A DNA stretch of 64,000 nucleotides from Bacteroidetes bacterium OLB10 (lineage in GTDB: Bacteria; Bacteroidota; Bacteroidia; AKYH767-A; OLB10). Below are positions 1 to 64,000 of this stretch, piece after piece. The translations under genes were made by a program, and so were the position numbers. Positions within the stretch are counted from its first letter, which is position 1, and the number at the start of each line of letters is the position of its first letter. The notes under the pieces were generated by a model. It was not told where the DNA came from, searched no databases, and worked only from the letters and a program-made list of their open reading frames with translations. Where the stretch lies: positions 129,769 through 193,768 of the forward strand of contig LNBX01000046.1 in the NCBI GenBank assembly GCA_001567275.1. The letters run 5' to 3'.

Positions 1-507
1 CACCAATCCGATAATGACATACATGGCAATTTCCTGCCACGATATTCCTACTTCTATCGGTCCTTTTATGTCGCGAATGGCTTTGGTTGTATCTACAGGA
101 ATAAGATTTACTGTAAGCAATTGAGCTTGCGTTTCTGCAAGATATGTTGCAGTGTCACCCGGTTTATGATAATTAAAACTAAAAGGAGTAATAACATAAA
201 AACCTGAGTCAAAAGCAGTGAGTGTAATTTTTTGCTCACGTGTGAGTATTTTTTGATCCGGACTTTTAAGGGTATCTATCGGGCCTTTATTTACAAAGTC
301 AATCCCGTTGAGCGTATCAGGAATAACCGGCCATTGCGACTGATAATTTGCAGGTATGCTGAACCGTAATTTCCCTGTTATTTGCTGACCCACTAAAATT
401 CTGTTGCTGTCTAATTCAAATACAGCATTGGCGTTTTGCGCATAAAGTGCAAACACACTGCAAATATTGAACAGAAAAATCAGCAGAATAAATTTAACCA
501 GCCTCAT
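1..507 (-). CDS. Bat-operon membrane/exported protein (gene between DUF58 and batA), runs off the window edge
   Basis: Not in the ORF track; translated by hand as MRLVKFILLIFLFNICSVFALYAQ...DTTKAIRDIKGPIEVGISWQEIAMYVIIGLV. It has a signal peptide, an Ig-like region and an I-x-D-I-K motif before a TM helix. Its ATG overlaps the DUF58 stop (ATGA), and it sits in MoxR-DUF58 context. Confidence 0.75.
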   Translation of the reverse strand, partial: MRLVKFILLIFLFNICSVFALYAQNANAVFELDSNRILVGQQITGKLRFSIPANYQSQWPVIPDTLNGIDFVNKGPIDTLKSPDQKILTREQKITLTAFDSGFYVITPFSFNYHKPGDTATYLAETQAQLLTVNLIPVDTTKAIRDIKGPIEVGISWQEIAMYVIIGLV

Positions 508-1404
508 TTTTTCTCTCGTTTTTTAAATAGTTTCATCAAAGGCTGAATATAATTTTCACCTGTGTATAAATCTGTTTTATCCACTCCACTTCTGCTGAAT
601 ATGGTGTTCAAGCGCAAATCATGTAATTGTCTTTGTTGTTTAAAATTTTTACGGACAGTTGCATCAGATGTGTCCACAATCATTTCACGTCCGCTTTCTG
701 CATTTTTCACTCTTACCAAACCTATGTCAGGAAGTTCAGTTTCTCTTCTGTCGTTAATTTTCAATGCTACCAAATCATGTTTTCTGCTGGTAATTTTAAG
801 TGCTTCTTCAAAAGGGCTTTTGGTAGATGTGCCGGTAAAGGATGTATCATAGAAGTCGGAAACAATAAATGCAATACTTCTTTTCTTAATCACATTGCTC
901 AGATATTGAAGACCTGTGGCAAGTGATGTTCCTTTTGACTCAGGTTGAAATTTAATCAGCTCACGGATTATACGCAAAATGTGCGAGCGACCTTTTTGCG
1001 GAGGTATAAATTTTTCAATTTTATCACTGAACAAAATCAATCCTGTTTTATCATTATTCTGAATGGCAGAAAACGAAAGTACTGCACATACTTCAGTAAT
1101 CAGTTCTCTTTTAAATTGTTTGTTTGTCCCGAAATTTCCTGAAGCACTGATGTCAACCAACAGCATAACGGTAAGCTCACGTTCTTCTTCAAACACTTTT
1201 ACATAAGGATGGTTGAGCCGTGCAGTCACGTTCCAGTCAATCGCTCTGATGTCATCACCCGGAATGTATTCTCTCACCTCGCTGAATGCCATACCACGAC
1301 CTTTAAAAGCAGAATGATATTCACCTGAGAAAATCTGACTTGATAATCCCCGTGTTTTGATTTCAATCTTCCGTACTTTTTTTTAGCAGATCTGTTGTTT
1401 CCAA
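504..1404 (-). CDS. DUF58 (vWA-like) protein of the MoxR/bat locus; 1-nt frameshift near the 5' end
   Basis: FSEVREYIPGDDIRAIDWNVTAR motif. Removing one base from the T8 run at 1377-1384 restores (TTG)METTDLLKKVRKIEIKTRGLSSQIFSGEYHSAFKGRGMAF. Confidence 0.9.
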
Positions 1405-1462
1405 GATTTATTTTACTGTTTAAGTGAAAGTAACAGTTTTAGCAAATAGAAAAATTTCCCTG

Positions 1463-2449
1463 TTAAGGTACTTCAACTACATTCAGTACTTCGTTAATCA
1501 CCATATCGGTAGTGTAATTTTCTGCTTCAGCTTCGTAGGTAAGCCCTATGCGGTGACGCATTACGTCATGGCAAACTGCGCGTACATCTTCGGGAATTAC
1601 ATAACCTCTGCGTTTGATAAATGCATAAGCTTTGGCAGCGAGTGCAAGGTTGATACTTGCACGTGGCGACCCACCGTAATTTATCAACTGTGCTATTTTA
1701 TCAAGTTTGTTATCCTTTGGAAAACGGGTTGCAAAAACTATATCAACAATATATTTCTCGATTTTCTCGTCCATATATATTTCTTTCACCAGCTGACGTG
1801 CTTTCAGAATATCAGCAGTGCGCACAATAGGAGCAATGGTAGTTTTGTCCTGCGTCAGATTCTGACGAATGATTAATTTTTCTTCGTCTTTGGTAGGATA
1901 CCCTATTACTACCTTAAGCATAAAACGGTCGAGCTGTGCTTCTGGTAAAGGATAGGTTCCTTCCTGCTCAATGGGGTTTTGCGTAGCAAGTACAAGAAAA
2001 GGCTCTTCGAGTTTAAATGTTTCGTCACCTATGGTTACTTGTTTTTCCTGCATGGATTCAAGCAATGCACTTTGAACTTTTGCAGGTGCACGGTTAATTT
2101 CGTCTGCAAGAATAAAATTTGCAAAAATGGGTCCCTTTCGAACTGCAAATTCTTCTTTCTTCTGATTATAAATTAATGTTCCAATTAAATCGGCTGGCAA
2201 CAAATCGGGAGTAAACTGAATACGGCTGAATCGTGCATCTATTGCCGATGCAAGAGATTTTATGGCTAAAGTTTTTGCCAGACCCGGAACTCCTTCAAGC
2301 AGCAAATGCCCATTGGACAACAAACCTATCAGCAGTCGTTCTACCATATATTTTTGTCCTACAATAACCTTGCTTAGTTCTAACTGAAGCAGTTCGATAA
2401 ATTCGCTTTCGCGCTGAATCTTTTCGTTTATTTCTCTAATGTCAAACAT
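1463..2449 (-). CDS. moxR: MoxR-family AAA+ ATPase
   Basis: LEGVPGLAKT Walker A, RIQFTPDLLPAD, LADEINRAPAKVQSALLE, ATQNPIEQEGTYPLPEAQLDRF. Confidence 0.95.
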   Translation of the reverse strand: MFDIREINEKIQRESEFIELLQLELSKVIVGQKYMVERLLIGLLSNGHLLLEGVPGLAKTLAIKSLASAIDARFSRIQFTPDLLPADLIGTLIYNQKKEEFAVRKGPIFANFILADEINRAPAKVQSALLESMQEKQVTIGDETFKLEEPFLVLATQNPIEQEGTYPLPEAQLDRFMLKVVIGYPTKDEEKLIIRQNLTQDKTTIAPIVRTADILKARQLVKEIYMDEKIEKYIVDIVFATRFPKDNKLDKIAQLINYGGSPRASINLALAAKAYAFIKRRGYVIPEDVRAVCHDVMRHRIGLTYEAEAENYTTDMVINEVLNVVEVP

Positions 2450-2541
2450 GTTTTTTAATATGTTTTAAGCGATGCAAGTTTATAATATTAGCTGTGAATG
2501 GATGGTGAAATAGTGTGTTAATTTATGTTAAGTGGCCGCTG

Positions 2542-2549
2542 CAAATATA
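2542..2549 (-). promoter_or_regulatory. Bacteroidota -7 promoter box (TATATTTG) for moxR-DUF58-bat
   Basis: Matches TAnnTTTG about 90 nt upstream of the moxR start. Confidence 0.5.
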
Positions 2550-2587
2550 ACATTATGGGATGATGTTAAATCTTATTTTTGGAGCGT

Positions 2588-3364
2588 ATGCAAAGGTATT
2601 TTTTAGAGTTGTTTTTTAAAGGAACCCATTACAGTGGATGGCAGATTCAGAAGAATGCTGTTTCTGTTCAGCAGAAGTTGAATGAGGCAATTAATACTCT
2701 GCTACCCGCCAACAACAATATAGAAACAACAGGGTGTGGCCGCACTGATGCAGGTGTGCATGCTACCCAGTTTTTTGCACATTTCGATTCTCCGGAAATT
2801 ATTTCCGACAGTGAAAGTTTTATTTATCATCTGAATGGGATTTTACCTGCTGATATTACTGCTGTTCATCTACATAAAGTAGCTCAGGAGGCTCATGCCC
2901 GTTTTGACGCTGTTAAACGCACCTATCATTATTACATCCATTCACAGAAGAATGGTTTTCTTTCAGAGTATTCAGCATGTTATTTCAAAAAACCTGATAT
3001 TGCACTTATGCAGCAGGTAAGCGATTTGCTCCCTGAATATTCTGACTTCAACAGTTTTTGCAAATCAAGAGCGCAGTCGCGAACTACTTTGTGTAAAATT
3101 TATCATGCAAAATGGAAAGAGAAAAACGGATTTCTGATTTTTGAAATTACTGCCGATCGTTTTCTTCGTGGTATGGTGAGAGCACTGGTAGGAACAATGG
3201 CAGATGCAGGCCAGCAAAAAATAAGTGTGGATGATTTTAAGAATATCCTTGACGCAAAAGACAGAAGAAAAGCCGGCCATGCTGCTCCTGCCTGCGGACT
3301 TTATCTTTCAAAAATTGAATATCCTTATTTAGCAACTAAGAATCACTTCAACTTTCCATTTTAA
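2588..3364 (+). CDS. truA: tRNA pseudouridine(38-40) synthase TruA
   Basis: GTHYSGWQIQ, GCGRTDAGVHA with the catalytic Asp, HARFDA, FLRGMVRALVG. ATG at 2588 is preferred over TTG at 2579. Confidence 0.95.
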   Translation: MQRYFLELFFKGTHYSGWQIQKNAVSVQQKLNEAINTLLPANNNIETTGCGRTDAGVHATQFFAHFDSPEIISDSESFIYHLNGILPADITAVHLHKVAQEAHARFDAVKRTYHYYIHSQKNGFLSEYSACYFKKPDIALMQQVSDLLPEYSDFNSFCKSRAQSRTTLCKIYHAKWKEKNGFLIFEITADRFLRGMVRALVGTMADAGQQKISVDDFKNILDAKDRRKAGHAAPACGLYLSKIEYPYLATKNHFNFPF

Positions 3365-3412
3365 AAAAATAACATGACAACCTCAACTGTTGGAGTTCAG
3401 CTGAGTATATGT

Positions 3413-6400
3413 TTACATTTTTATAATTCGTTGGGTAAATATTCTGTTGTCATCTTCCACTCTGATAAAATATATACCTGACCTTAGTCCAAGGTCGTTC
3501 AGGCTGATAATATCACTTGAAGTGTTTTCATGACATATATGTTCTATCAGCAATTTACCATGCATATCAAAAAGTCTTATAACACTTTTTTCGCCATTTA
3601 AATTGCGAATGGTAAGAATATCTTTTACAGGATTCGGACTAACAGTAATACTCAGAATATGGTCATCACTTCTTTCAACAGTTACAATCGGTGAAATATT
3701 CTGACTATTGTCGAAGTCAACCTGTTTGAGGCGATAATAAACGATATGTTCACTGACGGGTTCAAAATCTTTGAAGCGATACACATTCGGCACATTGCTG
3801 TTACCTTTGCCATCTACAAAGCCTATGGAACTGAATTGCATGTCAGACAAAGCTCTTTCAATATAAAAACCTTTGTTGTTATGCTCTGATGCAGTTTTCC
3901 ATGTGAGCAGATTATATTTTTCGAATGCTTTGCCGCTGAGATAAACTAAAGTAACCGGCAATGGACTGTTAGGTGGTGCTAAAATTTCAAAATCATCAAC
4001 TGCTGCTCCCGCATAATTTACAGACTGATCAGATTTGAACCTTATTCTGAATGCAACATTTGAATTACCTGCAAGAAATGATACATCATACTGGCAAAGC
4101 GTAAAACTGCTTTTGTTGACATTAAAATATGCTTCGTTCAGAGGGAATGAAGTGTTTGATACAGTATTAGCAAAATCATACCAGTTGGGAGAAGTCACCA
4201 AACTCAGTGGCACCCAGGTGTCACCTTTGTCGAGTGAATATTCCACACGCATACCATCATAACTGCTTTCAAAAACATTTTTGCGATAAAATTTCAAAGT
4301 GTAAGTGCCTGCTGCCGAAAAATTATAATTAGGTGTCATCAATCTTGCATCACTGTTGTCGGCATAGGTTGTTGCAGTGAGTCCTGTTACCCATGCATTA
4401 CTTCCGCTAAGTGTTCCGTTTTTTCCGGCAATAGCTGAGTTGCCTCTTTGCCAGGGTGTACCTCCGGCTTCTTCGCAACCAAAGTCATACGGATTGATGT
4501 CGAAATTTCCTCCTGCAATAATTGTATATGGTGTACCTCTGTTTGGTAATATTTGTATGTAGGAAGTTTTAGTTTCTACAAGTCCGGCACTGTTATTAAT
4601 TTTTAACGATACGGTATAAACTCCGGGCGTAGTATAAGTTTTAGTTGGGTTTTTAACATTAGAATTTGTAGCATCACCAAAATCCCAATCCCACGATACT
4701 GCTTTAAAAGAAGCATCAGTAAATTTTATAGGTTTATTGACATAAGTAATTTTTTTATCGGCAACAAATTCCGGATGCGGGTCAGCAAATACATCTGTAG
4801 AGTAAAGACCCCGCCCATGAGTAGCTGCAATTACTACTTTGTCTGAAGCACGCAATTGCAACATCTGAGTACTCACATTGGCAAGACCATTATTGGAAGG
4901 ACCCCACACGGTAGCAGCACCGTTCAGCAAGTCAGTAGTCCACACACCAAGTTCTGTTGCAAGCATTGCCTGCGTGTTATCATTTGGATTAAACAATGCC
5001 CATCGAATTGGCATATCAGGAAGATTTCCTTCTACGCTTTGCCAGGTTGTTCCTCCGTCTTTTGTTTCCCAAACACTGTTTACTCCGTAGTTGGAATAAG
5101 TTACCAGCAAATGATTATCGTCTCCTGTTTCAACTTCTATGCAGGAAATACTTCCTGTAGGCATACCTGCACTGGAATTAATCTGCACTCCGGCCGAACC
5201 TGATGGCACTGTGTTAGCATTATCCACTCTCACTACTCTTCCACTTCCTACGCCCATAAAAACTCTGTTGGGAGTGTTAGGCGAAACAGTAATTGCACGG
5301 ATGGTTCCAGTTAGTCCGGGTGACAACGCTACCGTTTGAAAAGTTGCTCCGGTTGTTGCATTAATCCAACGCACATAGGTACCACTGGATGAATAAGCAT
5401 ACATGATATTGGCTGCATTATCATAGTCAGAAGGATTTACAAAAGAACCTCCGCTTGTGCCAACACCGGTAAATGATGCACCTCCGTTGGTAGAACGGTA
5501 AAAGTTATTATATACATAGGAGGTAAACTGATATTGCGGTTGATCCTGATCAATATGTGTAAAGCATCCATCTCCTCCGGTTACTTCTACTGTTGCATTG
5601 ATACCTCCTGAATTATACTGATGTGAGCCATTGTCCTGTGCTCCCGCTAAAAAATAATTGGTATAAGCAGTAGGATGAATAGCACAGGCATAGAACTGAG
5701 TTACGTTATAATTATCGCTCTTAAATTGTATTACAGGTGATGCAGCTGCTGCATTACTACTTCGGTAAACTCCTCCATCATTTCCAAAATAGATAACATT
5801 GGAATTTCCGGGTTCGTAAATGGCTATATGCTGATCGGCATGTGCATACTGATAACCGAAACCACCATACCAGTGTGCAACCTGTTGCCATGTATTTCCA
5901 CCGTCTGATGATTTAAACAAATCCACTCCACCTACATAAAGCGTATTGCTGTTGTTGGGGTCAACGGCAATACTCATGTCATACCAGTATTGAGTCCTTG
6001 TAATATCATTTCCTATACCTCCATCAGCATCTACCGGTTTAGGAAGCAAAGTCCAGTTAGCACCTTCATTGGTTGTGCGATAAAAATTTACACCTCCACC
6101 TTCAGCAACAAATGCATAGCAGACCTGTGAATTGGAAGGCGCCAGTGCAAAATCAATTCGCGAAGCTCCAGTAGCAGGGAAACCATTTGTTCCTGTATTC
6201 ATTTTCACCCATGTACCTGCATTGCCATTTGACGAACGGTAAATTTCACCATTGGTGCGTGTGCTTGCCCAAACAGAATTATTGGTAGAAACTTCTACAT
6301 CACTGATGTTATTGGTTGCTGCTCCTACACCTGCACCAAGTACTTTAGTCCAGGTGGCACCATTATCCTGAGAGCGAAACAAACCGCTGTTGGTAGCTGC

Positions 6401-7113
6401 ATATACATCACCGTTTGTATGTACAACCATTCGGTTTACGTAGTAAAAATTAGCATTGTTTGTTGATGCAAGTTGAGCCCAGTTGGTTCCACCGTCAATA
6501 GATTGCCAGATACCTAAACCTCTGATCGCATCGGCATTGCTGTAGCCTTCGCCTGTACCGAAATACATGATTTGAGTGTTGGCCGGATTGCTGCAAATGG
6601 TAGTAACAGCAAGATTCGCCATTAAATCATTTACCGGTGTCCACAACGGACTGGGTGCAGTGATATCAATCGTTTTCCACAAGCCTCCGCCAACACCTCC
6701 TGCCCATACAGTTTTTTTGAAACATCATTCGGGTCAATCATAATTGCCCGTGTGCGTCCTCCGCAATTACTCGGGCCTCTCTCTGTCCAGTTTACTCCGG
6801 GCAATGCGCCCATCATGCGATTTGCTGATTGCTGTTGCTGCAAAGCTTCCATGTATCTCATGCCTGAAAGTAATCTTTCTCTTGGTACAGTGCCGGTAGC
6901 AGGGTCCATGGTTCGTTCTGTTTCCTGCTGGTAGTACATATCCATTCTGTCGCGTTTGGGAACTCTTCCTTTTTTCTTTCTTTTATAAACATCTTCAAAA
7001 TGATCGCTGTACAGTTTTTTATAATGCACAATGGTATCCTCAGGCACTACATAATAGGCAACTGCAAGCAGAATAAAAACACTCAGAATACTTAAAGTAA
7101 TTTTCTTAATCAT
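3413..7113 (-). CDS. T9SS type A cargo: BNR/Asp-box beta-propeller (glycosyl-hydrolase-like) + PKD + beta-sandwich + CTD; 1-nt frameshift
   Basis: ORFs 6631..7113 and 3413..6682 join by adding one base in the T7 run at 6712-6718 (WTERGPSNCGGRTRAIMIDPNDVSKKTVWAGGVGGGLWK). Repeated S-x-D-G-G-x-T-W boxes, WDFGD PKD motif, PLPVTL...SEHNNKGF...YYRLKQVDFD, and a SPNPV...GIYFI CTD. Confidence 0.85.
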
Positions 7114-7326
7114 TCAGAATGACAGAATGTTGCTGTAAATGATACAAGGTGTAAATTTAATATAAGGGATTCAGAATTCAAATGATAAAGTTATGAAAGT
7201 TTAAAATGGTATAACTTTTATTAAACTCTTTATTTTTTATACAAGATTAAATACTTTTTCAAACGCATAAATAGGCTTAAAACCAAAATATAAATCAATA
7301 ATTCCCGGCATTGATATGGTTTGTTT

Positions 7327-8073
7327 TTAAGATTTGAGTGAATTCAAAAAAGTATGTATTTTTTTTGAGTTGTTATCAGGAGCATCCGTATTGTTTATTT
7401 CAAGAACCTTTACACCTGTTTCTGCAAGCATTTTCATATAATCAGCATATTCACGTAGAGCAGTATGTTGTAGGGCAACTAATTCATCAAACGATTTATT
7501 TTTATGCTGTGGTAATATCCTGTTGGTTTCTTGCTCACGTTTCAGAATTTGTTTTGCAACTCTTTCCGCAGAAGAGTTGCAAAAGATTACTGCTCTGTTT
7601 TTAAAATTGTCACTATGAAGTTCGTTGCGGTTATGCATTAACTGTCTTATTTCTCTTCCGAAATTGTGCAGCAATCCTTCATCTGAAACAACAATATACT
7701 CTTTATTTAAAGTATGTACTTTATAATCCGAAAGGAGGGTTTTATAAAAATAACTCAGTACCCGCAATTTATCCGCACCGGCATAATCGTAATGAGTTAC
7801 TGAATTTAACTTCTGAGCAGCTAATTCATGATAAAAAACACTGTCATCAGAAATATATTTTGGCTCTTTTTTCAGAGTAAGAAAAAAATCTCCTGTGTTT
7901 ATCCATTTATCTCTGATATTACATTGCTTATAAAGACTAGTTTTTCCAACACCGGGGACTCCTGTAAATTCTACATTAAACGGTTTTAATGTTTTTGCGT
8001 AATTCTTTCCGGGTTTTACTCTCTTTACTTCAACTCCCAGCTGACTAAATAATTTTGAAAAAAGTGTTTGCAT
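7327..8073 (-). CDS. Hypothetical P-loop NTPase (nucleoside/thymidylate-kinase-like fold)
   Basis: VEFTGVPGVGKTSL Walker A and IVVSDEG Walker-B-like motif; 248 aa; AT-rich and stand-alone. Confidence 0.6.
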   Translation of the reverse strand: MQTLFSKLFSQLGVEVKRVKPGKNYAKTLKPFNVEFTGVPGVGKTSLYKQCNIRDKWINTGDFFLTLKKEPKYISDDSVFYHELAAQKLNSVTHYDYAGADKLRVLSYFYKTLLSDYKVHTLNKEYIVVSDEGLLHNFGREIRQLMHNRNELHSDNFKNRAVIFCNSSAERVAKQILKREQETNRILPQHKNKSFDELVALQHTALREYADYMKMLAETGVKVLEINNTDAPDNNSKKIHTFLNSLKS

Positions 8074-8322
8074 ATTTCAGTGTTAAATTTAAAAGTTGAA
8101 CATTGTAAATGTTGTCATTCAATTCAAATTTAATAAGCGTTGTTTGATAATGGTATTTTAATTCTTTATTAAATCAAAATTCAGGAAGACTATTTGAAGC
8201 AGAGGCTGCATGAATCTTATTACTTTCCGGTCAAATAGCTTAATAAAATAAAGGTTCAAAATTATACAATTTATTAAGGGTAATATGAGATAATTGGGCT
8301 TGCCGGTAAATCTTTGTAAAAT

Positions 8323-8350
8323 AAAAAAGCTGCCTTAACCGACAGCTTTT
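8323..8350 (-). terminator. Intrinsic terminator of atpD-atpC
   Basis: On the minus strand AAAAGCTGTC-loop-GGCAGCTTTTTT, about 20 nt after the atpC stop. Confidence 0.7.
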
Positions 8351-8372
8351 AATTAGGGCAATACTTTTGCAA

Positions 8373-8612
8373 TTAAACTGACTCTGCCAGTACAACCACT
8401 TTATTTTTCATCATTTCCACAACACCACCTTTTACATTAAATTCAAGTGTTTCCTTAGCGGTTTTTACTTTCACTTTTCCTTTTCCCAATGTAGATATAA
8501 TAGGTGCGTGGTTGTTCAGCATCTGAAATTTTCCGTCAGCGCCCGGTACTGAAACCGAATTAACTTCGCCAGAGAAAACCGTTTTGCCGGGAGTAATTAT
8601 TTCTAAAAACAT
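8373..8612 (-). CDS. atpC: ATP synthase F1 epsilon subunit (short form, beta-sandwich only)
   Basis: LEIITPGKTVFSGEV..VPGADGKFQMLNNHAPIISTL; directly follows atpD. Confidence 0.93.
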   Translation of the reverse strand: MFLEIITPGKTVFSGEVNSVSVPGADGKFQMLNNHAPIISTLGKGKVKVKTAKETLEFNVKGGVVEMMKNKVVVLAESV

Positions 8613-8630
8613 ATTGCTGTTCGATTTTTA

Positions 8631-10145
<1,515 letters not shown>

Positions 10146-10264
10146 TTACTTTTTTATTTAGCTTAAACCTTATTTTTCAAGGCGCGAAATTAGTAAAAAT
10201 CAGCTACTAAATTTCAAAGCAACAAGAATGTTGTCAACAATTTGTAAATTAGTCGTTTAACATT

Positions 10265-10298
10265 AAAAAAGGCGCTATGAAAGTGAGTCATAGCGCCT
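10265..10298 (-). terminator. Intrinsic terminator after the sigma factor gene
   Basis: 10-bp perfect stem GGCGCTATGA/TCATAGCGCC followed by T6 on the minus strand. Confidence 0.8.
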
Positions 10299-10327
10299 CA
10301 GGGGCTTATTACCGATTAGTTTGGCTT

Positions 10328-11200
10328 TCAGGTCAGCACAAATGTGTTTTCAATTTGCTCAAGGTGTTTACTTTCTTTAGTTTTTTTAATAGCCTTGTCT
10401 TTCATCTGACGGACACGCTCGCGTGATATTTCCAGGTGATCGGCAATTTGCTCTACAGAATAATCGCTTTCGTGTTCAATGCCATAATACATCTTTACTA
10501 CCTGACGCTCGCGAGGTCGCAGAACGGTTAAGGTTTGTTGTATATCGTGTTTTACAGATTCACGCTCCAGGCTATTGTCGGCAGGGAGTGCCGTGTAATC
10601 CGGTATAAACTCATAAAGCGATGATGCGTCATCTTCAGAGCCAACAGGCATATCAAATGAGATTGGTGATACATTCAGGCGGATGGCTTCTTTAATAGCC
10701 TGCTCTGAAAGTTGAGTAGCCTCAGTAAGTTCTTTGTCATTCATTTCACGGCCATACTTTTGTTCAAATGCCGATTGCATTCTTTTGATTTTTGAATACT
10801 GGGTAACCTGATTAAAAGGTACGCGAATGAGTCTCACTTTTTCAATTAATGCAAGCATAATAGACTGGCGAATCCACCAAACGGCATACGAGATAAATTT
10901 AAATCCTTTGGTGGCATCAAATTTTTGTGCTGCCTTAATCAGACCGATGTTTCCTTCATTAATCAAATCAGATAAGTTCATTCCCTGATTCTGATATTGC
11001 TTGGCCACACTTACAACAAAGCGCAGGTTGGCTTTTACAAGTCTTTCCATGGCTGCTTTGTCGCCTTTCTTAATTCGTGATGCCAATTGCTCTTCTTCTG
11101 CAGGAGTGAGCAATTGTTCCGAGGCAATTTCATTGAGATAACGTTTCAGGCATTCGCTTTCACGCAGTGTGATGGAGTTGGTAATTCTCAGCTGTCTCAT
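10328..11200 (-). CDS. RpoD/SigA-family sigma-70 factor (short Bacteroidota type), probably a diverged second copy
   Basis: MRQLRITNSITLRES, ANLRFVVSVAKQYQNQG, DLINEGNIGLIKAA, GFKFISYAVWWIRQSI, SRERVRQ. Removing one base from the T7 run at 10381-10387 gives the family-like end AIKKLKKVNTLSKLKTHLC* (stop at 10333). Confidence 0.9.
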   Translation of the reverse strand: MRQLRITNSITLRESECLKRYLNEIASEQLLTPAEEEQLASRIKKGDKAAMERLVKANLRFVVSVAKQYQNQGMNLSDLINEGNIGLIKAAQKFDATKGFKFISYAVWWIRQSIMLALIEKVRLIRVPFNQVTQYSKIKRMQSAFEQKYGREMNDKELTEATQLSEQAIKEAIRLNVSPISFDMPVGSEDDASSLYEFIPDYTALPADNSLERESVKHDIQQTLTVLRPRERQVVKMYYGIEHESDYSVEQIADHLEISRERVRQMKDKAIKKTKESKHLEQIENTFVLT

Positions 11201-11254
11201 AGCTGTAAGATTTTTAGAAAATGTGTTATACTTTTTTGATGTCTTGAGATATTT

Positions 11255-11270
11255 TGCAACAATCTTGCCA
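11255..11270 (-). promoter_or_regulatory. Sigma-54 (RpoN) -24/-12 promoter upstream of the sigma-70 gene
   Basis: Minus strand reads TTTT-TGGCAAGATTGTTGCA, i.e. TGGC..TTGCA with exact GG-N10-GC spacing, 55 nt upstream of the ATG and in sense orientation. Confidence 0.7.
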
Positions 11271-11539
11271 AAAAATTCATCGTAAACACATTTGACGCGT
11301 TATGAACGCTTTGTAAGGTTTTTACAAAAACAGATTGAAAAGCATAGATTCATCTTTGATTGTTGTTGGGCGATGACTTTATAATTTTTCATTTATATTA
11401 ACGGAATCGTTTATCAGCAATATAATTTAGGGTTGAACATTTATTCGTTTCACCCAATTTTTATGAGATCATCAGCACATCTGTAACAGGTTTTACGTTA
11501 TATTTTCTTTGTAATTTTACCCTCATCAGAAAATTGTAT

Positions 11540-11977
11540 ATGATTAAAAAAAATTTTGTGGTTGCCTGTTGTAGCAGTTTGCATGTCGGGTTGCGTTTCA
11601 CTCAAAATGCCTGAAGTAACAGGCGTGAGTAATTTGCGCCTTACCGATCTTTCAAAAGATATGAGCATTCAGTTTGACCTTGGATTGAAAAATCCAAATT
11701 CTTTTGGCGTAACTTTAAAGTCAATGAAAACTGAAATTTTGCTTGCCGATAGTGTAGTAGCTTCAGTCGGACTCAGACATAAACAGCGACTTGCAGCAGG
11801 GCAAAAACACAACTCCCTTTTACGGTGAAACCTGATGTATTGTCCATGCCCAAACTTGGATGGCTTGGAATAACACAATTATTTAAGAAAGACGATAAGA
11901 AGTTTGCCGTTAAAGGGGAGATCAAAGTCAGGAAGTTTATTTTTTCCAAGAAATATAAATTCTCCTATCCTAAATAA
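11540..11977 (+). CDS. LEA type 2 (WHy-domain) lipoprotein; two homopolymer frameshifts
   Basis: Correcting A8 (11546-11553) gives MIKKILWLPVVAVCMSG-C with a lipobox, followed by LGLKNPNSFGVTL (NPN motif). Correcting A5 (about 11803-11807) continues TQLPFTVKPD...VKGEIKVRKFIFSKKYKFSYPK*. Confidence 0.7.
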
Positions 11978-11988
11978 AAGTTCATATT

Positions 11989-13030
11989 GTGGCTGTCACT
12001 GTTACTGTTGAAAGTGTAATTCCTCACATACTACAAAATGATGCTGTATTTCTTGATACACGCAGCCCTGCAGAGTATGAACATGCACATATACCGGGAG
12101 CACTTTCATTTCCGCTGATGAGTAATGAAGAGCGTGCAATTATCGGAACTATTTATAAGCAGCAGGGCAGACAAGCTGCCGTTACTGAAGGGTTCAGGCT
12201 GATAGGTCCGCGTTTTGCTGAATTTGTTGAAAAGGCTCATCAGATTACAGAGGGAAAAAAAGTGTTTTTGTATTGTTGGAGAGGAGGTATGCGCAGTGGT
12301 ATCATGGCATGGATTCTCAGTATGGGAGGTGTGCCTGTTACAGTAATTAAAGGAGGTTACAAAGCATACAGACATTGGGCGCTCAGTACTTTTTCGGTGC
12401 AAAAATCAATTGCCATTATCGGAGGTAAAACCGGCAGCAGAAAAACTGAACTGTTGCATGAATTGAAAAATAACAACCAATATATAATAGATCTTGAAGA
12501 GTTGGCGCACCACAAAGGCTCTGCTTTCGGAGCGTTGGGAATGCTACCACAACCTTCAACAGAACAATTTGAAAACAGTCTTGCATTGCTATGGCATCGC
12601 GCACCTGATGATGCTCCTGTTTGGCTTGAAAATGAAAGCAACAAGATAGGAAGATGTGCCATACCCATGTCCTTGTTTGAGCAAATGCGCGAAGCTGTGT
12701 GTTATGAGTTAGATGTGCCTTATGAGGAGCGTAAGCAACATATACTTAAAAGCTATGGTTGCTTCGACAGGGAAAGTCTTGCAGCATGTAACTGAAAAAA
12801 AAAAAAAACGTTTGGGAGGGCTTCGGCTAAAAAATGCACTTGAAGCACTTGAAGAAAACCGCCTTTCCGACTGGTGTGATATTGTGATGGAGTATTATGA
12901 TAAAACCTATGCACACAGCAATATGCAGCGTGATGCAAATAAGATTATTCGTATAGCGGCTCAAAAAGATGTTGCTCAGCATCTGATAGCCAAATCAAAA
13001 GAAATTATAACCAATGGATACAGCAATTAA
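11989..13030 (+). CDS. mnmH: tRNA 2-selenouridine(34) synthase; 1-nt frameshift at about 12790
   Basis: Rhodanese domain DTRSPAEYEHAHIPGA and YCWRGGMRS, IDLEELAHHKGSAFG; C-terminal KRLGG...YYDKTY in ORF 12713..13030; adjacent to selD. Confidence 0.92.
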
Positions 13031-14051
13031 ATTAACTGAATACAGCAAGCATGGAGGTTGTGGTTGCAAAATTGCACCTGATGTACTTACTCAGATTCTG
13101 AGTGGAAACAGCTGCAGTTTCAATTCTGCTCAGCTTCTTGTAGGAAATGATAGTAATGACGATGCTGCAGTATTCGATTTGCAGAATGGTACGGCTATCA
13201 TCAGCACAGCCGATTTTTTTACTCCTATTGTTGACAATCCATATCATTTCGGACGAATAGCAGCTGCCAATGCTCTCAGTGATGTGTATGCAATGGGTGG
13301 AAAACCATTAATGGCAATAGCTATATTGGGATTTCCGGTGAGTCGTATTCCGGTATCTGTTGCAGCTGAAATTAAAAAGGGAGCAGAGGAAATTTGTGCC
13401 GGGGCAGGAATTCCTTTAGCAGGAGGCCACAGTATTGACAGTGCTGAACCTTTTTTTGGTCTTTCAGTTACCGGTATGTCAGCTTGCGAAAACATCAAAC
13501 GTAATAACACCGCACAACCGGGTGATGTGTTATTTCTGACAAAACCACTTGGCACCGGCATAATCACATCAGCCCTGCGCAAACAAAAAGTTCAGCCTGA
13601 CGATCTCGAAGCAGCAATTCAAAGTATGACAACATTAAATGATATGGGTGCTGCAATTAGTCATTTACCGGGAGTTCATGCCATGACTGATATTACAGGT
13701 TTTGGTTTTCTTGGTCATCTGATGGAAGTGTGCAAAGGAAGTAACGTGTCGGCACATATTCAGTTTAATGAATTGCCTGTGTTGCCCGGTTGCAAAAAAT
13801 ATATTTCAGAGTTTTTATATCCTGATATGACCACAAAAATTTTTGCAAATATTTCTAATGATGTAAATGAACTTACATCGGATCAGCTGTTCATTGCCTG
13901 CGACCCACAAACCAGTGGAGGACTGCTTATTGCAGTGGGTCATGACAGTGTGCAGAAATTTAAGGATATATGTGCAGAGAGAGGATTTAATCCCGGAAAC
14001 CCGGTAGGTGTAGCGGTGGAAAAAGAAGAAAAATATATTTCTGTTTTTTGA
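13014..14051 (+). CDS. selD: Selenide, water dikinase (selenophosphate synthetase), Cys form
   Basis: LTEYSKHGGCGCKI, DDAAV, DFFTPIVD, AANALSDVYAMGG, GGHS, TDITGFG, DPQTSGGLL. Confidence 0.96.
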   Translation: MDTAIKLTEYSKHGGCGCKIAPDVLTQILSGNSCSFNSAQLLVGNDSNDDAAVFDLQNGTAIISTADFFTPIVDNPYHFGRIAAANALSDVYAMGGKPLMAIAILGFPVSRIPVSVAAEIKKGAEEICAGAGIPLAGGHSIDSAEPFFGLSVTGMSACENIKRNNTAQPGDVLFLTKPLGTGIITSALRKQKVQPDDLEAAIQSMTTLNDMGAAISHLPGVHAMTDITGFGFLGHLMEVCKGSNVSAHIQFNELPVLPGCKKYISEFLYPDMTTKIFANISNDVNELTSDQLFIACDPQTSGGLLIAVGHDSVQKFKDICAERGFNPGNPVGVAVEKEEKYISVF

Positions 14052-14129
14052 TTGTATTCAAACTTTATAACTTCGTCACAAATAAATCAGAAGAAGATTA
14101 TACTGAAACCTCATTAAAAAATAATTTTT

Positions 14130-16040
14130 ATGTATCCATATCAGATTAAGTCAGCAGAAGAATACCGCAAAGCATATCAGGCAAGCGTAGAAAATCCTGA
14201 GAAATTTTGGGGAGAGATAGCGAATAATTTTTACTGGCGAAAAAAATGGGATAAAGTACTCGACTGGAATTTTGCAGATCCTTCGGTAAAATGGTTTGAC
14301 GGAGCTAAACTGAATATTACCGAAAACTGCCTCGACAGACATATTGAAAAATCGGGTGACACACCGGCAATTGTTTGGGAACCCAACAACCCTGACGAAG
14401 CAGGCAGAACACTCACTTACAAAGAACTTCTCTTTAAGGTGAAACAATTTGCAAATGTGCTTAAGAATAATGGAATTAAAAAAGGTGATCGTGTTTGTAT
14501 TTACATGGGTATGATTCCCGAATTACCTGTTGCTATTCTTGCCTGTGCGCGCATTGGTGCCATTCATTCAGTGATATTCGGAGGGTTTTCTGCACGCTCC
14601 ATTGCCGACAGGGTAGAGGATGCACATGCAGAATGTATCATCACCTGTGACGGTGCTTTCAGAGGTGCAAAAGATATACAGCTGAAAGCAGTGGTAGATG
14701 AGGCCATCGAAAATTATTCTTTTGTAAAAAAAGTAATCGTTTATCAGCGAACCAATACACCCGTAAACATGGTGAATGGCCGCGATGTGTGGTGGCATGA
14801 CGAGATTAGAAAAGTAGAAGCAGCAGGCAACCCCGACTGCATTGCCGAAGTGATGGATGCTGAAGATATGCTGTTCATACTTTATACTTCAGGTTCAACA
14901 GGAAAACCTAAAGGAGTGGTTCATACCACAGCGGGTTACATGGTTTGGGTTGATTATACATTTGTAAATGTTTTTCAGTATCAGCCCGGACAGATTTATT
15001 TCTGTACCGCAGATATCGGATGGGTTACCGGACATAGTTACATTGTTTATGGCCCGCTGAGTGCCGGAGCAACATCACTTATGTTTGAAGGAATTCCAAC
15101 CTATCCTGATGCAGGACGTTTTTGGGATATCGTTGACAAGTATCAGGTGAATATACTTTATACTGCACCTACCGCCATCCGAAGCCTCATGGCTTATGGT
15201 TCAGAGTATCTGAAAGGTAAGAAACTTGATTCGCTGAAAGTGATTGGCTCTGTTGGCGAACCTATCAACGAAGAAGCATGGCAGTGGTATTACGAAAATA
15301 TCGGAAAAGAAAAATGCCCTGTAGTGGACACCTGGTGGCAAACAGAAACTGCAGGCATTATGATATCATGTCTGGCAGGCGTTACACCTCATAAACCTGC
15401 TTTTGCTACCTTGCCGCTGCCGGGAGTTCAGCCATGTCTGGTTGATGAAAAAGGTAATGAAATTAAAGGTAATAACGAAAGTGGAAATCTGTGTATCCGT
15501 TTTCCGTGGCCGGGTATGTTGCGCACTACCTATGGCGATCATGAGCGATGCAGATTAACATATTTTACAGCTTATAAAAATATGTACTTCACAGGTGATG
15601 GTTGCCTCCGAGATGATGAAGGGAATTATCGTATTACAGGAAGAGTGGATGATGTGCTGAATGTAAGTGGTCACCGTATTGGCACTGCCGAAGTGGAGAA
15701 TGCCATCAACATGCATCCTGATATTGTAGAAAGTGCTGTTGTAGGATTTCCGCATCACATCAAAGGTCAGGGTATTTACGCATTTGTTATCAGCCAGACT
15801 TCTGTTACTGACGAAGTGAAACTAAGACAGGAAATACTTCAAACAGTAACAGATGAAATTGGAGCCATAGCCAAACCTGATAAAATACAAATTGTAAAAG
15901 GTCTTCCAAAAACACGTAGCGGTAAAATCATGCGAAGGATATTGCGCAAAATTGCCGAAGGCGAAATGTCGAATCTCGGAGATACTACTACACTGCTCGA
16001 CCCTCAGGTTGTGGAAGAAATCAAAAGCGGAAGACTATAA
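14130..16040 (+). CDS. acs: Acetate--CoA ligase
   Basis: YTSGSTGKPKG, TADIGWVTGHSY, DTWWQTET, LPKTRSGKIMRR. Confidence 0.97.
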   Translation: MYPYQIKSAEEYRKAYQASVENPEKFWGEIANNFYWRKKWDKVLDWNFADPSVKWFDGAKLNITENCLDRHIEKSGDTPAIVWEPNNPDEAGRTLTYKELLFKVKQFANVLKNNGIKKGDRVCIYMGMIPELPVAILACARIGAIHSVIFGGFSARSIADRVEDAHAECIITCDGAFRGAKDIQLKAVVDEAIENYSFVKKVIVYQRTNTPVNMVNGRDVWWHDEIRKVEAAGNPDCIAEVMDAEDMLFILYTSGSTGKPKGVVHTTAGYMVWVDYTFVNVFQYQPGQIYFCTADIGWVTGHSYIVYGPLSAGATSLMFEGIPTYPDAGRFWDIVDKYQVNILYTAPTAIRSLMAYGSEYLKGKKLDSLKVIGSVGEPINEEAWQWYYENIGKEKCPVVDTWWQTETAGIMISCLAGVTPHKPAFATLPLPGVQPCLVDEKGNEIKGNNESGNLCIRFPWPGMLRTTYGDHERCRLTYFTAYKNMYFTGDGCLRDDEGNYRITGRVDDVLNVSGHRIGTAEVENAINMHPDIVESAVVGFPHHIKGQGIYAFVISQTSVTDEVKLRQEILQTVTDEIGAIAKPDKIQIVKGLPKTRSGKIMRRILRKIAEGEMSNLGDTTTLLDPQVVEEIKSGRL

Positions 16041-16142
16041 TTTTTTTACTCCTAAAATTAACATCATTGTGTAAATAACATTGATGTTGCAAAGGTTTGT
16101 TGCAGCAGCTTAGCCTGTAGCTTTGAAACATATTTTTTTAGT

Positions 16143-18792
16143 GTGAACAGAGTTGTTGCATCGTCCATCATTTCCATTTTTATTATTGCTTTGCTGGCAG
16201 TAGGATATTATTACTTTTCTGTTTACAAAGAGAAATTTTCTAACCCTGAAGAAGCCCTTCCTCCAAGTGCGGCTTTAATCATTAAAGGCAATATCAACAG
16301 TATTTACACTGAACTTGATAAGCAGGGTATATGGAATCAACTCGATACCTTGTCACTCATTGGTGACATCAGAAAGGAGTTTGAAATATTACTTCAGAAC
16401 ACAGCTGATCAGTCAGAAATTGCTGACCTTTTGGAGTCATCACAAACTCTGGTTTCGTTACAGGTAACAGGAGCAGAAAAAGCTGATTTACTTTTTCTGA
16501 TGCCATCGCCAAAAGATATCAGCATAACCACCATGCGCAAAACGCTGTTGGGCGAGCAACCTGATGAGTACAGGCAACGCTCTTTTTCAGGGAAAGAAAT
16601 TTATGAGATCAATTTTTCACAGGGATGGCAGTTTACTTTTTCTGTTTCGAATGGAGTATTCATTGGAAGCTTTACTTCAGGATTGGTTGAAGATGCAATC
16701 CGTCAGCAGGAAACCGGAAAAGCTTTTTGGGGAAATAAAAATCTGGTAAACTTATTCAGTTCAGTATCGGCATCTGCTCAATCTGTTGTTGCAATAAATT
16801 ACCCGCAACTAAGCAGTTTGTTTTCTGTTTCACTCAATTCTGATTTTAGTGATAAATTGCATGAGTTGTCAGTATGGGCCGGTTGGTCCGTTCATGCTTT
16901 AACTTTTGAAAAGAAACAGATTACTGCAAAAGGTTTTATTCTGTCAAACGACTCCATGCAAATAATATCAGGGTTTAATAATTGTCATGGCGGAGTGTCG
17001 GAAATTGTAAAAGTTTTATCCCAAAATACCATAGCCTATCAGACATATTCTTTCTCTGACGAATGTAGCTGGATAGGAGAGAACAGAAAAAAAATGTCCG
17101 AAAACGAGTATGTTCGTCAGGCAGAAAAAAATATATCTAAGACCGAAAAGGATGCCGGATATCCTATAAGAGAAAAATTTAAAAAGATAATAGATACTGA
17201 AGTAGCACTGGCTTTGTCAGGAAATCCATCCGGAAATCTTGATAATAATACACTGGCATTTATTAAAGTAAAAAGCAAGAAAGATGCTTTGCAGATAATG
17301 AGTCAGATAGATAAAGCAATCAAAAAAAATGGTAAGCCTGCAGCAGTGGAGCAGTTTAAAAATCATGAAATTCGGTTAATGGATGTAGATGGGTTATTAC
17401 CTGCTCTGTTTGGTAACTCATTTTCTGTTATCCGCAAAAATTATTTCACGATACAAAATAATTTTCTTGTCTTTGCAAACAAGCCCAGCCTGCTTAGAAA
17501 ATATATTGAAGATGTAGAAGGAGGTTTGCTTGTCACTCAATTACCTGAGACCATGCAGGCCGAACTTAAAAAGGCAGAACATAATATGTATGCATTGTTA
17601 ATACGTCCGGAACAATGTACACCTGTGTGGCAATCAGTTTCTAATGAAGTAACAAGAAAGATGTTATCTCGCAGTAATTATCTTGAAAGGTTCAGTTCAT
17701 TTTATTATTCCGTATCCAATGTGCAGAATTCAGAAGGTAATTGCACTTTTATTATAACAACTCAAAATCCTGAACCAAAGCAGAAAGTAACCAAGCTGTG
17801 GACTTCTTTTTCTGATACAACTTTACTCAATGGTCCGTTTATGTTCAGTAGAGATAAGGAAATATTTATTTTATATCAGGATGATGCGATGATACTTCAT
17901 TGTTTGGATCAGAACGGAAACAACAGGTGGACGCTTCAGTTGGATTCATCTGTCATTGGAAAAAATTTGTCAGGGTATATCAGATAATGATGGCAAAATG
18001 CAGTTCGATTTTGCTACAACTTCACAGGTTTATATAGTCAGTGAGAATGGAACTATTGCTACCAAATATCCACAAAAACTTCCTGCAGCAACAACTATTG
18101 GTTTAATTTCTTCTCCTGCAAGTGACATTTACTTTGTTCCCTGTAATAATCAGATTATTTATGCTTATAATTATGGTGGGCGTCCTGCAAAAGACTGGAG
18201 CAACATTAAATGGAGTGGAAACAAAATTGAAAGTACTTTCAGTCCTGATGGAAAGTACATAGTTTTCATTGATGATCAGAATTTGATGTATTACACCATG
18301 GATGGCCAAAGTCGTCTGGTAAAACCGGTAAATGAACTTAATTTATCAAATTATCACTGGACAAACGATTCTGTTCCTGAATTTGCATGCTTAGATGCGG
18401 ATGGAAGTAAATTGCGAATCAAGAATGATGGAACATTTGCCAAGATTAACGGTATGCCTGCATTGCAATGGTTAGGTCAAACCACAGAAGCGGGCAACAT
18501 CTTTAATTATATGCTAACTGAAAATCGGATTTCAAAAATTTCGGCAGATAACAATATTATAGCAAGTGCAGATTTAAAAGGACAAGTTGGAAAATCTTCT
18601 GTGTTATCAGTTGAAAACAATACGTATTGCGCTCTGAGTATTGATAATAATCTTAACTTGTTTGACAGCCATCTGAAACAGGTATCAGGATTTCCGGTGC
18701 CGGCAATGGGTTATGCTACAATGAGCATGGGAAGTAAAATTTATTTGTTGGTTCTTGAAGGCAAAGACAAACTCACGTTATACGAACTGTAA
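16143..18792 (+). CDS. DUF3352-like membrane-anchored protein with C-terminal beta-propeller; 1-nt frameshift
   Basis: N-terminal TM anchor then ALPPSAALII. ORFs 16143..17987 and 17956..18792 join by removing one A at 17960-17965 (VIGKICQG). Repeated V-x-G-F/Y-P blade motifs. A TAGCTTTG -7 box lies at 16118-16125. Confidence 0.6.
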
Positions 18793-20318
18793 TTTCTTAT
18801 TCGTTTTTTTTCGAAACGATACGGGTCATAGTCAACAAAGTCATTCACTTTTACCGTTATTGATTTTACTTTTCCATTTATAATTTCAAGAGGAAACTCA
18901 TGAATTCCATACGTTGGGTCAGTGAATTTACACAATAATGTTTCTGCGCCTGTAGGTGTCAATTCACCTTTCAGAAACGGATGATGACTGAAATACATGG
19001 TCAGACCTTTTTTGCTTTTTCTGATTTCTATTTCGCCATACACTGGATTTTTGTACTTTCCTGCAACAGCATCATTGCTTACCGATAATTTAGGATTTGA
19101 TTTTGTTTTGTCTTCAAGTGCTTTAATTTCTTCCTGATCTTTCTGGTCGTTAGCTTCAAATCTTTTGTAGTAAGCAGCACTGATATTGGCATAAGGTTGT
19201 CCCGTAAAATAATTGATCAGTTGCTGACGTAATGCAACATAAAACCAATTGGCATCGGTATTGGTGAGAATAACAAAACCGGCATTATGTTCAGGTAATA
19301 ATGTGGTGTTTGTTACAAAGCCATTAGCACCTCCGTTGTGCGAAACTACCAGTGAACCATACATATCCTCCAGTTCCCAGCCTAAACCATAATTCGCAAA
19401 GTGATTATATGGCCTTGATGGACTTGACGATTCTCTGTCAATCATGTAAGAGTTCCTTGTAGTTTTAATAACTGTTTCAGGCACCACTTCTACTCCGTTG
19501 TAACGACCATTGTTTAATTGCATGAGCAACCAATGTGTCAAATCACTTACACAAGAATTGATTCCTGCACATGCACCTATATTATCAACATTTGCATAAT
19601 CTAATCTTACAAGTTGTCCATTTACCAAGGTATAAGGTTTGGCAGCATTGCTGTCGCTTATAATTTTAGAGTAATAAACTGAACTCCTTTTCATAGCTAA
19701 TTTATCAAAAAAACGATGTTGGAAAAAATCCTGCCATGATGTATCAGTTACAGCTTTTATAACTGCTCCTGCAGTAACAAATCCCATGTTGCAATAACCA
19801 AATTTATACCGGAATTTATATTTGGCATCTACATTACGCATATTTTTAATCAGAGCCTCTTCAGACAAATTGCAGTTCCAGTTCAGAAAATCACTCTGAA
19901 AAGTGCTGAATCCAATCCGATGGCATAAAATATCTTTAACGGTCACCATCTCTGTGGCATTAGGGTCTTTTAACGCAAACCAGGGCAGGTATTTGCGAAC
20001 TCTCTCATCAAGATTTAAACGTTTTTCGTTGTCGAGCATAGCAATTGCAGTTCCGGTAAAAGCTTTGGAATTACTTGCAATCTGAAACAATGTGTTTTCA
20101 TCTATTTTGTCTGTTCTGCCCATTTCCCTCACGCCATATCCTTTTAAAGCAACAACTTTTCCATCTTTAACAATGCCGACAGCAACACCCGGTATCTTCC
20201 ATATATTCATTTCGCGGATGATATAACTATCCAGACTGTCTTTTATAAAATCATCTTGGCCAAAACTTAATGAGGCTGCTCCAAGAAAAAATAAAATGGC
20301 AACAAATACTTTTTTCAT
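18741..20318 (-). CDS. Serine hydrolase (class C beta-lactamase family) with C-terminal DUF3471-like domain
   Basis: Signal peptide, IPGVAVGIVKDG, FQIASNSKAF (SxxK), YCN, HNGG. The true stop is probably near 18797 (FEKNE*) if the T-run at about 18804-18811 is one base too long. Confidence 0.88.
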   Translation of the reverse strand: MKKVFVAILFFLGAASLSFGQDDFIKDSLDSYIIREMNIWKIPGVAVGIVKDGKVVALKGYGVREMGRTDKIDENTLFQIASNSKAFTGTAIAMLDNEKRLNLDERVRKYLPWFALKDPNATEMVTVKDILCHRIGFSTFQSDFLNWNCNLSEEALIKNMRNVDAKYKFRYKFGYCNMGFVTAGAVIKAVTDTSWQDFFQHRFFDKLAMKRSSVYYSKIISDSNAAKPYTLVNGQLVRLDYANVDNIGACAGINSCVSDLTHWLLMQLNNGRYNGVEVVPETVIKTTRNSYMIDRESSSPSRPYNHFANYGLGWELEDMYGSLVVSHNGGANGFVTNTTLLPEHNAGFVILTNTDANWFYVALRQQLINYFTGQPYANISAAYYKRFEANDQKDQEEIKALEDKTKSNPKLSVSNDAVAGKYKNPVYGEIEIRKSKKGLTMYFSHHPFLKGELTPTGAETLLCKFTDPTYGIHEFPLEIINGKVKSITVKVNDFVDYDPYRFEKKRIRNYSSYNVSLSLPSRTNK

Positions 20319-20635
20319 TTTTTAAAATATTTAGTTCAAAAGTATGAAAAACCAAGAGTAATGGCACCTTAATATCGGTTTTCCGGATAAACCATTTTTA
20401 CTATCTGATATGCAGGCTGTGTTTTCAACATGGCTTGCATTTTTTTTGTTATCTGCATTTCTGATATACGACATCTGTGATTGTAAATTTTTCTGATGAC
20501 AGAATAGAGAAATACAGAAGTACGGTATTAAAAGTTATAAATTGAGGTTTTGAAACGGCTTTTGTGGATGATTTTTTTGATTCCTGTTTATTTGATAAGT
20601 TTAAAACCTGAAATTTACCGCTGAATAACTCTTTT

Positions 20636-21292
20636 ATGTTCGATTCAATGTCTTATCAGAAACTGATTCAGGAGCTAAAACCTTATCAGGCTACCCTGGT
20701 TGCTGTTTCCAAAAAAAAACCTGTAACTGATATTGAACTTGCACTCACCGAAGGTCAACATATTTTTGGAGAGAACTATGTTCAGGAACTTTGTGAGAAG
20801 CAACCTCAGCTTCCGCAGAATATCGAGTGGCATTTTATCGGACATCTTCAGAGTAATAAAGTTAAGTTTATTGTACCCTTTGTTCATACAATTCAAACCA
20901 TAGACAGTGTAAAACTGCTCTCGGAAGTTGATAAGATGGCCGGCAAACACCAGCGAAAAGTTGAGGTACTTCTTCAGGTGTACATTGCTACAGAAGAAAC
21001 AAAGTTTGGTTTTGATACAAATGAGATATTAAAGCTGTTTGATAATGGTTTTCCTTCTTTACAAAACATTCGGGTTGCAGGACTGATGGGTATGGCGAGC
21101 AACACTGAAAATACTTCTCAGATACGTGCAGAATTTAAATCACTGAAAAATCTTTTTGACAAAATAAAGCCGGGATTAGATAGAACAGTAAAACCTGTTT
21201 TAAGTATGGGCATGACATCAGATTATAAAATTGCACTTGATGAAGGTAGTACTATGATACGTATTGGTTCAGCATTATTCGGCAGCAGATGA
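20636..21292 (+). CDS. yggS: YggS/PLPBP pyridoxal-phosphate homeostasis protein
   Basis: LVAVSKK, FGENYVQE, WHFIGHLQSNK, LSMGMTSDY, GSTMIRIGSALFG; start may be the ATG at 20648. Confidence 0.95.
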   Translation: MFDSMSYQKLIQELKPYQATLVAVSKKKPVTDIELALTEGQHIFGENYVQELCEKQPQLPQNIEWHFIGHLQSNKVKFIVPFVHTIQTIDSVKLLSEVDKMAGKHQRKVEVLLQVYIATEETKFGFDTNEILKLFDNGFPSLQNIRVAGLMGMASNTENTSQIRAEFKSLKNLFDKIKPGLDRTVKPVLSMGMTSDYKIALDEGSTMIRIGSALFGSR

Positions 21293-24200
21293 TAAAAATA
21301 ATTAATAGAAAGTTTGCAGGCATTATTTCAATGTGTAGTTTCTGTATTTGTCAGTTGGCAAGTACAGCTTTCGCAAATAATGATAAAGCATATTTTCAGC
21401 AGCAGGTAGAGTATAAAATTTCAGTAACACTTGATGACAAAAAACATCAGTTAAGCGGAGATGCTGAAATGAAATATATCAATCACTCTCCCGATATACT
21501 TACTGAAATTTATTTTCACCTCTGGCCAAATGCTTATAAAGACAGAACTTCGGCATTGTGCAAACAGTTGGTAAGTGAAGGCAATATGCAATTATATTTT
21601 GCTCCTGATTCACTCAGAGGATTCATGGATGAGTTGGATTTTAAAGTGAACAACAAACCGGTAACTGTTGTCTATGATTCTCTGAATGCAGATATCTGTC
21701 GCCTTATATTAAATCAACCTCTTAAGCCGGAAGACTCGATTACCATTACAACACCTTTCAGAGTGAAAATTCCTGATGCTAAGTTTTCAAGACTTGGACA
21801 CATTGGTGATTCTTATATGATATCGCAATGGTATCCCAAGCCTGCTGTTTACGACAAATTTGGTTGGCATCCAATGCCATACTTGTCACAGGGAGAATTT
21901 TATTCGGAATATGGTTCGTTCGATGTACGTATTACACTGCCTGAAAATTATGTAGTAGCTGCAAGCGGATATTTGCAGACACCATCAGAAATTGAATTTA
22001 TAAAAAATAAAATTGCAGAATCATCTTCAGTCGCAACTTACAGTTCCGATAATTCTTTTCCAATATCATCCGATAAATTTAAAACCATTCAGTTTGTTAT
22101 TGACAGTGTGCATGATTTTGCATGGTTTGCAGATAAAAGATTTCATATTAGTCATAAGACAATTCAACTGCCACAATCAGGAAAACAAGTGGAGTGCTAT
22201 GCTTATTTTACCAATTCTCAACCTTATCTGTGGTTGAAAGCTGCATCGGAAGTAGCAGATGCTGTAAGATTTTATTCTGAGAAAGTAGGAGAGTACCCTT
22301 ATGGCATTTGCACAGCTGTGGATGGCACACTTGCAGCAGGAGTGGGAATGGAGTATCCTACCATAACTGTTATCGGAAATTCAACTTCGGAAGCGGATTT
22401 GTGTGAATCCATCACGCATGAAGTAGGGCACAACTGGTTTTATGGTATTCTCGGCAGTAATGAACGCGATCATGCATGGATGGATGAGGGTATCAATTCA
22501 TTTTATGAAATATCATTAAGAGATTTTAAGTACAAGGATAAAAATTACATCAGGGATTACCTTCAATTGCCTGAATGGATGATAAAAAAAGCAGGTGTAG
22601 AAAATTTGAAACCGTTTGATTTAAACAACCTGTTTTATCAGTTACTTGCAAGACAAAACAATGATCAGCCCGGTGACTTAAGCAGCAGTTGTTATACACC
22701 ATTGAATTATGGCGCAGTTGTCTATTCTAAGACTGCTGTAAATTTTTATTCGCTGAAAAAGTATTTGGGAGATTCGCTTTTCGATTCCTGTATGCAGCAG
22801 TATTTTCAGGAATGGAAATTTAAGCATCCTTCTCCTGATGATATCCGGCAAGTGTTTGAAAAGGTATCCGGAAAATCACTTAATTGGTTTTTTAAGGGAG
22901 TAATTACTTCGAAGGATAAATCAGATTTTAAAATTGTTGGTGTGAAGAAAGTGAGTAACGGTTACAGTTTAAGACTGAAAAATTCAGGTCAACTCTCAGT
23001 GCCGGTTTCCATTTCGGCTTATCGCAATAATCAATTCTTAAAATCAGTGTGGGTTGAACCTTTCAGTAATAAAACGGATGTTACCTTCACAACAGATGAT
23101 GCAGATTATTTTCTGGCGGACAGCCCCGATTATTCATTTGATTATTACCCGTTGAATAATTTTTGCAGGAGCAGAGGAATCTTTCGCAGGTTCAATAAAG
23201 TTGAATTTTCATTCCTGTCAAAATATGAAAATCCATTAAGCACACAATTGTTTTATCTTCCTGCAATTGGTTATAACAGCTATAATGGTTTGATGGCAGG
23301 TGTCATATTGCATAATATCTCAGCACTGAAAAAGAAATTTGAGTTTTCATTGATGCCGATGTATGGCTTCAAATCGCGCACTCCTGCCGGTACGGCCATG
23401 TTTAACTATAGTTTTTTATTGGACAAAACTTTTATTGACAGAATTGATGTTACTGCCAATCCACGTTATTTTCGTGCAGACAGGCAATATTTGAATTCAA
23501 GAAATGAATTCTACAATCAGGATTATTTTTCATTGCCCGTACACATAAAGTTTCGTGTAGCCAGGGCTTATTGTAAGCCTGATGTAGAGTACAGTTTCAG
23601 AGTAAGTAATATTTTGAATCATATCAGACAATATGAATACAAGCCTGATCATTTATACTGGCAAAGAAGAATGTATCAGCAAGTTGCATTATTGAGAAAT
23701 AGTTACAGCCAGACAGACCCTTCAACTGTTGAATGGATGACGGAAAGAGGAGAAGATTATATCAAGAGTCAGATTTCAGTGGAGAAGGAATTTACACTTA
23801 CTAAGCACAAAAAGGATTTGTATCTGAGATTTTTTGCCGGAACATTTTTGTATAAAAACAATTATGACGGTGAAGCTAATTTTACCTCAAGTGCCTGGAT
23901 GGGCAGAGATGATTATCTGTTGCAGGAATTTTTTAGTGGACGAAATGATGGTTCCGGTTTCTGGAGTCATCAAATGGTGATGAGAGCCGGAGGAATGAAA
24001 GCTTATTATCCTGTAAAGACTAATCACTGGATGTTTGGTATCAACACTTCTGTAAAAACTCCTTTACCCGGTATCAGAGTGTTTGCAGACCTGATAAGTT
24101 TTTACAAAGCATCAGCAGTTACTCCGGGAGCTTCGTCAGTAAGATATGATGCAGGCATCTGTCTGAGTATTTTTAAAGATGCGGTTGAAGTTTATCTCCC

Positions 24201-24330
24201 GCTTGTTATTTCCAAAGAGATAAAAACCTACTATGATTTGAATGACTATAAATACACCGACAGGATTCGGTTTGTATTTGATTTACACAAACTGAATCCT
24301 GTCAGGCTAAGAGACTTATACAGTCGCTGA
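21289..24330 (+). CDS. M1-family zinc metallopeptidase with long C-terminal extension
   Basis: Signal peptide, YFQQQVEYKI, QWYPKPAVYD, GMEYP, HEVGHNWF (HExxH), WMDEGINS, YGAVVYSK. Confidence 0.9.
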   Translation: MIKIINRKFAGIISMCSFCICQLASTAFANNDKAYFQQQVEYKISVTLDDKKHQLSGDAEMKYINHSPDILTEIYFHLWPNAYKDRTSALCKQLVSEGNMQLYFAPDSLRGFMDELDFKVNNKPVTVVYDSLNADICRLILNQPLKPEDSITITTPFRVKIPDAKFSRLGHIGDSYMISQWYPKPAVYDKFGWHPMPYLSQGEFYSEYGSFDVRITLPENYVVAASGYLQTPSEIEFIKNKIAESSSVATYSSDNSFPISSDKFKTIQFVIDSVHDFAWFADKRFHISHKTIQLPQSGKQVECYAYFTNSQPYLWLKAASEVADAVRFYSEKVGEYPYGICTAVDGTLAAGVGMEYPTITVIGNSTSEADLCESITHEVGHNWFYGILGSNERDHAWMDEGINSFYEISLRDFKYKDKNYIRDYLQLPEWMIKKAGVENLKPFDLNNLFYQLLARQNNDQPGDLSSSCYTPLNYGAVVYSKTAVNFYSLKKYLGDSLFDSCMQQYFQEWKFKHPSPDDIRQVFEKVSGKSLNWFFKGVITSKDKSDFKIVGVKKVSNGYSLRLKNSGQLSVPVSISAYRNNQFLKSVWVEPFSNKTDVTFTTDDADYFLADSPDYSFDYYPLNNFCRSRGIFRRFNKVEFSFLSKYENPLSTQLFYLPAIGYNSYNGLMAGVILHNISALKKKFEFSLMPMYGFKSRTPAGTAMFNYSFLLDKTFIDRIDVTANPRYFRADRQYLNSRNEFYNQDYFSLPVHIKFRVARAYCKPDVEYSFRVSNILNHIRQYEYKPDHLYWQRRMYQQVALLRNSYSQTDPSTVEWMTERGEDYIKSQISVEKEFTLTKHKKDLYLRFFAGTFLYKNNYDGEANFTSSAWMGRDDYLLQEFFSGRNDGSGFWSHQMVMRAGGMKAYYPVKTNHWMFGINTSVKTPLPGIRVFADLISFYKASAVTPGASSVRYDAGICLSIFKDAVEVYLPLVISKEIKTYYDLNDYKYTDRIRFVFDLHKLNPVRLRDLYSR

Positions 24331-24331
24331 A

Positions 24332-27300
24332 TTATTTATACTCTGAAAGTTTTATTCGATAAGGTTTATCGTTGAAGTACAGTGTTACGTTGTACAATCC
24401 TGCAGCATAACCTTCAGCAACTGCACTGAAAGGAATTCTGTAATCACCACCTGATTGATAACCTAAATCTATATTCTTGATAATTCTTCCGGTAACATCA
24501 GTTATGAGTATTACTACTGTTCCATCTTCGGGCAACGAATAAGTAATCTTAGTGTTGCCATGATAAGGATTCGGAATAGCTGAAATAGTCACCTGATTTC
24601 TGCTTGAAATTTTAGCATTTCTTATCGGGCTGTATTCAAATTCGCCATTGTAGTCAACCTGTTTCAGCTGATAGTAATACATCACTCCGGGTTTAACATT
24701 CTTGTCTTCGAAACTATAATTGTTCGGAGAGTTGGTTGTTCCATTACCATCTATCCAGGCAATATTTTCAAAGTTGTATCCGTCAATGCTTCGTTGCAGA
24801 TTGAATCCTGCATTGTTCTTCTCACTCGCAGTTGACCAGGTGAGGAATATCGAATAATCACCGGCAGTAGCTTCGAAAGAAATTAATTCGACAGGCAATG
24901 GTGATGGTTTACCCTGTAAGGTTCCCATTAAGAAAGGCTGACCCGCCTGAAGATTCATTCCTACACCATTTCTGAGAACAGCAGTAACCGGTGGTGTAAC
25001 GCATGGTCCTGTGATTATTGGAGGGATAATCCATCCAAGTCCTTCAGGATTTGTACCAACGGTAAAATTGGATTTCGCATTTGTATAGTTGGTGTTGTAA
25101 AGTGTTACATTAGCCTGACTGTTTGCAGTACCTGCAGGAGTCAGCGTCCAGTAACCGTTGTTCAACATAGTGTCACCATAGTTTACCAAACAGGGTGCAT
25201 CCAATCCAATACTCCATACTACAGAGGAGAATTCATTAAATTTTGCCTGAATACTTCCCACTGCCGGATCAATTCCATTGTACAAATCAAGATTTATTCT
25301 CTGGTAACCTTTGGTTGCATTACCCACAGGGAAATCATAGTTGCGCGCTGCAATACTTGAAGGCACATTTCTTCTCAACAAACCTTCAACATAGCTGGAT
25401 GCATTACCCGGGCTTACAGCAGCGGATGCATCATTCATTATTTGTACCTCATTAGCACCTGTAACAATTTTTGAAGATAGTAAATTCAAACTTCCTGTTG
25501 GGCCAATCTTCATGTTACTTAAAAGATTTACTGTCCCTCCGGTTTTATTTACAATAACATTTGTAAGCGTGTCAACATCATAAATATTCTGAGTTGTAGT
25601 GCCTGATAATACTAAATTACCATTGTTACCCATATTAAATTGTCCGGCAGCATTAGTAAGGTTTCCATTCAGAGTAAGCGTTTTGTCTAAAGCATCAAAT
25701 CTGGAACTGGAGCCATTTATCGTAAGACTTCCCTGCATATCCATATTTTGTTTTAAGGTGACAATACCACCGCTTTTATTTATCTGAATATTTCCAATTC
25801 TGTTCGGGGCAACAAGGTTACCGTCTATATCCTGATTAACTGCAGGAATGGTCATCATGAATCCTGATCCCGGAGCTATATCTAAGAATCCTTTATTGGA
25901 AATATTTCCACAAACAGTCAGATACTGGAAACTGTTGATTGCTAAAGATCCTCCTGCTTCAACATTTAAATCTTTGCAGGAAGCGCCTGCAGTTTTTACG
26001 TTAGGCTGATAAGCACTCGAGAATGGAATAATTGCATTTACTGTACAACTTGGAATATTGCAACCACCCCAGTTGAGTGGATTAAACCAATCATCATCTT
26101 CAGCACCTGTCCAGTATGCATTTGCTCCTGCTGCTGTATAATCTACCGGTGAACCTGAAGGGAACTTTAAAGTAAATCCGGATGAGCTGTTGGTATAGTT
26201 ACTTACAATGAGCAAGTAAACTTCTCCTGCAACAACATTAATTCCTGTATTATATGCTCCCCCAAAACCAGGATATTCAGGCGGAGCAGTATTATTAGTT
26301 GTGCTGTAAAGGCCGGTAACACCTAATGGGCTGTAATTACATCTAACTGCAGCAGCACCGGCTTTTATTCCATTGCAATCAGTTGCTCCTGCACCTGCAA
26401 TTTTCCAGATAGCAAAATCGTAATCGGTACAGGCAGTTGTCGGGGCTCCAATCCAGTCGTTGGGAACAATAGAAAATTCTAAACGACCGGTAGCATTAAT
26501 ATTTATCTGATACCATCCGGATCCTCTTTCTGCTCTTGCAAGACAAGTGCTGTTTTTTGGAAAATCGCAACTGTTTCCAAAAGCCTGGAATCCCGGATCA
26601 CCAACTTTTATTTCACTATTACATACAATGATTGGTGATGAACATTCCTGTCCGAAAATTTGTGGTATGGCAGTTCCGGTTTCAATTGCAAAAATGCTGA
26701 ATGAACCTGTTGCTGAACCTTCACCATCAACCATAACATAATATGTCTGACCTGATGTTAATCCGGTTAATTGCAACTGTGAAACAGAGGTAGGTGAGCC
26801 ACCACAGGATGGTGCATTTGTATTACAATCAACCAAGGTCATTCCACTGCCGCATGTTCCGCTATATACTGCAATTTGAGTTTTTACCATAGTTCCCTGT
26901 ACTGTTCTTACTGTAACATTGCCTGATGCAGGTGCTACAAAACTATACCATACAGTATTTACAGAATTAGGAGTGGTCCAGCATGCAGGTGCGGGTGGTT
27001 CTCCACTGCCATCAGCACAATGTGTATTACCTGTATAATAGTTGCCTAATACCATACTCTGTGCATTACATGGAAGATCGTTGGCAACAGTATTGTTATT
27101 TGAAATGCTGATGTTATAATCTGCGTTAAATGGATTTGCTTTTGTGTCAACTATGATATAATAAACTCCTGCAGAAGGTAAAGTTACACTTCCGGTTAAC
27201 GAACCACTTACTGCACCACCCATCGAGCCAATGCAGGTTGCAGAACCACTGCTTGGACATCCTTTGTAAACCTGATATCCGATATCATTGGTACTTGCAC

Positions 27301-29596
27301 CTGTAATTGTTATTGAAATACACTGCGCAGATGCAACAGCCAAACTGTAAACTTTATCTTCGCCCGACTCATAGTCTGTACCGCATGAACCGGGTGAAGC
27401 ATTTGTGTAATCATTGCCAAAGCATGCAGTTGTTTCATGATATTTTGTATATGGAAGAGTTGCAATTACCACAGGTGTTGCACATGTATTTCCAGCCGTA
27501 CTTGTTGAAGGTGCTGAAATAGAAATTTTATAAGGGAAACAGGCGGCTCGTGAATCTACTACAAGATAATAAGTAGTTCCGGCAGTTACATTAACGCACA
27601 ATGTAATATCATTGTCACCTGTTTGATTAGCCACACAATTTGGAGCACTACCGCAACCTGACGGGCAGCCATCATATAAGAATACACCGGTATTATTAGT
27701 ACTTGAAGTAATTCTGATAACAATATTTCCTGATGTTGCAGGAGTAAAAGTGTAAACATAATCTTCTCCCGCCTTGTAGGTATTATTGCCACATGTTGGC
27801 GTATTACCTGATGTCAAATCATTTACTGCACTACATGTTGTTTGGTATTTTGCAGAGAATGGTAATGAACTGATATTGGTTAAACCTGTTCCTGTATTGC
27901 ATGTTGGTGCACTGATTGTAAAGTTTGTAAAGTTTAAACAACCTGTTCCTGACTGACAGTCCATCACTACATAGTAAGTTGTGCCTGCCTGTGCGCAAAA
28001 GTTGACACTCTTATTTCCGTTACCTTGTTGATAGGTTACACAATTGGCACCATTGCCATTTAATGGACATGCATCATAAACAGCCAGATTATTCCCTGAA
28101 GCTCCTGATGAATAAGAAACTGTAATATTTCCGGATGTAGTTGGAGTAAACGACCATACTCTGTCTTCGCCATTAAAATATGCTGCAGAACCGCAGGTTG
28201 TTATTCTCGAAGCATCAATATCATTCACCATGCCGCAAGTTGTACCTGATGCAAGTGTGTATGGAAGAGAAGCTACTGTAGAGTAACCTGTACCTAAACC
28301 ACCCGGACAAGAAAAATCACAAGCAACGCTGTAAGTTGGTGCAGTGATATTGAAATTTGTAAAAGCAAAACACGAAGTGCTGGTTTGACAATCAATCAAA
28401 ACATAATAGGTAACTCCGGCCTGAGCACAAAAGCTCACACTTTTATTTCCGGTGCCTTCCTGAGTGGCCACACAGTTGGCACCTCCACCGGTTAGCGGAC
28501 ATGCATCAAACACCGAAAGAATAGTTCTGTTAGCACCACCTGTATTGTATGAAACAGTCACATTTCCGCTTGTTGCAGGAGTAAATGACCACGCTCTGTC
28601 TTCACCATTATAATAATTTGCTGTTCCGCATGTAACTATTCTTGTTGCATCAAAATCGTTATTGTTTCCACAGGTAGTTCCTGAAGCCATATTATAAGGT
28701 AACGATCCAATAGCTGTAAAATCTGCTCCTAATCCACCGGGGCAAGAGTTAATACACCAAGCATCATATACAGGAGCACTTATGGTAAAATTTGTAAATG
28801 CAAAACATCCCGGGGATGTTCTGCTGTCAACCAAGACATAGTAAGTAGTTCCCGCCTGTACACAAAAACTAATGCTCTTTGACCCTGCACCTGATTGCGA
28901 ACTGATACAACTTCCACCGTTACCAGCTAATGGACATCCTTCATATATTGCAAGAACACTTGCAGTGGTTGCAGTATATGATACAGTTACATTTCCACTT
29001 GTTGATGGAACAAATGACCATGCCATATCTTCACCATTATAATAACTTGCTGCACCACATGTTACAATATCACCACTGCGTAAATCATCAACCTGACCGC
29101 AAGTAGTTCCTGAAGCTATAGTATATGGTAACGAAGCTACGGCAGTATAACCTGTTCCTAACCCTACAGGGCATGGCACTGAATATTTATAGGCAAGCGT
29201 TCCTAAGTTCCATTGGGTATTGCAATTACTTCTTGATGTAACAACCCTGTATGTTCCTGATGTTGCACAAGTCCACTCCAGATAAGAGCGGCTTCCGCAA
29301 TAGTCATCATTGTAAGCTCCGGGCACAGCTACACCTCCACTGGTGTTAATTGTTATCTGCGTATTATAACTTGAACTACCTCCATCAGCGCCACAGAAAG
29401 AAAAATAATAAGTGTACCCTGCTGTGGCAGAGAAAGAGTAATAGTATTGCCCGCGTACAGAAGTTGTATTCCAACTGTTTGTTGGAGTAATGCTTCCTCC
29501 ATTGGAACCACCTGTACATTGTGCCTGTACCTGCAGATTCGAAAGAATCAACAATACAATGCATACTATATTTCCAAATGTTAAATATTGTTTCAT
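24332..29596 (-). CDS. Large Cys-rich T9SS type A surface protein / putative adhesin
   Basis: Signal peptide ending QAQC; tandem ~140-aa repeats; SprB-like N-domain motif (DYDFAIW..VRCNYS); low-complexity beta-helix-like region; PLPVELISF..ASEKNNAGF..YYQLKQVDYNG and IPNPY CTD. Confidence 0.85.
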   Translation of the reverse strand: MKQYLTFGNIVCIVLLILSNLQVQAQCTGGSNGGSITPTNSWNTTSVRGQYYYSFSATAGYTYYFSFCGADGGSSSYNTQITINTSGGVAVPGAYNDDYCGSRSYLEWTCATSGTYRVVTSRSNCNTQWNLGTLAYKYSVPCPVGLGTGYTAVASLPYTIASGTTCGQVDDLRSGDIVTCGAASYYNGEDMAWSFVPSTSGNVTVSYTATTASVLAIYEGCPLAGNGGSCISSQSGAGSKSISFCVQAGTTYYVLVDSRTSPGCFAFTNFTISAPVYDAWCINSCPGGLGADFTAIGSLPYNMASGTTCGNNNDFDATRIVTCGTANYYNGEDRAWSFTPATSGNVTVSYNTGGANRTILSVFDACPLTGGGANCVATQEGTGNKSVSFCAQAGVTYYVLIDCQTSTSCFAFTNFNITAPTYSVACDFSCPGGLGTGYSTVASLPYTLASGTTCGMVNDIDASRITTCGSAAYFNGEDRVWSFTPTTSGNITVSYSSGASGNNLAVYDACPLNGNGANCVTYQQGNGNKSVNFCAQAGTTYYVVMDCQSGTGCLNFTNFTISAPTCNTGTGLTNISSLPFSAKYQTTCSAVNDLTSGNTPTCGNNTYKAGEDYVYTFTPATSGNIVIRITSSTNNTGVFLYDGCPSGCGSAPNCVANQTGDNDITLCVNVTAGTTYYLVVDSRAACFPYKISISAPSTSTAGNTCATPVVIATLPYTKYHETTACFGNDYTNASPGSCGTDYESGEDKVYSLAVASAQCISITITGASTNDIGYQVYKGCPSSGSATCIGSMGGAVSGSLTGSVTLPSAGVYYIIVDTKANPFNADYNISISNNNTVANDLPCNAQSMVLGNYYTGNTHCADGSGEPPAPACWTTPNSVNTVWYSFVAPASGNVTVRTVQGTMVKTQIAVYSGTCGSGMTLVDCNTNAPSCGGSPTSVSQLQLTGLTSGQTYYVMVDGEGSATGSFSIFAIETGTAIPQIFGQECSSPIIVCNSEIKVGDPGFQAFGNSCDFPKNSTCLARAERGSGWYQININATGRLEFSIVPNDWIGAPTTACTDYDFAIWKIAGAGATDCNGIKAGAAAVRCNYSPLGVTGLYSTTNNTAPPEYPGFGGAYNTGINVVAGEVYLLIVSNYTNSSSGFTLKFPSGSPVDYTAAGANAYWTGAEDDDWFNPLNWGGCNIPSCTVNAIIPFSSAYQPNVKTAGASCKDLNVEAGGSLAINSFQYLTVCGNISNKGFLDIAPGSGFMMTIPAVNQDIDGNLVAPNRIGNIQINKSGGIVTLKQNMDMQGSLTINGSSSRFDALDKTLTLNGNLTNAAGQFNMGNNGNLVLSGTTTQNIYDVDTLTNVIVNKTGGTVNLLSNMKIGPTGSLNLLSSKIVTGANEVQIMNDASAAVSPGNASSYVEGLLRRNVPSSIAARNYDFPVGNATKGYQRINLDLYNGIDPAVGSIQAKFNEFSSVVWSIGLDAPCLVNYGDTMLNNGYWTLTPAGTANSQANVTLYNTNYTNAKSNFTVGTNPEGLGWIIPPIITGPCVTPPVTAVLRNGVGMNLQAGQPFLMGTLQGKPSPLPVELISFEATAGDYSIFLTWSTASEKNNAGFNLQRSIDGYNFENIAWIDGNGTTNSPNNYSFEDKNVKPGVMYYYQLKQVDYNGEFEYSPIRNAKISSRNQVTISAIPNPYHGNTKITYSLPEDGTVVILITDVTGRIIKNIDLGYQSGGDYRIPFSAVAEGYAAGLYNVTLYFNDKPYRIKLSEYK
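27110..29175 (-). repeat. Five tandem ~140-aa intragenic repeats (three closely similar, two diverged)
   Basis: CPxGLG..xxSLPYxxASGTTCG..D..TCG..YxNGED.xWSFxP.TSGN.TVSY starts near 29175, 28745 and 28309 (about 430-436 nt period). Diverged units start near 27902 and 27484. Confidence 0.85.
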
Positions 29597-29621
29597 ATTT
29601 TAACTTTTTTGTTTTTAATGT

Positions 29622-29987
29622 TTAATTGATTGAACGACTATAATTGATTTCATCTTTGGCATTGCAGTCCTTTTCAGCACTTTGGAATGTGCCTTCTCTT
29701 TTTACACGATATAAGTAGTCATGACTTTCTAACACGTCTTGAAATTTGATCAGACTGGATTCAGGCATTCGCACCATTAACAACTTTCGGCTTTCGCAAA
29801 ATCCATAAAATTCCAGGCCGGGGATTTCATTTAATGTTGATTTAAACGATTTCATTTGTTTATCCAAATCCATATAAGGCATTTCAAACACATATTCTTT
29901 TGAAACCGGGGATTTGGTTTTTTCAGTTTGGGCAAATACGTTTATTGCAGCCAACATGAACAACAAGAGGTATGTAAATCTTTTCAT
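29622..29987 (-). CDS. Small exported hypothetical protein co-oriented upstream of the T9SS adhesin
   Basis: Signal peptide ending VFA-Q; 121 aa; 25 nt upstream of the 1754-aa gene. Confidence 0.7.
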   Translation of the reverse strand: MKRFTYLLLFMLAAINVFAQTEKTKSPVSKEYVFEMPYMDLDKQMKSFKSTLNEIPGLEFYGFCESRKLLMVRMPESSLIKFQDVLESHDYLYRVKREGTFQSAEKDCNAKDEINYSRSIN

Positions 29988-30164
29988 ATTAAAATGATAT
30001 TTTCGATGCGGTGTATACGCCTTGCCTGCCGGGGTGGTTACAATTTCCTCAAGTTGTTTTAAGTGTAAGGATTTTGAGTAAAAACAATTGTTATTTGGTT
30101 GAATAGGAGTTATGAATTTGTATCGTTAAAATGTAGAAATTAGCACCGTTTTCAGAAAAAGGTT

Positions 30165-30908
30165 TTGAGTCAGAAAAAAATATACTTCTTCAGCGATTTT
30201 CACCTTGGTGTTCCTTCTTATGATGAGAGTCTTGTAAGGGAGAAGAAAATATGCCGTTGGCTGGATGAAATTAAACCCACGGCATCAGAATTATTTATTT
30301 TGGGCGATGTGTTTGATTTCTGGTTTGAATACCGGCATGTGGTACCTAAAGGCTATGTAAGATTATTGGGAAAATTGGCAGAATTTACTGATTACGGAAT
30401 TCCCGTAACCATTTTTACGGGCAATCATGACATGTGGATGTTCGATTACCTGCCGCAGGAAATAGGTGTTAAATTACTGAGAGAGCCTAAAGAATATGAT
30501 TTCAACGGCAGCAAATTCTTAATTGGGCATGGCGATGGCTTAGGCCCGGGAGATCATGGATATAAGTTCATTAAAAAAGTTTTTGCCAATAAATTTTGTC
30601 AGTGGCTGTTTGCCAGATTGCATCCCAATTTTGGTATTAGTATGGCTAATTTCTGGAGCCGTAAAAGCAGGCAACATACCGGCCATCATGATGCCGTTTA
30701 TCTTGGAGACGACAAAGAGTTTTTGGTTCAATACATAAAAGAAACCGAAAGGACCCGTCATTATGACTATTATATTTTTGGTCACAGACATTTACCGATT
30801 GATAAACAAATAGAGAACAGCCGTTATATTAATCTGGGCGATTGGATTATGTATTTTACTTACGCTGTCTGGGATGGCCATAAACTTGAATTAAAAAAGT
30901 TTACCTAA
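30165..30908 (+). CDS. lpxH: UDP-2,3-diacylglucosamine diphosphatase
   Basis: YFFSDFHLG, LGDVFDFWFEY, GNHDMW, HGDGLGPGDHGYK, FGHRH, YINLGDW. Confidence 0.9.
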   Translation: MSQKKIYFFSDFHLGVPSYDESLVREKKICRWLDEIKPTASELFILGDVFDFWFEYRHVVPKGYVRLLGKLAEFTDYGIPVTIFTGNHDMWMFDYLPQEIGVKLLREPKEYDFNGSKFLIGHGDGLGPGDHGYKFIKKVFANKFCQWLFARLHPNFGISMANFWSRKSRQHTGHHDAVYLGDDKEFLVQYIKETERTRHYDYYIFGHRHLPIDKQIENSRYINLGDWIMYFTYAVWDGHKLELKKFT

Positions 30909-30914
30909 TCTGAA

Positions 30915-32767
30915 ATGCCTGTTGCTGAACGTAAGTTAAATCTGAAGGCCGGTGCATGGTATTTTCTTTCAATAGCAATACTGGCAATTTGCATTGCAAG
31001 CAGGTATTTTAAATATATGCAAATTGATGGCGACTGGCTTACTGTCATCTATCTGTTCGCAGCTACTGTCAGTCATTTCGTTTTACTTTCAATGATTGTT
31101 TATGCAGTCTTATTTATTCCTCTGATATTTTTTATACGCAATAAAAATATCCTGCATTGGTATGTTGCATTAATTTCTACTTTGACTTTGTTGCTGCTAT
31201 TGCTCGATACTTATGTTTTTGATTTATATCGTTTTCATATTAATGAATTTGTTTTGAATCTGGTTTTTGGTGGTGCTTTCAGCGAAATTTTTTGTTTTAG
31301 ACACAATACTTTATATAAAAGCAATCACTGCCTTTATTGTAACTTTAATGTTGTTGTATCTGCTTGCAAGATTTATATGGCGAAAAAACTGAAAAAGGAG
31401 TTTTGAGGAATGGTAAGGTTATAGCTTACCTGATGGTGGCATTGTTTTTATTTACTCAGTTTACACATGTTTGGGCCAGCGCAGTGTCTTACCGTACCAT
31501 TCAACAGTCATCTTTGTATTATCCGCTTTTCTTTCCGTTGAAGGCTAATAAACTACTTGCTAAAATGGGAGTAAAATCCAACGATCGGTATAAGGATATT
31601 AATATGGACGAATTTGATAATAATACTCTGCATTATCCTTTAACAAAACTGGAGTTTCAGAATACTGATAGCGTTCACTTAAATATTTTGTGGATATTGA
31701 TTGATGCATGGCAGTACGAAACATTTACCAAAGAAATATCGCCCAATATTTATTCCTTTGCACAGGATAAAATTACTTTCGACAGGCATTACAGCGGAAG
31801 CAACGGTACGCGTGGAGGTATTTTTTCTTTGTTCTATTCATTGCCTTCTTTATACTGGAATGATTTTCTCTATAGTCGTACTGCACCTGTTTTTATGGAT
31901 GTGCTGAAGAAATTTAAATACACGCATGCCATATATGCAAGTGCACCACTTACCAGCCCTGAGTTTGATAAAACCGTTTTTGCAGGAATGAAAGATGTAA
32001 GACTGAAAACACCCGGAAATAAATTTTATGAAAGAGATATACAGATAACCAAGGATTTTTGCAACTGGATTGATACAAGTACTACCGGCAATCCATTTTT
32101 TGGATTTCTGTTTTATGATACACCGCACAATTATAATATTCCACCTCAGTTTCCGCATCCGTTTAAACCGTATTGGGATGTTATTGATTTTTCAAAATTG
32201 TCAAATGACTGTGATCCAACGGAGTTTTATAACAGTTATAAGAATACAGTGTGGTTTACTGATTCACTGATTGGACAAGTATTAGACAGGCTAAAAGAAA
32301 AGAATCTCACAGAAAACACTGTCATCATCATTTCGTCCGATCATGGACAAGAGTTTAACGAGAATAAAAAAAATTACTGGGGACATACCAGTAATTTTTC
32401 TAAGTATCAGCTGCAGGTTCCGTTTATTATTTCATGGCCGGGAAAACAACCTGCGCATATCAAAAAATTTACTTCACATTACGATGTTGTACCTACTTTA
32501 TTGCATGATATTTTTCATTGTACTACATCATCCGATAAGTTTAGCTTTGGAACAGACTTGTTTGATACTGTTCCTCCAAAGAGTTTTATTGCCGGAAGTC
32601 GAGAGCATTTTGCTGTTATTGATTTAGAAAATAACAGAATAAATACGGTATTTTTTAATGGAACAATATCCGTAACCGACATGAAACTGAATGAACTCAG
32701 AGAAAAGCCCAAGGGTCAGTTAATGAATAATGCTTTGCTGGAATTGAAAAAATTTTACAGAAATTAG
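30915..32767 (+). CDS. DUF3413 + sulfatase-fold inner-membrane protein (YejM/PbgA/LapC-like); two frameshifts
   Basis: TM region with LLLDTYVFDLYRFHIN. Removing one T (31288-31293) and one A (31383-31388) joins the ORFs through an extra TM helix (IFVLDTILYIKAITAFIVTLMLLYLLARFIWRKTEKG). Further motifs: LHYPL, ILWILIDAW, HYSGSNGTRGGIFSLFY, SDHGQEF, WGH. Confidence 0.82.
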
Positions 32768-33693
32768 TTGAGATATTTAGGTTTCAAAAATATCTCAGCA
32801 AGCATACACCTCACACTTCCACCACCGGTAGCTTCAATATGAGGTATGCCGGAATGTATGATAGCTGTATGTTTTTCGAGCTGTTTAATCTGAGATGGTT
32901 CAAACGACTGATAAGCTTTGGTTGACATAGCTAAAACAGGTTCTTTCTTGCTGTTCTGCAACTGTAATATATTTCCACAAAAATTATTTAACTGATTTCG
33001 GGTAATTTTTAATACCTCCGTTTCTGTCTCGGCCAATAGATTGTTCAGTTTAATTTTTCCTGCCTCATCGGCAATATTATCTTCAGCAACAACTATAAAG
33101 CCATTGCCAACACTTAAACACACATTGGTGTGATAAATTTGCTGATGTGCATCATCAAGAAAAGCAATGTTGCATGATTGCATACTGCAATGTTCTGAAA
33201 TTTTCTCAACAAGATTTGGATTTGTTCTGATGGAGTCTGCTGCAAATACTATTTTATTTTTTGTGTCAAAAACAAGACTACCTGTTCCTTCCAGATATTG
33301 TTCCTTCATGGCATAATCTCTTAAATCAATAATTTGCCCTACATCAAAATTATAGGAGAGATAGTCAATGATTTTTGAATTGTATTCTTCGCGCCTCGAT
33401 GGCGAACACATCGGATAAAGAATTATCGTTCCGTCTGTATGTGTGGTAAACCAGTTGTTTGGAAAAACGGCATCGGGCAAGTTTATACCTGATTGCTGAT
33501 GCATATACAGCACTTTAATATCATTATCCACCAAAGTCTGTCTCAGTTTTTCAGATTCTTTGATTGCAGCATTTCTCAATTCATCAGAACTGAGTTTGCT
33601 GCTATGCTGAAAAGAATTGCTTGCAGCGGTCTGATGATTATACCCAAATGAATCGGGCCTGATCATCAAAACAGTATCTGCAAACATTGCCAA
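32764..33693 (-). CDS. Amidinotransferase-superfamily hydrolase (CtlX-like)
   Basis: VLMIRPDSFGYN, PDAVFPNNWF, LEGTGSLVFD, IYHTNV, IEATGGGSVRCMLAEIF. Confidence 0.88.
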   Translation of the reverse strand: MAMFADTVLMIRPDSFGYNHQTAASNSFQHSSKLSSDELRNAAIKESEKLRQTLVDNDIKVLYMHQQSGINLPDAVFPNNWFTTHTDGTIILYPMCSPSRREEYNSKIIDYLSYNFDVGQIIDLRDYAMKEQYLEGTGSLVFDTKNKIVFAADSIRTNPNLVEKISEHCSMQSCNIAFLDDAHQQIYHTNVCLSVGNGFIVVAEDNIADEAGKIKLNNLLAETETEVLKITRNQLNNFCGNILQLQNSKKEPVLAMSTKAYQSFEPSQIKQLEKHTAIIHSGIPHIEATGGGSVRCMLAEIFLKPKYLN

Positions 33694-34686
33694 TTATTTT
33701 TTTCCAACCATCACAGTCAGTTCGGCAAGCCGAGTGCTGTATCCCATTTCATTATCATACCAACCTACAATCTTTGCCATAGTACCTAACACTGAGGTAA
33801 GCAACGAATCGAAAATACATGAGTATGGATTTCCTATAATGTCGAAAGATACTATAGGGTCTGATGTGTATTCAATAATTCCTTTCATGGTTGTTTCAGA
33901 TGCATTTTTAAATGCTTTGTTAATGCTATCCACATCTGCAGGTTTTTTTAAAATGCAGGTAATATCGGTGAGTGAACCATCTATCACAGGCACTCTTATT
34001 CCTGCTCCGCCAATATTCCCTTTAAGATTTGGAAATATTTCAGTAAGTGCTTTTGCAGCTCCTGTTGTGGTTGGTATGATGGAGTTGGCAGCAGCACGCG
34101 CTCTTCTCAAATCTTTATGAGGTGCATCGTGGATATTCTGATCTCCTGTATAGGCATGCACTGTTGTGATGTAAGCACTTTCTATTCCCCAGTTATCATC
34201 TAAAATTTTCAGCATGGGTGCTGCATTGTTCGTTGTGCAACTTGCATTGGATATTACTTTTTCGCTGCCATCGAGTATATGCTCATTCACACCAAGTACT
34301 ACCGTTTTTAAATCACCTTTTCCGGGAGCTGATATAATAACTTTCCTCGCACCGGCTTTTACATGTGCTTCCGCAAGTTCAGCTTTTGTGAAATGTCCTG
34401 TTGATTCAATCACCACATCTACATTTAATTTTTTCCAGGGCAGGAGTGAAGGATCCTTCTCAGCAAACACAGGAATATCTTTTCCATTGATGACAAGAGA
34501 TTTTTCAGTCGAGCTGACTGTTCCTGAAAATTTACGGTGAATGCTGTCGTATTTAAATAAGTGAGCAAGTGTTTCAGGCGATGTCAAATCGTTGATGGCA
34601 ACAATTTCAACTTCGTTATAGGTAATTAGTTTTTTTAAAACGGTTCTGCCTATCCGTCCAAAACCATTAATTGCAACTCTGATCAT
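33694..34686 (-). CDS. gap: Type I glyceraldehyde-3-phosphate dehydrogenase
   Basis: INGFGRIGR, NASCTTN, PTTTGAAKA, WYDNEMGYS. Confidence 0.96.
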   Translation of the reverse strand: MIRVAINGFGRIGRTVLKKLITYNEVEIVAINDLTSPETLAHLFKYDSIHRKFSGTVSSTEKSLVINGKDIPVFAEKDPSLLPWKKLNVDVVIESTGHFTKAELAEAHVKAGARKVIISAPGKGDLKTVVLGVNEHILDGSEKVISNASCTTNNAAPMLKILDDNWGIESAYITTVHAYTGDQNIHDAPHKDLRRARAAANSIIPTTTGAAKALTEIFPNLKGNIGGAGIRVPVIDGSLTDITCILKKPADVDSINKAFKNASETTMKGIIEYTSDPIVSFDIIGNPYSCIFDSLLTSVLGTMAKIVGWYDNEMGYSTRLAELTVMVGKK

Positions 34687-34698
34687 AATTGATGGAAA

Positions 34699-35574
34699 TT
34701 AATTTTCAATATTAAAAGTAAGATGTCTTTCTGCATGATAACTCGAACGCACCAAAGGTCCGCTTTCGACATACTTAAAACCCATTTCAAGGCCTAATTG
34801 TTTATACTCGGCAAATTTATCAGGGTGAACAAATTCCTGCACAGGCAGATGTTTTGTTGTGGGTCGTAAATATTGTCCAAGTGTTAGAATGTGTACACCG
34901 TTTTCAAGCAAGTCGTTCATCGTTTCAATTACTTCTTCGTGTTTTTCGCCAAGGCCGAGCATAATACCTGATTTGGTACGTAGTTTAAATGCATTGATAC
35001 GTCTTAAAGCTTCAAGGCTGCGTTCGTATTTTGCCTGCACTCTCACCAGTCGTGTTGTTCTGCGAACGGTTTCAATATTGTGGGACATGATTTCCGGCTT
35101 CTCTGTCATCACACGTTCAAGGTTTTCCCATTTACCTGCAAAATCAGGAACCAGTGTTTCCATAGTGGTGCCTGGCGAATACTCGCGAACTTTTCTGATA
35201 GTTTCTGCCCAAATTTCAGATCCTCCGTCTTTCAGGTCGTCACGGTCAACGCTGGTTATCACACAATGTTTAACACGCATCAGTTTTACTGATTCGGCTA
35301 CGCGATGGGGTTCTTCCAAATCGGGAGCCAAAGGTCTTCCTGTGGCAACTGCACAAAACTGACAGGAGCGTGTGCAGATATTTCCAAGTATCATAAAAGT
35401 GGCTGTGCCTGCTCCCCAACATTCGCCCATATTAGGACAGTTGCCACTCTCGCAAATCGTATGTAGTTTATAATTGTCAACCAGCCCACGCACTTTTCTG
35501 TATTCTTCACCGATTGGCAATTTTACTTTCAGCCATTCAGGCTTTTTTATATAATCGCTCTTTTGTTTTATCAT
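34699..35574 (-). CDS. lipA: Lipoyl synthase
   Basis: [30 protein letters not shown] radical-SAM motif, VRSSYHA. The start is ambiguous: ATG 35574, or ATG 35578 with a homopolymer indel. Confidence 0.96.
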
Positions 35575-35582
35575 CCATTCTG

Positions 35583-35590
35583 CAAAATTA
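35583..35590 (-). promoter_or_regulatory. -7 box (TAATTTTG) for lipA-gap-ctlX
   Basis: TAnnTTTG immediately upstream of the lipA start, implying a very short leader. Confidence 0.55.
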
Positions 35591-35701
35591 GGCAAATTGA
35601 AAGTTAAAGACAGTGTCAGGTTGACTTTGTTTGAATGATATTAAGGCAAATTGATATTTCAGGTTTGAAATAATTACAAAGGTTGGTAAGTAAGAAAAGA
35701 G

Positions 35702-35775
<74 letters not shown>

Positions 35776-35827
35776 AATGTATTTTTCGGGCACGCAAAGA
35801 AAATAAAAATACCTTTCACCATAAAAT

Positions 35828-35860
35828 AAAAAGAGGTCGCCATACAGGCAACCTCTTTTT
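35828..35860 (-). terminator. Intrinsic terminator after the T9SS gene
   Basis: AAAAAGAGGTCGCC-ataca-GGCAACCTCTTTTT hairpin with A/T tails. Confidence 0.75.
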
Positions 35861-35877
35861 ATCCTTAATTCAAAAGA

Positions 35878-38800
35878 TTATTTCGCAATAACCATTTTCT
35901 TCACTATCTGATTGTCATTATGTTTCAGAATGTAGAAGTAAACACCACTTGCCAAATCGCGTGCATTAACTGTTACTGAGTAAGCACCTGCAGAAAGTTC
36001 TGTATTTACAGGTGTCATTAAAACTTTTCCTGTAACATCTACTATACTCAATTGCGTCATGCCATGATCAGCAATGCTGAACGAAATGGTTGTCTGATCG
36101 CTGAATGGATTTGGATTGTTCTGTATCAAATCCATACCATGTGGCAGATCTTCAATTCCTGTAGAGCAGGTAGTAATTGGTGATTTTACTTCAAAACATA
36201 CATCATCAATTGCCCAACCGTCATCACGCACACTGAAGTCAGAATTAAATCTCCAACGGAATATAATTTGTTGTGTGCCTGCAACCGGAAGACATAAATC
36301 ATGATTTACCTGATTCCATCCGTTGCTGTTGCCTGACCATCCCGGGTGAACAGGAGGAACAGATCCTAAAGCAGTAATGCTGTAAGTATTCATCCAGTTT
36401 GGATCATGGTCGTCACCAAGTGCAGTCCATGTATTTCCAAAGTCTGTAGAGTATTCAACGGTACCTCCATCTTCATTACGCTCTGTCATAAAGCTATGCC
36501 AGAAGTTCAGATTATAAGTTAATCCTCCTGTTACAGAAAATACAGGTGAATAAAGAGCTGAAGTATCACGGTTAGGATATTGACTGGTAAGGCTGGTGAA
36601 CCATGCATTTACCGGACTGTGAGGACCGCCAAATTTTCCTGATGTACCTAAATCCCAGCTTGTGTTATTGGTATATGATGAAGCATTTAATGTTACCCAG
36701 CGATAACCACTTTCAAAGTCATAACATTTCTGAGTGGCATTGGCATTTACTGAAGCTGAATCAAATACCTGTATCACAAAGCAAACAGTATCGCCAATAG
36801 GTTTAAGATCGGCAGACTGATTTGGATAATAAGTAGAAACACACACATCATGATATCCCGGTGATGCTGCCCATGAATTGGCAAACGTATAGAACATAGA
36901 TGTGCTAGGCGCTAATGGTGTACCCGGAACAACAGTATCATTTGAAATGATTGTACCGTCAATAGACAGTGTTGCTACAAGACTTGTTACTGCAGAAGTT
37001 CCGTCATTGAAAATTTTTGACTTGAATAGAATATTCTGACCCGGCAAAATAAATGGAGGTCCGGGATTAGCTGTTGAAACTTGTAATGGTGTAACGGTTA
37101 ATGGTACAGGTACAGTCATACAGAAATTATCAATAGAGTAACCATCTGCTTGCACAGATGCATCACTAGTGAAGATAAATCTGAACTGTACCTGCGGCTG
37201 GTTGTCAAAAATACTTCCCAGTCGTGTATAAGTTCTGAACCATCCTGCCGGAAGCGAACAATTCTGGGTTCCTGCAGTCCATGCATATTGTGTTGATGAA
37301 TTCAAACTTGATTCATTATACCAGTTATATTGGCTGTTGAATACAGTATCACATGGTGTTCCTAAAATCGTCCAGGGACCATTTCCAATTCTATATTCCA
37401 TACGAGTTCCGTCCCAACCTGATTCAGAAGCAACATTCTGATAAAATTCAAGTCGCGTATCTACTGCATTCGATAAATCAAATATCGGAGTATATAATTC
37501 AGCATTTGCAGAGGGGCCATAAGAACTTGTCAGATTGATATCCCAACAATTTACGCCACTGTAAGCTGTATTGGTAGTACCGAAATTTGGAGTACCGAAT
37601 TCCCAGTTGGTATCCGGTGGTCCGGGATTTTTTGCCGTCCATCCGATATTTCCGTTTTCAAAATCATCACAATACGAATTATTGTAATTAACGGTTATAA
37701 TCGGAACACCAACTGCACTGCCCGGCAATGAGTCATTAGCCGGTTCACAATCACCACCGGTAAGATCTGTCCATGCTAATATAGTGTATTGACCTCCGGG
37801 AGTTGTATATGAAGTAGGCAGAATTAATGTTACATTTCCGTTTGGAGCTAAAGTGCCTGTCCATGTATATGGAGGATTGATAACCGTACCGTTTATAGAG
37901 TAAGAAATATTGACACTGTTAACAGTGTTTGTTCCATAATTATGGATAATAACTCTTATTGAATCCTGTGTTCCTGCGGGCAATGTGTTACCCAGGAAAG
38001 TGTTATAAGAACCTACTGTAGTAACACCTACATCGTTAGGACAGGGTATTGTTACACAGAAATCGTCAATAGATACACCATCGCCTCCTACTGAGAATAC
38101 AGAAGCAGCAAAAATGAATCTGAAACGTATGGTTGTAGGATTGGATGCCAATATATTATTAAGGAAATAGGTAGATTTAATCCATCCTGAAGAATTGCCG
38201 CTGAATGCAGGTAGGCTGGTATTATTCAAATTGGCATTATTATACCAATTGGAAGAGTTTGGATCAGCAACTGAACCTAAACGTATCCAGTTATTACCGT
38301 TAAGAGTATATTCCACCCAGAATCCATCAGAGGCGGAAGTATTATGATTGCGCCAGAACGACATGCTAAGGTTACTTGCTGTCAAACCGGTTACATCATA
38401 TATTGGAGTAAATAAAGTATCCGTTTCATTTGCAAAATAAGCTGAAGCAAGGTTGATATCCCATGCATTTACTCCTGAGTGAGCACCTGAAGTAGCTCCA
38501 TAAGCAGGAGTTCCCAATTGCCACTGATTACCTCCACCGGTTGGTGTTGAAACCCATCCGTTGTTTCCAGATTCAAAATCATCACATGAAGTAAGAGTTA
38601 ATACAGGAATTCCAACACCACTCATACATGTTGTGTCATTAAATGCCAATCCATCATTTGGTAAGGAAGTATATGCACACAAACTAAATGCGCCTGATGG
38701 TATGGTATAACATGGAGTAATGGTAAACTGTGTAGATGCTCCGGGGGCAAGTGTTCCTGTCCATGTAGCTGTTTGTGTGTTACCTTGTCCGTCAGTATAA

Positions 38801-40433
38801 GTTACAGGAGTAGAGGTTATAGCTGACTGCCAAAGTTGGTAATGGTCACTTCTACCGGAATACATAATCCTGCAGGTGCCTGTGTCGGAGGTTGTGATAT
38901 TAATGTTACTCCTGCATCCTGTGGTGGTGGTACAAATATGCAAAGGTCATCTATGGCAAAACCATCAGATGTTACAGATGCATCAGAAGTGAATACAAAA
39001 CGAAGTAAAACGCTTGGCTGATTGTCAAGCATACTTAATTTATGCATTGCTTTAAACCATCCTGCCGCACCTGAAATGGTAGTACTGTTACCTGACCATC
39101 CCGGCTGACTGCTGGAGTTGATGTTAGTGGTATTATACCAGTTGCTGCCAATCGGGAATACATCTCCAACAGCTCCAACAATATTCCAGGTAGTTCCATT
39201 ATCCAATGAGTAATCTAATCTCACGCCATCCCAGTTCTGTTCTGAATTGGCATTTAACCAAACTTCTATCTGCGCATTAAACACGCCAAGGAAAGATAAC
39301 GGAGGAGAAGTTAAATATGCTTGTGAGCTGTTAGCGTATTGTGCATTCAAAGCCACTTCCCAGATATTAGGACTGGAATGTGCTGAACCCGGCCATCCGG
39401 TAGGAACACCAAGCCCCCAGTGCGATGAGGATGCATTACCTACGGTTTCTGTCCATATATTCTGGTTATCAAAATTATCACAGTAAGGGAAAGTTATACC
39501 CTGCGAAGCCACAAAACTTACACAGGTTCCGTTATTAGGGAATGTTTCCGAGTTAAAACAGCCGGAGTTATCTATGGCTGTAATGGTATAACAAATAGTG
39601 TCACCATCATTCACGGCAGGCAGTGAAACGGTAAAATCTCCATTGCCCATATCGGTCATTGGAAGACTGTTTGGAGCACCATTATTGACTGTATAATCAC
39701 AAGTTGCAACCAGAATTCCTGATGCATCATTAATCTGAGCTGTAATGGTAAATGGTCCAAGATTATAAACGGTTCCCTGAGGGTATCCATTGTTGAATGT
39801 AATGGTAGGAGGTACTAACTCACATACGGCTGCCTGAATGCAAATATCATCAATAAACCATCCCGGATATCCGCCTGAACCACCACCATTGGCGTCTGTT
39901 GATTTAAAACGCAAACGGAAATCCGTTGCTCCTCCATATTGTGAGAGGTCAAATCGGGCAAGATGCCACATGGAGTTATCAGTTATCGTAGTAACATCTC
40001 CGGGCAGCCAGTCCAATGATGTAGCAGATGACCAATATAACTGACCTGAAAATGCTGCATAATCAGGCAATGTATTGTCAAATTCAGCCGGGGTTAAAGT
40101 TGTCCAGGTTTGACCACCGTCAATAGAAATTTCTACATCTCCACGGTCAAAGAAATCAATACGGCAAATTTGCCTGTATGTCAAAGTTACATAGAAGTAT
40201 CCAGAAAGATCTATCGGATCTGTTTCGAGATAAGTTGTAACTCCGTTCTGTATGGACGCTGAATCGCAACCGTTGCCGGTAAATGCTAATCGTGTGTTCT
40301 TAACCCAGGCATTGACCGGAGTAGATGTAACCACATCAATGGTATCCATGTTTTCCTCGAAATAACAGTTGGATTGCGAAAATCCCCACAAGGTTGTTAA
40401 ACCGAGACAAAGTGTAGTAAACAGTTTTTTCAT
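35878..40433 (-). CDS. T9SS type A surface protein (~1520 aa) with five beta-sandwich domains alternating with Ig/CARDB-like domains; 1-nt frameshift at about 38822
   Basis: ORFs 38817..40433 and 35878..38943 join at ITNFGSQ-x-ITSTPVTY. Five D-G/R-x-x-x-E/D-Y/I-S..G..W / F-R-F / I-D-D/N-x-C units; QNNPNPF..GVYFY..KKMVIAK CTD. Confidence 0.85.
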
Positions 40434-40784
40434 TACTTTGATTTTTAGCTACTATAATTAATATTTGATTTTTAAGGATTTCAAAAGTAGGTATTTATTA
40501 GATAAACAAGTAGGTAAAGCATAAAAAAGTTAAAAAAAATTTTGAGGTTTAGTTTGAATTATTTTTCTTTACATCCTCATTCCTATAGTCCTTCAGTCGT
40601 ATGGCTCGTTTTAATGAAGATTATACTTACAGGGATTACAGTTTCCTTCAGGAGATGGGTACGGTTGTTATCCTGCTTCTCATTTTCATTTATTTTTTCA
40701 TCACACATTACAATTTTTTAATTTTTTTATCTCCCGTAAAATAATTTTACCGCTGCATTTCCGGTAAATTTTGTTTTAATAAAC

Positions 40785-40792
40785 TAATTTTG
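40785..40792 (+). promoter_or_regulatory. -7 box (TAATTTTG) for sucC-speB-hydroxylase
   Basis: TAnnTTTG 20 nt upstream of the sucC ATG. Confidence 0.55.
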
Positions 40793-40811
40793 TCAAAATT
40801 TTTTTCGCTTT

Positions 40812-42005
40812 ATGAATATTCATGAATATCAGGGTAAGTCCATACTCAAGTCTTTTGGTGTGGCCATTCAGGAAGGTATTGTTGCCGATACACCTCAGGA
40901 GGCAGTTGATGCAGCCAAAGAATTACAAAAACAAACAGGTACCAATTTTTGGGTAGTTAAAGCCCAGATTCATGCAGGTGGCCGCGGCAAAGGAGGAGGA
41001 GTTAAACTTGCTAAATCGCTCGATGAGGTGAAGGAAAAAGCTTCTGCTATTATTGGAATGCAACTGATAACTCCGCAAACAGGTCCACAGGGCAAAAAAG
41101 TCAATAAAGTACTCATCGCTCAGGATGTATATTATCCCGGTCCGTCAAAAACTTCAGAGTTCTACATGAGTGTTTTGCTTAACCGTGCTGCAGGACGAAA
41201 TATCATCATGTATTCTACCGAAGGAGGTATGGATATTGAAGAAGTAGCTGCCAAAACTCCCGACAAAATTTTTAAAGAAGAGGTTGATCCCAAGGTAGGG
41301 TTGCAGGCATTTCAGGCACGAAAAATTGCTTTCAACTTAGGACTTAGCGGCAATGCATTTAAAGAAATGACAAAGTTTGTTTCAGCATTATATAAAGCTT
41401 ATTTAAGTTGCGATGCTTCGCTTTTTGAAATCAATCCGGTTTTAAAAACTTCTGATGACAAAATTATGGCTGTTGATGCCAAAGTAAATCTGGATGAAAA
41501 CGCATTGTACCGTCATCCTGATTATGAAGCCATGCGCGACAAAACCGAAGAAGATCCTACTGAAGTAGAAGCAGCTGAACATGATTTGAACTATGTAAAG
41601 CTTGATGGCAATGTAGGTTGTATGGTCAATGGTGCCGGTCTTGCAATGGCCACTATGGATATTATCAAACTCTCCGGTGGCGAACCTGCCAACTTCCTCG
41701 ATGTTGGCGGAACTGCAAATGCGGCTCGCGTAGAGCAGGCCTTCCGCATCATTCTCAAAGACCCGCATGTAAAAGCCATTCTCGTAAATATTTTCGGAGG
41801 TATTGTCCGTTGCGACCGTGTAGCACAGGGCATTGTAGATGCTTATAATAATATCGGATCCATTCCTGTTCCCATCATTGTAAGATTGCAGGGCACCAAT
41901 GCCGAAGAAGCAAAATCTATTATTGACAAATCAGGCCTCAAAGTGTTTTCAGCAATTCAACTGAAAGAGGCAGCAGCGTTGGTTAAAGAAAAAATTGCAT
42001 CATGA
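40812..42005 (+). CDS. sucC: Succinate--CoA ligase beta subunit
   Basis: MNIHEYQGK, KAQIHAGGRGKGGGV, GCMVNGAGLAMAT, NFLDVGG, NIFGGIVRCD. Confidence 0.97.
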   Translation: MNIHEYQGKSILKSFGVAIQEGIVADTPQEAVDAAKELQKQTGTNFWVVKAQIHAGGRGKGGGVKLAKSLDEVKEKASAIIGMQLITPQTGPQGKKVNKVLIAQDVYYPGPSKTSEFYMSVLLNRAAGRNIIMYSTEGGMDIEEVAAKTPDKIFKEEVDPKVGLQAFQARKIAFNLGLSGNAFKEMTKFVSALYKAYLSCDASLFEINPVLKTSDDKIMAVDAKVNLDENALYRHPDYEAMRDKTEEDPTEVEAAEHDLNYVKLDGNVGCMVNGAGLAMATMDIIKLSGGEPANFLDVGGTANAARVEQAFRIILKDPHVKAILVNIFGGIVRCDRVAQGIVDAYNNIGSIPVPIIVRLQGTNAEEAKSIIDKSGLKVFSAIQLKEAAALVKEKIAS

Positions 42006-42904
42006 TAAAAGCACTCGGAACTGCACAAAATTTTCTCGGCATTCCCGAAGAAGAATTTTTTTCTTATGCCAATTCCCATTATGTCATTCAGCAGGTTCCT
42101 TATGAATATACAAGTTCATATCTTTCAGGCTCCGACAAAGGTCCTGCTGCCATTGTCAGAGCATCTCAGTATGTCGAGCTTTATGATGAAGAACTCGACA
42201 TGGAAACTTACCGCAAAGCAGGAATTGCCACTTTAAAACCTCTCGATTTCAAAGGCCGCCACGACAAGAAAGCTGTTGACTTTATCGAAGAGCAGACATC
42301 ACTCTTGCTCAAAGACAAAAAGTTTGTGGTTTCATTAGGTGCCGAGCATACCGTTACACTCGGATTTGTAAAAGCTCATCAGAAGTTTTTCAAAAATTTT
42401 TCTGTATTGCAGATAGATGCACACAGCGATTTGCGCGAAGCATATCACAGCAATCCTTACTCGCATGCCAGTGTTATGAAACGTATCCACGACCTTGGCA
42501 TTCCACTGGTGCAGGTGGGCATACGTGCTCAGTGTATTGAAGAAGCACAGCTGATTAAAAAATCAAAATCAATTCATACCTATTATGCACATCAGATTCG
42601 CAGCAACAGCAAGTGGGCCGATAAAGTGGTGGCCGATTTGTCTGACAATGTGTATGTAACCATTGATGCAGATGGATTTGATCCTTCTATTATGCCTGCC
42701 GTTGGCACTGCCGAACCAAATGGACTTTTCTGGAGTGAAACATTGAATATGCTTCAGAAAGTAGCTTCTCAGAAAAATATTATCGGTTTCGATATTGTGG
42801 AATGTGCTCCCGCCAAAGGAAGCATTCTCTCTGAATTTACTTTGGCAAAACTTGCTTACCGGTTAATTGGTTATATAGAAAAGTACAAAAAGAAGCGGAA
42901 GTAA
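42002..42904 (+). CDS. speB: Agmatinase (ureohydrolase family)
   Basis: LGAEHT, QIDAHSDLR, SHAS, TIDADGFDPSIMPAVGTAEPNG. Confidence 0.88.
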   Translation: MIKALGTAQNFLGIPEEEFFSYANSHYVIQQVPYEYTSSYLSGSDKGPAAIVRASQYVELYDEELDMETYRKAGIATLKPLDFKGRHDKKAVDFIEEQTSLLLKDKKFVVSLGAEHTVTLGFVKAHQKFFKNFSVLQIDAHSDLREAYHSNPYSHASVMKRIHDLGIPLVQVGIRAQCIEEAQLIKKSKSIHTYYAHQIRSNSKWADKVVADLSDNVYVTIDADGFDPSIMPAVGTAEPNGLFWSETLNMLQKVASQKNIIGFDIVECAPAKGSILSEFTLAKLAYRLIGYIEKYKKKRK

Positions 42905-42924
42905 TTTTTATTAATACATAGTGT

Positions 42925-43578
42925 ATGGAGAACTTTAAAGTTTCAAATAAGGGTTCTGCAACATTGTTTAAGAACTCTTTTCTCGAACGTCTCACACGTA
43001 CCAATTTCTTAGTGCCTGTATTACTTTATTCTTTTACCGGTGTGGCAGTAGCGGTGTATGCTGCATGGTCATTACCACTGCCTGTTTATGCACTGGTGCT
43101 TTTGTTTTTTGCAGGATGGATGGTGTTTACTTTATTCGAATATCTCATTCATCGTTTTCTTTTTCATTTCGAAGCCATCACCCAAAAGCAAAAGGAAGTG
43201 CAGTACAAAATTCACGGAGTGCATCATCATTTTCCAAAAGACAAAGACCGTCTGGCCATGCCTGTTGTGCTTTCGCTGGTGCTTGCTGCAATGTTCTTTT
43301 TCCTTTTCACATTTTTATTGGGGAAAAACGGATATCCTTTTTTCGCAGGATTCATCATAGGCTATGCAGCTTATTTATATATTCATTATGCCGTGCATCG
43401 CTACCGTCAGCCGCATAATTTCCTCAGTATTTTGTGGAAGCATCACAGCCTCCATCACTACAAATCCGAAAATACTGCCTTTGCTGTTTCCAATCCGTTG
43501 TGGGATTATGTTTTTGGAACTTTACCTCCCAAAAAGGCAATAAAAAAGGAAGACATCGAACGTCTTCCTGATGAATAA
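42925..43578 (+). CDS. Fatty-acid hydroxylase / sterol desaturase family (FA2H/Scs7-like)
   Basis: His boxes HRFLFH, HGVHH, HYAVH and HHSLHH; LFKNSFLERLTRT, PKDKDRLAMP, WDYVFGT. Confidence 0.88.
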   Translation: MENFKVSNKGSATLFKNSFLERLTRTNFLVPVLLYSFTGVAVAVYAAWSLPLPVYALVLLFFAGWMVFTLFEYLIHRFLFHFEAITQKQKEVQYKIHGVHHHFPKDKDRLAMPVVLSLVLAAMFFFLFTFLLGKNGYPFFAGFIIGYAAYLYIHYAVHRYRQPHNFLSILWKHHSLHHYKSENTAFAVSNPLWDYVFGTLPPKKAIKKEDIERLPDE

Positions 43579-43599
43579 AATATTTATTAAAAGCCTTGC

Positions 43600-45306
43600 T
43601 TAACTGTTCATCGAAATCAGAAACTCCTCATTCGATTTAGTACCTCTCAGTCTTTCGAGCAAAAACTCCATTGCCTCCATTGGATTCATATCGGCAAGGT
43701 GATTGCGCAGCACCCACATACGCTCCAGCATTTTTCTGTCGAGTAACAAGTCTTCTCTCCTTGTACTTGATGCCACAAGGTCAATAGCCGGATAAACACG
43801 CTTGTTGCTGAGTTTGCGATCCAGTTGCAACTCCATGTTTCCTGTTCCTTTAAACTCTTCAAAAATCACTTCGTCCATACGCGAACCGGTGTCAATAAGT
43901 GCTGTGGCTATAATGGTCAGCGAACCTCCTTTTTCAATCTTACGCGCAGCTCCAAAAAATCTTTTTGGCTTATGCAGTGCATTTGAGTCCACACCTCCCG
44001 ACAATATTTTTCCTGATGCAGGTGCCGTAGTGTTGTAGGCACGTGCCAGTCGTGTTATCGAGTCAAGCACTATCACCACATCATGTCCGCATTCCACCAA
44101 TCGCTTGGCTTTCTCCAATACAAGATTGGCAATTTTCACATGCTTCTCGGCAGGCTCATCAAAGGTTGATGATATTACTTCTGCTTTCACACTGCGTGCC
44201 ATATCTGTTACCTCTTCAGGGCGCTCATCTATCAGCAATACTATCAGATATACCTCCGGGTGATTGGCTGCAATGGCATTGGCTACTTCTTTCAGCAAAA
44301 CAGTTTTTCCTGTTTTGGGTTGAGCTACTATCAGTCCGCGCTGTCCTTTACCTATGGGAGCAAACATATCCATGATGCGTGTACTCATCGTACTGTTTTC
44401 GCCCGAAAGGTTCAGTTTTTCATGCGGAAACAGCGGAGTCAGATAATCAAACGGAATGCGGTCTCTCACTATCGTTGGCTCTAATCCGTTAATCATTTCT
44501 ACTTTGGTAAGCGGAAAAAATTTCTCTCCCTCACGCGGTGGTCTTACTTTTCCTCTCACCGTATCACCTGTTTTCAGAGCAAATGCTTTTATCTGCGATT
44601 GCCCTACATACACATCGTCCGGTGAACTCAGATAATCATAATCAGATGAACGCAAAAAACCATATCCTTCCTGCATGATCTCAAGCACACCTTCAGCATT
44701 AATCACACTGTCAAATTCAGTGTATTCACTATTCTGATTTCTGTATTGGTTTTGTTGAAAATTATTTTGTTGATTGTTGTTATGCTCTGTAAATCTGCGT
44801 TCGCGGTTTCGTTCACGGTTCTGGTAATCGCCTTGTGGAGCAGGGGTAGTGGCAGGAGCAGGCACTGCAGATTTTTCTTCTGTTGGGCTGCTTGCCGGTT
44901 CAGCAGTTGCAGCAGCCACTGCCGGTTGCTGCACAATTTGTGTGGTAGTATTTTCTTTCCTCTGAGCCACTCCTTCCGGTATCACTCGCTTTCTGCGGGG
45001 GCGCTCAGCTTCCTGAGTATTCTCCTCTGTTGTTTCAGGTTTTTGCTCTGCTAATGCAGGTGCCTCAACTTCTTCAGGCTTACTTTCTTTTTTCTCAGCC
45101 TTGGGTTTGTCTTCCTTTACCTTTTCAGGCTTGGCTTTCTCCTGTTTTTTGGCTTTGGCAAGTTCCGGATGTATGGCCTGATGATCCAGAATTTTATAAA
45201 TTAAATCTTGCTTTTTCAGGCCTTCATAGTGTTCAATGTTTAGTCCTTTAGCTATCTCGCGCAGTTCGGCAACGAGTTTGTCGCTAAGCTCAAGTATGTC
45301 GTACAT
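43600..45306 (-). CDS. rho: Transcription termination factor Rho with N-terminal insertion
   Basis: [60 protein letters not shown]. Confidence 0.98.
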
Positions 45307-45430
45307 GAATTAAATTGATATAAATAAAAAAATAAATGTGGCTTTGTATTATTTAAACAGAAATGTTTTATGGATGCCGGTTATCTGAACGCACAAAAAA
45401 AGATTATGGTTTAACGCTCAGAATGCGCTG

Positions 45431-45462
45431 CAAACGTATAACAAAAATTCCGGTTGTGCAAA
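45431..45462 (-). promoter_or_regulatory. Bacteroidota -33/-7 promoter of rho
   Basis: Minus strand TTTG (45459-45462), a 20-nt spacer, then TACGTTTG (45431-45438). Confidence 0.7.
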
Positions 45463-45527
45463 TGCTTCATCAAAATATATTCACTTACATGTATCTTTAC
45501 CGCACCATAATTTTTTAACAACTATTC

Positions 45528-45983
45528 ATGATTCAGCGTATCCAGTCCATCTATCTTCTGCTCTTTGTTCTCTCCTGTGCTGCACTTTATGCACTTCCGC
45601 TGTGCACTGCCACAGAGGGCAGCAACATGCAAATTTTTTCCATCACCAACATTCAGGTTTTTCAGGACAATGCACTCACACAAACAACACCTGTACCCCT
45701 CTACAGTATTTATAATGCAGCTCTTATTGTTTTGGGGCTTGTATGCATATTCATGTTTCGCAACCGCAAACTGCAACTGCGCCTGTGCAGCTTGCTCATT
45801 CTGGCTACCGTAATATTTATTTTTCTTGTATTTCGTCAGTCCGATGGTCTTATTGCCAATGTCAAACCCATTTATCATGCAGGCATGTATCTGCTGGTAG
45901 TTTCCTTGCTGTGGATTTTTCTCGCTATGCGCAGCATCCGTCATGACGAAAACTTAGTTCGCTCTGCCGATAGGTTGAGGTAG
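45528..45983 (+). CDS. DUF4293 family membrane protein
   Basis: MIQRIQSIYL, IFMFRNRKLQ, IRHDENLVRSADRLR; divergent from rho, as is usual in the phylum. Confidence 0.88.
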   Translation: MIQRIQSIYLLLFVLSCAALYALPLCTATEGSNMQIFSITNIQVFQDNALTQTTPVPLYSIYNAALIVLGLVCIFMFRNRKLQLRLCSLLILATVIFIFLVFRQSDGLIANVKPIYHAGMYLLVVSLLWIFLAMRSIRHDENLVRSADRLR

Positions 45984-46108
45984 AATCTGAAAAACAGAGC
46001 AAAAAAGTTGAATTTAGTAGTTAGCGGTACGTAGCTCTGCACGCTGTCAAGAGTCAAGAAGGTTTAATTAGATTTGCAATGTATTGATTGTAAAAATGCA
46101 GGTTTAAT

Positions 46109-46942
46109 ATGAAAAAAGTTTTATTGTTATTGAGTTTCATTTCACTGATTTTGTCAGGCTGTACGAAATATAGTATTCAGATTTTTGATACATTACCAAA
46201 GGAAGGTTTTTCAGACATTAAACTGAAAAATGATTATTATGAATATGAATCAGACACATTAAAAATACTTTATGAATTTTGGACTACAAGAGGTGTAATG
46301 GCTTTTTCAATCTTTAACAAGACGGACAAACCCATCTATATTGACTGGAAAAAATCATCATTCATCTATAACAGCAAAAAGTTTAACTATTGGAATGATG
46401 AGCAAACTACGATATCTGTGGGGGCATCTTATCAGACAGGCTATTACTACAATGGACCTTTAATATTGCCTGGTTTTACAATATATGAAGGGTTAAGCAC
46501 AGAAGTGTCAAAAGCGAAAACAAAAAAACCTGAGCGTGTTACAATAATTCCTCCCCAATCATACGTATATCCCGACATCAATTTTTCCTTATTCGATGAT
46601 TTTAAATACAAATTTGGCAATAGAACTATAAGTGTTGTTACCAATCGTAATGATAAGCCGGCAAAGAAAACAACAGAACATATTGAGGAATTCGACTATA
46701 AGTCAACACCGGTCAGGTTCAGGAACTTTCTTGCATTTTCATTTTCAGAAGAACAACCATCCTTCTTTTTTATAGAAAACGAATTCTATGTTAACTCAGT
46801 AAAGGAAATGGAATACAAACATTTCAGGGGGAAGGTGGTGAAGACAGTAAATGGAGTAAGGATTTATAGTAAACCATTAAAAAGCAAACACAGGTTTTAT
46901 ATTAAATTAAAAGGTATAGAAAGAACCAGGTTTAAAAAATAA
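46109..46942 (+). CDS. Hypothetical lipoprotein
   Basis: MKKVLLLLSFISLILSG-C lipobox; IFNKTDKPIYIDWKKSSF; own TAGATTTG -7 box at 46069-46076. Confidence 0.75.
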   Translation: MKKVLLLLSFISLILSGCTKYSIQIFDTLPKEGFSDIKLKNDYYEYESDTLKILYEFWTTRGVMAFSIFNKTDKPIYIDWKKSSFIYNSKKFNYWNDEQTTISVGASYQTGYYYNGPLILPGFTIYEGLSTEVSKAKTKKPERVTIIPPQSYVYPDINFSLFDDFKYKFGNRTISVVTNRNDKPAKKTTEHIEEFDYKSTPVRFRNFLAFSFSEEQPSFFFIENEFYVNSVKEMEYKHFRGKVVKTVNGVRIYSKPLKSKHRFYIKLKGIERTRFKK

Positions 46943-47016
46943 AAAATTCCTGATCTGTTTGTTGCTAAAATAGAAACGTGTCAGCGCCATTGAGGACTAC
47001 GGGTGGGCGTAGGTAA

Positions 47017-47134
47017 TGCAACTTTCCTGACTCCCGGCAGGTTATCGTAGATTCCTGCTGGGTGTAAAACGTAAACAACCCAGCAGGAGCTAACGCGACC
47101 TGCCGGGTTGGAATCAGAGGAAAATCACCTTGCA
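47017..47134. repeat. Inverted doublet of REP-like palindromes forming a long hairpin
   Basis: Unit 1 CCCGGCAGG-ttatcgtagatt-CCTGCTGGGT (47033-47063). Unit 2 AACCCAGCAGG-agctaacgcga-CCTGCCGGGTT (47077-47109). The units are reverse complements of each other, and the flanks TTTCCTGA / TCAGAGGAAA extend the pairing. Confidence 0.7.
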
Positions 47135-47142
47135 AAAGAAAA

Positions 47143-47675
47143 TTAATCTGAAATAGAATTCTTCAAATTCTCCGGTAATCCTCTCAACCCCAGTTCAACT
47201 ACATCCAGATCTTTTATCGTTTTATTTTCAATGGTAAACATTACCATTGTTCTCAAGTGATGAAAACCATGTATGCCGGCAGCTCCAGGATTGATATGCA
47301 GTAATCCGGGAATGTTTTTATCAGGCATTATTTTTAAAATGTGCGAATGTCCGCTGATAAATAAATCGGGCTTGGTGATATTAATTTCATTCTTCACTTC
47401 AGGAGCATAGTGCCCGGGATAACCACCAATGTGCGTCATCCACACATGCACTTCCTCGCAAAAAATTTCTGATGCAGCGGATATATGTTGCGCAACAGAT
47501 GTCCGTCCACATTTCCGTAAACACCTCTCAAAGGTTTTATGGCAGCAAGCGCATCTGCAACCTCAAGGTTTCCAAAATCACCGGCATGCCATATTTCATC
47601 AGCCTGTTGCACATATTTCAGAATTTTTGCATCCAAAAAACCATGCGTGTCCGATAACAAAGCAATGCGTTTCAC
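47143..47675 (-). CDS. YfcE-like metallophosphoesterase; 1-nt frameshift
   Basis: LLSDTHG, HAGDFG, GNVD; adding one base at A6 47460-47465 joins THIGGYPG, GHSHILK and NPGAAG. Confidence 0.88.
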
Positions 47676-48802
47676 TTCGCAAAGAAACCGGAAATACTTT
47701 TACAAACCAGTTCTGTTTGTTCAGTTGTAAGCTCATAATACATGGGAAGACGCAGCAGTGTATTGGTGAGTTTGTCAGCTACAGGCAGTTCGCGCCCGTC
47801 ATGTTTTTTCTCATAATATGCCGACTTATGCAGAGAGATGTAGTGAAACACTGCATGTATTTCAGCAGATTTGAGATGCGTAATCAGTTTGGTACGTGTA
47901 TCCAAATCGTTCAGCACTATATAAAACATGTGAGCATTGTTGGTAGCATAATCAGGAATCTGAGGCAGTTGTAAAAAACCTTTTTCCGCCAATGGTTTCA
48001 AACGTTCATAATACAGTTCCCACAATTGCTTTCGCTTGTTTTGAATGACGTCAGTCTTCTCCAATTGTGCTAACAACACAGCTGCAGTAATTTCACTTGG
48101 CAGAAACGAAGAGCCTGCATCTACCCATCCGTATTTATCCACTTCACCTCTGAAAAATGCAGAGCGGTTGGTTCCTTTTTCGCGGATTATTTCTGCACGT
48201 TTTTCAAACTGAGGATCATTCACCACCAACATTCCGCCTTCGCCACTGATAATATTTTTAGTGTCGTGAAATGAGAATGCAGCAAGATGTCCGATGCTTC
48301 CCAAAGGTTTTCCTTTATAATAAGAATCAATAGCCTGAGCGGCATCTTCTACTACAAACAGATTATGTTTTTCTGCAATCCGCATGATGGCATCCATATC
48401 GCAAGCCACACCGGCATAATGCACGGGCACAATGGCTTTGGTGCGAGGTGTTATCAGGGTTTCAATTTTTGTTGCATCTATATTTCCGGTGGAAGCTTCA
48501 CTGTCTGCAAAAATTATTTTAGCTCCTCTTAAAACAAATGCATTCACGGTTGAAACAAATGTATAAGAGGGAGCAATCACTTCATCACCGGGCTGTATGT
48601 TCAGCAAAATTGCACAGGCTTCCAGTGCATCGGTACACGATGTAGTTAGCAATACTTTTCTGAAGCCATATTTTTCTGTAATCAGCTGATGACAACGTTT
48701 GGTAAATTCACCGTCACCGGATAATTTTCCTGCACGGAATACATCTGAGATATAGTCAATTTCTTTGCCTGTAATGTATGGTTTGTTAAAAGGAATTGGC
48801 AT
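47672..48802 (-). CDS. wecE: dTDP-4-amino-4,6-dideoxygalactose transaminase (WecE/RffA)
   Basis: MPIPFNKP, LLTTSCTDALE, VHYAGVACDM, EDAAQ, SFHDTKN, EKGTNRSAFFRGEVDKYGW. Confidence 0.92.
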   Translation of the reverse strand: MPIPFNKPYITGKEIDYISDVFRAGKLSGDGEFTKRCHQLITEKYGFRKVLLTTSCTDALEACAILLNIQPGDEVIAPSYTFVSTVNAFVLRGAKIIFADSEASTGNIDATKIETLITPRTKAIVPVHYAGVACDMDAIMRIAEKHNLFVVEDAAQAIDSYYKGKPLGSIGHLAAFSFHDTKNIISGEGGMLVVNDPQFEKRAEIIREKGTNRSAFFRGEVDKYGWVDAGSSFLPSEITAAVLLAQLEKTDVIQNKRKQLWELYYERLKPLAEKGFLQLPQIPDYATNNAHMFYIVLNDLDTRTKLITHLKSAEIHAVFHYISLHKSAYYEKKHDGRELPVADKLTNTLLRLPMYYELTTEQTELVCKSISGFFAK

Positions 48803-48809
48803 GAACAGT

Positions 48810-51800
48810 TTATTTTTTTACGAATCTAATATGTGTTATACTTTCTGTTGTACGCAATTCTATGATGTAGGTTCCCTTTGCAAGGTAGGGCACGCCAAAG
48901 CTGAAACTGTCATAACCTGAAGAAATATTTCCGCTGAAAAGATTTCTGACTTTTTTTCCTGCAGCATCATATAAGGTGAGGTCAGCTTCGGAACTTGCCG
49001 GCTGACTGATGTGTATTTCCATATTGTCTGTAACAGGATTGGGCGTAACCGACATGTGAGTTTCATTCTGATTCAGTGAAATACATTTTTCATTGTTGTC
49101 AGGATTGGAATCTTCTGCACCATTTGCTGCAACTATTCTTACGCAGGTATAATCAGGCAAGGTGTTTCCTGTATAAATTTTAGTTTTTAGAGTAAAAGTT
49201 TTTTCAGTGCCCGATGGAATGCTGAACTCTGCACTTTCGATAAAGGCACTTTTGTTTTCAGTAGTTACTCTTAAATCAAAAGAATTAACTGAATTGTTAC
49301 CTATGTTTGAAATGAGTGACTGAATGGAAAGATATCCGTCATCCACAGAATAAAGTAATGCTTTCATCCATAAATCGGTAAACGGAATGATTACATCATA
49401 CCATTGTTGTTGCTGTGCTTCGCAACCGTAGATACTCTGAGCAGTTAGTGTAACCAAATAAGATCCTGTATCTGCATAAACATGCGTTGCGTTGGCTACA
49501 TTGCTTGTGGCAGAGCCATCACCAAAATCCCACTCATACTGCGAAGCGCCTGTAGAATTATTGATAAACTGAATAGCATTTGAAGGTGCTCCTGTTTCAG
49601 GTAAAATGCTAAACGCTGGCTGCGGTGCAGGTTTGATATTGATGACCGTTTGCATGGAGTCATTGCAACCACCTGCTGCATTTGCCAACAGTGAAATGGT
49701 GTAATTTCCCGGAGTGGAAAAAGTATGTGACGGCATGGAGTCTGTTGAAGTTTGTCCATCACCAAAATTCCACTGCCAGTTAAGTACGCTGGTGTTGTTC
49801 AGGTTGGTTTGATTGATAAACTGTACAGGTTCATTCTGACAAATGCCATCAGATATAAACGATACAACAGGGCGGTTGTAAATCGTAATGGTATCGAACT
49901 GTACATTTTGGCATCCGAAAGAATCAACTACAGCAAGCGATACAGGATAAGTCCCGCTGTTTGCATAAGTATGTGTAGTGTTTGGAATAAATGAATAAGT
50001 ATTATCTCCAAAAGCCCATGTCCATGCATAACCTGAAATGTTATTGTTAGGAAGATAATTAAACGCAGTTGTTTGCCCTTTGCATATTCCGCTGTATGAA
50101 AACGTAAAATCAGGCTGAGGTCGTACATTGAAATTTTCGGTGTGTGTATTGCTGCAACCATCAATTGTAGTTACGGTAAGAGTAGCAGATGCCGGACCTG
50201 CTGAATTGAAAATGATATTCGGTGACGGGAAGGTACTGCTGCCGCCATTGCTGAACTGCCAGTTCCACTGGTTGATTATTCCATTGCCGATATAACTTGT
50301 GTCGAGAAAATAGATATCACTGTTCTGACATTGCAATGCCTGAATAATAAAACCTGCAACAGGATTTTCAAAAATGCTGATGATGTGTGAAACAGTATCT
50401 GAACAACCGTTGTCGGCAGTTACCTGCAACACGGCATTATAATTTCCGGGCAGGCTGTAAGTATTGTTTGCGTTTTGCGATGATGCTGAATTGCCATCAC
50501 CAAAAATCCACGACCAGTTGTTGATGTTGAGTCCTGAAGGTGCAGATGACGAATCACTGAAAATTAAATTGCTTCCTTCGCAACCGTTAGCTGCAGTAAA
50601 TGCAGCGGCAGGGCCAGGTGTTATGTTGATGGTTTGACTGAGCGATGACGAACAGTCATTGCCTGCAGAAACGGTCAATGTTATAGTAAAGGTTCCTGCA
50701 TTGTTGTAAGCATGCACCGGATTCTGAGTATGTGAAGTATCGCCATCGCCAAAATCCCAGAACCAGGAGTACAGATTGTTTCCTGTAGTAGCGTCAGTAA
50801 ATGCAACAGGATTTCGCTGACAACTGGTTGAAGCAAAACTGAAATTTACAGTTGGAGGAGTAGAAACTACAACATTTTGAGTCAATGTATCTGAACAGCC
50901 CTGATTGGAATAAGCAATCAGAGATACAGGATAAGTGCCTGCACCCGGGTAGGCAAATACAGTATCTGTTTGTTGAGTGGTAGCTCCTGAAAACCCTAAA
51001 TCCCACAAATAGGTCAACGGGCTTCCATCATCAATGACAGAAGTATTTGTAAATTGTACGGTATCACCTTCGCAGGTGTTTGTTGTTGTAAAATTACTTT
51101 GAGGAGTAGAGTGTACCACTACTAATTGTGCGGTAGTATCTGTACAACCATCGTTGGCAATAGCAATCAGTTGTACAACATAAGTATTACCTGTTGCATA
51201 GATATGAACCGGATTTTGATCAAAAGAAGGCTGGGTTAAATCTCCAAAATCCCATTGCCAGGTTTGTATTCCCGACACAGAATAGGATGAATCTGAAAAT
51301 ATTGTTGGTGAAAATGCACAGGATGTGGTAGCACCAAAATTTACCACAGGCAAAGCATGTATTGTTACAGGAATGATGGTATCTTTTTCGCATCCTGCAG
51401 TGATAGTAAGTTTGACTTGATACGTGCCCGGTGATTGAAACTGATGATATGGAAATTGTTGAGTGGAAGTCGTACCATCACCAAAATCCCACAGCCATGC
51501 AGTAACCGGCCCTGAAGGCGATGACGATAAATCACTGAATGAAATACTGTCGGCAGGATTGAAACAAAGATTATTGCTGAAAGTAAAATTAGCCGTAGGC
51601 CCACTGATGATGTACACACTGTCGTAAGCAACAGACTGATAACCGTTGCTATCCGTAACTGTCAGAGAAAATTTATTCCAACCTGTGGTGAAGTAACTAA
51701 AATCAGGATTAGCTGCTTCGCTGTAATAATTTATGCAGGAATCAATATATACCTGCTCGACAAAATTCAGTGATGGAATATCACAAACCACTAGTTTGGT

Positions 51801-52826
51801 GATGGATGAATCAGTGAGAGATTCAATCTGATTTGGCCCGAAATAAAAAGTAGGTGATGTGTTTACTGTTGGTGATGAACTGAAATCGTTGTTTGCAAAC
51901 TGGAGATATTTCAGTTGTTTGTTGGCAGAGTCGGTAAAATAAACATAGTAACTTTCAAACTCCTGCGAAATATTTACTGATTTATTTCCTGAAGATCCTG
52001 TGCTGCTGTACGACTGAGATGTAGGAGGTGCATTCAGTCCTGTTGAGAATAATAACTTAGTAATATCACCTGTTAGTGCATCTGATAAAAATGCAACAGG
52101 AGGGCTGCAAGTCATACTCAAATCAATATCTGTTAAACTTCCTGCTCCGGCAACTGTGTAAGTATAAAGTTCAGTAGGAGCATTGGTCATCGAATTTCCG
52201 AATGAAAGACAGGTTATGGTTCCGTTACCACGATTGGCAATAAATGCATAAAAGTTTTGATTGTTTTTGACCAACCTCAAATCAGCAGGATTGGATAAAG
52301 ATGGAAATGCTGACAATGGTGTAACAACAGGAGTGTTTAAAATTCCGGCAGGAAAAGACAAAAGCGAAAGTGAATTAGTAGGTGAATAACATGCAAGACC
52401 GTAAACAGATGAATCGCCCTCGATAATAAAATCAAAACAATTAAATTTTGGAAAAGAACCGAATGTCTGAGCATTAAAAGGTCGTGAGGAAAGATGATTG
52501 CCTATGGTGCCAATTACTAAATTGTTGCTGATGGTATCCATTGCTATCATGTAATATTGTCCACCTGCTTTCAGCAAATCAAAATCAGTCATGGTGGATA
52601 GCGTGTAATTGGAGTACCTGTAAAACTGATATTGCGTAAGTCCGTGTTGTTCTTTCGGGCAGAAGTCCCACTTAAATGAAAGTCCGTCACCGGTAGAAGT
52701 GTTGATGATGGGTAGCGGAGTTCCGCTACAGGCAGTATCAGGCAAGCTGAAGGAGGCTACAGGGCATTGTGCAAAGCCACTGCTGTAAAGTACAGTTAGC
52801 AGCAGTGATAACAGTATTCTTCGCAT
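48810..52826 (-). CDS. T9SS type A protein with N-terminal beta-propeller and about 10 PKD domains
   Basis: Signal peptide ending FAQC; nine W-x-W-x-F-G-D-G-type PKD repeats plus a split N-terminal PKD; TPNPV..GTYII..RFVKK CTD. Confidence 0.88.
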   Translation of the reverse strand: MRRILLSLLLTVLYSSGFAQCPVASFSLPDTACSGTPLPIINTSTGDGLSFKWDFCPKEQHGLTQYQFYRYSNYTLSTMTDFDLLKAGGQYYMIAMDTISNNLVIGTIGNHLSSRPFNAQTFGSFPKFNCFDFIIEGDSSVYGLACYSPTNSLSLLSFPAGILNTPVVTPLSAFPSLSNPADLRLVKNNQNFYAFIANRGNGTITCLSFGNSMTNAPTELYTYTVAGAGSLTDIDLSMTCSPPVAFLSDALTGDITKLLFSTGLNAPPTSQSYSSTGSSGNKSVNISQEFESYYVYFTDSANKQLKYLQFANNDFSSSPTVNTSPTFYFGPNQIESLTDSSITKLVVCDIPSLNFVEQVYIDSCINYYSEAANPDFSYFTTGWNKFSLTVTDSNGYQSVAYDSVYIISGPTANFTFSNNLCFNPADSISFSDLSSSPSGPVTAWLWDFGDGTTSTQQFPYHQFQSPGTYQVKLTITAGCEKDTIIPVTIHALPVVNFGATTSCAFSPTIFSDSSYSVSGIQTWQWDFGDLTQPSFDQNPVHIYATGNTYVVQLIAIANDGCTDTTAQLVVVHSTPQSNFTTTNTCEGDTVQFTNTSVIDDGSPLTYLWDLGFSGATTQQTDTVFAYPGAGTYPVSLIAYSNQGCSDTLTQNVVVSTPPTVNFSFASTSCQRNPVAFTDATTGNNLYSWFWDFGDGDTSHTQNPVHAYNNAGTFTITLTVSAGNDCSSSLSQTINITPGPAAAFTAANGCEGSNLIFSDSSSAPSGLNINNWSWIFGDGNSASSQNANNTYSLPGNYNAVLQVTADNGCSDTVSHIISIFENPVAGFIIQALQCQNSDIYFLDTSYIGNGIINQWNWQFSNGGSSTFPSPNIIFNSAGPASATLTVTTIDGCSNTHTENFNVRPQPDFTFSYSGICKGQTTAFNYLPNNNISGYAWTWAFGDNTYSFIPNTTHTYANSGTYPVSLAVVDSFGCQNVQFDTITIYNRPVVSFISDGICQNEPVQFINQTNLNNTSVLNWQWNFGDGQTSTDSMPSHTFSTPGNYTISLLANAAGGCNDSMQTVINIKPAPQPAFSILPETGAPSNAIQFINNSTGASQYEWDFGDGSATSNVANATHVYADTGSYLVTLTAQSIYGCEAQQQQWYDVIIPFTDLWMKALLYSVDDGYLSIQSLISNIGNNSVNSFDLRVTTENKSAFIESAEFSIPSGTEKTFTLKTKIYTGNTLPDYTCVRIVAANGAEDSNPDNNEKCISLNQNETHMSVTPNPVTDNMEIHISQPASSEADLTLYDAAGKKVRNLFSGNISSGYDSFSFGVPYLAKGTYIIELRTTESITHIRFVKK

Positions 52827-52882
52827 TTAAAGGTGGTTTTTAAAAATTGAAAGTAAATGTATATAAATTTGACGTTAAAAAA

Positions 52883-53470
52883 ATGAGGGAATTACTTTTT
52901 TGTTCTAACAATATTCACAAAACAGAAGAAATACGAAAAATGCTGCCTTCAGGTTACAGAATATCGAGTTTGAAGGAGGCAGGAATTTTTACAGATATAC
53001 CTGAAACAGGAGAAACTTTTGAAGAGAATGCCTTGATAAAGGCAAGTGCAGTTAAATCAAATAATCATTCAGGATGTTTTGCTGACGACAGTGGGTTGTG
53101 TGTTGAATATTTAGATGATGCACCCGGAGTGCATTCTGCACGATATGCTGGTGAGCACGCTACTGATGATGAGAACAGAAGTAAACTATTGAATGAATTG
53201 AAAGATATCAGCAATCGCAGAGCATATTTCATCACCGTAATTTGTTTACTGATGGATGAAAATGTTTATTATTTCGAAGGTCGTATTTACGGTAGAATTG
53301 CAACAGAAGAAAAAGGGTTTGGTGGCTTTGGTTACGATTGTATTTTTATTCCCGATAGTTATGATAAAACGTTTGCGGAAATGACTTCAGATGAGAAAAA
53401 TAAAATCAGCCATCGTTATCTGGCACTGCAAAAAATGATGCAGTTTCTGAAAGAAAAACAAAATATTTAA
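52883..53470 (+). CDS. rdgB: Non-canonical purine NTP pyrophosphatase (RdgB/HAM1)
   Basis: SNNIHKTEE, ETGETFEENALIKA, ADDSGL, PGVHSARY, GFGYD, KNKISHR; ATG at 52883. Confidence 0.93.
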   Translation: MRELLFCSNNIHKTEEIRKMLPSGYRISSLKEAGIFTDIPETGETFEENALIKASAVKSNNHSGCFADDSGLCVEYLDDAPGVHSARYAGEHATDDENRSKLLNELKDISNRRAYFITVICLLMDENVYYFEGRIYGRIATEEKGFGGFGYDCIFIPDSYDKTFAEMTSDEKNKISHRYLALQKMMQFLKEKQNI

Positions 53471-54871
53471 TTACAGATTAAAACTTTGTCCTTCTTCAGG
53501 AATTTCTACATGACGGAAACCTTGTTGCAGTAATTTTTCTTTAAAATCGAGTTGCACTTCATACTCACCATGAACAAGAAAAAGTTTCCTGACTTTTGAA
53601 ACATCCTGACACGACAAATATTGTTGCAACTCTTTGTAATCGGCATGTGCACTGAAAGATGAGATTACTTCAACTTTTGCTTTTACAGGATATTCAACAC
53701 CAAATATTTTTACTGTTTCGGAGCCGTTCATCAGTTGACCACCAATGGATTGAGGTGTGCAATAACCAACAATTAAAATAGTGTTTCGTGGATTTTCAAT
53801 GTTGTTTTTGATGTGATGTTTTATACGACCGGCTTCAATCATACCTGATGCTGATATGATGATACAAGGTCCGTTGTAATCGTTTATCTTTTTTGATTCT
53901 TCCACCTTGCGTACATATTGTAGCGTACTGAATCCGAACGGATCTGAATCCTTCTTCATATACTTCCTCACATCAAGATTAAAGAACTCGCTGTGTTTAC
54001 GCATTATGTTTGTGGCATCAATGGCAAGGGGGCTATCCACATAAACCGGTATCTCCGGAAGTTTTCCTTCAGTTTTATATCGGTCAAGTGTATAAATAAT
54101 TTCCTGTGTACGTCCCAGGCTGAAAGCTGGAATAATTAGTTTGCCTTTGCGAACGGTGCACGTATCTAAAACTATATCTAAAAGTTTTTGTCGTGCATCA
54201 CCACTGTAATCGTGCAAGCGGTTTCCATAGGTTGATTCGCACAGTATGTAATCAGCCTGCGGAAATGCAGCAGGTGGTTTTAATATCAAATCATGATAAC
54301 GTCCTACGTCACCTGAAAATGTCAGATGTTTTACATTTCCATTCTCAGTAACTTTTAAATTTACACTGGCACTTCCCAAAATATGTCCTGAATCTGTGAA
54401 TTGAAACGAAACTTCGTTATCAATCTTTTTCCATTCGCCAATGGCAACCGGCCTGAATAAGGTCATTGTTTTTTCTACGTCTTCTACATCATATATAGGT
54501 TCTAATTTAGGCTGTCCGTTTTGTTTTCTTTTTTTGTTGATGTATTCAATATCACTTTCCTGAATAAAGGCACTGTCTGTTAGCATAGTATTGCAAAGAT
54601 CAATAGTAGCCTGAGTGGTATAGATGGTTCCTTTAAAACCTTGTTTTACCAGATTGGGAATATTTCCTGAATGATCAATATGTGCATGAGAAAGAATCAG
54701 AACATCAATTTCAGTTGGGTTAAATGCAAAATGCCTGTTTACTCTGTCATTATCTTTACCTCTGTTTTGGAAAAAGCCACAATCAAGCAGAATTTTTTTT
54801 CCTTGTGCTGTAGTTATCAGATGTTTACTGCCTGTAACATTGCGTGCAGCACCATAAAATGTTATTTGCAT
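53471..54871 (-). CDS. MBL-fold beta-CASP metallo-hydrolase (RNA-processing type)
   Basis: GAARNVTGS, LSHAHIDHSG, GHILGS, SGDVG, ESTYG, PAFSLGRTQE, SASGM, SAHAD. Confidence 0.92.
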   Translation of the reverse strand: MQITFYGAARNVTGSKHLITTAQGKKILLDCGFFQNRGKDNDRVNRHFAFNPTEIDVLILSHAHIDHSGNIPNLVKQGFKGTIYTTQATIDLCNTMLTDSAFIQESDIEYINKKRKQNGQPKLEPIYDVEDVEKTMTLFRPVAIGEWKKIDNEVSFQFTDSGHILGSASVNLKVTENGNVKHLTFSGDVGRYHDLILKPPAAFPQADYILCESTYGNRLHDYSGDARQKLLDIVLDTCTVRKGKLIIPAFSLGRTQEIIYTLDRYKTEGKLPEIPVYVDSPLAIDATNIMRKHSEFFNLDVRKYMKKDSDPFGFSTLQYVRKVEESKKINDYNGPCIIISASGMIEAGRIKHHIKNNIENPRNTILIVGYCTPQSIGGQLMNGSETVKIFGVEYPVKAKVEVISSFSAHADYKELQQYLSCQDVSKVRKLFLVHGEYEVQLDFKEKLLQQGFRHVEIPEEGQSFNL

Positions 54872-54981
54872 AATTTACAAAACTACTGAAATATTAGATG
54901 CAATTATTTATCAACATTATGACCATAGTTTAAGATGTGTTTTTAGCTTTGCACCCGATAAAATTGCTTAAACATCAGAGC

Positions 54982-55620
54982 ATGTCTTTACTTCAATATT
55001 TTCTTCCAAACGACAAAAAGTTTTTCCCTTTATTTGACCGGGCAGCAACAAATTTGCAAGAAGCCGGAAAAGTCATGTATAAGTTGGTTACAGCACAATC
55101 TCAAGATGAGCGAATGCAATTTATCCGTCAAATCGAAGACCTTGAACACCGTGGTGATGAAATAACTCATGAAGTATTTAAAGAACTCAGCACCAATTTT
55201 ATTACTCCTTTCGACAGGGAAGATATCCATCGTTTGGTAAGTGCTATTGACGATATACTTGACTATATCAATGGTTCCAGTAAACGAATTGAACTTTATA
55301 AGCTGAAGGAATGCACTTCAGATATGGTTAAATTGTCAGAATTATTGCAAACGCAAACTGAAGAACTTATGAGGCTGATTCATGAACTGAAGAATAAAAG
55401 AAATTTGCGAAATATAACAGAGTCACTGGTGCTCATCAATTCCATTGAAAACCATGCTGATGATATTTTTGATAATGCCGTAGCCCGTTTGTTTGAAACT
55501 GAAACCAATGCAATTGAATTGATAAAGCAAAAAGAAATTCTTTCAGCTCTTGAAACAGCCACCGATATGTGTGAAGATGCTGCAAATATTATTGATTCGA
55601 TTATAGTAAAAATGGCATAA
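54982..55620 (+). CDS. DUF47 / PhoU-like Pit accessory protein
   Basis: LEHRGDEITH, FITPFDREDI, IENHADD, LETATDMCED; TAGCTTTG -7 box at 54944-54951; upstream of pit. Confidence 0.9.
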   Translation: MSLLQYFLPNDKKFFPLFDRAATNLQEAGKVMYKLVTAQSQDERMQFIRQIEDLEHRGDEITHEVFKELSTNFITPFDREDIHRLVSAIDDILDYINGSSKRIELYKLKECTSDMVKLSELLQTQTEELMRLIHELKNKRNLRNITESLVLINSIENHADDIFDNAVARLFETETNAIELIKQKEILSALETATDMCEDAANIIDSIIVKMA

Positions 55621-55627
55621 TGATTAT

Positions 55628-56626
55628 ATGAATGAAGCACTAATCATTATAATTGTTCTTGCGCTGGTTTTTGATTTTATCAATGGTTTTCATGATGCTG
55701 CAAATTCTATTGCTACAGTAGTTTCAACCAAGGTGCTCAGTCCGCTCACTGCAGTTATTTGGGCAGCTTCATTTAACTTTCTTGCTTATTGGATTTTTCA
55801 CCTTAAAGTAGCTGACACGGTTGCAAAAACAGTTAATCCGGATAGTATTACTTTAATGGTAGTTGCATCAGGTCTTGTTGCAGCAATCATCTGGAATCTC
55901 TTAACCTGGTGGTGGGGAATTCCAAGCAGTTCATCACATACACTCATAGGTGGATTTGCCGGTGCCGGTATTGCTAATGCAGGAAGTTTGCAAGCTGTAC
56001 ATTTAAGCACAGTATTACCTGTAATTTATTTTATTGTTCTCGCTCCTGTAATGGGAATGGTGTTATCTTACATTATTTCAGTTATAACCATCAACATTTG
56101 TAAGCGATCAAATCCCTCCAAAGTTGACAGAATATTCAGGAGGTTGCAATTGTTGTCATCGGCAGCCTATAGTTTGGGACATGGTGGTAATGATGCGCAA
56201 AAAGTAATCGGGATTGTGGGTGCTGCCATGCTTTCGCATGGAATGATAACAGATATTGAACATATTCCGGAGTGGGTTCCCTTATCCTGTTATACAGCTA
56301 TTGCTTGCGGTACTTTATTTGGCGGATGGCGTATTGTAAAAACAATGGGTCAGAAAGTTACCAAACTCACACCTTTTGAAGGTTTCAGTGCTGAAACTGC
56401 CGGTGCTTTGACACTTTTCTGGACACAACATTTTAAAATTCCGGTAAGTACAACTCACACGATTACAGGTTCCATTGTAGGAGTAGGAATGACAAAAAGA
56501 ATATCTGCTGTAAGATGGGGTGTTACCATTAAACTCATCTGGGCATGGGTGCTTACCATTCCAATTTCAGCAGCTCTTGCTGCCATAGTGTTTCTGATAG
56601 CTAAGAAGTTTGGTTTAAACTTTTAG
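55628..56626 (+). CDS. pit: Inorganic phosphate transporter (PiT family)
   Basis: NGFHDAANSIAT, GIPSSSSH, HGGNDAQK, PVSTTH. Confidence 0.94.
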   Translation: MNEALIIIIVLALVFDFINGFHDAANSIATVVSTKVLSPLTAVIWAASFNFLAYWIFHLKVADTVAKTVNPDSITLMVVASGLVAAIIWNLLTWWWGIPSSSSHTLIGGFAGAGIANAGSLQAVHLSTVLPVIYFIVLAPVMGMVLSYIISVITINICKRSNPSKVDRIFRRLQLLSSAAYSLGHGGNDAQKVIGIVGAAMLSHGMITDIEHIPEWVPLSCYTAIACGTLFGGWRIVKTMGQKVTKLTPFEGFSAETAGALTLFWTQHFKIPVSTTHTITGSIVGVGMTKRISAVRWGVTIKLIWAWVLTIPISAALAAIVFLIAKKFGLNF

Positions 56627-56730
56627 CATCGGATAATTCCGTAAAAATTTTCCAAAACAACTGATTAAGCATAGCTTTGATTTAGCAGTGCTATTCAGGT
56701 ATTTTATTAATTTTGAATTCAAATTAACTC

Positions 56731-57567
56731 ATGTCAAAATTCCTGATGAAAATAATAATCATTCTTTCCATACTATTTTTCCTTGCGGTAATTTGGATGA
56801 CAGGAAAATATTTGGCAGAGCGTGAGTTTGACCGGCAAGTGGATACTCTTTTTAAAAACTCAGGTGAGATTCAGAATAAAAATTTTCAGTATTCACAGTT
56901 GCAGAATTTACCTGAACCGGTTCAACGATATTTTAAACTTGTTCTCCCTGAAGGACAACCCTACATCAGCTACATCAGATTAGAACATGACGGACAATTT
57001 AAAATTGGACCCGATAAAAAATGGACAAATATTGAAGGTGAACAGTATTTTACAACACAATCACCTGGCTTTATCTGGAAAGGTTCAACAAATATGTTTA
57101 CTGCAAGAGATATGTTTTTGTCAGGGAAAGGCAGTTTGACAGTATCGCTTTTTTCGGTAATTAAAATTGTTGATGCCAAAGGCGAGAAGTATGATGATGG
57201 TGAACTTCTCAGATGGCTTGCCGAGAGTGTTTGGTTTCCTACTAATTTTTTACCAAGTGATAATCTTAGATGGACAGCTGTGAATTCTGACCAAGCTGAG
57301 CTAATATTTACATTTGATAAAAAAGAACTGAATTATCTGGTAACTTTTAATCAGAATGGTGAGATTGTTTCTTTTCAAACTAAACGTTATATGAATGAGG
57401 ATAGTCTGGAGATATGGGAAGGGAAGGTGTCATCTTACAAGAGAATAAACGGAATGCTGATACCAACAATGATTGAAGCAGTTTATAAACTTAAAACAGG
57501 AGATTATAGTTATGCAAAGTTTAATCTGAAGAATATTGAGTATGATATTCCTCAAAGGTTTAAATAA
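56731..57567 (+). CDS. Conserved hypothetical membrane-anchored protein (DUF6544/DUF6920-like)
   Basis: N-terminal TM; LPEPVQRYF, PGFIW, ELLRWLAESVWFPT motifs. Confidence 0.65.
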   Translation: MSKFLMKIIIILSILFFLAVIWMTGKYLAEREFDRQVDTLFKNSGEIQNKNFQYSQLQNLPEPVQRYFKLVLPEGQPYISYIRLEHDGQFKIGPDKKWTNIEGEQYFTTQSPGFIWKGSTNMFTARDMFLSGKGSLTVSLFSVIKIVDAKGEKYDDGELLRWLAESVWFPTNFLPSDNLRWTAVNSDQAELIFTFDKKELNYLVTFNQNGEIVSFQTKRYMNEDSLEIWEGKVSSYKRINGMLIPTMIEAVYKLKTGDYSYAKFNLKNIEYDIPQRFK

Positions 57568-57644
57568 ATGTAAAGGATTGAATTGAAATTAATACGGAAG
57601 GTGTTTTTATTAAGTTTGTTTATAAAAGAGTACAGACATAAAAG

Positions 57645-57679
57645 AAAAAGCGGAAGACGCATTGGTGTTCCGCTTTTTT
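57645..57679. terminator. Bidirectional intrinsic terminator between convergent genes
   Basis: AAAAAGCGGAA...TTCCGCTTTTT hairpin. Confidence 0.75.
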
Positions 57680-57703
57680 ATCAAACAATTTACAAAAAGA
57701 GTA

Positions 57704-58108
57704 TCATAATTTTTTGATAGCACCTTCGGCAACCCATTTGTCACCGAATGCTTTTTTATCAAACTGAATGTGATACTTATTTTCGCCCACTTCAATAATT
57801 GTTGCAGGCTCGGGTATCATACCATATTCAACTTCTACTTTATCACCTACTTTAAATTTTGTCAAAGGAGAAGGCGCTGTTTCATTAGAGAAATCTTTCA
57901 GCCTGTCAACAGTTACCCACTCATTCCAGCTGTCGCCCCAGCCATCATAAGTTACGAAATAAGTTTTTTCTTCGGAGTTAACTTTCAGAATTTTTCCCGG
58001 ATACCAGGAACCATTAGAGTTAATCTGCACTTTGTCATTCACCTTTTGTGCAAGCGTAATGGTGAAACTGCCTATGATAAAGGCAAGCGTTAAAATAATT
58101 TTATTCAT
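57704..58108 (-). CDS. Secreted tandem Tudor-knot/Agenet (SH3-like barrel) protein
   Basis: Start at MNKIILTLAF with a signal peptide ending LA-Q; domain 1 GSWYPGKILKV..YFVTYDGWGDSWNEWV; domain 2 FKVGDKVEV..ATIIEV..YHIQFD..DKWV. Confidence 0.75.
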   Translation of the reverse strand: MNKIILTLAFIIGSFTITLAQKVNDKVQINSNGSWYPGKILKVNSEEKTYFVTYDGWGDSWNEWVTVDRLKDFSNETAPSPLTKFKVGDKVEVEYGMIPEPATIIEVGENKYHIQFDKKAFGDKWVAEGAIKKL

Positions 58109-58285
58109 AATATTTAATTTTGTTGTCGAAGATAATCTTTTGAAGATTAGAATTTCTGAATAATTTTTAAAGTTTTCCAACATACACCGTATAATCATCA
58201 GTAATAAATTTTTTTTGAAACAGCATTTACTGTGAGCATGGTTATTTAGGAGTGTTTTTTTTATTTTTGAACGGTTATTAAAGTC

Positions 58286-59158
58286 ATGGCATTACCGATA
58301 AAGACACGTATTCTTAATAAACTCAGGCTCATCAACCAATTACCTTTTGTTGAAAGTTGGTTGGTTAGCCGCTCATTAAAGAAGGATATGTTGGCAAGGA
58401 GAATTATCGGAGGGCAATATCTCTATAAGCATGACACCATACGGAGATGTACGCGTCAGGGAATAAATTATGAATTGCACATTAACGATTATCTGGATCA
58501 CGGGATTTACTTTGGTTTTCAGGATACGGATGATTTTAATCGTGACAGTCTGATGAAACTTGTAAAACCGGGAAGTGTGGTTTTTGATATTGGAGCCAAT
58601 ATAGGTGATACAGCACTGCACATTGCTCACATGCTGAAAAACAGTGGTGCCGTTTATGCTTTTGAACCTTCACCTAAAGTATTCCAAAGGCTTGAGGTCA
58701 ATGCCGGATTAAATCCTTTTACCAATCTGAAACTTTATAACATGGCCATGGGTGATAATGAAGGGCAGTTGTCTTTCGTAAGTACGAGAGAGGAACACAC
58801 CGGAGGAGCTTTTGTAAGTAAAGTACTTAAAACCGATATGCAGGTTAAAGTAATAACACTCGATAAGTTTGTCGAACAAAATAACATTGAACGTATCGAC
58901 TTAATAAAAGTGGATACTGAAGGATTTGAAATGTTTATTGTCAAAGGTGCTGAAAACACTTTAAGAAAATTAAAACCTGCTTTATTTATGGAAGTAAGTG
59001 AAGACCTTCTTCAGCGTGCAGGAGCTTCAGGCAAACAGCTCATAACTTTTCTTGAGTCGCTGAACTATCAGTGCACCCATGCTGAAACAGGAGAATCCGT
59101 TACTTCTCACGATGATTTTAAGCACAGGCATTTTGATGTAATTTGTACTCCTCAGTAA
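58286..59158 (+). CDS. FkbM-family methyltransferase
   Basis: VFDIGANIG, VYAFEP, LIKVDTEGFE. Confidence 0.9.
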   Translation: MALPIKTRILNKLRLINQLPFVESWLVSRSLKKDMLARRIIGGQYLYKHDTIRRCTRQGINYELHINDYLDHGIYFGFQDTDDFNRDSLMKLVKPGSVVFDIGANIGDTALHIAHMLKNSGAVYAFEPSPKVFQRLEVNAGLNPFTNLKLYNMAMGDNEGQLSFVSTREEHTGGAFVSKVLKTDMQVKVITLDKFVEQNNIERIDLIKVDTEGFEMFIVKGAENTLRKLKPALFMEVSEDLLQRAGASGKQLITFLESLNYQCTHAETGESVTSHDDFKHRHFDVICTPQ

Positions 59159-59238
59159 CCGTAATTAATTTAAGGTCAAACGTTTATTGTGTTATAAAAA
59201 AAATTATCTTTGCAGCCTCTAAATTTTAATCGTAAAAA

Positions 59239-59914
59239 ATGACGAATAAGAAGAATTCCGGCTTTGATGTGGAATCTACAATGGACAGAGCAGAATTGTA
59301 TATTCAGGAAAATAAAAAAAAGCCTTACAATTATTGGAGTAGTAGCCCTGTTACTTCTGGGCGGATATTTTGCATACAATCAGTTTATCGTGAAACCTCA
59401 GGAAGAAAATGCCGAGAAGCAGATGTTCATGGCAGAATATTATTTCAAAAATGATTCTTTGGATAAAGCTATTAAAGGTGATGGCAACTTTCCCGGATTT
59501 GAAGAGATTATTTCCAATTATGGTTCTTCCAAATCAGCTAACCTCGCTCATTATTACTTAGGAGTTTCCTTATTGCGCAAAGGTCAGTTTGATGATGCCA
59601 TTGCAGCTCTGTCTAAATATGATGCTGAAGATGATATAACCGGTGCTATTGCTTTCGGATGTATTGGCGATGCTTATCTTGAAAAAGGAGATAAGAGTAA
59701 AGCAATGGAATTTTATAAGAAAGCTACCGATTACGACAATAATCAGTTTACTGCCCCGATTTATATGATGAAACAGGCACTCGTTTACGAACTGAACAAC
59801 GACTATAAATCAGCTGTAGAAATATATAACAATATCAAACGCGATTATCCGAATTCGACCGAAGCACGACAGGTAGCTACCTATCTTTCGCGCGCTCAGG
59901 CCCACATCAACTGA
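59239..59914 (+). CDS. Membrane-anchored TPR protein (YfgM-like); 1-nt frameshift
   Basis: Removing one A at A8 59314-59321 joins MTNKKNSG..ENKKSLTIIG with the TM and TPR helices (ANLAHYYLG, IGDAYLEKG). TATCTTTG -7 box at 59205-59212; upstream of ribH. Confidence 0.85.
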
Positions 59915-59923
59915 TGAGGTGCA

Positions 59924-60427
59924 ATGGCTCAATACGGAGATAACACAGAACTTTTTAATCCGAAAAATTATCCTGACGGATCAGGAATCAAAGTTGGCAT
60001 TTCCACTTCGCAATGGAACAGTGAAGTCACCGACAAACTGCTGGCAGGTGCTATGGAAGTGCTTTCATTAAGCAAAGTTTCAGAAGAGAATATTTACAGT
60101 ATTGCAGTGCCCGGAAGTTTTGAACTTACTGCCGGTGCACAGTGGCTTTTTCAGCATTATCCTGTGGATGTGGTAATTTGTTTAGGCTGTGTAATACAGG
60201 GTGAAACCCGCCATTTCGATTTTATTTGTCATGGTGTGACCAATGGACTCAATGGTGTCATGCTGAAATTCGGTAAACCCGTTATTTTCGGAGTACTTAC
60301 TACCGACAATCAGCAGCAGGCACTGGAGCGCTGTGGAGGAGCACATGGACACAAAGGCCGCGAGGCAGCACTCACCGCTTTGCAGATGGCACTGCTCGAC
60401 AGCCAAAAAAGTAAAATCGGATTTTAG
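59924..60427 (+). CDS. ribH: 6,7-dimethyl-8-ribityllumazine synthase
   Basis: SQWN, VPGSFEL, LGCVIQGETRHFDF, PVIFGVLT, HGHKGREAA. Confidence 0.95.
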   Translation: MAQYGDNTELFNPKNYPDGSGIKVGISTSQWNSEVTDKLLAGAMEVLSLSKVSEENIYSIAVPGSFELTAGAQWLFQHYPVDVVICLGCVIQGETRHFDFICHGVTNGLNGVMLKFGKPVIFGVLTTDNQQQALERCGGAHGHKGREAALTALQMALLDSQKSKIGF

Positions 60428-60443
60428 TTTCCTGATTTATTTT

Positions 60444-61394
60444 TTAAGAAAACGTTTTTACGTTTCCTTCTGCAGTTCTTACTGTGTAAACACCCTGAGC
60501 CAGTTGGCTGATGTCTGCCTGTATACACTGTTTATCTGACGAAACTTTCATTACTGTTTTGCCACTCATATCCAAAATCACAGCATTCATTCCGGCATTG
60601 CAGATAGAAATCTGTTCTGATGCCAAAGTTGGATTGATGGTAAGCTGAGGTAAGCTTATTGTTGGGTTATGAATGCCTGTAGCAGAAGTTGCAGTGATGC
60701 TGACGTCATCCACAGCAAATGCAGGATCAGTAGCAGTCATGGAAGTATTATTTACAAACCTGAATCCGAAACGAAGAGTTGGCTGATGGGCAAATGCCGG
60801 AAGTGAAACATTGATGTTTGTCCAGGTTGACTGATTATAATATTTTGTTAATGGAACTGAAGCCTGTGTCCAGTTAGCACCGCCATCCGTACTGTAATAA
60901 ATTTCTCCATAGTTGTTGTTACTTCCTGAACAAAGCCACCAGAAGTTCACACTAACGCTGTCGTAATTGGATGTGTTGATGTCTGTATTCATGGCTGCAA
61001 AATAGTTTTCAGTCATAAAACACAATCCGTCAGCAGTCTGAAAACAGCTATTATTGACTCCGGCAGCAAGAGCAACCACGCTGTTTAGATGCATATACCA
61101 ACCCGAAGGAGAATTAAAAATTCCGTTTGGTTGAGAGGGAGTTGCAGGTACTGTAAAAGTAAATGGTATTCCCATGCAGGTAACTGCACCTGTGCCGCCT
61201 GCATACGCATTATTTATAACCCACATATTGTAACCAATGGGATTACTGCTTACATCTGATGTATTTAATGTAAATGCTGCGGATGTGAAATTTTCAAAAT
61301 TTTCAGTAAACAATGTGTCCTGAGCGAATGATGCAGTGAGTGTTGCTGTGGTAAGAAATGCTGCACTGAATAAATGTAGTAGAGTTTTTGTCAT
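60444..61394 (-). CDS. Small T9SS type A cargo with one beta-sandwich domain
   Basis: Signal peptide ending FA-Q; YSTDGGANW, LRFGFRF, AVDDV; INPT..DMSGK..DISQLAQGVY CTD. The last codons are probably shifted by an indel (FLKK* near 60437). Confidence 0.8.
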   Translation of the reverse strand: MTKTLLHLFSAAFLTTATLTASFAQDTLFTENFENFTSAAFTLNTSDVSSNPIGYNMWVINNAYAGGTGAVTCMGIPFTFTVPATPSQPNGIFNSPSGWYMHLNSVVALAAGVNNSCFQTADGLCFMTENYFAAMNTDINTSNYDSVSVNFWWLCSGSNNNYGEIYYSTDGGANWTQASVPLTKYYNQSTWTNINVSLPAFAHQPTLRFGFRFVNNTSMTATDPAFAVDDVSITATSATGIHNPTISLPQLTINPTLASEQISICNAGMNAVILDMSGKTVMKVSSDKQCIQADISQLAQGVYTVRTAEGNVKTFS

Positions 61395-61512
61395 ATCGTT
61401 TTATTTTAAATGTTGATTTTTGGATGATATTGTTAAAAATAAATTCTAAAACAAAAATTAGTCAGTCCAAATATACATAATTCATTTTCTAATTTCTAAG
61501 AAAAATGGGAAT

Positions 61513-61547
61513 AAAAAAAGCTGCCCCGGAGTAGGACAGCTTTTTTT
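61513..61547 (-). terminator. Intrinsic terminator of gyrB
   Basis: AAAAAAAGCTGCCC-loop-GGACAGCTTTTTTT. Confidence 0.8.
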
Positions 61548-61565
61548 ATTCATGAAGTTTTTCAG

Positions 61566-63560
<1,995 letters not shown>

Positions 63561-63687
63561 TTAAGAAACGTTCAAATATAAGAAAAAAGCCATTAACACA
63601 GGGTGGCAAAAGGCTATAAATTCAGCTTTTTTTTAACAAAATTTTCCTGTAAATCTTCAGTATAAAATCGCTTTTAATTTAAGAAAA

Positions 63688-64000
63688 TTATTTCAGATAA
63701 AAAAATATTTTTCTTGACGAAAAACGTATGTCAGCTTTTAATTTATGGAGTAAATCGCAGCCTAACACGCCATCAATTTCCTTTAATCCCAACATTCTGT
63801 AAGTTTGGTTGATATGTGATAAATCCAGAACAGCAACTTTTCGTCTGTGAAGAGTAAGTTCTCCTAACCGGATTGTTTTCAACTGTGTAACTGAACTCTG
63901 CATTTCATTGGTTCCAAGTCCTGTTGAGAGGGCATCCTGTTTTTCTAATTTTGGTTTGTCCGAAAAACGACTCAGGCGGTTGCTGTCGAGTACCGTATGT
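63688..64000 (-). CDS. Retropepsin-like (clan AA) aspartic protease, C-terminal part
   Basis: The frame is open to the window edge: HTVLDSNRL..STGLGTNEM..AVLDLSHIN..IDGVLGCDLL. HTVLD is what follows a DTGAS motif, which would lie just outside the window. Confidence 0.7.
   Translation of the reverse strand, partial: HTVLDSNRLSRFSDKPKLEKQDALSTGLGTNEMQSSVTQLKTIRLGELTLHRRKVAVLDLSHINQTYRMLGLKEIDGVLGCDLLHKLKADIRFSSRKIFFYLK

Follow-up and report, generated by a model that had tools for sequence, protein, structure and literature searches.

A predicted sigma-54 promoter upstream of a divergent gene for a SigA-like sigma factor in a Bacteroidota genome from activated sludge

An activated-sludge Bacteroidota genome carries, in the 64-kb stretch of DNA analysed here (the window), a gene whose product is an alternative, primary-like (SigA-type) sigma factor, a divergent extra copy and not the housekeeping sigma. 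To judge from its upstream sequence, this gene is probably read from a sigma-54 (-24/-12) promoter, TTGGCA-N6-TTGC, and not from a Bacteroidota sigma-A promoter. We consider this reading likely because the motif is conserved in orthologues, resembles both the motif found before proteostasis genes and the SM4 motif of Flavobacterium psychrophilum, and recurs before a related clade of SigA paralogues. The coordinates of the features involved are given in Table 1.

Table 1. Features of the sigma factor locus, in positions of the window.
Feature	Position	Strand	Basis
Divergent SigA-like sigma-70-family gene	10328..11200	minus	Open reading frame, Pfam regions, paralogue count, tree, frame correction
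Intrinsic terminator, 12-pair hairpin then T-run	10263..10299	minus	Stem 10299-10269 with 6 G-C pairs, then TTTTAATGTT; contigs of three RNA libraries stop adjacent
Conserved 5'-leader element CAA(A/G)T...TAAC	11225..11238	minus	TAAC invariant in 8/8 orthologues; within the X18 RNA-library contig
Predicted transcription start	11243..11245	minus	Inferred: 12-13 nt past -12, spacing from the TSS-mapped SM4 rows inspected
Predicted sigma-54-type promoter TTGGCAAGATTGTTGCA	11255..11271	minus	-24 TTGGCA 11271-11266; -12 TTGC 11259-11256; orthologue conservation, shared promoter class
Invariant block TGAATTTTTTGGCA: -24 element with T-tract and TGAA 5' of -24	11266..11279	minus	8/8 orthologues, alignment of 8 upstream regions

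The initial annotation had reported an RpoN-like element 55 nt before the gene, and TGGCAAGATTGTTGCA does lie at 11270-11255 on the minus strand with exact GG-N10-GC spacing, the gap to the ATG being 54 nt. No sigma-A box had been seen there, and we likewise find neither TAnnTTTG nor nAnnTTTG within the 355 nt upstream (11201-11555), in a window that has 61 copies of TAnnTTTG on its two strands. Conservation was followed in eight orthologues, which represent four lineages with 56-95% protein identity; the clade of the gene occurs in 6 of the 83 genomes of the family and on two metagenome contigs. TTGGCA stands upstream of all eight, TGGCA-N6-TTG upstream of six and the full GG-N10-GC upstream of five, and the intergenic DNA around the invariant block is otherwise unalignable. 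From the block down to the 5' limit of the RNA, this alignment shows no conserved -10 or -7 element which, together with the missing TAnnTTTG, is the pattern that a sigma-54 promoter would be expected to give and a sigma-70-family promoter would not. Other features of the alignment weaken the sigma-54 reading: L130 and L131, which make up one of the four lineages, read TTGGCACAATATTTTC, with TTTC and no -12 TG, a dinucleotide that is invariant across the ten SM4 sites inspected in F. psychrophilum; the peak of conservation (TGAATTTTT and an ATG triplet) lies 5' of -24, beyond the stretch that sigma-54 classically contacts; and no conserved enhancer was found upstream of the orthologues. The inverted repeat near 11430-11455 that had been put forward as a weak enhancer candidate (GGGTGAA...TTCAACCC) exists in imperfect form, but the orthologues do not share it, not even the one with 95% identity. 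The orthologue L018 also counts against the reading: its -12 element is TTGG, and the divergent gene lies just ~50 nt from its motif.

The closest counterpart of this motif comes from F. psychrophilum, in which Guerin et al. (2021, ISME Commun; PMC9723704) mapped transcription start sites and assigned the motif SM4 to sigma-54. SM4 precedes groES-EL, lon, dnaK, grpE-dnaJ, htpG, clpB and skp, and one SM4 promoter was mutagenised; in the available text of the study the assignment rests on motif likeness and this mutagenesis, with no rpoN mutant, which weakens the sigma-54 reading here as well. Ten SM4 sites that we inspected read (T/A)(T/C)GG(C/T/A)(A/C)N-N5-(T/C)TG(A/T/C), often with a T-rich stretch upstream and with GG and TG held at a fixed GG-N9-TG spacing, and their -12 "C" is usually A or T, being C in a single one of them. 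By these sites the strict GG-N10-GC rule applied in the initial annotation is the wrong test for this phylum. The site described here is like SM4 in its sequence, TTGGCA(Y)-N5-TTG(N), in the T-rich DNA upstream, in its position a few tens of nucleotides before the start codon, in the phylum and in its companion genes. Two differences stand out from the sites and target list seen in that text: the base after TGGCA is A here and in none of the ten SM4 sites, and F. psychrophilum has a single sigma-A and a target list without any sigma gene, whereas the target here is a SigA paralogue.

The companion genes appeared in this genome once the "C" of GC was no longer demanded. The motif was then found before dnaK (TGGCACAACCATTGAC), lon (TGGCACGACCATTGAC), groES-EL (TGGCACACTTGCTGCA) and grpE (TGGCAGTGTTTTTGAA), 8-55 nt from the start codons, the first three being identified by Pfam and grpE by a PF01025 search. 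A weak GGTTTTATTTTTG lying ~100 nt upstream of clpB was left out of the count, and the genome, which is 96% complete, yielded no HSP90 gene. The promoter class that the sigma gene appears to share points to a sigma-54 proteostasis/envelope-stress regulon and not to the RpoS-like role of a stationary-phase master switch suggested in the initial annotation. Across the genome there is no excess of intergenic matches at the sigma-54 spacing, neither for TGGCA-N6-TTG (19, vs 13-26 at other spacings) nor for a 6-position score (25 vs 18-26), and controls with TGGCA-Nx-TTTG, -TTGC, -TTG and -TTGA gave no clear peak there. This also weakens the sigma-54 reading, although a motif this short, with so small a regulon, does not suit such a test.

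A survey of SigA paralogues supports the sigma-54 reading from another side. We built a FastTree phylogeny of 184 SigA-type loci, each with 150 nt or more of sequence upstream, and scored the motif in a strict (TGGCA-N6-TTG) or relaxed (GG[CAT]A-N6-[TC]TG) form. It was present in 20 of the 23 loci of one related paralogue clade (support 91) and in 5 of the 7 loci of the clade of the window gene (support 100), compared with 2 of the 154 loci elsewhere, both in the relaxed form only. In a 45-row tree the two motif-bearing clades fall on one side of a branch (87/73 support). The sister clade retains TGGCA-N6-TTG without the T-tract or TGAA seen in the window clade. Scores across genomes suggest that the two clades may be mutually exclusive.

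The main competitor, which we regard as unlikely, is that another factor reads the block, either as a sigma-70-family promoter or as an operator, and that the likeness of the block to sigma-54 sites is incidental. That factor could be the sigma itself (autoregulation), another SigA paralogue or an ECF sigma, with TTGGCA or TGAAT as a -35-like element, or else a repressor or activator acting on TGAATTTTTTGGCA. Such a factor would suit the invariant core, which reaches 8 nt upstream of the -24 GG while conservation fades toward -12, as well as the -12 TG missing from one lineage and the lack of a conserved enhancer; moreover, TTGGCA equals TTGACA at five of six positions, and a 17-nt spacer would place the start at ~11235, near the RNA contig end at 11234. 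However, no -10 or -7 hexamer is conserved at any fixed distance in the eight orthologues, the sister clade keeps the motif without the T-tract or TGAA, the motif also stands before dnaK, lon, groES and grpE, and the TSS-mapped SM4 sites inspected match it and are likewise T-rich upstream of TTGG. The extended block is also unique in the genome (search with up to 4 mismatches in 20 nt); it is not a repeated regulon motif, and nothing here points to an autoregulated regulon built on it. Comparisons by eye of the block with the Bacteroidota -33/-7, ECF-type and sigma-32-type promoters and with CRP-like palindromes turned up no element shared by every orthologue; only in L130 and L131 is TTGTG-N10-CACAA a palindrome.

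It is far less probable that the motif is a chance match and that a weak, unrecognised sigma-A promoter lies elsewhere in the 355-nt upstream region. Genome-wide, 74 sites have at most one mismatch to TGGCAC-N5-TTGCW, vs ~33 in mononucleotide shuffles. This gives an expectation of ~1.6 per 64-kb window, counting both strands, so that a single site in the window, taken alone, is not significant. A sigma-70-type scan of 10100-11700 returned five promoter-like sites, all on the plus strand, with no excess over shuffles (mean 4.5). The significance of the site rests on conservation and context and not on the match alone: chance would hardly leave the block invariant in eight orthologues amid unalignable DNA, nor put the motif before 25 of the 30 loci of two paralogue clades, vs 2 of 154 elsewhere. 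The absence of TAnnTTTG from the upstream region and the RNA-library contigs that end 21-29 nt downstream of the motif also speak against chance. As a regulon finder the strict consensus was set aside, as just 8 of the 74 sites are intergenic, outside long ORFs, and they form no obvious regulon; among strict sites adjoining the four activator genes none was convincing, except one before groES.

As for the sigma protein, the reading frame as assembled gives 290 aa, in which sigma-70 regions 1.2, 2, 3 and 4 are all detected above the Pfam cut-offs (PF00140, PF04542, PF04539, PF04545). The A7 run at 10380-10386 has one A fewer in contigs from all four RNA libraries, and the protein with the corrected run has 288 aa and a C-terminus identical to that of the closest orthologue. 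It scores below the cut-offs of the NCBIfam RpoD models (TIGR02997, 247 vs 384.5; TIGR02393, 235 vs 354), a shortfall that may be phylum-wide, and below those of the RpoS models (TIGR02394, 235 vs 378.7 bits; NF004207, 222 vs 394). The initial annotation had taken the gene for an alternative SigA, which is borne out by four SigA-like genes in the genome, the other three carrying the canonical QSILQA..RIVRLPLN and LTRERVRQI, and by the position of the gene in a long-branch clade (support 100/100, branch length 1.36 changes per site) whose orthologues are confined to 6 of the 83 family genomes and to 2 of the 23 genera. Both protein strings quoted at the time (QSIMLALIEKVRLIRVPFN and YSVEQIADHLEISRERVRQM) are found in the sequence; the accompanying statement that the protein differs where promoter DNA is read holds for regions 2.4-3.0, with their clade-specific changes, but not for region 4.2, in which the RERVRQ recognition residues are unaltered. 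That this is the housekeeping sigma of the organism, merely divergent, can be dismissed in spite of a length and four-region architecture like those of short Bacteroidota SigA, being refuted by the paralogues with canonical strings, by the long branch and by the patchy distribution, which leaves even G004, of the same genus and 92% complete, without an orthologue. An order-wide search (146 genomes, E<=1e-90) gave seven matches, of which the only extra one, L210, is of the canonical type; a class-wide search with L130 in 401 genomes found nothing closer than 58%, and a further search of genome contigs only matches of ~50% identity.

RNA-library contigs from four studies cover the sigma gene. 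Those from X15 and X18 span 10301 to 11226 (X15, adapter-joined) and 10301 to 11234 (X18), and the contigs of X15, X16 and X18 stop at 10301, beside the hairpin; the strong terminator reported earlier is present, with a 12-pair stem. At the other end, the X15 and X18 contigs stop short of the predicted start by 9-18 nt, which supports the sigma-54 reading. What weakens it is that the contig ends (11234, 11229 and 11226) are closer to ~11235, the start given by TTGGCA(-35)-N17, than to 11244, although such contigs cannot fix a 5' end. The stretch 11235-11546 has no contig in any of the four libraries, a contig gap not being equivalent to absence of transcript.

The machinery for sigma-54 transcription is present in the genome, as the initial annotation had proposed to check, with the reservation that the rpoN reading frame is broken in the assembly. 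The rpoN gene (G000:C40:62318-63812, 306 bits, over the cut-off) is split by a +1 frameshift, with T6 where G001 and G006 have T5. This counts against the sigma-54 reading, but is probably a homopolymer assembly error; the assembly has two other homopolymer errors, revealed by RNA contigs, and rpoN is above the cut-off in 38 of 41 relatives. There are also four PF00158 enhancer-binding proteins (E ~1e-67 to 1e-71) with the loops GAFTGA, GSFTGA, GAFTSA and GAFTDA, two of which have a receiver-AAA+ architecture and no DNA-binding domain (HTH_8 absent).

On the sigma-54 reading, RNA polymerase bearing RpoN would dock at the promoter as a closed complex, to be opened, on some inducing signal, by one of the four AAA+ enhancer-binding proteins. 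The two receiver-AAA+ activators would need no enhancer because they have no DNA-binding domain. Transcription would start near 11243-11245 and stop at the hairpin (10299-10269), and the new sigma would then divert part of the polymerase pool to promoters of its own, adding a second tier to the sigma-54 stress regulon, which in this phylum already holds dnaK, lon, groES-EL and grpE. The circuit would thus have four parts: promoter, rpoN, four candidate activators and the target sigma.

To our knowledge, Bacteroidota are without RpoH and RpoS. How the general stress response is organised in this phylum is still poorly understood, and a two-step sigma cascade of this kind has not yet been described in it. 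If these primary-like paralogues are sigma-54-dependent, a two-tier sigma cascade tied to the chaperone regulon would be present in an entire family of Bacteroidota that are abundant in wastewater and freshwater. More speculatively, and we offer this only tentatively, an old SigA-like paralogue lineage of the order (the window clade and its 23-locus sister clade) may lie wholly behind sigma-54 promoters and be the missing RpoH/RpoS-type general stress sigma of the phylum. Sigma-54 with an enhancer-free receiver-AAA+ activator would then switch on the chaperones directly and a wider stress regulon by way of the second sigma. The window clade would be a rapidly evolving branch whose -10/-7 recognition has changed (regions 2.4-3.0).

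Comparable circuits are known elsewhere. In the Rrp2-RpoN-RpoS cascade of Borrelia burgdorferi a sigma-54 promoter directly precedes an alternative sigma-70-family gene, giving a two-tier cascade, and E. coli rpoH has a sigma-54 promoter. Cyanobacteria and actinobacteria have group 2 sigmas, that is, several primary-like paralogues beside the housekeeping sigma, with regions 1.2-4.2, non-essential and lineage-restricted. The gene studied here is like the Borrelia target in having a predicted sigma-54 promoter immediately 5' of it, and unlike it in being not RpoS but a primary-like paralogue without region 1.1; the phylum differs as well, as would the signal. It is like the group 2 sigmas in being one of several lineage-restricted, primary-like paralogues alongside the housekeeping sigma. 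Francke et al. (2011; PMC3162934) name the Borrelia cascade and, in the same available text, list cyanobacteria and actinobacteria as lacking sigma-54, so the group 2 genes of those phyla cannot be under sigma-54 control. A PSSM survey (PMC12316311) reports sigma-54-associated sigma genes in bacteria (COG0568 and COG1191) and chaperone genes of Bacteroidota enriched for predicted sigma-54 promoters; the present case is like that survey and E. coli rpoH in its predicted sigma-54 promoter before a sigma-70/sigma-32-type gene, and unlike the survey in that SigA paralogues of Bacteroidota get no mention in its available text. The usual sigma set of the phylum, as stated in PMC9723704, comprises one unusual primary sigma, one sigma-54 and many ECF sigmas, and in the literature we found neither a sigma-54-dependent SigA paralogue nor group 2 sigmas described for Bacteroidota. 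For annotation, the SM4 sites inspected suggest that too few sigma-54 promoters of this phylum are called by the classical GG-N10-GC rule; the -12 element here reads (T/C)TG followed by A, T or C.

The OLB10 genome (2.96 Mb in 51 contigs, 96% complete) holds four SigA-like genes, and on sequence comparison the window gene is an alternative SigA paralogue, as the initial annotation had proposed: the other three encode proteins with the canonical QSILQA..RIVRLPLN and LTRERVRQI stretches at 48–49% identity to the window protein. The top NCBIfam models for the 290-aa product were RpoD/SigA, RpoS, and SigB, all far under their curated cut-offs. Orthologues (62–95% identity) were found in six of 83 family genomes and two of 23 genera, and a more divergent pair (58 and 56%) comes from metagenome contigs; an IQ-TREE of 45 sequences unites all eight with 100/100 support on a long branch (1.36 changes per site). 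The claim that the protein differs where promoter DNA is read stands for regions 2.4–3.0, with the clade-specific change of AEQ(A/S)R to (I/V)(E/D)KVR, but not for region 4.2, where the RERVRQ helix is the same in the window clade. An A7 run at 10381 is one A shorter in contigs of all four RNA libraries; the protein so corrected has 288 aa and an end identical to that of the 95%-identical orthologue.

Upstream of the gene the sigma-54-like motif is preceded on its 5' side by TGAATTTTT, and neither TAnnTTTG nor nAnnTTTG was found in the 355-nt upstream region; together with the hairpin after the gene, this bears out the first observation of a sigma-54-like motif, no TAnnTTTG box, and a terminator. 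Allowing one mismatch to TGGCAC-N5-TTGCW, the genome contains 74 matches (about 1.6 per window) against about 33 in shuffles; the majority of the genomic ones are intragenic, and, judged by sequence, the motif taken alone is not beyond chance; the case rests on comparison. The upstream regions of the eight orthologues are unalignable except for three islands (see table). The leader element lies within the transcribed leader, at a varying distance from the promoter. GG-N10-GC is present in five of the eight orthologues; L018 has TTGG, and L130 and L131 have TTTC. Compared with the phylum-specific SM4 motif of Flavobacterium psychrophilum, the window's TTGGCAAGATTGTTGCA matches, L018 matches loosely, and L130 and L131 fail to match at −12. 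Between the block and the start codon the eight share no −10 or −7 element.

Coordinates of the features discussed (window positions unless an OLB10 contig, C, of genome G000 is named)
Feature	Position	Strand	Remarks
Sigma ORF	10328-11200	minus	290 aa; sigma-70 regions 1.2, 2, 3, 4
Sigma-54-like motif	11270-11255	minus	TGGCAAGATTGTTGCA; 54 nt to ATG
Island, orthologues			ATG triplet
Island, 8 orthologues			invariant 14-mer TGAATTTTTTGGCA, then (A/C)(G/A)(A/G)T(T/A)(G/T)TT(G/T)(C/G)
Island, leader element	11225-11238	minus	CAA(A/G)T...TAAC; in all 8 orthologues
Hairpin, 12 pairs, with T-run	10299-10263		3' of sigma gene
RNA library X15	10301-11226		single contig; Illumina adapter joined at 11226
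RNA library X18	10301-11234		single contig
RNA libraries X16, X20			shorter contig pieces over sigma gene
Box before atpD	10192-10185		near-consensus TAATTTCG
LEA_2-like ORF	11556-11828
Rhodanese-domain ORF, overlapping ORF and AIR-synthase-type gene	11989-13030, 13014-14051	plus	the two ORFs: 268 and 105 aa
AIR-synthase-type gene	see row above	plus	GGCGCK motif; adjoins rhodanese ORFs
Sigma-54-type motifs	C24:88428-88443, C10:7584-7599 (-), C26:359371-359386, C13:22878-22893		before dnaK, lon, groES-groEL, grpE
rpoN T-run	C40 near 62550		T6; T5 in two congeners
Activators L007, L008	C24:69303-70466, C48:17985-19154		receiver and AAA+ only, without HTH_8; GAFTSA/GAFTDA

Other SigA paralogues also have the motif upstream. 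In a control scan (strict TGGCA-N6-TTG or relaxed GG[CAT]A-N6-[TC]TG), the 150 nt upstream were searched at the 184 SigA-type loci with enough upstream sequence, and the loci were placed on a FastTree phylogeny. The motif was found at five of seven loci of the window clade (support 100), at 20 of 23 in a second SigA-like clade (support 91), and at two of the other 154, in relaxed form only, counts which are descriptive and not a test because related genomes are non-independent and loci were picked by query similarity. The orthologue L019, whose upstream region has the motif, was left out of the clade count because its N-terminus is broken by the assembly. The second clade (L020-L033, L055, L073, L147, L210, L213-L215), from other family genera and some metagenome contigs, carries it as TGGCA(Y)-N5-TTG(N), 43–82 nt ahead of the start codon; being without the T-tract and TGAA, it shares with the window clade the −24/−12 core. 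The best match of each family genome to the window protein falls in this second clade, and both clades lie on the same side of a branch supported at 87/73 (45-sequence IQ-TREE). The motif is absent upstream of the three other OLB10 paralogues, one of which has a perfect TAACTTTG box. The best-supported reading of these comparisons is that the window gene is probably read from a sigma-54 promoter. The main rival, an unlikely one in our judgement, takes the conserved block to be first and foremost a site for some other factor; it draws on the conservation of TGAATTTTT upstream of −24, on orthologues without the −12 TG, and on the lack of a spacing signal for sigma-54-type motifs across the genome.

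Sigma-54-type motifs were also found 8–55 nt ahead of the OLB10 dnaK, lon, groES-groEL, and grpE. With the −12 rule relaxed by dropping the 'C' of GC, the intergenic TGGCA-N6-TTG sites include ones ahead of genes that encode DnaK, Lon, and GrpE (Pfam and family searches), and GroES-GroEL is preceded by a related site; the match at clpB is weak, and the OLB10 genome yielded no HSP90 gene. These motifs mirror the TSS-mapped sigma-54 regulon of F. psychrophilum, where Guerin et al. (2021, PMC9723704) assigned the same proteostasis genes to sigma-54 from TSS mapping across the genome and mutagenesis of one promoter, with TTGGCACAAAACTTGAC before dnaK and TTGGCAGCAATTTTGCA before grpE as SM4 examples. 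The ten SM4 sites compared all keep GG and TG; TG is followed by A in six of them, by T in three, and by C in one, and T-rich DNA lies upstream of TTGG. A PSSM survey (PMC12316311) reports sigma-54 promoters enriched at Bacteroidota chaperone genes and sigma-70/sigma-32-type genes generally associated with sigma-54 promoters. By analogy, the common promoter class suggests that the window sigma may belong to a sigma-54 proteostasis/envelope-stress regulon; the RpoS-like stationary-phase switch proposed initially is not supported. Cascades from sigma-54 to another sigma factor are known for RpoN-RpoS in Borrelia and, by prediction, for enterobacterial sigma-32. Literature searches turned up no account of one acting on a primary-like paralogue in Bacteroidota; the supplementary figures and tables of PMC12316311 may list cases.

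A search for the machinery recovered both rpoN, in a split reading frame, and four strong PF00158 proteins. The rpoN gene (306 bits; above cut-off in 38 of 41 relatives) is split by an extra T relative to two congeners, and since RNA contigs reveal homopolymer errors at two further places in a 3.5-kb part of the OLB10 assembly, the frameshift is probably an assembly artefact. One activator is a receiver-AAA+-HTH_8 protein with a GAFTGA loop, and another, L010, encoded 2.5 kb upstream of groES, is AAA+-HTH_8 without receiver and reads GSFTGA. Activators without a DNA-binding domain, such as L007 and L008, would explain why no conserved enhancer was found upstream of the orthologues. In L018 there is scarcely space for one, and the inverted repeat at 11430-11455, put forward as an enhancer candidate, is already gone in the 95% orthologue.

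Many runs from activated sludge, wastewater, and bioreactors contain the window DNA, six of them metatranscriptomes, and the sigma gene is covered by contigs of four RNA libraries, each from a different study. Those of X15 and X18 end 21–29 nt downstream of the motif and 9–18 nt past the start that SM4 spacing predicts (11243-11245). These ends agree with the block being a promoter, and fit alike a sigma-54 start and one near 11235, as predicted by a TTGGCA (−35)-N17 reading. On the minus strand, atpD contigs stop in two runs at 10168 (adapter-joined in X15); the atpD ATG follows after 35 nt, and the start implied by the box before the gene would lie about 10 nt upstream of this contig end. 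Three runs have an added A in the A5 run behind 11802, an assembly error that truncates the LEA_2-like ORF. The rhodanese-domain ORF and the ORF overlapping it look like one frameshift-split gene, and with the AIR-synthase-type gene they possibly represent a selenouridine synthase/selenophosphate synthetase pair.
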